In this document: positions 1 through 39,434 of the stretch, in pieces | How the letters are laid out: the number at the start of each line of letters is the position of its first letter | Numbering within the stretch: the first letter of the stretch is position 1 | From: a virus | Taxonomy: Duplodnaviria > Caudoviricetes | DNA length: 39,434 nucleotides | Virus record (IMG/VR): IMGVR_UViG_3300027874_000022 | Coordinates: 1 to 39,434 of that record | Strand: one strand, 5' to 3' | The notes under the pieces: generated by a model | What the model was told of the DNA's origin: nothing | Seen by the model: the letters and a program-made list of their open reading frames with translations, nothing else | The model's database searches: none | Translations under genes and position numbers: made by a program

Positions 1-450
1 GGTGGTCTCTGCTGGTGCTCCAGCTGGGGCCTGATCACCCAATTCCATCTCGCCCTGCTTGGACTTGCGCCTGTGCTTCTGCCCACCTTCTTCGGCCGAG
101 AACAGTCCCTCCGGGGCGATCTTGTTGAAGTCGCTGACTTCCTCAAGATAATATCGCAGGTCTTCCCAGGCCACTCGGCCCTTCATCGGATCGGTCAGGG
201 CCATCTTATAAATCCGCGCCATGATGGTTACCATGGGCACGTTGACCCCCTGATCGCTCGCCCGCTTGGCTGCGGCACTCAAGAGCTGGTTGGCTTGGCC
301 GTTCCTGCTCTTGGTGGCGAGCAGCTCTTTCATGTAGCTGCGCACGGCAGCCGGTGGGGCCAGCTGACGGATATGCTCACCCTCCGGTACCTTCCTCGGC
401 TTCTTGCTTGATTTCCTGGTGGAACTCGCCTTCTTCGCCGCTTTGGCCAT
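1..450 (-). CDS. Divergent GapR/DUF2312-like nucleoid-associated DNA-binding protein with basic N-terminal tail (runs off the left edge; not in the ORF track)
   Basis: Hand translation from ATG at 450 (GGAG RBS upstream): MAKAAKKASSTRKSSKKPRKVPEGEHIRQLAPPAAVRSYMKELLATKSRNGQANQLLSAAAKRASDQGVNVPMVTIMARIYKMALTDPMKGRVAWEDLRYYLEEV..., open to base 1. The spacing VRSYMKEL...AKRASDQGVNV...RIYKM..D....DLRYYL parallels the GapR pattern. Confidence 0.55.
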   Translation of the reverse strand, partial: MAKAAKKASSTRKSSKKPRKVPEGEHIRQLAPPAAVRSYMKELLATKSRNGQANQLLSAAAKRASDQGVNVPMVTIMARIYKMALTDPMKGRVAWEDLRYYLEEVSDFNKIAPEGLFSAEEGGQKHRRKSKQGEMELGDQAPAGAPAETT

Positions 451-592
451 GATTCGCTCCTGTAGGTGGATGGAGCGAGCTAGATACCACATCTTGGGGC
501 CGGTAGCGAACAATAGGGAAATTTTCCACCGCTTTGCTCTTGCGAATCTCCAAAATTTGCGCTAGCGAAAATGGCACTGGTGAGTCTCACCC
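451..592. promoter_or_regulatory. Divergent promoter region with a candidate rightward sigma70-type promoter
   Basis: AT-richer gap between divergent genes. cTTGCG (~539-545) followed by GCTAGC (~561-566) resembles alphaproteobacterial housekeeping promoters; near-palindrome GGAAATTTTCC at ~517-527. Confidence 0.5.
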
Positions 593-811
593 ATGATCGC
601 ATACCAGAGCTTTCAGCCGCCTACCGATGAGTGGGCGAAGATGGTTTGCAAGGTCGGCCAGGGAGCGGAGTGTTGTCGGTATCTCACAGCGACCCCTGGG
701 GGCTGGTCATGCGCCAAGCATACGCCTCTCGCTCGCTTGCTTGATCGCAAGGTAGCGGCTGACAAGATGAGCGCACGAGGAGACAACTGTCTAGGTCGGG
801 GATCACGATGA
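593..811 (+). CDS. Small Cys-rich hypothetical phage protein
   Basis: 72 aa with C-x7-CC...C...C pattern; ATGA overlap with the next gene. Confidence 0.7.
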   Translation: MIAYQSFQPPTDEWAKMVCKVGQGAECCRYLTATPGGWSCAKHTPLARLLDRKVAADKMSARGDNCLGRGSR

Positions 812-1800
812 CGGCGACGACACTGGTTAAATCGTTTGCAAGGCTCGATGTCAAAGAATGGGACGGCCGACGCATCTCGATGCCGGGAATTTACAGCGAT
901 ATTCCTTTAGAAGATTATCACGGCGATATCTGCATTGAGCCATCGATCTCATCAACCGGACTGCGCAAACTCTACAGCCCATTTCCAAATGTGAAGGCAT
1001 CTCCAGCGCATTACTGGATGACTAGCCGATACAATCCAGAGCGCATCGAGGAGGACGAGACAGACGCAATTATCCTCGGGCGAGCTGCACATCATCTATT
1101 GTTTGGTGAAAAGAAATTTGATGAAGTGTTCGTCAGAAGACCAGCAACAGTCAATGGTGAAATCTGCAATCGCGTCACTCGCTCGGGCAAGGCGTGGCAT
1201 TTGAAACAAGAGAGACTCGGGCTCACCGTTATCAAGCCTGACCAGCTGGCAGCAATCAACGGCATCTATCGTGAGCTGAAAAAGGAGCCACTAATCTGGG
1301 ACCCGGAACGGAAACGCGAGGGACTTCTCAACGGCCTGATCGAGCATTCGATGTTTTGCAAACACCGCTGCGGCGTATGGCTCAAAATCAGACCAGATGC
1401 GATCCCTAACGACTCGATGGACTATGTTGATTTCAAAACAACCAGCTCGATCATGTGGCCAGACTTGCAGAATTCGATCAAGAAACTTGGTTATTTCATG
1501 CAAGCCGGGCTAACGGCGATGGTTGTCCATGCAGTCTTAGGTGAATGGATAAATTCGTACACCTTGGTATTTGCGGAAACGGCAGAGCCGCATTGCGTCG
1601 AGATCGTCACGCTCAAGGAAAATGACATCAAACGCGGGATCGACGCCTGCGAGATCGCGATATCGAAATTCATGAAATGCTGGGACGCCAAGCACTGGCC
1701 TGGACCGCGCGGCGATTGCCGTGATGCTAGGTACATCGAGATGACCCAATGGGATCAGAAGCAGATCGACGAGACACTGCAGCTAGATCGGAAGGGATGA
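808..1800 (+). CDS. recE: RecE/exonuclease VIII-like PD-(D/E)XK nuclease (DUF3799-like)
   Basis: GIY.DIP.EDYH, ISSTGL, SPAHY, GRAAH, E.SMF, KIRPD, DFKT, GYFMQA and terminal WPG motifs; sits upstream of a RecT-like gene. Confidence 0.85.
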   Translation: MTATTLVKSFARLDVKEWDGRRISMPGIYSDIPLEDYHGDICIEPSISSTGLRKLYSPFPNVKASPAHYWMTSRYNPERIEEDETDAIILGRAAHHLLFGEKKFDEVFVRRPATVNGEICNRVTRSGKAWHLKQERLGLTVIKPDQLAAINGIYRELKKEPLIWDPERKREGLLNGLIEHSMFCKHRCGVWLKIRPDAIPNDSMDYVDFKTTSSIMWPDLQNSIKKLGYFMQAGLTAMVVHAVLGEWINSYTLVFAETAEPHCVEIVTLKENDIKRGIDACEIAISKFMKCWDAKHWPGPRGDCRDARYIEMTQWDQKQIDETLQLDRKG

Positions 1801-1803
1801 GTT

Positions 1804-1910
1804 TGGTGAGGACGAAAAGGCATGGCAGGCGCGACGTGGTCCGATGGGGTCTGGCCCGACCTGTTAAGTTTCGGCTAGGCACGTTTTGGCCGGTTTATTC
1901 GTCCTCACCA
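1804..1910 (+). repeat. 13-bp inverted repeat enclosing an array of G-D-Y-N-N pentamers (candidate structured RNA/ssDNA element)
   Basis: TGGTGAGGACGAA (1804-1816) and TTCGTCCTCACCA (1898-1910) are exact reverse complements; G at every fifth base from 1828 to 1893 (14 times). Confidence 0.85.
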
Positions 1911-1931
1911 TATTTTTGAAGGGAGAGAAGC

Positions 1932-3008
1932 ATGACCGACATGACTATTGAACCCCCACTGTCCCAACAGCTCACCCGCATCGATGAGCCGATGGAGCGC
2001 AAGCGCGTCGGCGACATGGTTGTAACGAAGTGGGCTGGCCTCACCTTCAACGAGTATCGAGAGGCAATCGAATTCAGCAAGTTGATGGCGCAGGCCCGCA
2101 ATAGCGTACCCGCCTATCTCAAGCAGAATCCGGGCGACTGTCTCGCAATAGTGACGCAAGCACTGCGCTGGCATCTCGAACCGTATTGGGTCGCGCAACA
2201 TTCATACGTGGCTAGAGCGGAGAGTCTGATCGCCTATGACTCAGCAGTTCACACCGCGATCCTGCTCAGCTCGGGAATACTCACTGGTAGACCACTCTAC
2301 TCGTTCAACGGCGAAGGCGAAGAGCGGACTTGCACGGTGCAATGTCAGATCGGGCAACAGGTTCTCGACTACATCACACCTCCGCTGCGGCAATGTCGTC
2401 CGCCAAAGAACGAACAAGGCGTGGTCAAGGGATCACCACTGTGGACGAAAGACCCGGACCAGCAGCTTGGCTACTACGCCATCAGGAACTGGGGCCGCCG
2501 CCATACCCCGGAGCTGCTCGGTGGCGTCTATGACCGCGATGAATTCAACGAGACAACCCAGGACGTTGTCGAGGCCCCGACGAGCCCCAACCTGATCGAC
2601 CGGTTACCGGCCAGGATGGAGACCACGAAGGGGTTCCAGGAGAACGTGGTTGACGAGACGCTCAAGGGCAAGCCAGCGCTAGCCCCAGAGAAGGCCGCCG
2701 GTGAGGGGAAGGCGGAGGGTGAGGCCGATGTAGCGGCCAAGTCCGAAGCGCCAGCTACGCCCAACGCCAAGGGCAACGGTGAGCCATCCAAACCGGCACC
2801 CAAGACCCCAGCGACGGCTGACGAGTACATGACCTATGCCGCCCGATGGATCGAGCGGCTCGACGACGAAGAGGAGCTGAAAGCCCGCTGGGACGGCGAA
2901 AAGGAGCTGCGAGTTGGCCTGGGATTGCCGCTCGCCGTCCGCAAGCGCCTGGAGGGCATGCTGCATGCCCAGATCGCTACGGTGCAGCAAGGGAGGAAGC
3001 GGAAATGA
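1932..3008 (+). CDS. recT: RecT-family single-strand annealing protein with a low-complexity linker and helical C-terminal domain
   Basis: NPGDCLAIVTQA.RW..EPY.VAQ.SY, LWTKDPDQQLGY.A.RNW.RRH.PE.L.GVY..DE motifs; GGGAGAG RBS; follows the RecE-like gene. Confidence 0.8.
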   Translation: MTDMTIEPPLSQQLTRIDEPMERKRVGDMVVTKWAGLTFNEYREAIEFSKLMAQARNSVPAYLKQNPGDCLAIVTQALRWHLEPYWVAQHSYVARAESLIAYDSAVHTAILLSSGILTGRPLYSFNGEGEERTCTVQCQIGQQVLDYITPPLRQCRPPKNEQGVVKGSPLWTKDPDQQLGYYAIRNWGRRHTPELLGGVYDRDEFNETTQDVVEAPTSPNLIDRLPARMETTKGFQENVVDETLKGKPALAPEKAAGEGKAEGEADVAAKSEAPATPNAKGNGEPSKPAPKTPATADEYMTYAARWIERLDDEEELKARWDGEKELRVGLGLPLAVRKRLEGMLHAQIATVQQGRKRK

Positions 3009-3427
3009 TCGACAACGTTCACCAGATGCCCAAGAGGGCTGCGCTGACAGTTGAGGATGCCAAGCTCGTACAGCGTTACGAAGAACACCTGAAAGCCCTG
3101 CGCAGGCACCGCAAATTTTTAGAGAACAAGAAAGTTCACGCTACGCATATCCAGCTGCTATCCAGACTATCTGATAAGGAAGTGCCGGTGGAAAGACCAG
3201 GAGGCTATGGTGCTGATGGTCTTCATTACCGTTATGCGGAGAACGAAGGCTGGGAAGTCTACCATGCAATTGCTCATGGCAAGCTGAACATTGAGGTGTA
3301 TGCCCAAAACGGTATGGTGCCAACTCTCGGCCATCGCGTCATGGATGGTATCCGCGCCGCCGTAGCCGATGAGATCGAGGCCACAGAAAAGAAGATCGTC
3401 GATCTCGGCTTCGCGATCCCGAAATGA
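3005..3427 (+). CDS. Hypothetical protein
   Basis: Start placed at ATG 3005 (GGAGG RBS, ATGA overlap with recT); ATGA overlap with the next gene. Confidence 0.65.
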   Translation: MIDNVHQMPKRAALTVEDAKLVQRYEEHLKALRRHRKFLENKKVHATHIQLLSRLSDKEVPVERPGGYGADGLHYRYAENEGWEVYHAIAHGKLNIEVYAQNGMVPTLGHRVMDGIRAAVADEIEATEKKIVDLGFAIPK

Positions 3428-3777
3428 CCCCCGAAGTCCCACTTCGGCTCGACTATCTCGACGACATGCTGGTGCGTCGGATCAGCACCATGGTGTTCCT
3501 GGCCAAGGAGTTTCCCAAGTCGCCCGGCTACTACCGGGACGCTGGCCTCGCCCTGCTGATGCTGCGGGAAGGCAAGTCTGGCGTGCTCTGGGCCAGGATC
3601 ATCCGCACCTACTGCAAGCTCGGCCCCAGGCGGGCCTATCAGCTGATGGAGCTGGCGGCGGGCAAGAGCTTGGAAGCGCTCCGGCGAAGGACTTCCGCCG
3701 CCGTCAAGAACCACCGCAAAAACAAGTGGTTAACCACAAAAGCACCCCGCCGAAAGCGGCCCAAAAGGGGGGTCTAA
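3424..3777 (+). CDS. DUF3102-like putative DNA-binding protein
   Basis: AGLALLMLRE...W...IRTYCKLGPRRAYQLMELA resembles the DUF3102 helical pattern; basic C-terminus. Confidence 0.5.
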   Translation: MTPEVPLRLDYLDDMLVRRISTMVFLAKEFPKSPGYYRDAGLALLMLREGKSGVLWARIIRTYCKLGPRRAYQLMELAAGKSLEALRRRTSAAVKNHRKNKWLTTKAPRRKRPKRGV

Positions 3778-3796
3778 GCATGACCTTGTGCATTAC

Positions 3797-3994
3797 ATGC
3801 CCATGAAGCCCCAGCAGACCACAGTGATGATCGTGCAGCAGACCGCGCGCCTCTGGCGGATCATGCTGCGCTACGAGGACGGCGAGGTGTGGGTGAGTAC
3901 GAAGGTATACGCCAGCGAGGACGAGGCAGGAAAAGCAGCCCTCGAATGGGCACTTGAAAATGCAGTACCGGATCAACCGGATCACATCCAGTGA
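3797..3994 (+). CDS. Hypothetical protein
   Basis: Fills an operon gap; start codon uncertain (3788, 3797 or 3803). Confidence 0.55.
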   Translation: MPMKPQQTTVMIVQQTARLWRIMLRYEDGEVWVSTKVYASEDEAGKAALEWALENAVPDQPDHIQ

Positions 3995-4006
3995 GGGAGT
4001 AAACAA

Positions 4007-4297
4007 ATGGCCCGCGTTCCAAAATATTGTTATCGAGTTCTCACTACCAAACGTCTCGGCACTCAACAGACTTTAGAAAGTCACAACTTCGAGACACTGC
4101 CTGGAGCAATCGCTTTCAGAGAGATCGCGCTAGGCAAGGAGCGGACCGTACGTGTCGAGGTGGTGATGGTATTGGACGAATCGACTCCATCGCATCGAAC
4201 CGAAGGCATCATCGAGAGGAGCAACCATGAAACTGCGTCCCGCCCTCAATATCGCCAAAGGCCCAGCTGGCGTCTGGCTGATCGACCTCGCAACTGA
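4007..4297 (+). CDS. Hypothetical protein
   Basis: GAGGGAG RBS before the ATG; operon context. Confidence 0.6.
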   Translation: MARVPKYCYRVLTTKRLGTQQTLESHNFETLPGAIAFREIALGKERTVRVEVVMVLDESTPSHRTEGIIERSNHETASRPQYRQRPSWRLADRPRN

Positions 4298-4424
4298 CAA
4301 AGACCGCTTCGTCATCTCCATCGCGAGCTGTGACGGCAAACGTTACAGTCATCTCGTGATGCAATCGCTCGCTGCTCACATTTCCGAAAGCCTTCCGGCG
4401 ATCATCGAGGTTCCAGATGAATAA
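4227..4424 (+). CDS. Hypothetical protein
   Basis: GAGGAG RBS; overlaps both neighbours. Confidence 0.6.
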   Translation: MKLRPALNIAKGPAGVWLIDLATDKDRFVISIASCDGKRYSHLVMQSLAAHISESLPAIIEVPDE

Positions 4425-4611
4425 AGACACTGACGACATCAAGCTCACGCTGGCGCTGATCCTGTCCAATCAGGCGCTCATTCTCGCAGCGCTCGGCCAA
4501 GCGAGCAACTTGAAACAATTCAATCTTGCTGGCGATGTCGCGCTAGATCATGCCCGGAAGATCGAACAGGAGATCAGGCGCAAGCACGATATCGAGCGGC
4601 GAGTGCAATGA
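4417..4611 (+). CDS. Hypothetical protein
   Basis: GAGG RBS; coupled to neighbours. Confidence 0.55.
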   Translation: MNKDTDDIKLTLALILSNQALILAALGQASNLKQFNLAGDVALDHARKIEQEIRRKHDIERRVQ

Positions 4612-4799
4612 CAATCGAACGGATAGCCAAGTGTTTGGCAACGGGCTGCTTTACCGCTGCCGCGCTGAGCGCAATTATGGCCATGTGGTCATGGAGCACG
4701 GGCCACCAGCTCCTAGTCATCATCCACCTCAGCCTGACGGCTATCAACATCGTCGTTGGCGACATGAATCTCAAAATCGCTCAGGACCTACGGAGATGA
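4608..4799 (+). CDS. Small membrane protein with two predicted TM segments
   Basis: Two hydrophobic stretches; ATGA overlaps on both sides. Confidence 0.55.
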   Translation: MTIERIAKCLATGCFTAAALSAIMAMWSWSTGHQLLVIIHLSLTAINIVVGDMNLKIAQDLRR

Positions 4800-5164
4800 A
4801 GCGCAAGCACATCCCGTTGATCGAGATCGCCGCCTCGGCCCTGGCCGACAAGCTGACATCGGTAGAACGTGCCGAGCTTGTCGCCACCAAGGCACCCGCG
4901 GCCGCGGTGCTGCGAATGTTCACACCCGATCATATTGCGCTCCATTGCTGGGGCGGATCAGACAAATGGTGGAACCTCGACATGCGCCGACGAGGACCGG
5001 AGCTGAAAGCCAAGGACCGGGCCGACACCTCGCGCGCGGCGAAGTCTGTACGCATCGAGGGTGATTGGAAAAAGTTCGTTCATTATCTACACACCGGCAA
5101 GAAGCCACCCAAGCGCAAATCACGCTGGCCATCGCGGCCATTTCCGAAAAGGCTGAAAACATGA
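4796..5164 (+). CDS. Degenerate HNH endonuclease-like protein
   Basis: DHIALHCWGGSDKWWNL motif followed by K.KD..D..RAAKS.RI and a basic tail ending SRPFPKR; start at ATG 4796 (GGAG RBS, ATGA overlap). Confidence 0.6.
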   Translation: MKRKHIPLIEIAASALADKLTSVERAELVATKAPAAAVLRMFTPDHIALHCWGGSDKWWNLDMRRRGPELKAKDRADTSRAAKSVRIEGDWKKFVHYLHTGKKPPKRKSRWPSRPFPKRLKT

Positions 5165-5706
5165 CACTCGACCGATACGTATGGGATGAAACCGGACATC
5201 GGCACTCACACTGTCATGGTGTCCCAGCAACGGTTTGGTTTGATAACGTAAAATTGGCGATAACCCTGCTCAGTAAACCGGAGTGGCGAGCACAGAACGG
5301 TATCATCCGTGTCTTCGACATCAGCAACGAATGCGACGATCCAGACTGCATGCGGCTCAATAGACGGGTGAAGCCGGAACGACGATGCCTCGCTCAGTAT
5401 TTTCTCACCAGAGACATTGCGCCAGTCAGGCCAGCCAACGAGACCGAGATCAACATCAGACAATGCGAAGGACACCCGTTCAAGCAAGGCAGCTATCTCT
5501 GTCGTCAATGCGCTGTCATCGGCGTCACCAAGCGTCTGATCCAGGAGGCTAAAGATTATGGGACAATTCACAAACGCGGAGAAGGCCAAGGAAGCACAAC
5601 GGGAAACTCAGAAACGCAAGGAAGTCTACGCCCGGCAGGGGATGGTGACCGGCATCCACAAAATGCGGATCGCCATGATGCAGGAGATCGCCGACGAATA
5701 CGCTGA
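5161..5706 (+). CDS. Hypothetical Cys/His-containing protein
   Basis: ATG 5161 overlaps the previous stop; CDDPDC and CEGH...CRQC motifs; the 3' end overlaps the next ORF. Confidence 0.45.
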   Translation: MTLDRYVWDETGHRHSHCHGVPATVWFDNVKLAITLLSKPEWRAQNGIIRVFDISNECDDPDCMRLNRRVKPERRCLAQYFLTRDIAPVRPANETEINIRQCEGHPFKQGSYLCRQCAVIGVTKRLIQEAKDYGTIHKRGEGQGSTTGNSETQGSLRPAGDGDRHPQNADRHDAGDRRRIR

Positions 5707-5734
5707 GCTGGCAGCAAAGGAGCGACTGGTATGA
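5558..5734 (+). CDS. Small helical phage protein (58 aa; not in the ORF track)
   Basis: CAGGAGG RBS; MGQFTNAEKAKEAQRETQKRKEVYARQGMVTGIHKMRIAMMQEIADEYAELAAKERLV; ATGA overlap with the next ORF. Confidence 0.65.
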   Translation: MGQFTNAEKAKEAQRETQKRKEVYARQGMVTGIHKMRIAMMQEIADEYAELAAKERLV

Positions 5735-5937
5735 CCGACAAAGTTCTCAGGTTCTCAGGCTTCCGGCCAATCAAATCAGAAGTGTCAGAGTTCTACACGG
5801 GCAATCTGCTCTACGTGTTCCGGCAGCTCGACCAAATCCAACAGCGCCCCCATGCCAAAACCGTCCAGGACCTTTGGCCTGACGAGCAGACAGAGAAGAG
5901 CCCTGACGGTGATAGCGGCAACGGGCCAGCCGCTTAA
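5731..5937 (+). CDS. Hypothetical protein
   Basis: AAGGAG RBS and ATGA coupling. Confidence 0.5.
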   Translation: MTDKVLRFSGFRPIKSEVSEFYTGNLLYVFRQLDQIQQRPHAKTVQDLWPDEQTEKSPDGDSGNGPAA

Positions 5938-6070
5938 GAGCATCGAACACGGCGTGTATCGCAGCCTGCGCATCAAGGGATTAATCACCCACGCCAGAAA
6001 CGGATACGCGCTGACCGAGATGGGAGAGGACATGGTCAAAGTATTGAGTGGATGGCGCGCCGCCAAATGA
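5852..6070 (+). CDS. Small winged-helix-like protein
   Basis: LTSRQRRAL...SLRIKGLI....GYALTEMG matches a wHTH wing pattern. Confidence 0.5.
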   Translation: MPKPSRTFGLTSRQRRALTVIAATGQPLKSIEHGVYRSLRIKGLITHARNGYALTEMGEDMVKVLSGWRAAK

Positions 6071-6173
6071 ACGTCCCTGAAGGAGAGGAAGCGATAGACG
6101 TTCATTGACGACGCGCCGCGAGCAATCTGGGTCGGTGAATGCTGCTTTCCCCGCACCATCATGCTCGTATCTG

Positions 6174-9100
6174 CTATGTCCCTCCCAACCATTCCGTGTC
6201 AGGCTTGCCAAACTGCTCCGCCGTCCAGCCCGACATGCTGCGGAAGAACGTGGCGATCTCCGCCTTGTGCTGTATCCAGCCGTCGCGGAAGGTGTGAGCG
6301 CTCGACCAACTCTTGTGGCGCTCGAAGTGGCCGCCATCCGGCGTCATCGGGACGCCGCAGCCGATGACCTTCTTGTAACCCTCACGCCGCGCGACCTCGC
6401 ATGCAAACAAACCGGAGGAGCCGCGCCACTCCATAGAGGCGGTGTCATGAGTGACGCAGGCGTGCTTGCGGTGTGCCCATATCTGCAACGGCTCCGGTAG
6501 TCCAGCCTTGCGGCGCGCGCCCAGCCAATTGTCCTGGCCGTTGAGCTTGTCGGGATGCAGCGTGCACGCAACCCCCAGCTCGGGGAACGACTTGATCTGA
6601 TCGTTGACATAAAAAAATCGAGCCCGCCGCCCGGCGATGATCTTCCTGGCTTCCTCCAAATCCTGTTGCCAACACTCGGCGCCGCCGATCACGATGGCGA
6701 CTTCCTCGCCGCCATCCTTGCGTGCTTCGACGGTGGCGGATTCGATCTTGTTGTACCTGTCGCCGATGACCTTGCCGTGGCCCTCGATGTTGCGCAGCAC
6801 CGGATCGTCAGATTTGCCCGGCTCGTATGACCGCACATCATTGAAACCAGAGAAATACAAAACATCGCGCATGAGCTGCGCGTTCCAGATCATCTGGTGT
6901 CCGTGCGCAAAGATGATCGCGTGCATGGCTCCGCGCTTGGTCGGCCCGACGTTCTGCCATTTCAGGGTGAAATTGTAGTAGTCGCTCTCGCTGCACTTCG
7001 CGATCTGCTCCAGGCTCGGCACCGTGACCCGCAGCACGCCGCCGGGGACCAACACACGGTGCGCCTCCTTGAAGAAGTCGATGGCCTGCTTGTGGGTGAC
7101 GTGCTCGACAACGTGCTCGGCGAAAACGTAATTCACACTGCTGTCGTCCCATGGTAGGCGCTTGGTGATGTCCACGTCGGCATCGTGGTTGTCCCAACCC
7201 GAAAGTTTGTTGTTGCCGCACCCCAAATTTTTTCGTACTAAGGGTAAGGCGCGGCATGTTTCGGCACGGTAAGGTCTGTCTTGATTAGGCACGATCCGGC
7301 TGGGCTGGGCAGGTTTGGTCAGGTCCCCGGCGCTTACAGTCGCCGCTACAGTTTGAAGCACGTCAGTTCGTGCCGGGGCCTGGGCCAACGCCATCTCGGT
7401 GAATTTGCGGTAGACGCCTTGCTGCGCAGAATCATGTTGATGCGTGATCCAATCCGCGTTTATTTTCTCGATGTTCTGCACGCTGATCTGATTCTTGTCA
7501 GCTCGTAACGCTTTCCACGGCATGATCCGGAATTGCTTTGCGTTCAGGTCCTGCTTCAAGATCGCCATGTTGATGTAGCGCTCTGGCGTTGGAGCGACCC
7601 GGCGGTTAGGCCAATCGTAACGCTTGATGAAATCACTGCGCGCGATGTAGTCGGTGTTGAAGAACATCAGCCCGGTTTCGATCCATTGTGTCTCTACTTC
7701 GACGTTGCGCATGCCGCGCACATGCGTGCTGGCGCAATCGATGCCCTCAGCCTTCATCTGCTGTACGATTGGTCCGACAGGTAGACGCAATAGTGAATCA
7801 CCCTCGATGTGAGCGACGTATTCGTAATTAAGCTGGCAGGCGATCTCCAAGCCTTTGCAGAACGCGCGGCCCCAACCGTCGCGACCTTGCGTGACATTCC
7901 GGCGACTAAGGTGGCCGATGTTGTCGGGGAAGTCGAAGCGCATTTTGTGATGTCGAGTTTTACCGTCATAGAGCGTCCAGTCCTTGAATTTCTTGATCGG
8001 TGATTGTGAATCCACCACCAGGAAATCGCAGTCCTGATCATTCAGCGTGACGTGCAGCTTCTCCCAAAGATCAGTGAGATTGTCGCGATCCGGCGAGTCC
8101 ACATAGAAGGTGCCGAAGAGCAGCGTATTCCGCTGCATCCGGTCGCCCACGAACTCCTTGATCTTGGCCAGCGCCGCCGGGACATCGATGCGCTTGTCGC
8201 AGCGGTGGCTGTTGCTGTGACAGTCGCACGGCGTGATCGGGTCGATGGGACAAGTTGGCGCGAGATGAGCACCCACACGCTGTGTTGTGCGGTAGCTTTC
8301 CCGGCCGCCATAGACACAGATCACTGCCGTGCCGACTGCCTGCGCCAGAACCGGCGCAAAGCCAGCGTTGCAGAAGACGAGGTCCGCCTCGGCAAATAGT
8401 GCCGCCATCTCCGGGAACGCCAGCTCACCCTTATGTAGCTTGATGTCCGCTTCCTGCTGCGGCCCTTCGATCCATTCCCGGCCCTGAGCTAGATCGGCAA
8501 GGCTGATCACGAAGTATTTGTCACGGATCGAGCGGAACAGCTCGTCATAGGTCTTCGGGTCTGGATTGCGCGAGCGGCCGTCCCATTCGTTGCGCACCAC
8601 GATGGGCCGGTGCACCAACAATGGTTTTCCATTGGGATTCCATTGTTTGATTGCGCCCCTGATCTTGTCTCGCCACTCCGGCTTGATCGGCAGGCTGAAA
8701 TCCGGCCGCTCCGGCATCTTGAGGCCGACGCAGGAGAACATCGCTTCAAGGATCGAACCGTGCTGATCGACCAGCACTTTCGGATAGCCGATGTTGTGCT
8801 GAATTGCGTTCTCCGGCACCAGCGGAAAGTTGGCAGCCTGGAACCGCTCATGCTCACGCTGCATCGTCTTGGCCTGGGCGTGCAGGCTGGTCGGCCGCAT
8901 CACCAGCTTGAGCCCGCGCTCGATCAGGTCGTGATAAAGCTCGAAGTGACAGGTGTGCAGCCAGACATCATAGGTCTTGAGTAGCTCGCGCATCACCGCG
9001 CGCTGATGGATGTTATCGCCGATGCCGAAGTGACCGCGCACCGAGAGTGCTTGTCGGCCGGTTGCCGGTGCTGGTGGCGGTGGCTCGGCCGCGGCGCTCC

Positions 9101-9272
9101 TGGCGAAGGACATCTTCTTGATCACGAGGTCGCCGCGCATGCAGAGCTGCTCGAAGGTGCCCTCGTTGATATCGACGTGCTTCAATGCGCCGGGAGCCAC
9201 CTCGATCTCGCGCTCGTTCACGTCGTAGAAGACACGCTTGGAAGCCGAGGCATTGAGGATCGAGCAGATCAT
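6174..9272 (-). CDS. Multi-domain glycan-modifying enzyme: short N-terminal module + GT9-like (GT-B) glycosyltransferase + GT-A-like domain + class I SAM methyltransferase + sialyltransferase/Maf-like domain
   Basis: GIGDNI...ADLVFCNAGFAPVLAQAVGTAVICVYG (GT9); FLVVDSQSP...GWGRAF.KGL...YEYVAHIEGD (GT-A-like); NLGCG...LPWDDSSVNYVFAEHVVEH...HRVLVPGGVLRVTVP (Methyltransf_11-like); AIVIGGA...VND...GSSGLFA...GYKKVIGCGVPM (CstII/Maf-like fold, inferred). Confidence 0.8.
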   Translation of the reverse strand: MICSILNASASKRVFYDVNEREIEVAPGALKHVDINEGTFEQLCMRGDLVIKKMSFARSAAAEPPPPAPATGRQALSVRGHFGIGDNIHQRAVMRELLKTYDVWLHTCHFELYHDLIERGLKLVMRPTSLHAQAKTMQREHERFQAANFPLVPENAIQHNIGYPKVLVDQHGSILEAMFSCVGLKMPERPDFSLPIKPEWRDKIRGAIKQWNPNGKPLLVHRPIVVRNEWDGRSRNPDPKTYDELFRSIRDKYFVISLADLAQGREWIEGPQQEADIKLHKGELAFPEMAALFAEADLVFCNAGFAPVLAQAVGTAVICVYGGRESYRTTQRVGAHLAPTCPIDPITPCDCHSNSHRCDKRIDVPAALAKIKEFVGDRMQRNTLLFGTFYVDSPDRDNLTDLWEKLHVTLNDQDCDFLVVDSQSPIKKFKDWTLYDGKTRHHKMRFDFPDNIGHLSRRNVTQGRDGWGRAFCKGLEIACQLNYEYVAHIEGDSLLRLPVGPIVQQMKAEGIDCASTHVRGMRNVEVETQWIETGLMFFNTDYIARSDFIKRYDWPNRRVAPTPERYINMAILKQDLNAKQFRIMPWKALRADKNQISVQNIEKINADWITHQHDSAQQGVYRKFTEMALAQAPARTDVLQTVAATVSAGDLTKPAQPSRIVPNQDRPYRAETCRALPLVRKNLGCGNNKLSGWDNHDADVDITKRLPWDDSSVNYVFAEHVVEHVTHKQAIDFFKEAHRVLVPGGVLRVTVPSLEQIAKCSESDYYNFTLKWQNVGPTKRGAMHAIIFAHGHQMIWNAQLMRDVLYFSGFNDVRSYEPGKSDDPVLRNIEGHGKVIGDRYNKIESATVEARKDGGEEVAIVIGGAECWQQDLEEARKIIAGRRARFFYVNDQIKSFPELGVACTLHPDKLNGQDNWLGARRKAGLPEPLQIWAHRKHACVTHDTASMEWRGSSGLFACEVARREGYKKVIGCGVPMTPDGGHFERHKSWSSAHTFRDGWIQHKAEIATFFRSMSGWTAEQFGKPDTEWLGGT

Positions 9273-9276
9273 GGCA

Positions 9277-9684
9277 TTACTTTAGTGAGAGCAGCGCATA
9301 GGCCATCATGCCAGGACACTGACGTTGCTGACATGCGCCTTCGGCCATCCGCGCTAATGAAGAAGACGGCGCATTCGGATCAGCGGCTCTAGTCATCCGC
9401 TCGTGTATGGTTTCCAGGACCCGGAGATGGATTTGATGGCGCGCCTCGACCATATTGTCGAAGCCATCGGGGATGTCAGCTGGCAACCCAGCCAAAGACC
9501 GCTTAAGCTTGTACCATTCCCGCAGGTTGGTCTTGATATTATCGCGGCTAAGATCATCCGGTATTTCAAACTCAACAACCTTCAAATCAGGCCGCAGATG
9601 GCTGAACTGATCGGCGGCCATCTTCGACGGAAAAGATAGAACCGGAATTTGGTCTGCGACCACGAAATATGTTTTCATGTTCAC
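9277..9684 (-). CDS. Hypothetical protein
   Basis: Fills the operon gap; overlaps the upstream stop codon. Confidence 0.6.
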   Translation of the reverse strand: MNMKTYFVVADQIPVLSFPSKMAADQFSHLRPDLKVVEFEIPDDLSRDNIKTNLREWYKLKRSLAGLPADIPDGFDNMVEARHQIHLRVLETIHERMTRAADPNAPSSSLARMAEGACQQRQCPGMMAYALLSLK

Positions 9685-11366
9685 GGTTTCTTTCTAGCTG
9701 GTTGACCCGGTCCTGGCCGATAATCTTTTGGTTTTGACCCGACAAGAGCAAGGCCGCCGCCGGTCCCCTGATTCTTCCACTCAACGCCATTCGCCTTGTC
9801 GCGGTAGAGCCAGATGTTCGGTTTACCAAACGCTTTCACCGCTGCTTGTTTGTCTGGTGGCGGGACCACGTTGTTGTATTTCGCATTCTTGCTTGGCCAG
9901 ACAAACTTGGACAGATTGGCTTTCGTTGGCGGGATATATTTATTGAGATAGACATGCGTGTAGGCGTATCTGATCTTCTGGTTTGGTCCGGTGGCCTTCC
10001 ACGTTCCTTTTTCCTGCTCAAGGCTCGGCATCCCGAATTGACCGCCTTTCAGTGACATCGCAAACGTCTTTTCAGTTTTCCAGTGGCTACCCTTCTTCGG
10101 ATACACCGTAAACTGCGGCAGCACGCTGATCTCTGGCACCACCTTGTTGTTGATGACGAATGCCACCTTTGGGGGCACCTCGATGCCCGGCGGCGACAGT
10201 CCAATGTGGGCCGCTTGGACCCCGGCCAAGGTGTCAATGAACTCTATCAGAGTCTTGTTGTCCTGCTCACCGGACAGCACCATTCCTGATAGATCGAACG
10301 AAAGGAAGATGTGATTCCAACTATCTAACACGAAGCCGCCAGTCTTGAATGTCAGCGAGTTAACGATCTCCTGGTCAACGCTGGTGTTCTCCTCTGGCCA
10401 CGCACCAGTGAGCTGGAAGTTGATGCTGCCGTCGTAGAACAACGTGGATGGAATGGCTGGTGTGCCGTAGTTGACTTCGGGGAGCTTGTCGAAAACAACG
10501 ACCAAATCACCGTACGCGAAATATTTTGCCGTGCCGCCGGTATCCACCCTAATTGCCGGGTGATCCGGCACTCCCGGTGTCGGCGTCGGCTGCATGGTGT
10601 TGTTCAATGGCGAGGACCAGAAGTTGGTGAAGAACACCTCGCTATTGATGAGATGGCTTAAGCTGCAGACATCCCCTCGTAGGACCGAGGTTCGGCCGGG
10701 TAGGCTTAGCATGGCCTGAACCTGAAAGTATCCACTCCAGGTCCAGGTCATCGCCTTAGCAAATAGACCATAGTAATCGCTGGCTTCGTTCAGCGCGAAA
10801 TACGGCCCGAGCGGTCCCAGATTGACATCACAGAATTCGAGAATGCCGGTGTCGTCGAAGCCGTAGTATCTCACAGCCGGAATGATCGGAAAGATGTTGC
10901 GCCCAACCGGCATGTAGTAGAAGGCCGTGCCCGCGCCCGCCGCCGCGGTCCCGAAGATGATGACCCGAGCTTCCTTCCAGCCGTAACCCGGATCAACTGA
11001 CGGATAGGCTATGCAGCCATCGAACGGGAACCAGCCGTCCTTGCTCATGTCCTTGCCGCCGATATAGATTCCGCCGATATAGTCCGGGAAGGACGGCATG
11101 CCGAGTCCGCCCACCCACCAGAAAAATCCGAGATACCCCTCCCAGAACATATTGCAGTTGATGCCGATGCCGGTGCGTGGCTGAGCGCTCTGGCCGAATT
11201 GCATGATGGGGATGCGCTGGCGGACGTTCTTAGGGGCGACGTGCGGGTCGATTTGATCGGCACGCTTGCTTTGTGCTGTGCCAGCCTCCGATGGGATGTA
11301 GACCCAGGTCGAGATGGTCATGCTGGACACATCCTCGCCTACGCCGCTTGTGTATGTTCGTGTCAT
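9681..11366 (-). CDS. Putative tail/virion protein with LamG-like strands interrupted by an aromatic/Gly-rich insertion
   Basis: MTISTWVYIP and SWNHIFLSFDL are LamG-type motifs; position in the tail module. Confidence 0.55.
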   Translation of the reverse strand: MTRTYTSGVGEDVSSMTISTWVYIPSEAGTAQSKRADQIDPHVAPKNVRQRIPIMQFGQSAQPRTGIGINCNMFWEGYLGFFWWVGGLGMPSFPDYIGGIYIGGKDMSKDGWFPFDGCIAYPSVDPGYGWKEARVIIFGTAAAGAGTAFYYMPVGRNIFPIIPAVRYYGFDDTGILEFCDVNLGPLGPYFALNEASDYYGLFAKAMTWTWSGYFQVQAMLSLPGRTSVLRGDVCSLSHLINSEVFFTNFWSSPLNNTMQPTPTPGVPDHPAIRVDTGGTAKYFAYGDLVVVFDKLPEVNYGTPAIPSTLFYDGSINFQLTGAWPEENTSVDQEIVNSLTFKTGGFVLDSWNHIFLSFDLSGMVLSGEQDNKTLIEFIDTLAGVQAAHIGLSPPGIEVPPKVAFVINNKVVPEISVLPQFTVYPKKGSHWKTEKTFAMSLKGGQFGMPSLEQEKGTWKATGPNQKIRYAYTHVYLNKYIPPTKANLSKFVWPSKNAKYNNVVPPPDKQAAVKAFGKPNIWLYRDKANGVEWKNQGTGGGLALVGSKPKDYRPGPGQPARKKP

Positions 11367-12244
11367 TGCTCTTCCGGCGCATACTCGACGGCGATGACGT
11401 TTGATCCGACATTGACTATGTCCTGAAACGGATCAAGGCGGATGACATTTTTGAGCTCTACCGAATCCCTGGAGAGCTGCTCGAACAGCGGCTCCACGTC
11501 ATAGCGGTTCTCGTTGAGTACGAAGTTAATACGCTGGCCTTCGAGGCCGGATCGACCAATCGTGGAGTCAGCCCCAAACTTAACAATGAACTTATCCGTC
11601 ATCTCGACCACAAGAAAGAGATAGTCATCGTCGTCATGCTTTCCGTCCTGCAGGGCTGCCTTGTATGTCTGCCAGTCCACAAGCTTCGGGTTCTTGCCGT
11701 CAGCATCCGCCATTTTCATGCCATTGAGATCGTTGTTGACGATCTTCATGAAGGCGGTCACCCTGGTTTGCGACGGATCACCTTCGCTACCATCGAGCAG
11801 ATTGTCGTTGAAAACGAACTGAACGATCTGCCCCTCAAAGATGTCACCGCGCGGCAGCTGTATCTTCATCTTCTCGATGATCCAAAGGTTGATGTCGTTG
11901 TCGTTCATCGAGAGATCGCTGTTAGGATCACTTGGGACATCCGGGTCCTTGATCCTCCGCTTCTTAGTCTTGCGCTTTGCGTTGGCGTTCTCACCCTGCA
12001 TGTCAGCCTTGCTGGCATCGACACCATTCAGCTGATTGTTTGGATCATCGTTCCAGATAAACTTGTATCGGATGTCCTGCGCTTGCACACCCTCCAGCGT
12101 GCTTTGGAAGTGCACCGGCATCTCATCCGTCCTACGTACATCGACAAACAGATCGGTGACGATACCCTCCTCGTTGGTGTCGGGGTTGATCGCCGTCTTG
12201 TAGACGCGCTTGACGTGACCTTTTGGTGGAAGAGCCATTTTCAA
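11363..12244 (-). CDS. Acidic hypothetical virion protein with three internal repeats
   Basis: QAQDIRYKFIWND / EGQIVQFVFND / EGQRINFVLNE; coupled to both neighbours. Confidence 0.6.
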   Translation of the reverse strand: MKMALPPKGHVKRVYKTAINPDTNEEGIVTDLFVDVRRTDEMPVHFQSTLEGVQAQDIRYKFIWNDDPNNQLNGVDASKADMQGENANAKRKTKKRRIKDPDVPSDPNSDLSMNDNDINLWIIEKMKIQLPRGDIFEGQIVQFVFNDNLLDGSEGDPSQTRVTAFMKIVNNDLNGMKMADADGKNPKLVDWQTYKAALQDGKHDDDDYLFLVVEMTDKFIVKFGADSTIGRSGLEGQRINFVLNENRYDVEPLFEQLSRDSVELKNVIRLDPFQDIVNVGSNVIAVEYAPEEQ

Positions 12245-12558
12245 ATTGCCATGAAAGCGAGGATTGGAGCCGGGATTTGCTTACCCATTTGGACGGCGGT
12301 TGCATAGCCATCAGCGTGGCCAGCCACCGGGATCGAGCGCGAACTGATCGCGTAGACGGTGGCGTAGCCATCCGCGTTCCCGGTGATGGTGAGCGGTGCG
12401 CCAGCGACGGTGCGCCAGACTTCGAGGTTAATAGATGTGACACGAGCATTGCCGCCCGATGATTTGATCCAGACTTCGTTGGTAACCATAGTCACGCGAA
12501 CGCGACTGGGATTGATGACCCAGACTTCGTTGGAGACTATGGTGGTACGAACAGACAT
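12241..12558 (-). CDS. Small repeat-containing virion protein
   Basis: 3x (V/A)R(T/V)T....EVW and 2x G.ADGYAT repeats. Confidence 0.6.
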   Translation of the reverse strand: MSVRTTIVSNEVWVINPSRVRVTMVTNEVWIKSSGGNARVTSINLEVWRTVAGAPLTITGNADGYATVYAISSRSIPVAGHADGYATAVQMGKQIPAPILAFMAI

Positions 12559-12564
12559 GTTCTT

Positions 12565-13638
12565 CTACAGCAATAGTTTGACGCTAGGCTTGAGTGCGTT
12601 CACGTTGGCGAAGGCCCAAAGGGCACCAGTGTTCGGGTCTACAGGATAAACTCTCTGCTGGATGACGTAGTTGTTTGTGAGGATGAGGGTTGGCAGTGTA
12701 TCGACGGTCCCACCACTGGTGAGCTGCGCTGTGACCCAATGCGGCCCCGAATCGTCCATCCGGGCCATGTAGGTCATAGATACCGCGACGATTGTTAGCG
12801 GCTCTGGCGTCACTGGGGCGATACCGTACTGGTCCACATTGTTCACGCCGTTGGTTAACACGTAGCTCGTATCGCCGTCCTCGGCCGTGTCGGCCACCGC
12901 CTCGAAGTTATGGAGGCCAGTGTTGCGGCTCCAGGTGATCGCGATGTCGGCGTTCGGTCGCTGCTGGACCGCGTACACGTCTCCCTGCCATGTGTTCGGC
13001 TGCGCCCCCTGGTCATTGAAGACATAGAAGTCGTCACAGTAGTCATTGGTCGGCGTCGTGCCTTGAAGCTGGATACCGTTGGCGAAGAAATTGGCGGTGC
13101 CGTTCCGAGTGTTGAGGCCGGTCGCTACCCACGGCAGACTGGCACCGTTGATGTCGATGTGCCGCAGCTCCACTGATCCTGCCGTGTTGTGGACCACGAT
13201 CTTCACTTCGAGGTGCATCCACATGCCAGCGGTTGGGGCGAGCACCGGCGAGGTGGCCAACACCGTGCCGGTGGTTGCACCGTTGGTGACGACAAAGTCA
13301 CCACCGTTACGCAGATAAAGTCCCCCTTGGATTGCTGGACCGTTCTCGTCTCGCCAAGCGAAGCCAGCGATGGCTGTGGTGCCGCCGTTGACGTGCGCTT
13401 GCGACGAGAAGAGATTCAGGTTCACGTAGATGGTGGAGCTGGTGTTTGGAAATGGGACAGTGTTGAGCGTGGTGCCGAAGGAGCCGCCGTTGCCGAGCGC
13501 GCAGGCGCGGCCGGTGCCAAATCTGGTGCTGGTGGTCGTGAAGGGAGGAAGCGCATATGACGACCAGATCGCATTGTTCAACAGAAGATCGCTTCCAGCA
13601 TTGTAGAAGTCGAAACTGTCACCAATCATCCAAGCCAT
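12565..13638 (-). CDS. Putative tail fibre/receptor-binding protein, concanavalin/LamG-like (paralog B)
   Basis: MAW..GD.FDFY start; WMHLEVKI..HNTAGSVELR; DDFYVFND; paralog of the adjacent gene. Confidence 0.65.
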   Translation of the reverse strand: MAWMIGDSFDFYNAGSDLLLNNAIWSSYALPPFTTTSTRFGTGRACALGNGGSFGTTLNTVPFPNTSSTIYVNLNLFSSQAHVNGGTTAIAGFAWRDENGPAIQGGLYLRNGGDFVVTNGATTGTVLATSPVLAPTAGMWMHLEVKIVVHNTAGSVELRHIDINGASLPWVATGLNTRNGTANFFANGIQLQGTTPTNDYCDDFYVFNDQGAQPNTWQGDVYAVQQRPNADIAITWSRNTGLHNFEAVADTAEDGDTSYVLTNGVNNVDQYGIAPVTPEPLTIVAVSMTYMARMDDSGPHWVTAQLTSGGTVDTLPTLILTNNYVIQQRVYPVDPNTGALWAFANVNALKPSVKLLL

Positions 13639-13647
13639 GGTTGATTC

Positions 13648-14709
13648 TCAGGTGAGGAGCTTGATGCCGAGCAAGCATGCGTTGACAGCGCTCGGCGTCC
13701 AGGCCAGCCCCGTGTTCGGGTCCTGTGGGTATGCCGCCGAGACGTATGCGTAGGTGCTCGCGACATTCATAGTCGGCAAGTTGACCGTCGTGCCTCCGCT
13801 GGTGAGCTGAGCGTTCATGGTGTGCGGACCGGCGTCGTCCATTCTTGCCTCGTATCTTGGACAGACCGCAATGATCGTGTTCGGTGTCGGCGACAGCGGG
13901 GCCATCCCATAGGTGTCCGTGGCGTTCACCGTTAGGGTAGAAACGTAGGTCGAATCACCGTCATCCTGTGTGTCGTCCACCGCAAGGCAGTTGTTTGGTC
14001 CCGTGTTGCGCGCCCAGGAGATCGCGACATCCGAAGTCGGCAATTGTCGGACGGCATGCACGTCGCCCTGGAAGGTGTTCGGCTGCGCGCCTTGATCGTT
14101 GAAGACGTAGAAATCGTCCATGCCCTCGCCCGCAGCAGAATTCGATTCGACGTTGACCACGTTGGCGTAAAAATTAGCTGAACCGTTACGGGTGTTGAGG
14201 CCGGTTGCGCTCCAGCTTGCGGTGGTCGATCCATTGAGCCGCAGCTCAACGGTCCCCGCCGTGTTGTGGATAAATATCTTGACCTGAATATGCGCCCATT
14301 GACCTGAGAGTGGCATCAGCACTGTCGAGGTCGCCAGCACGCCGCTGGCGATGGCCCCGGTGGTGAGCACGAAATCCCCACCGTTGCGCAGGTAAAAACC
14401 ACACTGGATATTGGCGGTGGTGTCGCGCAAGGTGAAGCCTACAGTTTTTGTCGTACCGCCGTTGACATGGGCGTTGCCCCCCGAGATGATGTTGCAGTTC
14501 ACAAAGATCGTCTGGCTGTTCGTGAACTGTATCGTCGAAGCGTTCCCAGCCGTGACGCTGGTGTTCCCCAGTTGCAACCAGATACTGCCCGCAAACCGTG
14601 GGGACGATCCCGACAAAGTGCATTGCGAGACCGCCTGCCAGATCGACGGGTTGATGGTCAGGTTCGCTCCGGCGTAGAAGTCAAATCCGTCGCCGACTAG
14701 CCACGCCAT
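13648..14709 (-). CDS. Putative tail fibre/receptor-binding protein, concanavalin/LamG-like (paralog A)
   Basis: Start moved to ATG 14709 (MAWLVGDGFDFY, GGAG RBS), matching the paralog's N-terminus. Confidence 0.65.
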   Translation of the reverse strand: MAWLVGDGFDFYAGANLTINPSIWQAVSQCTLSGSSPRFAGSIWLQLGNTSVTAGNASTIQFTNSQTIFVNCNIISGGNAHVNGGTTKTVGFTLRDTTANIQCGFYLRNGGDFVLTTGAIASGVLATSTVLMPLSGQWAHIQVKIFIHNTAGTVELRLNGSTTASWSATGLNTRNGSANFYANVVNVESNSAAGEGMDDFYVFNDQGAQPNTFQGDVHAVRQLPTSDVAISWARNTGPNNCLAVDDTQDDGDSTYVSTLTVNATDTYGMAPLSPTPNTIIAVCPRYEARMDDAGPHTMNAQLTSGGTTVNLPTMNVASTYAYVSAAYPQDPNTGLAWTPSAVNACLLGIKLLT

Positions 14710-14710
14710 C

Positions 14711-15148
14711 TCAGTTCTCCGTGATGGTGGTGCCGGTGGTGAGGACGGGCGCAATAGTGTTGACGATGGTGATCGTAGGGGTGATTGGTCCCCGATACAT
14801 GAGCTTGCCGGTCCCACCTAAAGCGAAACCTAATCCAAACCATTGCAGAACTTGGCCAGCTCCGCCGGTTGGAGTCGGAAACGCCACCGGACCCGCGAGC
14901 ACACACGCGTTGCCGGTCACCACGAAACCGGAAGCGGTCCTGGCCACCGGAACGCGGGCGTAGCCGGTATATGTCGCCTCATTGGTGGTCTGGTCGCCGC
15001 CGATCCCAGGATCAGTCGTGTGCAGACTGAAATAGAGAAACGTCAGCGGCGAGACTGCAGCGTTGTCTGCGAGCTGTACTATGGGTGTGGCGTTGAAGAT
15101 GAGCTTCAACAAGTCATTATCGAATATCTGTGCTTTGCCGCCGACCAC
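14711..15148 (-). CDS. Conserved small tail/fibre-assembly protein
   Basis: LYFSLHTTDPG....NEATYTGYARV motif typical of phage fibre adaptor proteins; GGAGG RBS and GTG start. Confidence 0.7.
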   Translation of the reverse strand: MVGGKAQIFDNDLLKLIFNATPIVQLADNAAVSPLTFLYFSLHTTDPGIGGDQTTNEATYTGYARVPVARTASGFVVTGNACVLAGPVAFPTPTGGAGQVLQWFGLGFALGGTGKLMYRGPITPTITIVNTIAPVLTTGTTITEN

Positions 15149-15157
15149 GTCCGCCTC

Positions 15158-16267
15158 CTACATGTAATTCTGTCCGATGACACTGCCGTCGATGGTGGTG
15201 CCACCGTCGAACGAAGTGAGCGCATAGATATCGCGACCATTGACTGACACGATGGGTTGCGCGCCGCCCGGCCAACGGTAAGCGCCCGGCCAAGTCCAGG
15301 TGTAAGCCCCGGTGTTGCGTATCTCCAGCAGGAGCCTGCCGAGCTGTCCAGCCGGTGGCCAATTGGTGACGCTGTTCAAGGTCACGCCATTGGTCATCAC
15401 CACGCGCTGCACCGATCCCAGCGAGTAATCAAGATCGAGCGAGCCAAACACATTGATCCCGCCCTTGATTGGAATATCGGCGGTTAGCGAGTTCACCCAC
15501 GCGCCGCCCTTGTACGTAATTATCTCGCCAGGGAGTGGACCGATCACAGTGGCGTCGAAGTGTGGTGGCGAGTTCACCCACGCCGCCAAGTCAGCATCCC
15601 ACGTCAGCAGATGACCATTTGCAAGCGCAGGCGACTCCAGGATGATTACATCGCTCAAATCCTCAAGCTTAATCGAAGCTGCCGCAACTGAGGCAGCTAT
15701 CCATACAGTGCCATTGAATGTCAGCACCTCGCCCGCAGTTGGGGCCGGAGACGTGAGATGAACATCAGACAAATCACTAAGCTGTGCAGTTTCCCATTGG
15801 CAGATAAAATCGACTGTACCGACCTTGCGCAGGAAAGTCCCGTCAGCGCCACCAAGCGGCAGCGTGTTCGCCGCGTTGGTCAATAAGAGACCATAGAAGT
15901 CATGCCCGAGACCGTCGTTAGCGCCGGGGTCGAATGTCGCTGCGCTGGTGTGATTGAGCCGCACGATGTAGGTCGAGCCGCCATGAGTGAAAATGTCATT
16001 GGCGACATAGGCGTGATTTGGCAACCACTCGCCGACGAACTGTATTGACGCAACCGGCAGCGTGAACGGACCATATATCGTGTGATCCGTCAGCACGAAG
16101 GTGAGCTGATTGCCGATCACCAGGATGTTGGCGATGCCGACACCCTGCTGCGCCTTGGCCGCGATGTCCTGGATCGCTTGCCAGAAATTGTAATCGACAT
16201 CGACTGGATCGAGGTCTTCTGATTGACCAGGACCCCATGGGCCGGGAGTGCGGAATTTGTAAGCCAT
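15158..16267 (-). CDS. Tail fibre-like protein with a CBM5/12-like module and LSDLSDV...LTW..W repeats
   Basis: W.PNHAYVANDIFTHGGSTY; three L.DLSDV/G..LT(F/W/Y)...W repeats; TWP....WPGG..P C-terminal domain. Confidence 0.65.
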   Translation of the reverse strand: MAYKFRTPGPWGPGQSEDLDPVDVDYNFWQAIQDIAAKAQQGVGIANILVIGNQLTFVLTDHTIYGPFTLPVASIQFVGEWLPNHAYVANDIFTHGGSTYIVRLNHTSAATFDPGANDGLGHDFYGLLLTNAANTLPLGGADGTFLRKVGTVDFICQWETAQLSDLSDVHLTSPAPTAGEVLTFNGTVWIAASVAAASIKLEDLSDVIILESPALANGHLLTWDADLAAWVNSPPHFDATVIGPLPGEIITYKGGAWVNSLTADIPIKGGINVFGSLDLDYSLGSVQRVVMTNGVTLNSVTNWPPAGQLGRLLLEIRNTGAYTWTWPGAYRWPGGAQPIVSVNGRDIYALTSFDGGTTIDGSVIGQNYM

Positions 16268-16503
16268 TACTGCTGCTCCCTAGCCTCCACCGCCGCCTGC
16301 TCCATGTAGTGGGTGACGGTGATGTCCCAGTGCGCAGAGCCGGTCTGGATCGGCGGCAGCGGGCCAGCACCAGAACCGCCAAAGCCGGGCGTGATATAGA
16401 TCGGGGTATTGTTCGAGGTGTTCGGTTGCGTCAGATAAAGCTGAGCCGGAGCTGGTGTCGGCAGCTGATAAGCTCGGACTGCATCATCGAGACCGCGTGG
16501 CAT
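16267..16503 (-). CDS. Small tail-associated protein
   Basis: 78 aa, tightly packed between tail genes. Confidence 0.6.
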   Translation of the reverse strand: MPRGLDDAVRAYQLPTPAPAQLYLTQPNTSNNTPIYITPGFGGSGAGPLPPIQTGSAHWDITVTHYMEQAAVEAREQQ

Positions 16504-16504
16504 G

Positions 16505-19384
16505 TCACACCATGGCCGGAGCTGAGAGATTGACGGTTTCTCTGATCATCATGTCAGTCGTCTCGACCGCGTAGTAGTTGGAGAACGGACCATTGGTCAC
16601 CGGCTTGAGCACCAGCTCAAACCAAAGCCCCGTGCCCTGCAGCATCTTTTGCAATACCGCTATCTCAACTGCGATCTGGATATCGTAGAACGGCGAGACT
16701 GGTACAGTGATGGTGCCAGACGCCTGACCGCCAATCGCAGAGAAATTGACATACTTTGTTTGATTGGCCGCCGCGACCGCGTCATGCACGATCTGGTCTA
16801 ATTCCAGTTGATAAATCTGGAGATTGAGTGGGTTGATCGTGGAGGCGAGCCCATGCCAGCCCTGTTTGAGGATCACATCGCTGGGATTAACCGGGAAGGT
16901 GAGCCCATCATCGTTCGGGGCAGCCGTGGGTGGGGTGTAACCCATCTCGTTGCCCATGGTATCGAACGGCCCAGGCTCCCACGGCGAGTTCAGTGGCGGG
17001 CATCCAACGGGAATTGTTGGCGGAGTCGCTGGCCAGTTTGGCGGTGTCGGCGTGGCCAGGAACGATATGCCGTCCTGCGGATTCCAGCCCGGTGGCCGCC
17101 AGTTCGGGTCTCCCGGTGAAAGCAGCGTGCGTACGCTGTAATACTTCTGGTACCCCGGCTTGACGTAGCCTTCCTTGACATAGGACGGGATGCGCGCCTC
17201 GGAAAAATTGAAGTCGCCCGATCCGAGTGAAGTGCCGACGCTCGCGCCCAGCACAACGGAGCCCTTCACCACGCCGCTGTCACCGTTGGCGCTAAGCTTG
17301 TACGAGACCACCTTGCCGGAGGCCGCGCCGCCAGGGATGCGCCGGTCGCTCACCTGTCCGTTCATCCGACATGACAACTGAGCTGCTACCTCGAAGCGGG
17401 TGTCGAAGGTGATCTCGCCCGCGCGAGCGCGCTTGCGCAGCTTGGCACGCGCACGGCAGAACCCGTGGATCAGAGACTTCTTGCCGCGGTCAGTCGAGAA
17501 GAACGTCGAGGCCGGTGTCATCCCAGGCCAGCCGCCAATCGGCACCTCGGCCAATCCTATGTTTTGCCAGATCACGCCGCCGTCCACGGTCTGACTGCCC
17601 ACTGTTTGATTGAACGTGGTGTGGAATTCCCCGCTCACCCCAGTCTGGATCGCGATGTAGAGATATTGCCCAGATGGATTGTAAAACGTCCTGAATGTCG
17701 CGTGCTCGCCCTGCCCGATGCCGCCGAGCAATCCAGAGCTAGTGCACTCGTGCATCAGCTCACCAGGGCCACCATTGTAGCTGCAGAAGATGCTGTAGAT
17801 CGGCACCGCTGTTCCGGTCGGCGGATAATTGAGCTGGCCAGGGATTTGTATCGAGTTGAAGTCTGGCACACCCGACACCGGCTTTGGCAGGATGATCGCT
17901 CCGAGCGGGACATGGCCAAGCCGCACCCAGTCCTGCACGCCATCGGCCGGAGGTGTATCCCCCAGGCTGACCCAGGTGACGGTGCCATCCTGCGTCGTAT
18001 GGCCAGCGATGTTCGAGAACGTCGGGATCACCATGCCGGTGTTGCCGCTGTTGAGCGCAACCTGCGACGAGGTCTGGCCCGGCACGAGCGGATTATCTGG
18101 AAAGATGATGGTGCCGACATCGACATGACCGCCCATGCCGACCGTGTCCCAATTCAAAAACTCTAGCTGCGGCACAGATAGATTGCCGCTCTTCAAGGTG
18201 ATCTGCTCGGTATCCTCGACCACGGTCGGGTCAAACAATGTCGGCTGAACGCCAGCCCTGACGGTGGTCTCGGCACGCTCCGAGCGCTGCCGGTCGGCCA
18301 TGTAGACCATGCTAAGAACCGCGAGCGACTGCTTGCCAAGGAAGTCGAGCGCAAAAGTCTTGTAGCAAAACCAGTCGATGTCCTGCTTTGCTGGCCGGTT
18401 GATCGGAGCCGGATCACCGAAGCCATCCAACGCATTTGGATCGATCAGGCCAATCACATTGATCTCTTTGAGCTTGATCGTCTGGCCCCACGGCGGCGTG
18501 TAGTTGAGCGAGACCGACATGGTGTCGCCGGTCTGATGCTCCTTCTCGGTATTGGTCCATTGGTATGAGATCGATGTGACTTGCGGTTTCTGCTGCAGAA
18601 GCAATTGCTGCTCAAGCGATGGATCGCGCTCGCCAGCCCATGACACCCCGGCGTACCAACCGCCGCCCAGGTTGCTACCGCTCTTCGGCCAGTCGCCGAC
18701 GAATTGATCAGACCCCAACGTCGGCCATGCCCATTGCCCGACGAAGAACGAGCCGCGATATTGCTGCTGCCATTGCACCTCAAGCTTCACGTTGATCGCT
18801 TTGAGCGGGGACTGCAGTAGCCGCCAGTTCACGCTATCGAAGAACACATCACGCGCAGCGAACACGATGGTGCCGTCCTCGCCGACCAGGACATCGCTGG
18901 CGCTGACCCGATTATCGATGCGATCAACGTGATAAAGCGCTGACCAACCTTCCAGGATCGCGTCTGGATCGTCACGCTTCGAGACCTCGAAGAACAGCGG
19001 ATCGTAATTCGGCAGCACCTTGAGCGAACGAGCGACTTGCTGCTTCTGATAAACGTAGTCAGGCGCGCGCGCGATGAGCTGCAGCTTGATGGTGTTGTGC
19101 AGCGTATCTTTCGGAATGCCGACCAGCCGTCCATAGAACAATGGCAGCGGGCCACAAGCGTCATAGCTGTAGGACAACCAAGCCCAATACTCGCGCGCTG
19201 GATTGATCAACCCGACATAAGGATTCTTGATCTCAACGGTGGCCATGGGTATCTGGCCTTCGTCGTGCTCGATCAGCAAGTCATAAACCGGCTCATCGAG
19301 ACGCGCGAGCGATATGTCCCACGGCGCGCCCTTCGGCACCCAGGCGAAATAGAAGGTGTATTCGGTGCCGCCACCGGCTGCCAT
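16505..19384 (-). CDS. Tail tip/central hub protein
   Basis: Large ORF two genes after the tape measure; start moved to ATG 19384 (GGAGG RBS, overlap with the upstream stop); T.DG.V.W...G repeats. Confidence 0.7.
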   Translation of the reverse strand: MAAGGGTEYTFYFAWVPKGAPWDISLARLDEPVYDLLIEHDEGQIPMATVEIKNPYVGLINPAREYWAWLSYSYDACGPLPLFYGRLVGIPKDTLHNTIKLQLIARAPDYVYQKQQVARSLKVLPNYDPLFFEVSKRDDPDAILEGWSALYHVDRIDNRVSASDVLVGEDGTIVFAARDVFFDSVNWRLLQSPLKAINVKLEVQWQQQYRGSFFVGQWAWPTLGSDQFVGDWPKSGSNLGGGWYAGVSWAGERDPSLEQQLLLQQKPQVTSISYQWTNTEKEHQTGDTMSVSLNYTPPWGQTIKLKEINVIGLIDPNALDGFGDPAPINRPAKQDIDWFCYKTFALDFLGKQSLAVLSMVYMADRQRSERAETTVRAGVQPTLFDPTVVEDTEQITLKSGNLSVPQLEFLNWDTVGMGGHVDVGTIIFPDNPLVPGQTSSQVALNSGNTGMVIPTFSNIAGHTTQDGTVTWVSLGDTPPADGVQDWVRLGHVPLGAIILPKPVSGVPDFNSIQIPGQLNYPPTGTAVPIYSIFCSYNGGPGELMHECTSSGLLGGIGQGEHATFRTFYNPSGQYLYIAIQTGVSGEFHTTFNQTVGSQTVDGGVIWQNIGLAEVPIGGWPGMTPASTFFSTDRGKKSLIHGFCRARAKLRKRARAGEITFDTRFEVAAQLSCRMNGQVSDRRIPGGAASGKVVSYKLSANGDSGVVKGSVVLGASVGTSLGSGDFNFSEARIPSYVKEGYVKPGYQKYYSVRTLLSPGDPNWRPPGWNPQDGISFLATPTPPNWPATPPTIPVGCPPLNSPWEPGPFDTMGNEMGYTPPTAAPNDDGLTFPVNPSDVILKQGWHGLASTINPLNLQIYQLELDQIVHDAVAAANQTKYVNFSAIGGQASGTITVPVSPFYDIQIAVEIAVLQKMLQGTGLWFELVLKPVTNGPFSNYYAVETTDMMIRETVNLSAPAMV

Positions 19385-19857
19385 CACACCTCCTCCAGGC
19401 TGAGTTGCCACTCGTTCATCCCGGCCCATTCCCTGAAAGAGTTTCTGATGTCATCCACCATCATGATCAGAACCGGGCGATAGTAGGTGAAGGCCCCTTG
19501 TACGCGCGAGGAGCCAGACACGGCCGGGCGAGCTGGTGTCGATCCGGTCAGATAGTTCAGCTCGCAGGCACAGAACACTTCGACGGTCTGGCCGATCCAG
19601 CCGTCGTCGAGGCACGGGGTCTCGCCATCTGTGCAGCTGATCACGCTCTTGTACTTGCGAAAGCGAGTGTCCGCGAGCGAGCGTTTGACGCCATTGACAT
19701 CACGCCGCGTCCAGGCGTCCCCGCTTGGCCTGATCAGTTCCAGCGTCTGGGTGAGATTACGCGCGGCATATGGCGTGAGCTGCAGTGCCGTCATCCCCGA
19801 CAATGGGGTGATGACGAGAAGCGTGCCCATGGCCGCCAGTTGCGGATTGATCGGCAT
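19384..19857 (-). CDS. Distal tail-like protein
   Basis: Directly after the tape measure; RRDVNG...L...F.KY.S.ISC.D and terminal W.L.LEEV motifs. Confidence 0.7.
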   Translation of the reverse strand: MPINPQLAAMGTLLVITPLSGMTALQLTPYAARNLTQTLELIRPSGDAWTRRDVNGVKRSLADTRFRKYKSVISCTDGETPCLDDGWIGQTVEVFCACELNYLTGSTPARPAVSGSSRVQGAFTYYRPVLIMMVDDIRNSFREWAGMNEWQLSLEEV

Positions 19858-19858
19858 G

Positions 19859-22800
19859 TCACGAATACCAAGTTGGACGTTGGCCGGTTGAGCTAATCTT
19901 GCCCATCAGCGACGACCGCCTGACCGCCTCCATCGTTTCCTCGCTCACCGCGGCCGGGAAGTTTCCGGCATTGGTGCGCAGATCGAGCTGATAGACACCG
20001 AGAGAGTTGAGACCAGCGAGCGCCGATGCGCTGGCGGTGAACGGGCCACCGTAAGTCGAGCCCGGCATATTTGCGATGGAGCTGCCGTACTCCGCTGGAT
20101 TGATGCCGCGCTGCAGGCGAGAGGCCAAATCCTCAAGCGCCGCGCGTGTGATAGCTCCGCCCATGTCTGGAGGCGGGGGCGGAAGCGGGCCACCTTCCTG
20201 GTATCCGACAAGACCGCCAGCGAAGTATCTCCTGATCAGGCCACCAACCGCTTTCTCGTCTTCGTCTGATGGTGGTCTATCTATTGGAGCATCTTCTTGT
20301 GATCTATTACTCCAATCTATTGGAGCGCCAGCAGCGTCACCCGCGTCGGGGACATTTGGAATGCTTGGAGCGCTTGGAACATTATCATCTCTTGGGCTCC
20401 AGGTTTTGATCGGTGTTGCCAAATCCTTATCGCTGGTTTTGACAGGGAGATAGAGCGGATTGCTTTCGATATCCTTAACGTAACCCTTGGACCACGTCGC
20501 CGAGAACATGGGATCAAATTTGACCCCAGGCTTACCAAAGGTGGTCGGATCATTTGGGTTGTACGGCTTATCTTGACCTTCCGGCCAGTATCTCCCTGCC
20601 GATGAATTATATTTGACATCCGCACCACCGCCTGGGGTGGAGATGGTATAATTCTGGCCAATGCCGGGCTTCAACACCGTGATCGGCCCTGCTGGACCTC
20701 GCCACACTTGTGCATGCGCTATGACACCGGCCCCGGTCGGACCTCCCGGCATTCCCATGTTTGGTGGAAGTTTCCTGCCGACACGGGCTCTCCACAGCGC
20801 AACATCCTGGGGATTATCTGGATCGAAACCGTCATGTTCGATCAGCGCCCGTTCCTGATAGCTCGGAGGAATGTAGTCGCTGTCCGCAGTGTAAGGATTG
20901 CGCGTGACCGTTGCTGATGGCGCTGAGCCGGAGGCAACCGCACCACCTCCCTGGAAACGAGTCCTGACTGCTCTGCGCCAATTATCCTCCGCTTGATGCA
21001 ACGCATCATCAAGCCCCGTACGCAAGTCACCGGTAGAAACCGCCCTCCGCCAGTTGGCTTCCGCTGCATGCAGCGCGGTATCGAGCCCAGTAACCAGCGG
21101 GCCAGTCTTGACAGCCTGTGCCCATTGCGCCTCCGACCGATGCAGCTCTGTATCTAGCAAGGTTTTCATCGGGCCGGTTCTCGCAGCGCTGGCCCATTCC
21201 TGCTCTGAGGCACGTAGCGCCATATCGAGGCCAGTCATCGACTGTGGGTCTGGAACCGCACCACCTTCCTGAAACTTCCCTGCATTGATCCGATTCAGGA
21301 GCCCGAGCATTCCAGGTCTGCTCGCCTCGCTCGCGCGAACAACGAACTCACCCGGCGAGGCCATGATCGGGATTTGATCGCTCGTGCCGGTGCCCAGGCC
21401 ATGCAGAAGGCCACCGGCTTGTTGACCATAATCCGCTTCCGTAAATGTTATCTCCTTTTTACCTCCGCCGCCGCCGCCACCTGTTTGTGGATTAGGAAAT
21501 TCGATGCTGCCAATTTCCTGCGCCTTCTGTTGTAGCCTTTGGACGACCTCTCCGACTGCTCCGGGCAATGCATTCAGCGAGGAATCGATATTGCGAAGTC
21601 CGGTCTCGAAAAAGTTGAAAGCTTTGATGGCAGCCGTTGCCGCATCCTGCATGAATTTCATATCGGCGGTTTGCCCAGGCACAAGCCCCGCCGCAGTCTG
21701 CAGCGCCGCACCCCTTGTATCCTGCCGTGCGGCCTTCATCTCCAAGGTCTGCTTCGCCATCTCCGCTTTGAATTCTTCAATCTGCTTATCGCGCTGTTCT
21801 TGCTCCTCCGGCGTGCGGGCTGGCGCGACCTTATCGAGCAATGCCTTGATGTCTGGGGTAATCTCCGGCCTTGGCTTCTTTAGGAATTCGACAATTCCCT
21901 GGACCGCATCGCCAAGACCACGTCCGCCAACTGTCGCCTGAACTGCCCTCTCTAATTCCTGCGTCCGCCGGTCTTCCGGCAGCGCCCTCATCATCGGGCT
22001 TTCGTTAAGCCTCCTGAGCGCATCCAGAACGCCCTTTACTTCAAACCCGCCCTCGCGAAAGAGTGCCTTCTGTAGGGTACCGGAATCAACCTGACTAATT
22101 TCAAAACCCGGCTCGGCCTCGCCGCGAATAGCTTTTTGGACAGTTTCAATGTCCTTGTAACGAAGGCGCGCCGCAGCCTTAGTAGCATTAGTGTCTTCTA
22201 TTCTTGCCTTTTCTTCTTCATCGGCCGCCGCTGCTACACCGCGAATAGCTTTGTCTCTATTGGCACGCGCCTCTGCGATTCGCGCTTCGGCTGGAAACGC
22301 CTTCTGCAATATTGTGAGCTGGAGTTCAGCAAGCTCGGTTTGTCTGGTATGAAGATTGGCGAGCTTCTCGGCCTGCGCTGCCTCCTGTGCCTGTAGCCGC
22401 GCCTGCTGCTCTGGCCCTACGCCAGCGGCAACTTCCTCACGGCGCTTCCGCTCCGCGATGGTCGCTCGCCGTTCATTGAGATCGGACTGTTCGAGATTGT
22501 GACGCGCGGTTTGTAAAGCCTGTAGCCGCTTGCGCTCCTGTAGGTCCGCGTCTGGTTCTTGTCCGTAATATCTTGCCCTGGCCTCCTCATAGGCAATTTG
22601 TGCGCCCTGCCGACCAAGCCGCGCCCCCTCGACGGTTAGAGGACCAGCGATTTCGGCAAGCCTTGCCTCCTGCGGAGCATAACGTTCCGCAATGTCGGCC
22701 CGCGTCCGACGCATCTGCGCGCCGCGCTCACCGAGCTGCGCACCGCTCACCGCCAGGGCAGCCGCCTCGCGCTGCTGCTCCATCATGGTAGCTTCGGTCT

Positions 22801-23884
22801 GTTGGACCTTGATCAGCTCGCCTTCGGCCTTCTTGGCGCGATCAACAGACAGAGCACGCTGATCATGCGCATCGGCAAGCGCACGTCCTGATGCTTCGAC
22901 CTTGAGATTGGCCTCGATCTGCCGGTCGGCGGAATCTTCAACCTCGTGTGTGATCTCCGGCATCGACCGCCTTGCCCGCACCGCAAGACGGAAGAAGGTG
23001 TGATCAAGCTCGTTGGCGGGAACACCAGCTCGTTCGAATTGATATTGAAGCTCGACCAGCTCCCGCCTTGTGAGCCCCATGGTCTCGGCCAGGAGCTTGT
23101 TTTTCTGGGCCGCCTCGACCGCCTCTCCTGCAGTGTCGATGATCGCATCACGGCTTTTCTGCGCTACCGTGATGGCCGCATATCCAGCCGAGAGCACGCC
23201 AGCGGCCGGAGCGAGACGGGCGGCGAGTGCACCAAACCGGCCAGTGCCCGCCACCAAGGCTCCTGCACCACCAAGGGCGGAGGCTTCGAGCGCGCTGCCA
23301 CCGGCCATCTCGGCGGCTGCACCAAAGCCACCCGCACCAGACATTTCGGCGACGACGCCCGTGCTCGAACGGGCGGCAGCAGCCTCAGCTCTCATCGTTG
23401 CTGCAGCTGCTCTCGCCTCCGCGGCAGCTCGCCCGTATCTCTGGCCGAAGTCCATCGCCTGCCCGGCCAACTGCAGGACAGTCAGCATCGAGGCGTCTTT
23501 GTCCATGTAGGTCGCGAACGCCTTGACCCCGGACAGGAAGGAATTGATGCCAAGGGTCGCGCGCTCAACGTCGCTCGCGGCCTCTCTCGGCATCATCGGC
23601 GGAGGCGCGGATGGCTGGATCGCCGCCGCGGGGACGTTCTTGACGCCGCTGCTGATTGCGTCGGTGATATTCTGCGAAAGCTTGTTTACGAACGATTTGT
23701 CTGATGGGGACCGGCCTGAGAGCTGAGATTCCAGCGCCCCTGAAATATTGACCTTCTTAATCGCGTCTTCGGCTGCTCTGGCAAATTGATCACCGGCCTG
23801 CTTGCCAGCCGACGCCGCCTGCGATCCGACATCACCGGGATCGGCCTTGAAGGTGACGGTTACGATATAATTGTTGTCGGCCAT
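19859..23884 (-). CDS. Tape measure protein
   Basis: 1341 aa, Ala/Glu/Arg-rich helical; AGGLLHG.GTGTSDQIPIMASPGEFVV motif typical of tape measure C-terminal regions; position after the chaperones. Confidence 0.85.
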   Translation of the reverse strand: MADNNYIVTVTFKADPGDVGSQAASAGKQAGDQFARAAEDAIKKVNISGALESQLSGRSPSDKSFVNKLSQNITDAISSGVKNVPAAAIQPSAPPPMMPREAASDVERATLGINSFLSGVKAFATYMDKDASMLTVLQLAGQAMDFGQRYGRAAAEARAAAATMRAEAAAARSSTGVVAEMSGAGGFGAAAEMAGGSALEASALGGAGALVAGTGRFGALAARLAPAAGVLSAGYAAITVAQKSRDAIIDTAGEAVEAAQKNKLLAETMGLTRRELVELQYQFERAGVPANELDHTFFRLAVRARRSMPEITHEVEDSADRQIEANLKVEASGRALADAHDQRALSVDRAKKAEGELIKVQQTEATMMEQQREAAALAVSGAQLGERGAQMRRTRADIAERYAPQEARLAEIAGPLTVEGARLGRQGAQIAYEEARARYYGQEPDADLQERKRLQALQTARHNLEQSDLNERRATIAERKRREEVAAGVGPEQQARLQAQEAAQAEKLANLHTRQTELAELQLTILQKAFPAEARIAEARANRDKAIRGVAAAADEEEKARIEDTNATKAAARLRYKDIETVQKAIRGEAEPGFEISQVDSGTLQKALFREGGFEVKGVLDALRRLNESPMMRALPEDRRTQELERAVQATVGGRGLGDAVQGIVEFLKKPRPEITPDIKALLDKVAPARTPEEQEQRDKQIEEFKAEMAKQTLEMKAARQDTRGAALQTAAGLVPGQTADMKFMQDAATAAIKAFNFFETGLRNIDSSLNALPGAVGEVVQRLQQKAQEIGSIEFPNPQTGGGGGGGKKEITFTEADYGQQAGGLLHGLGTGTSDQIPIMASPGEFVVRASEASRPGMLGLLNRINAGKFQEGGAVPDPQSMTGLDMALRASEQEWASAARTGPMKTLLDTELHRSEAQWAQAVKTGPLVTGLDTALHAAEANWRRAVSTGDLRTGLDDALHQAEDNWRRAVRTRFQGGGAVASGSAPSATVTRNPYTADSDYIPPSYQERALIEHDGFDPDNPQDVALWRARVGRKLPPNMGMPGGPTGAGVIAHAQVWRGPAGPITVLKPGIGQNYTISTPGGGADVKYNSSAGRYWPEGQDKPYNPNDPTTFGKPGVKFDPMFSATWSKGYVKDIESNPLYLPVKTSDKDLATPIKTWSPRDDNVPSAPSIPNVPDAGDAAGAPIDWSNRSQEDAPIDRPPSDEDEKAVGGLIRRYFAGGLVGYQEGGPLPPPPPDMGGAITRAALEDLASRLQRGINPAEYGSSIANMPGSTYGGPFTASASALAGLNSLGVYQLDLRTNAGNFPAAVSEETMEAVRRSSLMGKISSTGQRPTWYS

Positions 23885-23888
23885 GGGC

Positions 23889-24473
23889 CTACTCTTCTTG
23901 CATCAACTCTTTCAGAACGCGCGCAAACGCATCTCCTGCCTTCTGCGCCTCGTCTTGCGCGATCTCGTGCAGATGGAATTTCTTCGGAATGGTGACCGAC
24001 TCCTTTCCAAAGTACATCGGCTCTCCGCTCTCGCGGTCGAGCAACATCGGCAAGCCTTTCCGGCTGGTGATGCGGAACAAGTTCTCCGAGCCGTACACGC
24101 GCGGCCAGACATCATTGCCGTCAGCCCCAGAGAACGGCAGCCACATGTACCCGCTTGGGTTCTTGGCATGGATGGTCGCGCCGTACTCAAACACGGGCCA
24201 GTATTTCACCGGCTCGTCGCTCGCCTCCATCTTGGCGGTGACGCGGAAGGTGCGCTGCGTCTCCTCAACCTCGACCTTCCAGGCGTCCACCCAGCGATCA
24301 CCAAAGTTGCCCGCCTCCTGGATATCCTCAGCTCCGCGGAAGGCGATGAAGTCCCTGGTCTCGCAGGCAGCCTCGCGCATGGCGTCTCGGACCTTGGTGC
24401 CGAGCTTGTCCATGTTCATCTTTATCTGGTTGAGGACATCCGCCTCGTTTTCCCACTGGACTCTCAGTTCCAT
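23889..24473 (-). CDS. Tail completion/neck protein (HK97 gp10-like)
   Basis: VFEYGATIHAK...LP and ESVTIPKKF motifs. Confidence 0.6.
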   Translation of the reverse strand: MELRVQWENEADVLNQIKMNMDKLGTKVRDAMREAACETRDFIAFRGAEDIQEAGNFGDRWVDAWKVEVEETQRTFRVTAKMEASDEPVKYWPVFEYGATIHAKNPSGYMWLPFSGADGNDVWPRVYGSENLFRITSRKGLPMLLDRESGEPMYFGKESVTIPKKFHLHEIAQDEAQKAGDAFARVLKELMQEE

Positions 24474-24475
24474 GG

Positions 24476-24799
24476 CTAGTCCTCAAATGTGAGATCGACC
24501 TCAGCGTCCCTCGCCCACTTCATCATTGCGGCCTCGACATGCTGCTTTGAGCCGTTGGTTGCTGTCCTGATCATGCCAACGAAGTCGATGCGTTCCGCAG
24601 ACTCTCTCCTCCTTTGGATAAACAGGAACGCTGACATTTGCCGCGGCGTCAGTTTCCAGACGCTGGGGTGTCGGGCTGCTCCGAGTTCCTCGGCCTCTGC
24701 TGCGATGCCGTAGCCTCCGCCCTTGAAGCGGCTTGTACGACCACTGTTATGGCCTCTGATGTCGCCGACGAGATCAACTCGTAGTCGCTTAGAAAAGGG
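24476..24799 (-). CDS. -1 frame extension of the tail assembly chaperone (gpT-like)
   Basis: Open -1 frame with VWKLTPRQ motif and no good start/RBS; entered via the CCCTTTT heptamer. Confidence 0.6.
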   Translation of the reverse strand, partial: PFSKRLRVDLVGDIRGHNSGRTSRFKGGGYGIAAEAEELGAARHPSVWKLTPRQMSAFLFIQRRRESAERIDFVGMIRTATNGSKQHVEAAMMKWARDAEVDLTFED

Positions 24800-25146
24800 C
24801 CGATACCATCGGGAAACGTGCACCTCCCCATTGCGAGCAACATCTTGATCTGCGGATGCAGACCCAGGTTACGGGCACGCCGCTCGACAATCTCGTGACC
24901 GAGAAACGATTCCTCATTCTCATCACGCTGACACGCTGCCAGGAACGCACCAGTCATGCCAGCATCCATCCCCTTCACGGGATGCTTGCCAAACTCGACC
25001 AGTATCTCGAATGCGTCCGGGTATCGCTCCATGATCCTCCCCAGGTCATAGCCCGATATCCCGTACACATCGATCAAGCCGTCGCTGCCGATGTCCACCC
25101 GCTCATGACGCGGCAGGACATCGAGCAGCGACAATCTACGAAGCAT
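24649..25146 (-). CDS. Tail assembly chaperone (gpG-like)
   Basis: Follows the major tail protein; AGGAG RBS; TFPDGIGPFL. Confidence 0.75.
   Translation of the reverse strand: MLRRLSLLDVLPRHERVDIGSDGLIDVYGISGYDLGRIMERYPDAFEILVEFGKHPVKGMDAGMTGAFLAACQRDENEESFLGHEIVERRARNLGLHPQIKMLLAMGRCTFPDGIGPFLSDYELISSATSEAITVVVQAASRAEATASQQRPRNSEQPDTPASGN
24793..24799 (-). other. Programmed -1 frameshift slippery heptamer C CCT TTT
   Basis: X XXY YYZ in the correct phase (GGC CCT TTT CTA); the -1 frame reads PFSKRLRVDL to stop 24476. Confidence 0.65.
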
Positions 25147-25155
25147 GCACAGCTC

Positions 25156-25686
25156 CTAGTGTGTGGTGTCGGTCGCGGTTCCGAAGCCTCCTGACACTTC
25201 GTCGAACAGAACGTCGCACTCGAAGTCGAACGCGCCCCACGAGCCGCTGCCAGTCGGCAGAAGCGAGATCGCCTTGCTTGGTGTGAAGAGGCAGGTGGGG
25301 AATTCGTAGGTCCACTGCGGACCGACGATATTGGTCGAGACGAACTTGAACGCAGCATAGATGAGCGGCTGCGACAAGACCGTGATTGGACTCGTTCGAC
25401 CGCCCAAGATTGCCATGCCAAGGTTCCTGGCGGTGAACTCCTCCAAGATCATGGTGAGAGTCGCCGAGACCTCGGTGATCACCACCATATCCTTCTTGCG
25501 GATGCCGACGCGCGAGCTGTAGTGCTCCAGACGGGTCGGCTTCACCTGGAATGTGAATTCGGTGATGTTGCCCGCATCCACATAGGCCGCGTCCGGGTTG
25601 AGTGTTGGCGGGATCAGCTTCACATAGCCGATGCCGCGGCCAACGACATAGTTGCCGACATTTGGCGAGGGGCCGGGAGCAATCAT
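25156..25686 (-). CDS. Major tail (tube) protein
   Basis: NYVVGRG...GNITEF......LEHYSSR.GIRKKD...L.EEFTARNL; AAGGAG RBS before ATG 25686. Confidence 0.8.
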   Translation of the reverse strand: MIAPGPSPNVGNYVVGRGIGYVKLIPPTLNPDAAYVDAGNITEFTFQVKPTRLEHYSSRVGIRKKDMVVITEVSATLTMILEEFTARNLGMAILGGRTSPITVLSQPLIYAAFKFVSTNIVGPQWTYEFPTCLFTPSKAISLLPTGSGSWGAFDFECDVLFDEVSGGFGTATDTTH

Positions 25687-25706
25687 GATGCTATCTCCTT
25701 TTGTCG

Positions 25707-26231
25707 TTAGCGCGCTTGGAACAAGGGATAGTCGAAGACGTACAGCATCAGGAGCCACGCGCCGTAAGCTCCAACGTCTCGGCCGATCTTGAGAGATGTC
25801 GTGAATGAGGACAGATAGTGGGTGCCGCTGACCGTGACCAAATCAACGAGCACAGGATCGTTGACGATCACGCTATTTAGCAGATCGTGCCAGCGAGACA
25901 GCTCAGGCCCGATTGGGTTCTCGACCGAGCCCATGAGCGTGTTCTCGAAATTGTCCCGCTGTTCGAGCAGAATCATGATCTGCGGGTCCATCCGCCAGAT
26001 CGTGGTCGGCATGCGCGGGTTCTTGTGCGGCTCCAGCGCCTGCATCAATCGCGCATCGCCATCGAACAGAGCAAACAACGGACGCGGCACACCGAGAATG
26101 CCAGCCTTCGGACTGGTCGGCACCGGATTGGGATTGCGCAGCGATGTCTGGACTTCGTTGATCCCCTGGCCAAGCGTGAACAATCGATCAAGGATCGCTT
26201 CACGCCGGTTCAGGGTTTGATCAACGCTCAT
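25707..26231 (-). CDS. Tail terminator-like protein
   Basis: RREAIL.RL start; immediately upstream of the tail tube gene. Confidence 0.6.
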   Translation of the reverse strand: MSVDQTLNRREAILDRLFTLGQGINEVQTSLRNPNPVPTSPKAGILGVPRPLFALFDGDARLMQALEPHKNPRMPTTIWRMDPQIMILLEQRDNFENTLMGSVENPIGPELSRWHDLLNSVIVNDPVLVDLVTVSGTHYLSSFTTSLKIGRDVGAYGAWLLMLYVFDYPLFQAR

Positions 26232-26620
26232 TGTCTTACCGTAAGATTCCAGTAGAGGTGCTTGATGTTGTGCGATCCCACGGCATGTGGTGGAGCGACT
26301 TGCCGTAATTTCTCGTTTTCCAATGGCTTGCCGTTGCCGTCGAGGATCGGCATGCCGTCATCGTCGAGCTGCAGCGTGATCAACATTTCTTTCTCGTCGA
26401 TGTCGATCTTTTCCCCGGTTATCGGGCTGATCGACGAGATGCAGTGATGGCGATCAGCTGGGTTGCTGACGCGGCCAAGCCGCTCCTCGGGGAAGAACCC
26501 AGCGTCGATGGCTATGACGAAGCGATCCACGCCCCCAGGCATGCGCAGGATCGCGAGATATCCGAATTCCTCAATCAGATCGAAAAAATCCTGGCGGATG
26601 TTTTCCATATCGAGCGGCAT
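26228..26620 (-). CDS. Head closure/head-tail joining protein
   Basis: LIEEFG..AILR start and W.L.VR end; gene position. Confidence 0.6.
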   Translation of the reverse strand: MPLDMENIRQDFFDLIEEFGYLAILRMPGGVDRFVIAIDAGFFPEERLGRVSNPADRHHCISSISPITGEKIDIDEKEMLITLQLDDDGMPILDGNGKPLENEKLRQVAPPHAVGSHNIKHLYWNLTVRQ

Positions 26621-26622
26621 GG

Positions 26623-27018
26623 CTAGAACCTCACGCCGCTGTTGACCACGATCACGGCCGGGAAATTTCTGCGCAACAGTGCCTTGTAGCGCATGCCGTA
26701 CTGGGTCTGATTGTAGTCGGTGAGTTGATCGGCTGATGGCCAGGGCGGCGTGGACCAGCTGATATTGAGCTCTGGCGTACCCTGACTGGACTTGATCGCC
26801 CCGGTGCCGCTGGCTCCGCGCATCAATGTCAGCTGCAGCATATGCGCGGCGTAGAGCTGGACTCCGAGCTGCAAATTCTCGTCGTCGATCCAGTAGGTGC
26901 CATCAGTGCCGCAGGCGACCCTTGCCTCCTCGATGGCGAACTCGATCTCGCCGTCCTCGAAGCGGCGGAATTGCTTGAAGCGCATCTTCATGCTGGAGGC
27001 GGTCGGCAGATCAGTCAT
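26623..27018 (-). CDS. Head-tail adaptor (DUF4054-like)
   Basis: K.RF.QF...I...IEEA, LYAAHML, QTQYGMRY..L motifs; ATGA overlap at 27018. Confidence 0.75.
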   Translation of the reverse strand: MTDLPTASSMKMRFKQFRRFEDGEIEFAIEEARVACGTDGTYWIDDENLQLGVQLYAAHMLQLTLMRGASGTGAIKSSQGTPELNISWSTPPWPSADQLTDYNQTQYGMRYKALLRRNFPAVIVVNSGVRF

Positions 27019-27398
27019 GGCGTGTTCTCCGTCGCCAACACTGTCATGATCCCCCACGAGCCGCCGATGATCTCGCCGCTGGCGTTCTGGATTGTGGCTT
27101 CGTGATAATAATTTCTCAGCATGGCGAGGGTGTCCGCAGTGTGCATCTGCACCGTGAAGCTGAGGGGCGAGTCGATGCCGACAATATCAGGCGTTGGGCT
27201 CTCAAGTGAACTCTTTGCGATCAGTAATTCGTCCCGCTTGGGGATACCTTGAAACTGGCTATAGACGTTCCAAAAAATTTTTGTGTCAACCAGCGACGGT
27301 GTTACGATGGGATTGACGATGAATGTGATGACCTGATTGTACCCGGCAGGTATTGAAAAATTCTGCGGTGTCATCATTGAAACGGTGATGCCGTTCAT
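27015..27398 (-). CDS. BppU N-terminal-like Ig-fold fibre adaptor
   Basis: F.I.AG....ITF...FTVQM..ADT..L...YYHEA.I....GE.....G.MTV pattern. Confidence 0.55.
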   Translation of the reverse strand: MNGITVSMMTPQNFSIPAGYNQVITFIVNPIVTPSLVDTKIFWNVYSQFQGIPKRDELLIAKSSLESPTPDIVGIDSPLSFTVQMHTADTLAMLRNYYHEATIQNASGEIIGGSWGIMTVLATENTP

Positions 27399-30300
27399 GG
27401 GTCCACCTTTAGCTTCGGGTCGATCCTCGATGCTTCTAGCACAGCATCAGGCTTCGACGCTTCCAGCTCAGCGCTGGTTTTGGACGCCTCCAGCTCGGCG
27501 ATAGTCCTCGACGCTGTCAGCTCGGCGCTGGTCTTCGAAGCTATCAACTCAGCGCTGGTTTTGGACACTTCCAATTCGGCGCTGGTCTTCGAGGCCAACA
27601 ACCCGACACTTGGTCTCGACGCCGCCAGCTCGGCCTGGGTCTTCGAGGCCAACAGTGTAGCGCTGATCTCCCAAGCTCTGAGATACTTGAAGCGTGGTCG
27701 CGCCTTAACAATGGCTGTTGCAAGCCGGATAAACTGACTTATCCCCAGACTTATCTCGATCACGAAGGTGGTGACGTGGTGAACGCTGGCCTGGAAGGCG
27801 ACTGCAATCGACGTGCTAAGCGTGATGGTGACGCCCGTGAGCGCCGCGGCGAGGAGCTTCACGTTCTGCGGCGACTGCACCAAAATTCTGCGGGCACTCA
27901 TTCTCCGCAACGTGACCAGCTCGTCTTGGCTCAGCGTAATAGTCTTGGCCGCTCGCTCGATCAGGCTGATATTTTGCGTCGTGAGCAGCATCGTGCTGAC
28001 TGTCTTCGCCGCCGTTCTCACGACCGTCACGGTCTCGCCGATCAGGATCACGCGGGTGCGCGGGAAGGTGTGCCGAAGGATCAGGCTCTCGCCCTGGCTG
28101 ATGGTGATGGTCGCATGGCGGAGCCCACCACCGAGCCCAAGGGTGACCAGCTCCGCGGTCGAGACCTGGATCAAGTGCCCCATCCTCCGGGCGAGGCTCA
28201 CCAGCGAGCTTTGGGCGACCGTCAGGGTGATCTGATGCGCCGCCCTAGCTAGCAGCGTGACGGCCTCGCCCTGCGTCAGGACGATGGCACGTAGCTTGGT
28301 CTGGACCCTCGCCAGGGTGACCAGGGAGGGCGAGGCGATGGTGATCAGCCGGGTCCTGGCCACGGAAAGGCCAAGGGTTACCACCTCGGGGATTGCGACC
28401 AGGATGGTGCGGAAATGGGCCGCCCGTGCCGTCAGGGTCACCAGCTCGGACTGCAGCAGCTGGATGGTGCGCCGGTAGGCTGATCTTGCCGTCAGCGTGA
28501 CCGCCTGCGCTTGCGAGATCAGGATGGTCTGCGATGCCAGCCGCCTGAGCGTCACCAGCTCGCCAATCGATACCGTGATCGTCCGCAGGAACGCCTTGGT
28601 TGCGGCGAGCGTAACCAGCTGGGAACTGGAGATTAGAATGGCCCTAATGTGCTTCGCCCCTGCAGTCAGGGTGACAAGTGACGGCATGGCCAGGGTAATT
28701 AGCCGCCGCGTGCTCCGTAACAGGCTGATCGATTGCGGAGACAGGACCGTGATCACCAGCTTGCCGGAAGCGAGTGGGATCAGCGTCACCAGTTCGCCTA
28801 TGGCGACCAGGATGGTCTTGGCCGATGTCCTCGTCAGCGTGACGCTCTGACCAATCGAGATCGAGAGCGTCCGCAGCGCGCTCCGCACTCGCGATAGCGT
28901 TACGGCTTGGGCCTGCAGGATCGAGATCAGCGCCTGCTTTGATGACTTAAAAGTCAACGTCACCAGCTCGGCCTGGGTGAACACGATAGTCTTCGTGTAC
29001 TGGATTGCCCCACTGATGTACTGGGTGGCCAGCGTTACAAACTCACCGATCTGCACCGTGATCGTACGCTGCAACCGGCGCAGTGCCGACAATGTGACCA
29101 GCTGCCCCGTGCTGACCAAGATTGTGCGCAACGCCGCCTTGATCGCCGTCAGTGTCACGAGCTGAGGCTGACTGAGCAGGAAGGTGCGCGACAATGATAA
29201 TCGCATCGCCAGCGTCACGAGCTGGTTAGTCATCACGTTGATCAGCACCTGACCTTTGCCGAGATAGCTGAGCGTCACTCTCTCTGGCCATGCGATGGTG
29301 AAAGTGCGAGACAACGACAAGCGCATCGCCAACGTAACCAGCTGATTGGTCGCCACCAGGATGCCGCGCACGCTCTTGCGAGCGAGTGTGACGAGCTGGC
29401 CCTGTCCAAGCGTTATCGTCCAGACGTGCGCACCGACTCGTGTCAGGGTGACGAGCGACGACTGCGTGACAGTGATCGTCTTGAGCGCAGCCTTCATTGC
29501 ATTGAGTGTGACAGTCTCCCCAATGCTGATGATCAAAGCCTGGATATGCGCAGCCGATCTAGCCAGCGTCACCGACGAGGACTGCGACAAGCTGATTGTT
29601 CTGAGCGCCGTCTTGATCGTGCTGATCGTCACGCTTTGCGCGATGCTGGCGGCAATCGAGACAGAATGAGCTGCGCGCTCGACTAACGTCACCAGCGACG
29701 ACTGCGCCACCGTGATCAGCCGCAATGCGGCCCTGAGCATGGTCAATGTGACCGTCTCGCCGATGCTGATCACAATGGTGCGCGGATGAAATGCGCTCCT
29801 CGCAAGCGTCACCAGCTCCGCGATGGTAACGACAATAGCCTGCTGGGCCTGCTTGATCCGCGCTAGCGTCACCGCCTCGCTCTGGGATATGGCAATTGCC
29901 AGGGTATGAAATGCCGTGCGCGCGAGAGTGATCAATTGCGCCGTAGCCACGCTGATCGCTTGTCTGGCCTGCTTCAATCGCGCCAGCGTCACGAGCTGGG
30001 CCTGGGCCACATTGATTGCGGCTGGATGCGCCGCCAGCCTTATGAGCGTGACCAGCTCCCCAATGCTGACCTGAATGGCGGCAATTGCCTGCTTGATGCG
30101 GGCCAAGGTGACAGCCTGGGCCTGGGCGATGGTGATATTGGCGAAGTGCGCAGCGGTACGGACTAAGGTGACGAGTTGCGCCGAGCTGATCGTGATGGTG
30201 CGCAGCGCGCGCTTGATCGCGATCAGCGTCACCGTCGATGGCTGGGTGATGAGAATAGTGCGGAGATATCGCCCAACCTCCGCCAGCGTCACGAGCTGGG

Positions 30301-31624
30301 CCTGCAGTACCGTGATTGTCTTAGTGAACTGTTGCGTTCCTGAAATGAACGTCGGGACCAGCGTCACCAGCTCCGCGATGCTGATGGAGATGGTGCGTAG
30401 AGCGGCCTTGACCCGCGTGAGCGTGACCAGTTGCGATGACAGGATAGATATCGTGCGCCGGTACAGCTCAGTTTCTGTCATCGTGACGAGCTGAGCTTGC
30501 AGCACCGTGATGGTTCGCCGATAGAACTCAACCTCCGTCATGGTCACGAGCTGCGCCTGGAGGATCGTCTCAGTATTGGCGATGGCCCTCCGCAGGGTGA
30601 CGAGCTGGGCTTGCGTGATTTGCACCGGCTGCGATTTGGCAGCAAGACGCACGAGCGTGACCAGCTGACCATGTGCGCTAGTGATCGCTCGCGAGACAGC
30701 CTTGGTCCTGGTCAGGGTGACAAGTTGGCCGAAGGGGGCTGTGATCGTGCGCCGGTAGAACTCCGTCTCCGTCATGGTGACAAGCGGCGCTATGACGACA
30801 TTGATCGTTCTCCGATAGAGTTCCGTCTCTGTCATCGTAACGAGCTGGCCCTGCAGAATTGTCTCGGTATCGACAATCGCCTTCCGCAGCGTAACCAATT
30901 GGCCATGGGCGCTGGTGATGGTCTTTTGCACGGCCTTCAATCGTGCCAGCGTCACAGTCTCGGCGATGGATATTAGGATTGTCCTGAGCCTCGATGTCAG
31001 CGTTGTCAGCGTAACAAGCTGCGCTTGAGCGATAGTCTCGGTATCTCTGATCGCCTTCAACAATGAAACCAGCATGCCCTGACTGATGCTGATGTTCCTC
31101 AGCGTTGCCTTGATGCGCGCCAGCGTCACTGTTGACGGATGCCCACTAAGGATCGTGCGCGGCAGTCTTTTGCTGATGGTTACCAACTCACCGATCTGCA
31201 CTGTAATCGTGCGACGATAGCTTTCGATCTCCGTCATCGTCACGAGCTGCGGGGTCGAGACCAGGATAGTACGGAGATATTTCCCGATCCCGGTCACGGT
31301 CACGAGCTGGCCAATCGAGACGCTAATTGCCTTCCCGACGCTCTTGATGCGCGCCAATGTGACCAGCTCTGCGCTCGATACAGTGATCGTCCGCAGTACG
31401 CTTTTGATCCTGGCCAGCGTCACTGACTGCGCCAACGCAACAGAGATCGTCCGCCGCGCCGTCAATTTCGGCTGGACTAAAGATGCTGAGAGTTTCTGCG
31501 AGCTTTGATTGATCTGGACTTGCGAACCGGCGGCATTGGTGACAAGCGTCCCCGATCTATCGGTTACCCAGATATTCGGATCGTCGGGCGCAACAACATA
31601 GAGAGTGATCAGATATTGTGTCAT
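27395..31624 (-). CDS. Giant beta-repeat fibre-like protein (1409 aa, about 62 repeats of 20 aa, consensus xRxxAxxRTIxISQAQLVTL)
   Basis: Repeats read directly from the translation; start at ATG 31624 (GAGG RBS, ATGA overlap with the methyltransferase). Confidence 0.75.
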   Translation of the reverse strand: MTQYLITLYVVAPDDPNIWVTDRSGTLVTNAAGSQVQINQSSQKLSASLVQPKLTARRTISVALAQSVTLARIKSVLRTITVSSAELVTLARIKSVGKAISVSIGQLVTVTGIGKYLRTILVSTPQLVTMTEIESYRRTITVQIGELVTISKRLPRTILSGHPSTVTLARIKATLRNISISQGMLVSLLKAIRDTETIAQAQLVTLTTLTSRLRTILISIAETVTLARLKAVQKTITSAHGQLVTLRKAIVDTETILQGQLVTMTETELYRRTINVVIAPLVTMTETEFYRRTITAPFGQLVTLTRTKAVSRAITSAHGQLVTLVRLAAKSQPVQITQAQLVTLRRAIANTETILQAQLVTMTEVEFYRRTITVLQAQLVTMTETELYRRTISILSSQLVTLTRVKAALRTISISIAELVTLVPTFISGTQQFTKTITVLQAQLVTLAEVGRYLRTILITQPSTVTLIAIKRALRTITISSAQLVTLVRTAAHFANITIAQAQAVTLARIKQAIAAIQVSIGELVTLIRLAAHPAAINVAQAQLVTLARLKQARQAISVATAQLITLARTAFHTLAIAISQSEAVTLARIKQAQQAIVVTIAELVTLARSAFHPRTIVISIGETVTLTMLRAALRLITVAQSSLVTLVERAAHSVSIAASIAQSVTISTIKTALRTISLSQSSSVTLARSAAHIQALIISIGETVTLNAMKAALKTITVTQSSLVTLTRVGAHVWTITLGQGQLVTLARKSVRGILVATNQLVTLAMRLSLSRTFTIAWPERVTLSYLGKGQVLINVMTNQLVTLAMRLSLSRTFLLSQPQLVTLTAIKAALRTILVSTGQLVTLSALRRLQRTITVQIGEFVTLATQYISGAIQYTKTIVFTQAELVTLTFKSSKQALISILQAQAVTLSRVRSALRTLSISIGQSVTLTRTSAKTILVAIGELVTLIPLASGKLVITVLSPQSISLLRSTRRLITLAMPSLVTLTAGAKHIRAILISSSQLVTLAATKAFLRTITVSIGELVTLRRLASQTILISQAQAVTLTARSAYRRTIQLLQSELVTLTARAAHFRTILVAIPEVVTLGLSVARTRLITIASPSLVTLARVQTKLRAIVLTQGEAVTLLARAAHQITLTVAQSSLVSLARRMGHLIQVSTAELVTLGLGGGLRHATITISQGESLILRHTFPRTRVILIGETVTVVRTAAKTVSTMLLTTQNISLIERAAKTITLSQDELVTLRRMSARRILVQSPQNVKLLAAALTGVTITLSTSIAVAFQASVHHVTTFVIEISLGISQFIRLATAIVKARPRFKYLRAWEISATLLASKTQAELAASRPSVGLLASKTSAELEVSKTSAELIASKTSAELTASRTIAELEASKTSAELEASKPDAVLEASRIDPKLKVDP
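27420..27655 (-). repeat. Nine degenerate 27-bp coding repeats (ASKTSAELE)
   Basis: ASKTQAELA ASRPSVGLL ASKTSAELE VSKTSAELI ASKTSAELT ASRTIAELE ASKTSAELE ASKPDAVLE ASRIDPKLK; boundaries approximate. Confidence 0.8.
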
Positions 31625-32286
31625 TTCCTCTGATACGCAGCCCAGAACGTTCCATTCTGCATCCATCCCGGCGCAATAGCTTCATCCAACTTCTGTTTGA
31701 AGGTAATCGAATCAAACCCATGATCCAGGATCATTTCGTTGACATCGATGCCGTCGTCGGCCCACTCACCGCCCTCGACCGGCAGGCAGCGGGTGTGATT
31801 GTTGACCACGAACAGCTTGCCCTCCGGCTTCAATACATACGCGATTCGGTTCAATGCATCTCGCAGATCGATGCAGTGTTGCAGCGCCCACACCGCGATC
31901 ACAGCGTTGAACTTGTTGGCTTGGCCGAAAAATATGAGATCAAACATCGACGGATCACAAGCGATGAACGCAGCGCTATCGACCAGCGAGGTGGCCAGCG
32001 CTCGCATGTTGGGCGAGATATCAACCCCAACCACCTTGCAATCGAGCTTCTGGATCAACGGTTTCGACAAGCGGCCAATGCCGCAACCATAATCGAGAAC
32101 CAGATCGCCCTGATTGATATATGGTTCCATCAGAGCGATCAGCGCTGGAGTTTCCTCGTCCCAGCGCTGCTTGACGGTCATCCCCTCAGTCGGGGTCACG
32201 ATGATGTGGGCAGCTTCCTCAACGGTCTCGATATCGATGAAGCGAGCCGGATCGTAGGCAACTTTCTTTAGCTCCGGCATCAGCAT
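31621..32286 (-). CDS. Class I SAM-dependent methyltransferase (small-molecule/glycan type)
   Basis: VLDYGCGIGRL, VVGVDISPNM, WALQHC, VLKPEGKLFV; no DNA-methyltransferase catalytic motif. Confidence 0.85.
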   Translation of the reverse strand: MLMPELKKVAYDPARFIDIETVEEAAHIIVTPTEGMTVKQRWDEETPALIALMEPYINQGDLVLDYGCGIGRLSKPLIQKLDCKVVGVDISPNMRALATSLVDSAAFIACDPSMFDLIFFGQANKFNAVIAVWALQHCIDLRDALNRIAYVLKPEGKLFVVNNHTRCLPVEGGEWADDGIDVNEMILDHGFDSITFKQKLDEAIAPGWMQNGTFWAAYQRK

Positions 32287-32295
32287 TGTTGACTC

Positions 32296-32628
32296 CTATG
32301 AGATTGATATCGGTGGCGGTGCCGACGGTGGATCGGTGTTGTGCTGCTGCACCGAATTTGTCGTGGCATTCATGAACCCATTAAACCATGCCACAAACAT
32401 CTGCAATGCGTTGATCGTCACCGGTGGAGGATTGGCTCCGACAAGTTGCATGTTGTAGGTGGTCGCGATCCAAGACAGAATCTGCTGCGCATCGGCATCG
32501 CTGATCGTATATGTCTTCGTGCCATTGATCCCACCGCCTGCTGGCCAGTTGATGTTGCTCGGCCAATTCTTCGGAGCCGTCGCTGGCAGAGCTGCGAAGC
32601 CGCTCGATGTAATCGCCATCGTTCCCAT
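32296..32628 (-). CDS. Hypothetical protein
   Basis: GAGG RBS before ATG 32628; operon context. Confidence 0.55.
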   Translation of the reverse strand: MGTMAITSSGFAALPATAPKNWPSNINWPAGGGINGTKTYTISDADAQQILSWIATTYNMQLVGANPPPVTINALQMFVAWFNGFMNATTNSVQQHNTDPPSAPPPISIS

Positions 32629-32635
32629 TGTTTCC

Positions 32636-34108
32636 TCATGCCACGTCGTGAACCTTGAAGTAGCTGCCGATCTTGACGGCAGTCGCCGTCGCATTACTGG
32701 TGTTCTGCGCCGCGCGCACCGTCAGAGCGCCACCCGCGTTCACGGTGATAAGACCCTTGATGATCACAGTACCCGCCGTGCCGACGATGGTCGAAGAGGC
32801 AACCACAGTGTTCATCGCTGTCGCCTGCGCGTTGCCCTTGATGCCGTTGTTGCCGCTGTCAACGATCCAGCCGTCGTAGATGATTGCTGTGGCTGTACAG
32901 GTGCCACCGATGGTGCATTGGATGCCGCCCGCAGCCGCGCAGGTAAACGAGAGGTGTGCCTCGAACGCATAGGTGCGGCCAGCCGCAACGGTGACGTTCA
33001 AGCCTGAGACAACGGTGATGGTGGTATTGCTCGTCCAAGTAACGTCCGCCCCAGAAACACGCTTGAGTCCACCCCATTGAAAAAAACCGGTGATGTCCGC
33101 TGCGGTGCCGTTACCAATGCCGACAACACCGGCCGCGATCCGTGACCAAGCGGTGTCTAAAGTACCGTTGCCGTTACCGCTCGTCCATCCCCAGCGCCAA
33201 GCGCTCGGACCCTGCGCATATCCCGTGGAACCGCCGAGCTGGAGTGATGATGTGCCTGTCGCGTTCTGAATATTGACCGCGCTGCCGGTGTCAAAGACAA
33301 TGTTGGCTGATGGTGCTTGTAAATAAAGATCACGCGGCGTACCGGTTCCGCTCGCTTGTGTTCCGATTGTCAATCTATTACTTGATGCGGCCCAGTCAAA
33401 GATTCCGCGCTCATAGTTCAAACTATCCGTGTAAGTATTATAGACACGGAAGGTTTGCGCGCTTGTGCCGTTTCGCTCTGCGATGGTGTTGGCTGCGTCT
33501 CGGAACAGTTTTGTGTCCGCCGCTTGCGTTGCATCCGCCGAACTGTTTGACCAGCCGATTCCGTAATCGGACGCTACCTGTAAGAATCCCGCTGACCCTG
33601 ATGTGAGCGCCAATCGCGTTGAAGTACCGTCATAGAAGCCGAACGTCCCCGCCGTGTTCATTGCGATGTCGTAAGTGTGGCCATTTGAATTCAAAATAAA
33701 ATCGGCGTTCCCTGTTGCCGATGTGTTGCCAATGTTAATTGTTGTCCCAGAATCAGAACGGCGGATGATGCTGAACGCTGTTGCACCCCCGGCTTGGAAA
33801 TCTGCGATCTTTGATCCGGTCGCATATGCCGTCTGAGTGATGTTGACCAAGATGCCGGTGAACGTGACGCCGCTCGCGTTCCAAGTCTGCGCCAAATTCA
33901 AAATCGGGTCGTTGACGGTAGTTGTCGCGTTGCTAACGGTAACGGAGCCAATCGGATCAACGTTGAATTGCGACACGCCGCCGGTCTGCAAGTCCAGCAG
34001 CTTCGACGCCGCCGCATAAGCGGTGGCGGTCACGTTCATCCGAATCGCGGTGAACGTGGTCCCGCTGGCGTTCCAGGTATCGGTGAGATTGTTAAGAGGG
34101 ACGCTCAC
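32636..34108 (-). CDS. Gly/Thr/Ala/Ser-rich fibre or spike protein
   Basis: Duplicated TWNASG.TFT.I..N.T.TAYA..SK..D.Q.GG block; C-terminal beta-sandwich (AAGRTYAFEAHL...LTVRAAQNTS...GSYF); GTG start at 34108 inferred. Confidence 0.7.
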   Translation of the reverse strand: MSVPLNNLTDTWNASGTTFTAIRMNVTATAYAAASKLLDLQTGGVSQFNVDPIGSVTVSNATTTVNDPILNLAQTWNASGVTFTGILVNITQTAYATGSKIADFQAGGATAFSIIRRSDSGTTINIGNTSATGNADFILNSNGHTYDIAMNTAGTFGFYDGTSTRLALTSGSAGFLQVASDYGIGWSNSSADATQAADTKLFRDAANTIAERNGTSAQTFRVYNTYTDSLNYERGIFDWAASSNRLTIGTQASGTGTPRDLYLQAPSANIVFDTGSAVNIQNATGTSSLQLGGSTGYAQGPSAWRWGWTSGNGNGTLDTAWSRIAAGVVGIGNGTAADITGFFQWGGLKRVSGADVTWTSNTTITVVSGLNVTVAAGRTYAFEAHLSFTCAAAGGIQCTIGGTCTATAIIYDGWIVDSGNNGIKGNAQATAMNTVVASSTIVGTAGTVIIKGLITVNAGGALTVRAAQNTSNATATAVKIGSYFKVHDVA

Positions 34109-34295
34109 TGCCGTTCCCCTGGTGGGATGGCGGCTGTTGTATCTGCTGCTGCGCAAACTGCGCTGCTATCATAATCTTCTGATCAATCGGGATAGCAACC
34201 TCGGCCGCGCGCATGCCGTTGGCGCGCACCGCCGCATCGAGCAGGCCGCGCAGATTCAATGCTTCTTGCTCAGTTAGCTCAAGAACGATGTTCAC
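34092..34295 (-). CDS. Small helical fibre-associated protein
   Basis: LELTEQEA..L.GLLDAAVRA.G..AA; GAGG RBS. Confidence 0.6.
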   Translation of the reverse strand: MNIVLELTEQEALNLRGLLDAAVRANGMRAAEVAIPIDQKIMIAAQFAQQQIQQPPSHQGNGSERPS

Positions 34296-34302
34296 GTCAG
34301 CC

Positions 34303-34698
34303 TCAATGAGTGATGATGGTGATATCGCTTCCCGAAGCCGACACTACCACGAAGCATCCAACCTTGAACGGCCACGGAGTGACCACTGCCACATTCACGG
34401 TGCTCTTCGAAACATCGATCACAGCCATGACCGTGCCAGTGGCATCCGTGCCATCGTAGATCGTCATGGTTCCGACTGCTGCCGTATTGATGCTGATGGT
34501 GGAAATCCATCCTCCACCAACCTTAATCAGCGTGCTGCCGTTAGCCGCGATGTGAGTGACGGCCGCCCCGCGCGGATCAGGCGTCAACCAAACCGGGTTG
34601 GCATTTCCTGGGACCAGATTCGGAACTGTTTGTGCTGCAGCTGTGCCAGTGAAAACCAGCGCCGCGAGCAGCGCTATTAGGTGAGCTGGTCTTTCCAT
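34303..34698 (-). CDS. Small beta-rich protein with a predicted Sec signal peptide
   Basis: MERPAHLIALLAALVFTGTAAA|Q. Confidence 0.55.
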   Translation of the reverse strand: MERPAHLIALLAALVFTGTAAAQTVPNLVPGNANPVWLTPDPRGAAVTHIAANGSTLIKVGGGWISTISINTAAVGTMTIYDGTDATGTVMAVIDVSKSTVNVAVVTPWPFKVGCFVVVSASGSDITIITH

Positions 34699-35357
34699 GT
34701 GAACAGGATGCTGTCGTTGTTGTTGAGCGCGATGCCTGCGAAATCCGCATGAGCGAACAGGCTACCGCCCTTCGCCGTGGTGTTGGCGTAGGTGGCGGTC
34801 TGGGAACCGAGCGCGGCATTTGTGTTTGCCAACCCATCCGCCCCGCTGGTGGCCGTCGCGCCAACTGCGTGCGCGGCAGAGGTGGAGCCGAGTTGTGCGC
34901 GGACAACCGTGAGAGTCGTGCCGCCCTGGCCAGCGGTGACCAGCTCAACCTCATTTTCCACCTGAATGTAGAAGTTTCCGCTCGCTGGTCCAATGGTGGC
35001 CGCCAGCGTGATGGTGGTCGCTGCCGCCGCTTGCGACGAAGTCGCGATGGTCGTGGTGCTCGCCGCGGTCGTGGTGTCAAACAGTCCCGCCTCGGTGATG
35101 GTCTTCGCGTTGGTGGCAGTTATCGTGCCGGTCACCTGATAGGTGTCGGCCAGGAACGAAGTCAGCACTAACGATGAGGTGCCAGCCACCCGCGCCTCGG
35201 TCTGCGGTCCAAACAAAGCCACGTCACTGTTGGCGCTGGCCGTGGTAGCACCTGATCCCCATCCGATATTCTTCGGCTCAGTGGGCGATCCTGCTGCCTT
35301 GACGAATGCCCAGATCAGAGACCGGCCGGGAAACGTTGCGACTGCACTGTTAGCCAT
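34677..35357 (-). CDS. Collar/fibre attachment protein (DUF3751-like) with an inserted domain
   Basis: IGWGSG......SDVALF....EARVAGT, ITEAGLF, F..IALN.NDSI.FTW; GGAGG RBS before ATG 35357. Confidence 0.6.
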   Translation of the reverse strand: MANSAVATFPGRSLIWAFVKAAGSPTEPKNIGWGSGATTASANSDVALFGPQTEARVAGTSSLVLTSFLADTYQVTGTITATNAKTITEAGLFDTTTAASTTTIATSSQAAAATTITLAATIGPASGNFYIQVENEVELVTAGQGGTTLTVVRAQLGSTSAAHAVGATATSGADGLANTNAALGSQTATYANTTAKGGSLFAHADFAGIALNNNDSILFTWKDQLT

Positions 35358-36735
35358 AGCTAACCTCCGATTTGCTGCGGCGAGCATCGACCAGATCGAT
35401 CAGCTCATCCCGTACCTGCTGCATCACGCCACCCCAATCACCGGTCTTGCTTTGTCGAAATAGACGCAGCGATGGATACCACGGACTATCTGCTCGATCA
35501 TGCATCCATACCCAGTACGGATTCTTGCAGAGCACCACCCAGGCTGGGACACCGAGCGCGCCACACAGATGCGCCATCAGCGTGCATGAGGTGATGACCA
35601 AATCCATCTGCAGGATCGCAGTGGTAGTGACCAGGATGCCGCGATTGCCGAGCTGCGTGCCGAGATCGCACACGAGATCGCGCGCACCGAGGCGCTCAAT
35701 GTCCGCCTGTCCATGCCCGACCTGGAGGCTGTAGAGCCACACACGCGGGTGCTCGGCCAACGGCAGCATCAGCTCCAGTGGGATCGAACGCTCGCCGTTG
35801 CGCTCCTGCTCCGGGTTGCCGGTCCAGACGATGCCGACCTTGAAACCATTGGGATCGAATGGCGCTGGCACATCGGCCTTACCCATCCGCATCTGTTCTT
35901 CGGCCCGCAGACGTATCAAGCCGGGATCACTCCGTAGCCCATCGAGCGTGCAACGCGAATGCCATGGCAAACTGCCGATCACCACACTGTAATCGCATTC
36001 CGGGATCGGTGTACCCTCTGGCACATACTCGCACATGCCACCACGGAAGAAATTCCAGAACAGCACTGCGATCTCGTGCGAGCAGCACAGATAGACCTTG
36101 CCGGATTCACCGACCTGATACTTCAACCACGGCAGCCAGCGCGAGAACATCACAGTGTCGCCGAGACCTTGCTCGACACAAGCGAAAATACGCTTGCCCT
36201 TGATATCCTCGCCCTTCCAATACGGTGCCGGGAAATTCGGGTAGACCTTCTTGCCTTCCTGCTGGCGGAACGGGATGCGGGTCTCGTACTCTTCCCAGCC
36301 GCGCTCATAGTCGCCGAGCGCCAAACGCATCATCGAGCGGCACCACTTCGCGTTCAGATAATTCGGATTGGTCTCCATCGCCTTGGCAAAGCACTGCTCC
36401 GCCTCCTCGTAGCGACCAAGGTCGTCCAGGATCAGAGCCTTGACGTGGTGCGCCTCCTCGATTGCACCCATCGTCATCGAGCGATCAGCGCAGGCCAGCG
36501 CCTCCTCGTACTGCCGGGCTTTCCAGAACAGCGCCGCCATGTTGGCCCACAGCTCGCGTGAGTTCGGCTGCACGGCGATGGCACGCTTCATCTCCACGAT
36601 TGCGGTGACGATGTGCTGATACTTCGTGCCCCGCATGAGCGCGATCTTGTTCAGCTCCGTCACCGCCTCATGGACGGGCCGGAAGGTGTCAACTCGACGC
36701 TTGGTCGGAAGCTTGACGACCTTGGCCATGCTCAC
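35350..36735 (-). CDS. TPR-repeat + GT9-like (GT-B) glycosyltransferase
   Basis: N-terminal TPRs; GDYERGWEEYETR, W.GEDIKGKRI....EQGLGDTVMFSRW, KVGIVWTGNP, MDLVITSCT..AHLCGALGVP.W, SPWYPSLRLFRQ...GDW. Confidence 0.85.
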   Translation of the reverse strand: MSMAKVVKLPTKRRVDTFRPVHEAVTELNKIALMRGTKYQHIVTAIVEMKRAIAVQPNSRELWANMAALFWKARQYEEALACADRSMTMGAIEEAHHVKALILDDLGRYEEAEQCFAKAMETNPNYLNAKWCRSMMRLALGDYERGWEEYETRIPFRQQEGKKVYPNFPAPYWKGEDIKGKRIFACVEQGLGDTVMFSRWLPWLKYQVGESGKVYLCCSHEIAVLFWNFFRGGMCEYVPEGTPIPECDYSVVIGSLPWHSRCTLDGLRSDPGLIRLRAEEQMRMGKADVPAPFDPNGFKVGIVWTGNPEQERNGERSIPLELMLPLAEHPRVWLYSLQVGHGQADIERLGARDLVCDLGTQLGNRGILVTTTAILQMDLVITSCTLMAHLCGALGVPAWVVLCKNPYWVWMHDRADSPWYPSLRLFRQSKTGDWGGVMQQVRDELIDLVDARRSKSEVSYG

Positions 36736-37004
36736 CCCGCTGGCGGGGCAGGCGGTTGCTCGCCCTCTTTCGACATCGTCGCGAATTGCACGATGATGTC
36801 GGCATCCTGCTTGAATAGGTCCTTTGCTCCCGGCACATCGGGTCCCTTGAACCGCAGCATGATGCTGCCGTCCGAAAGGTCTTTGGACACGAGCTGAACC
36901 TCGAACACATCAACTGTGACATTCATCTCGACGCCATCGACGGTCGCAAGGGCAGGCGCAGTCGTCATGTGCGGATTCTGCGCGGTGTATTCTGCTTGAA
37001 TCAT
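36732..37004 (-). CDS. Hypothetical protein
   Basis: ATG 37004 with GAGG RBS; ATGA overlaps at both ends. Confidence 0.6.
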   Translation of the reverse strand: MIQAEYTAQNPHMTTAPALATVDGVEMNVTVDVFEVQLVSKDLSDGSIMLRFKGPDVPGAKDLFKQDADIIVQFATMSKEGEQPPAPPAG

Positions 37005-37342
37005 GTTCGCCTCACCTGATTCCTGATCGTGATCAGCTTGATAAAGGCCCACTTGATCGTGAGGATGCACTGCCACAGCCAACGAGGCATCGACGATGTC
37101 AGCTCACCAAGGTCTTTGTCACGCTTCCGATACGCCCCGCAGTTCGGGCAGATAGGGCCGACCGGATGATTGTTGCACGCAGGATTGGGATTAAAGCACC
37201 CAGGCCAACCGACCTGAGTATGAGTGTCGTTCTTGTAGACGCCTGGAGCCTGACAATTCCAACAGGCGTGGATGATCGTGCCCTCTAGCGTCTTGCGCGT
37301 GATGCCGAAGACGACATTGGCTTCCTGCGGTTTGCTCGTCAT
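37001..37342 (-). CDS. Zn-ribbon protein with a hydrophobic C-terminal segment
   Basis: CWNC...CPNC; WLWQCILTIKWAFIKLITI. Confidence 0.55.
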   Translation of the reverse strand: MTSKPQEANVVFGITRKTLEGTIIHACWNCQAPGVYKNDTHTQVGWPGCFNPNPACNNHPVGPICPNCGAYRKRDKDLGELTSSMPRWLWQCILTIKWAFIKLITIRNQVRRT

Positions 37343-37674
37343 GCGGCACTCGGCGTCAGCGCAAGATCGCTCTTCGGTCCAGAGAAGACCGCAACCACGT
37401 TGGGATGGAGCTCAATATTCCTCACGGTCTCACCCGGATGGATCATGACCTTGTCGCCGTAGAAGTCGTGCACCACTCGCGGGGCCTTCTGGTTCTTGCT
37501 GGTGATGTCGTACTTCGTGGGCCTCACCTTCTTGTTCTCTTCGGCCAATTGATAAAGCCGCTCTTCATCAGGTGTCCTCTCCTGCATCTGGCGATCAACG
37601 CCATCACGCGGAGCCGGAGGTGGACCTTTCACATCGTTGGTCCACTCCGGCTTCCCTGCCTTTGTTTCTGACAT
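37339..37674 (-). CDS. Small capsid-adjacent protein
   Basis: AGGAGAGG RBS before ATG 37674; first gene after the major capsid protein. Confidence 0.65.
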   Translation of the reverse strand: MSETKAGKPEWTNDVKGPPPAPRDGVDRQMQERTPDEERLYQLAEENKKVRPTKYDITSKNQKAPRVVHDFYGDKVMIHPGETVRNIELHPNVVAVFSGPKSDLALTPSAA

Positions 37675-37718
37675 GGTTCCTCTCCTTCGCACTCTAAAAA
37701 ACTCACTCGCGCAGCAGC

Positions 37719-38681
37719 TTATGGCGAGTTCACACCGGAGATGCCGTCAATATAGCGCACGGCACCCGGACGCCGCACCTCGACCGAGCCGACACGGAAG
37801 ATGCCGGGGATATCGAAGGCGAGCGCGCTGCGCTGATAGACCGGCAGGAAGCGATGCGGCATCGGGACATGAAGCTTGAGCACGCGCGGATCGCGGCGAT
37901 ACACGATCATGCGGCCACCACCGTCGCCACCAGCCGTGTCGAGGCCGAGCACACCGCGCAGCTTGAGCGGAGCGCCTGTGTTGAAGGTGTACAAATTGTA
38001 CTTGGCCAAATAGTCGAGCGCATTGCCGTAGGTGTTCGGAATGCGGATGTTGGCGAGGCGTTGCAACGCGCTGATCGGCAGCAACACAGTGTCCGCCATC
38101 TCGACCGTCAAGCTGCCGGTGTAGACGCCGGTGAGAGCATCTTGCACGTCGCCGATGATCTCGTCCGCGGTCTTCTTCGACCAGAGAGTTGATCCGGCTG
38201 CGCCGGTCTTCGCGGTGACCACGGTCACGTTCGGATTGTTGAACAGGCCGGTGACGCTCTTGCTCGCATCGCCACGATACGCGTGATTGTCCATGAACAT
38301 TTCGTACGCGAAGCGGGCTGCCTCGGCACGCTCGGCGGTGAGATTGAGACCAGGGATCATCATCGCCTGCCCCAACTCTTCGAGCGTGTAGGTGTAGCCA
38401 ATGCCCGCCATCTCGATTCCCTGCTCGAACTTGTTGCGGTTGATATCCGCATAGGGAATGTCGGTGGCGAGATGGTTGATCCAGTGTGCCTGACCAACCT
38501 TGTCCAGAGAGTAGTAGGTGACGCTCTTCGCCCACTCTCCTGCCGAATTGTCGATTGGCAGAAGCTGCGCGTAGATAATTTCGGGGTACTGAATCCGATA
38601 AACTTCGGACTCAATGTAAGCGGTTTGGCTGACGAGGAAGCCAAGCGCTTGCTGTGGGTTGTCATAGATGTCCAAACGCAT
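37719..38681 (-). CDS. Major capsid protein (DUF2184 / HK97 fold)
   Basis: FLVSQ..YIE..VY...YP, GYTYTLEEL, AYRGD.....GLFNNP, RMIVYRRDP..LKLH.PMP.RF, VEVRRP.AVRYIDGI. Confidence 0.9.
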   Translation of the reverse strand: MRLDIYDNPQQALGFLVSQTAYIESEVYRIQYPEIIYAQLLPIDNSAGEWAKSVTYYSLDKVGQAHWINHLATDIPYADINRNKFEQGIEMAGIGYTYTLEELGQAMMIPGLNLTAERAEAARFAYEMFMDNHAYRGDASKSVTGLFNNPNVTVVTAKTGAAGSTLWSKKTADEIIGDVQDALTGVYTGSLTVEMADTVLLPISALQRLANIRIPNTYGNALDYLAKYNLYTFNTGAPLKLRGVLGLDTAGGDGGGRMIVYRRDPRVLKLHVPMPHRFLPVYQRSALAFDIPGIFRVGSVEVRRPGAVRYIDGISGVNSP

Positions 38682-38721
38682 TGCGGTCTCCTATTGTTTG
38701 AGGCGCTGGCTTCGCTCCTGA

Positions 38722-39195
38722 TCAGACTGCCCGGTTGCCTGCGATCTGACCGAGCCGCAGCAACGCAAGCCCGCCAGATGCAGCTCCAGTCATCCAGCGC
38801 GCGCCTTCCACGGCGACCGCACCCGTGCCGAATTGGCCGGTGGCAGCGTCATAGTTAACGGCGGAGGTGATGGTGACGGCACCGCCGACGATCACCCAGA
38901 TGTCGCCCATCACAACGATGCCAGCGTTGTCGTACTGGGCATACTTGTCGAGCGTGAGCGTCTCGGAGCGTGGCAGAGTCTGATCGGCGCGCGTGACGCC
39001 GACGAAATCGTTGCCTGCAAGGATGCAGCCGCGGTCGGCAACTCCCTGACTGACGGCGAGGCCAAAGCCGATGCCAGCTGCGGTCTCGACGATGCGAGTA
39101 TCCGTAATGGCCTCGGTTTCCTGGCCGAGCATGCCGTTCTGCGCGATTGGCTGGTAGCGAGTGTAGGTGGTTTGAACCGGGGCTGGCTTAAGCAT
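38722..39195 (-). CDS. Capsid decoration/cement protein
   Basis: IGFGLAVSQG, FVGVT, Y..YD..GIV.MGDIWV, ARWMT; directly upstream of the capsid gene. Confidence 0.8.
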   Translation of the reverse strand: MLKPAPVQTTYTRYQPIAQNGMLGQETEAITDTRIVETAAGIGFGLAVSQGVADRGCILAGNDFVGVTRADQTLPRSETLTLDKYAQYDNAGIVVMGDIWVIVGGAVTITSAVNYDAATGQFGTGAVAVEGARWMTGAASGGLALLRLGQIAGNRAV

Positions 39196-39239
39196 GAGCC
39201 CATCTCCTTTCTAAAGGATGATCGATGTGGTGGAGCGCC

Positions 39240-39434
39240 TTATTGCTTCCAGGCACCCGTGATGTGCTTGACGTACTCGTTGTACGCCGCGTCCTTCATC
39301 TGCTTGGCTGATGGCTGATGATCACCGCCGCCCTGGCCAAGCAGGTTCAAGCTGTCGGCAAGCCGATCAGTGCCGTTGCGCGGCTTGACGTTGGCGATAA
39401 TCGCCTGGAACGCGCCAGCGATGGCCTCGTCCGT
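39240..39434 (-). CDS. C-terminus of a prohead protease/scaffold (DUF2213-like), partial
   Basis: Hand translation ends ...KDAAYNEYVKHITGAWKQ*; position before the decoration and capsid genes. Confidence 0.6.
   Translation of the reverse strand, partial: TDEAIAGAFQAIIANVKPRNGTDRLADSLNLLGQGGGDHQPSAKQMKDAAYNEYVKHITGAWKQ

Follow-up and report, generated by a model that had tools for sequence, protein, structure and literature searches.

The window analysed here, a stretch of 39,434 nucleotides taken at its whole length, belongs to the source record of a 39.4-kb virus from soil metagenomes. An alphaproteobacterial host is inferred, because the named homologues of its RecE come from Alphaproteobacteria. 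Positions 700–3100 are spanned by contigs of the sequencing runs X1 and X2 with zero differences; the window may itself derive from these runs. In this region, a stem-enclosed pentamer repeat lies between two recombination genes. Pfam and PHROG profiles confirm the neighbours named in the initial annotation, a DUF3799/exonuclease VIII (RecE-like) gene upstream and a RecT gene downstream, and the locus is organized as follows:

808–1800, plus strand: recE-like exonuclease (DUF3799/exonuclease VIII) of 330 amino acids (PF12684, E 3.5e-16; phrog_412, E 5e-53)
1531–1566, plus strand: own allele of the predicted target of guide A1 (units 1–12; own match 17/24)
1804–1816, plus strand: 5' arm of the closing stem (sequence, folding)
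1819–1827, plus strand: GGCAT-GGCA leader with a one-base phase slip, a junction as between the units of the 3-kb staggered array described below
1828–1897, plus strand: guide A1, 14 G-D-Y-N-N units, the NN letters of units 1–12 spelling recE codons of relatives
1898–1910, plus strand: 3' arm of the closing stem (sequence, folding)
1919–1925, plus strand: ribosome-binding site of recT, outside the 13-bp stem (sequence)
1932–3008, plus strand: recT single-strand annealing protein of 358 amino acids (PF03837, E 5e-9; phrog_561)

Re-reading the sequence bears out the geometry given earlier: the arms form an exact 13-bp inverted repeat, the 81-nt loop parses completely as 2+5+4+70 nt, and the stem ends 8 nt before the purine-rich ribosome-binding site. 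All 14 units keep the rule of a G, a letter other than C and a pyrimidine (7 GGY, 3 GAY and 4 GTY), while the longest G-D-Y-N-N run in simulated windows is 4–7 units (60 order-3 Markov simulations). A perfect enclosing stem of at least 10 bp occurs in 1/285 surveyed guide units, which is A1 only, in a survey that missed the hairpin of the relative G001 with its bulges and nine units. Folded alone, the loop is no more stable than its shuffles (z +0.6); once the stem closes it, it is mostly paired by prediction (z -4.0).

Two other identities were tried and rejected for this element. For a hammerhead ribozyme, whose stem II and GAAA we take the 5' arm to resemble, the remainder of the core is missing, the 5' arm is paired off and the motif occurs in the 90 nt upstream of none of the surveyed arrays. 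For a miniature transposon, TG...CA ends are present, but a flanking duplication is absent and the exact copies of the arm are only two; at two mismatches the arm has nine copies, more than in shuffles and mostly in coding DNA. The arm motif was also sought before other arrays, giving three matches, none of them with an array. Elsewhere in the window, the minus strand of recE (1480–1514) holds seven Gs in 5-nt phase, which is within the range of the simulations, and positions 27395–31666 of the minus strand hold a 1423-aa open reading frame with many imperfect I/T/V/L-rich repeats and a Q-L-V-T-L motif.

Five-nucleotide spacing is found in TRAP-binding RNA, with its (G/U)AG triplets, and T4 gp32 acts at the leader of its own mRNA. 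A1 has the spacing of the former and, like the gp32 leader, sits in a leader; unlike TRAP-binding RNA, it has a (G/U)AG start in none of its units and its spacer letters encode a DNA target. A different precedent is provided by the VIPR systems (Vipr, vrRNA and vap) described in 2026 from Escherichia phage SUSP1 and a Pseudomonas fulva prophage (10.64898/2026.04.26.720920 and the accessible part of 10.64898/2026.04.26.720927), to which a further preprint, likewise accessible in part, is devoted (10.64898/2026.10.21.760802). In a vrRNA, 9–16 units each combine a fixed triplet with two variable letters, and it is the latter that pair with DNA, every third base of which is skipped (10.64898/2026.04.26.720920). 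In the accessible text on the filament, one Vipr subunit holds each pentamer and the filament engages from the 3' end (10.64898/2026.04.26.720927). SUSP1 VIPR acts as a transcription roadblock, and type II VIPR represses, cutting not being shown; changes to GGY abolished silencing in SUSP1, related consensi besides GGY/NN are allowed in the methods, and the published surveys contain no self-match of at least 80% (10.64898/2026.04.26.720920).

A1 is similar to these guides in its alternation of a fixed triplet with NN, in its number of units (14 within 9–16) and in having a target that is found only with a one-base skip. It differs in that half of its triplets are GAY or GTY and no vipr gene stands beside it, and the structure predicted for it is a closing stem, type II vrRNAs having a conserved structured 3' tail with a pseudoknot. 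Two earlier proposals for the element survive in part. A track phased at 5 nt for an oligomeric protein stands, with Vipr binding one pentamer per subunit in the accessible account, while its presentation as a single strand does not agree with the predicted fold, in which the closed loop is largely paired. As to an unrecognised class of non-coding RNA, A1 is absent from Rfam (0 matches at the gathering score over the whole window, the best local hit, E 1.7, being a miRNA model), but the class itself has been in print since 2026 as vrRNA.

We applied the VIPR reading rule (two letters, skip one) to the NN letters of A1. Decoded in this way, the guide corresponds to codon positions 1–2 of recE about 260 bp upstream of itself, and the skipped base falls on codon position 3, the wobble position. 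Searched against the whole window with skip-1, the dinucleotides of A1 match best at 1531, in recE, with 8/14 units; 46/3000 shuffles have eight units genome-wide and 2/3000 within 500 bp. Units 1–12 decode as A V P G L P L N S Y T L/F, and units 13–14 have no fit to the recE site. The own RecE reads AVLGEWINSYTL at this site and the closest RecE relative, P0002 (86% identical), reads AVLGLPLNSYTL, agreeing by amino acid with 11/12 of the first guide codons. GQPLNS is found here in most close RecE relatives; at codons 1543–1551 the own protein has E-W-I versus QPL or LPL in close relatives. The P of unit 6 is present in 26/30 of the closest RecE relatives and the own W in 0/119 relatives, and only one of the 328 three-residue windows departs from the family more than EWI does.

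The same holds at the DNA level. Over 12 units and 61 distinct sites, the phage L004 reaches 21/24 (87.5%, above the 80% VIPR criterion), L005 and L001 reach 20/24, and the own allele reaches 17/24 (71%, below 80%); L006, with a 70% identical RecE and no guide after recE, also has only 17/24. When units 13 and 14 are included, the highest DNA score is 22/28 (79%), slightly below the published 80% line. Exact decoded targets were sought in a viral-contig and a genome-contig collection, with 0 matches in each. The repeat form, the recE target, the wobble register, the better fit to relatives and the own change to EWI can all be read from the DNA itself.

The same layout occurs in two further guides of this phage and one of G001. 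The first, A2, lies inside a coding region:

6174–9272, minus strand: 1032-aa gene with a methyltransferase domain, which hosts A2 and whose family is targeted by A2
7243–7327, plus strand: guide A2 (17 G-D-Y-N-N units), within the part of the 1032-aa gene that encodes the interdomain linker, on the opposite strand and in frame
7387–7425, plus strand: own allele of the A2 target, 60 bp from A2 (own 21/26, G001 24/26)

The host gene is a large fused gene, glycosyltransferase-like by the source names of its relatives, and is conserved across the family. Since the 17 units of A2 run in frame through it, a 5-nt period does not exclude coding, contrary to the initial annotation. The best skip-1 dinucleotide match of A2 in the genome lies 60 bp away with 10/17 units (shuffles 0/3000), the skipped base again on the wobble position of the 1032-aa gene. 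Units 1–13 stand before a GGCA/GG junction, and the own site scores 21/26 (81%) on these 13 units and 21/34 on all 17. Read in the sense of the gene, unit 9 spells the V that 22/34 relatives have; the own T is found in 0/34. The linker bearing A2 measures 53 aa versus 15–62 aa in relatives, and has a repeat-derived look in 0/34 of them. No stem was found at A2, and no sigma-70 promoter was seen next to A1 or A2.

Over 6.8 kb, two sister assemblies, L002 and L014, share 99.0% and 99.8% identity with the window, and they reach 4.2 kb further left, where they contain one more feature:

311–3355 of L002/L014, left of the window, plus strand: 3-kb staggered guide array of 54 segments, 46 of them at least 44 nt long

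Its segments are joined by the same GGCA/GG slip as stands before A1, and positions 1818–1839 equal one of its junctions with one difference; the GGCAT-GGCA leader at 1819–1827 is a likely processing boundary. The array has many phase slips. It ends in a strong terminator-like hairpin and is without a vipr gene directly upstream; L002 and L014 differ by two bases inside it. Its last unit matches the adjoining RuvC-like gene with 18/24 in the own allele versus 21–23/24 in four distinct relatives, the skipped base being on codon position 3. When the array was decoded against a small genome set, 2/47 stretches beat all 25 shuffles, only that at L002:3287 convincingly, and the targets of most array guides were not found among the few genomes compared.

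The fourth guide belongs to G001, the closest relative by RecT (79%), and has a counterpart site in the window:

2052–2078, plus strand: recT site of this phage matched by the G001 guide (15/18; 11/300 shuffles reach 15 in the window)

G001 carries its own hairpin (z -6.2) just before the recT ribosome-binding site, enclosing a 9-unit guide (L059:13615–13659) that decodes as EYREAVEFA. Its match to recT is 18/18 in L018 and L023 and 14/18 in its own gene, and here too the wobble base is the one skipped. The stems at the base of the A1 and G001 hairpins look similar and, if homologous, are separated by two G-C to A-U swaps, two sequences being no proof. The 3' half of the G001 hairpin (L059:13600–13709) resembles GGYNN units on the other strand, as if the hairpin were closed by a second, inverted array.

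The position of these hairpins bears on the first reading of A1, as a RecT autoregulatory operator or a track for RecT loading and annealing. The array indeed stands just before the recT ribosome-binding site, and G001 has a hairpin-enclosed array at the same place. The enrichment of such arrays next to recT that this reading had called for is not seen: among 27 distinct recT leaders (start positions of distant homologues being approximate), 23 lack the phase, three have a strict in-phase run of at least five units, and a fourth has nine units with one deviant. All three array-bearing leaders other than that of this phage stand beside a vipr-like gene. That the array is present in few recT leaders, and there beside vipr, argues against an operator or loading site. 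In addition, the same repeat occurs at 7243 and in the 3-kb array, away from recT, and a model in which RecT coats the array would not lead one to expect recE codons in the decoded NN letters. We therefore consider a role in RecT binding highly improbable.

To compare all four guides with a confident target, the one in the 3-kb array being L002:3287, we used a family set of 87 sequences (1.8 Mb, both strands), which was built around recE and hence favours neighbour targets. Their best skip-1 scores are 21/24 for A1, 24/26 for A2, 23/24 for L002:3287 and 18/18 for L059:13615. No shuffle was as good as any of them (0/200), and the skip-0 and skip-2 readings reach 15–19, those of A1 17–19. Positions 4–5 of the pentamers, once described as free, thus encode the target. 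All four guides aim at the adjoining gene, 60–300 bp from the own copy. Partial matching of the own copy might be seen as tuned self-regulation, by which Vipr would dampen the own recE-recT operon: units 8–12 of A1, the five 3'-most that match the target, match the own recE allele in full, and the own site of A2 stands at 81%. For each of the four guides, however, some relatives fit better than self, and the published surveys lack self-matches of 80% or more (10.64898/2026.04.26.720920), which makes such tuning very unlikely.

Guides of this form usually have their effector at hand. A scan of viral sequences for GGCA-GGY followed by 11 G-D-Y units gave flanks for 80/127 loci and usable units for 73, and a Vipr-HMM match lies within 2 kb in 63 of these 73. 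In the window and the 4.2 kb to its left (43.6 kb of an incomplete genome), no vipr gene was found by HMM (best E 2.1) or tblastn. The L004 vipr gene, compared at 80% with four sequencing runs, yielded no piece on the long contigs of this phage, which does not imply absence; run X2 contains both this phage and the L004 vipr gene. Both the vipr-like gene of L004 and SUSP1 Vipr belong to phrog_4652, although the direct similarity of the former to the solved SUSP1 chain is weak (E 0.067). By its sequence, the A1 locus fits a solo guide and not a full VIPR system. In the accessible part of a recent preprint, solo (orphan) vrRNAs are reported from F5 satellites and from VIPR-null phages of the SUSP1 family, where they stand at the deletion site (10.64898/2026.10.15.759431). 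As far as that text goes, they are like A1 in lacking an effector, in presumably borrowing Vipr, in a self-score below that of rivals and, for some, in aiming at relatives. The guides published there aim at REP elements, vipr, other vrRNAs and satellites, those of the present family at recE, recT, a RuvC-like resolvase gene and a methyltransferase-domain gene, each guide standing beside the recoded own allele.

Relatives of this phage carry the more complete arrangement. A vipr-like gene lies near recE in L004, L059, L063, L090 and L021, and in L059, L021 and L063 whole VIPR cassettes occupy the recE-recT junction, a recurring home in this phage family. A1 might accordingly be seen as the decaying remnant of a recE-[vipr-vap-array]-recT cassette: its letters would stem from an earlier recE allele and it would be dead by now, while the own gene drifted. 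Such cassettes at the same junction would agree with this, as would the solo guides published at the deletion site of VIPR-null phages (10.64898/2026.10.15.759431, accessible part) and the phase slips and mostly targetless guides of the 3-kb array. Against decay, the stem of A1 is perfect and its G-D-Y phase is unbroken over all 14 units; drift also leaves unexplained why residues that no relative has, W (0/119) and T (0/34), fall at positions that the guides read. We regard a dead remnant as improbable, but a remnant origin is compatible with present function.

Beyond this family, targeting of a neighbour is a minority trait. In unrelated viruses, a match in the flanks was found for 6/137 and 10/283 guide units, compared with 1–3 when other skips were used, the latter count of units being about the nominal chance count. 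At p≤0.033, the 283 units gave ten flank matches with skip-1, two with skip-0 and three with skip-2. Nine of the ten lie in a family-annotated gene and 8/9 of these skip the wobble base, whereas by a longest-ORF rule, which is crude and often picks antisense shadows, 4/10 are wobble-aligned versus 99/263. At L267:902–1318, a guide stands 3 nt after a RusA-like resolvase gene and spells that gene, its own copy matching 8/15 units; no vipr match was found in this 2.8-kb locus. Guides of L146, L120, L281, L137, L183 and L309 show wobble-aligned partial matches to nearby genes. The genes so matched are those for tail terminator, vipr, decoration, terminase, tape measure, accessory and methyltransferase proteins.

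We propose that A1 is a stand-alone VIPR guide, which likely directs Vipr to silence the recE of rival phages while the recoded own allele escapes. It shares with VIPR guides the skipped wobble base and a self-match below the rival match, and with their arrays the staggering with one-base overlap, and relatives carry a Vipr of phrog_4652. In contrast to published VIPR, the guides of this phage lie inside the recE-recT message or a coding linker, and their targets are core genes of the same phage family that adjoin the guide; that only 7/14 units of A1 are canonical GGY also speaks against this explanation. Further points against it are the vipr gene missing from the 43.6 kb, the 79% match with all 14 units, the lack of an exact decoded target in the two contig collections, the second rank of EWI, the equally low score of L006 and the rarity of neighbour targeting in the survey. 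A1 would be transcribed within the recE-recT message, as no separate promoter is seen, and would be cut out at the closing stem and the GGCA/GG junction. It could then load Vipr encoded in the unsequenced part of the genome or supplied by a relative that infects the same cell, for example L004, both a vipr carrier and the best-matching DNA target found for A1. The guide-loaded filament would bind the rival recE and roadblock transcription of its recE operon, as SUSP1 VIPR does in print. Guide and recoded site, only some hundred bases from each other, may form one poison-and-antidote cassette: where phages exchange modules, the guide would have to travel with the resistant allele because without it the guide would hit its own carrier. 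A clean self-escape is not certain, since A1 units 8–12 match the own allele and the filament, in the accessible description, engages from the 3' end; the A2 own site, too, is at 81%.

This geometry resembles that of the free-standing homing endonucleases of T4 (seg/mob), which, according to the accessible part of the source, are flanked by conserved genes and make their cut in a neighbouring gene, hundreds of bases off (PMC2988022). Similar to these, the guide stands between conserved genes and is aimed at the neighbouring gene of related phages, the own allele being altered; unlike these, its specificity resides in RNA instead of protein and no nuclease was identified. RNA-guided homing could thus be envisaged, in which the filament would stall or break the rival chromosome and repair by RecE/RecT would copy the guide together with the recoded site. 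By analogy with seg/mob, the distance of 60–300 bp between each of the four guides and the own copy of its target gene speaks for homing, and so does their sporadic presence, with an array after recE in 0/9 of the closest distinct recE relatives (one with almost no flank) and a repeat-derived linker at the A2 position in 0/34. Conversely, no nuclease partner was found, the accessory gene of L004 (phrog_15946) having no known function, and for type II VIPR the published effect is repression, cutting not being shown (10.64898/2026.04.26.720920). In the same runs, an empty recE-recT allele was sought as a joint skipping the array, and none was found. We hold homing to be a possible but rather unlikely alternative to the silencing by a stand-alone guide proposed above. 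In the same tentative sense, VIPR guides might be nuclease-free, RNA-only homing elements of about 100 nt, hairpin-enclosed, lodged beside a conserved gene and relying on a Vipr borrowed from the own or a rival phage, and thus a natural RNA-guided gene drive. If so, reciprocal guides would meet at the recE-recT junction, that of this phage against recE and that of G001 against recT, and coding linkers, too, would be invaded by guides in frame.

Already published are this class of guide with its code, the staggered arrays, the solo guides and the lower self-scores. In the literature, bioRxiv supplements aside and some preprints being accessible in part, we found no account of guides next to a core gene whose own allele is recoded, of a hairpin-enclosed guide in a recT leader or of a guide embedded in a coding linker. 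Neither "homing" nor "allele" is used as a word in the main text, as far as accessible and supplementary tables aside, of the preprint on solo guides (10.64898/2026.10.15.759431), and a search for VIPR and homing together gave only unrelated papers.

In summary, the odd repeat can be read as a guide whose target has a name, and the two matched natural alleles of that target (own 17/24, L004 21/24) allow a direct test of how VIPR tells self from rival. Hairpin-enclosed guides in the recT leaders of two related phages and the guide in the linker point to ways of making a guide from an mRNA or from the antisense strand that the accessible VIPR papers do not describe. Shared by four guides of this family and by those of a few unrelated viruses, the layout suggests that solo guides move as poison-and-antidote cassettes, and such guides may drive allele replacement in core phage genes.
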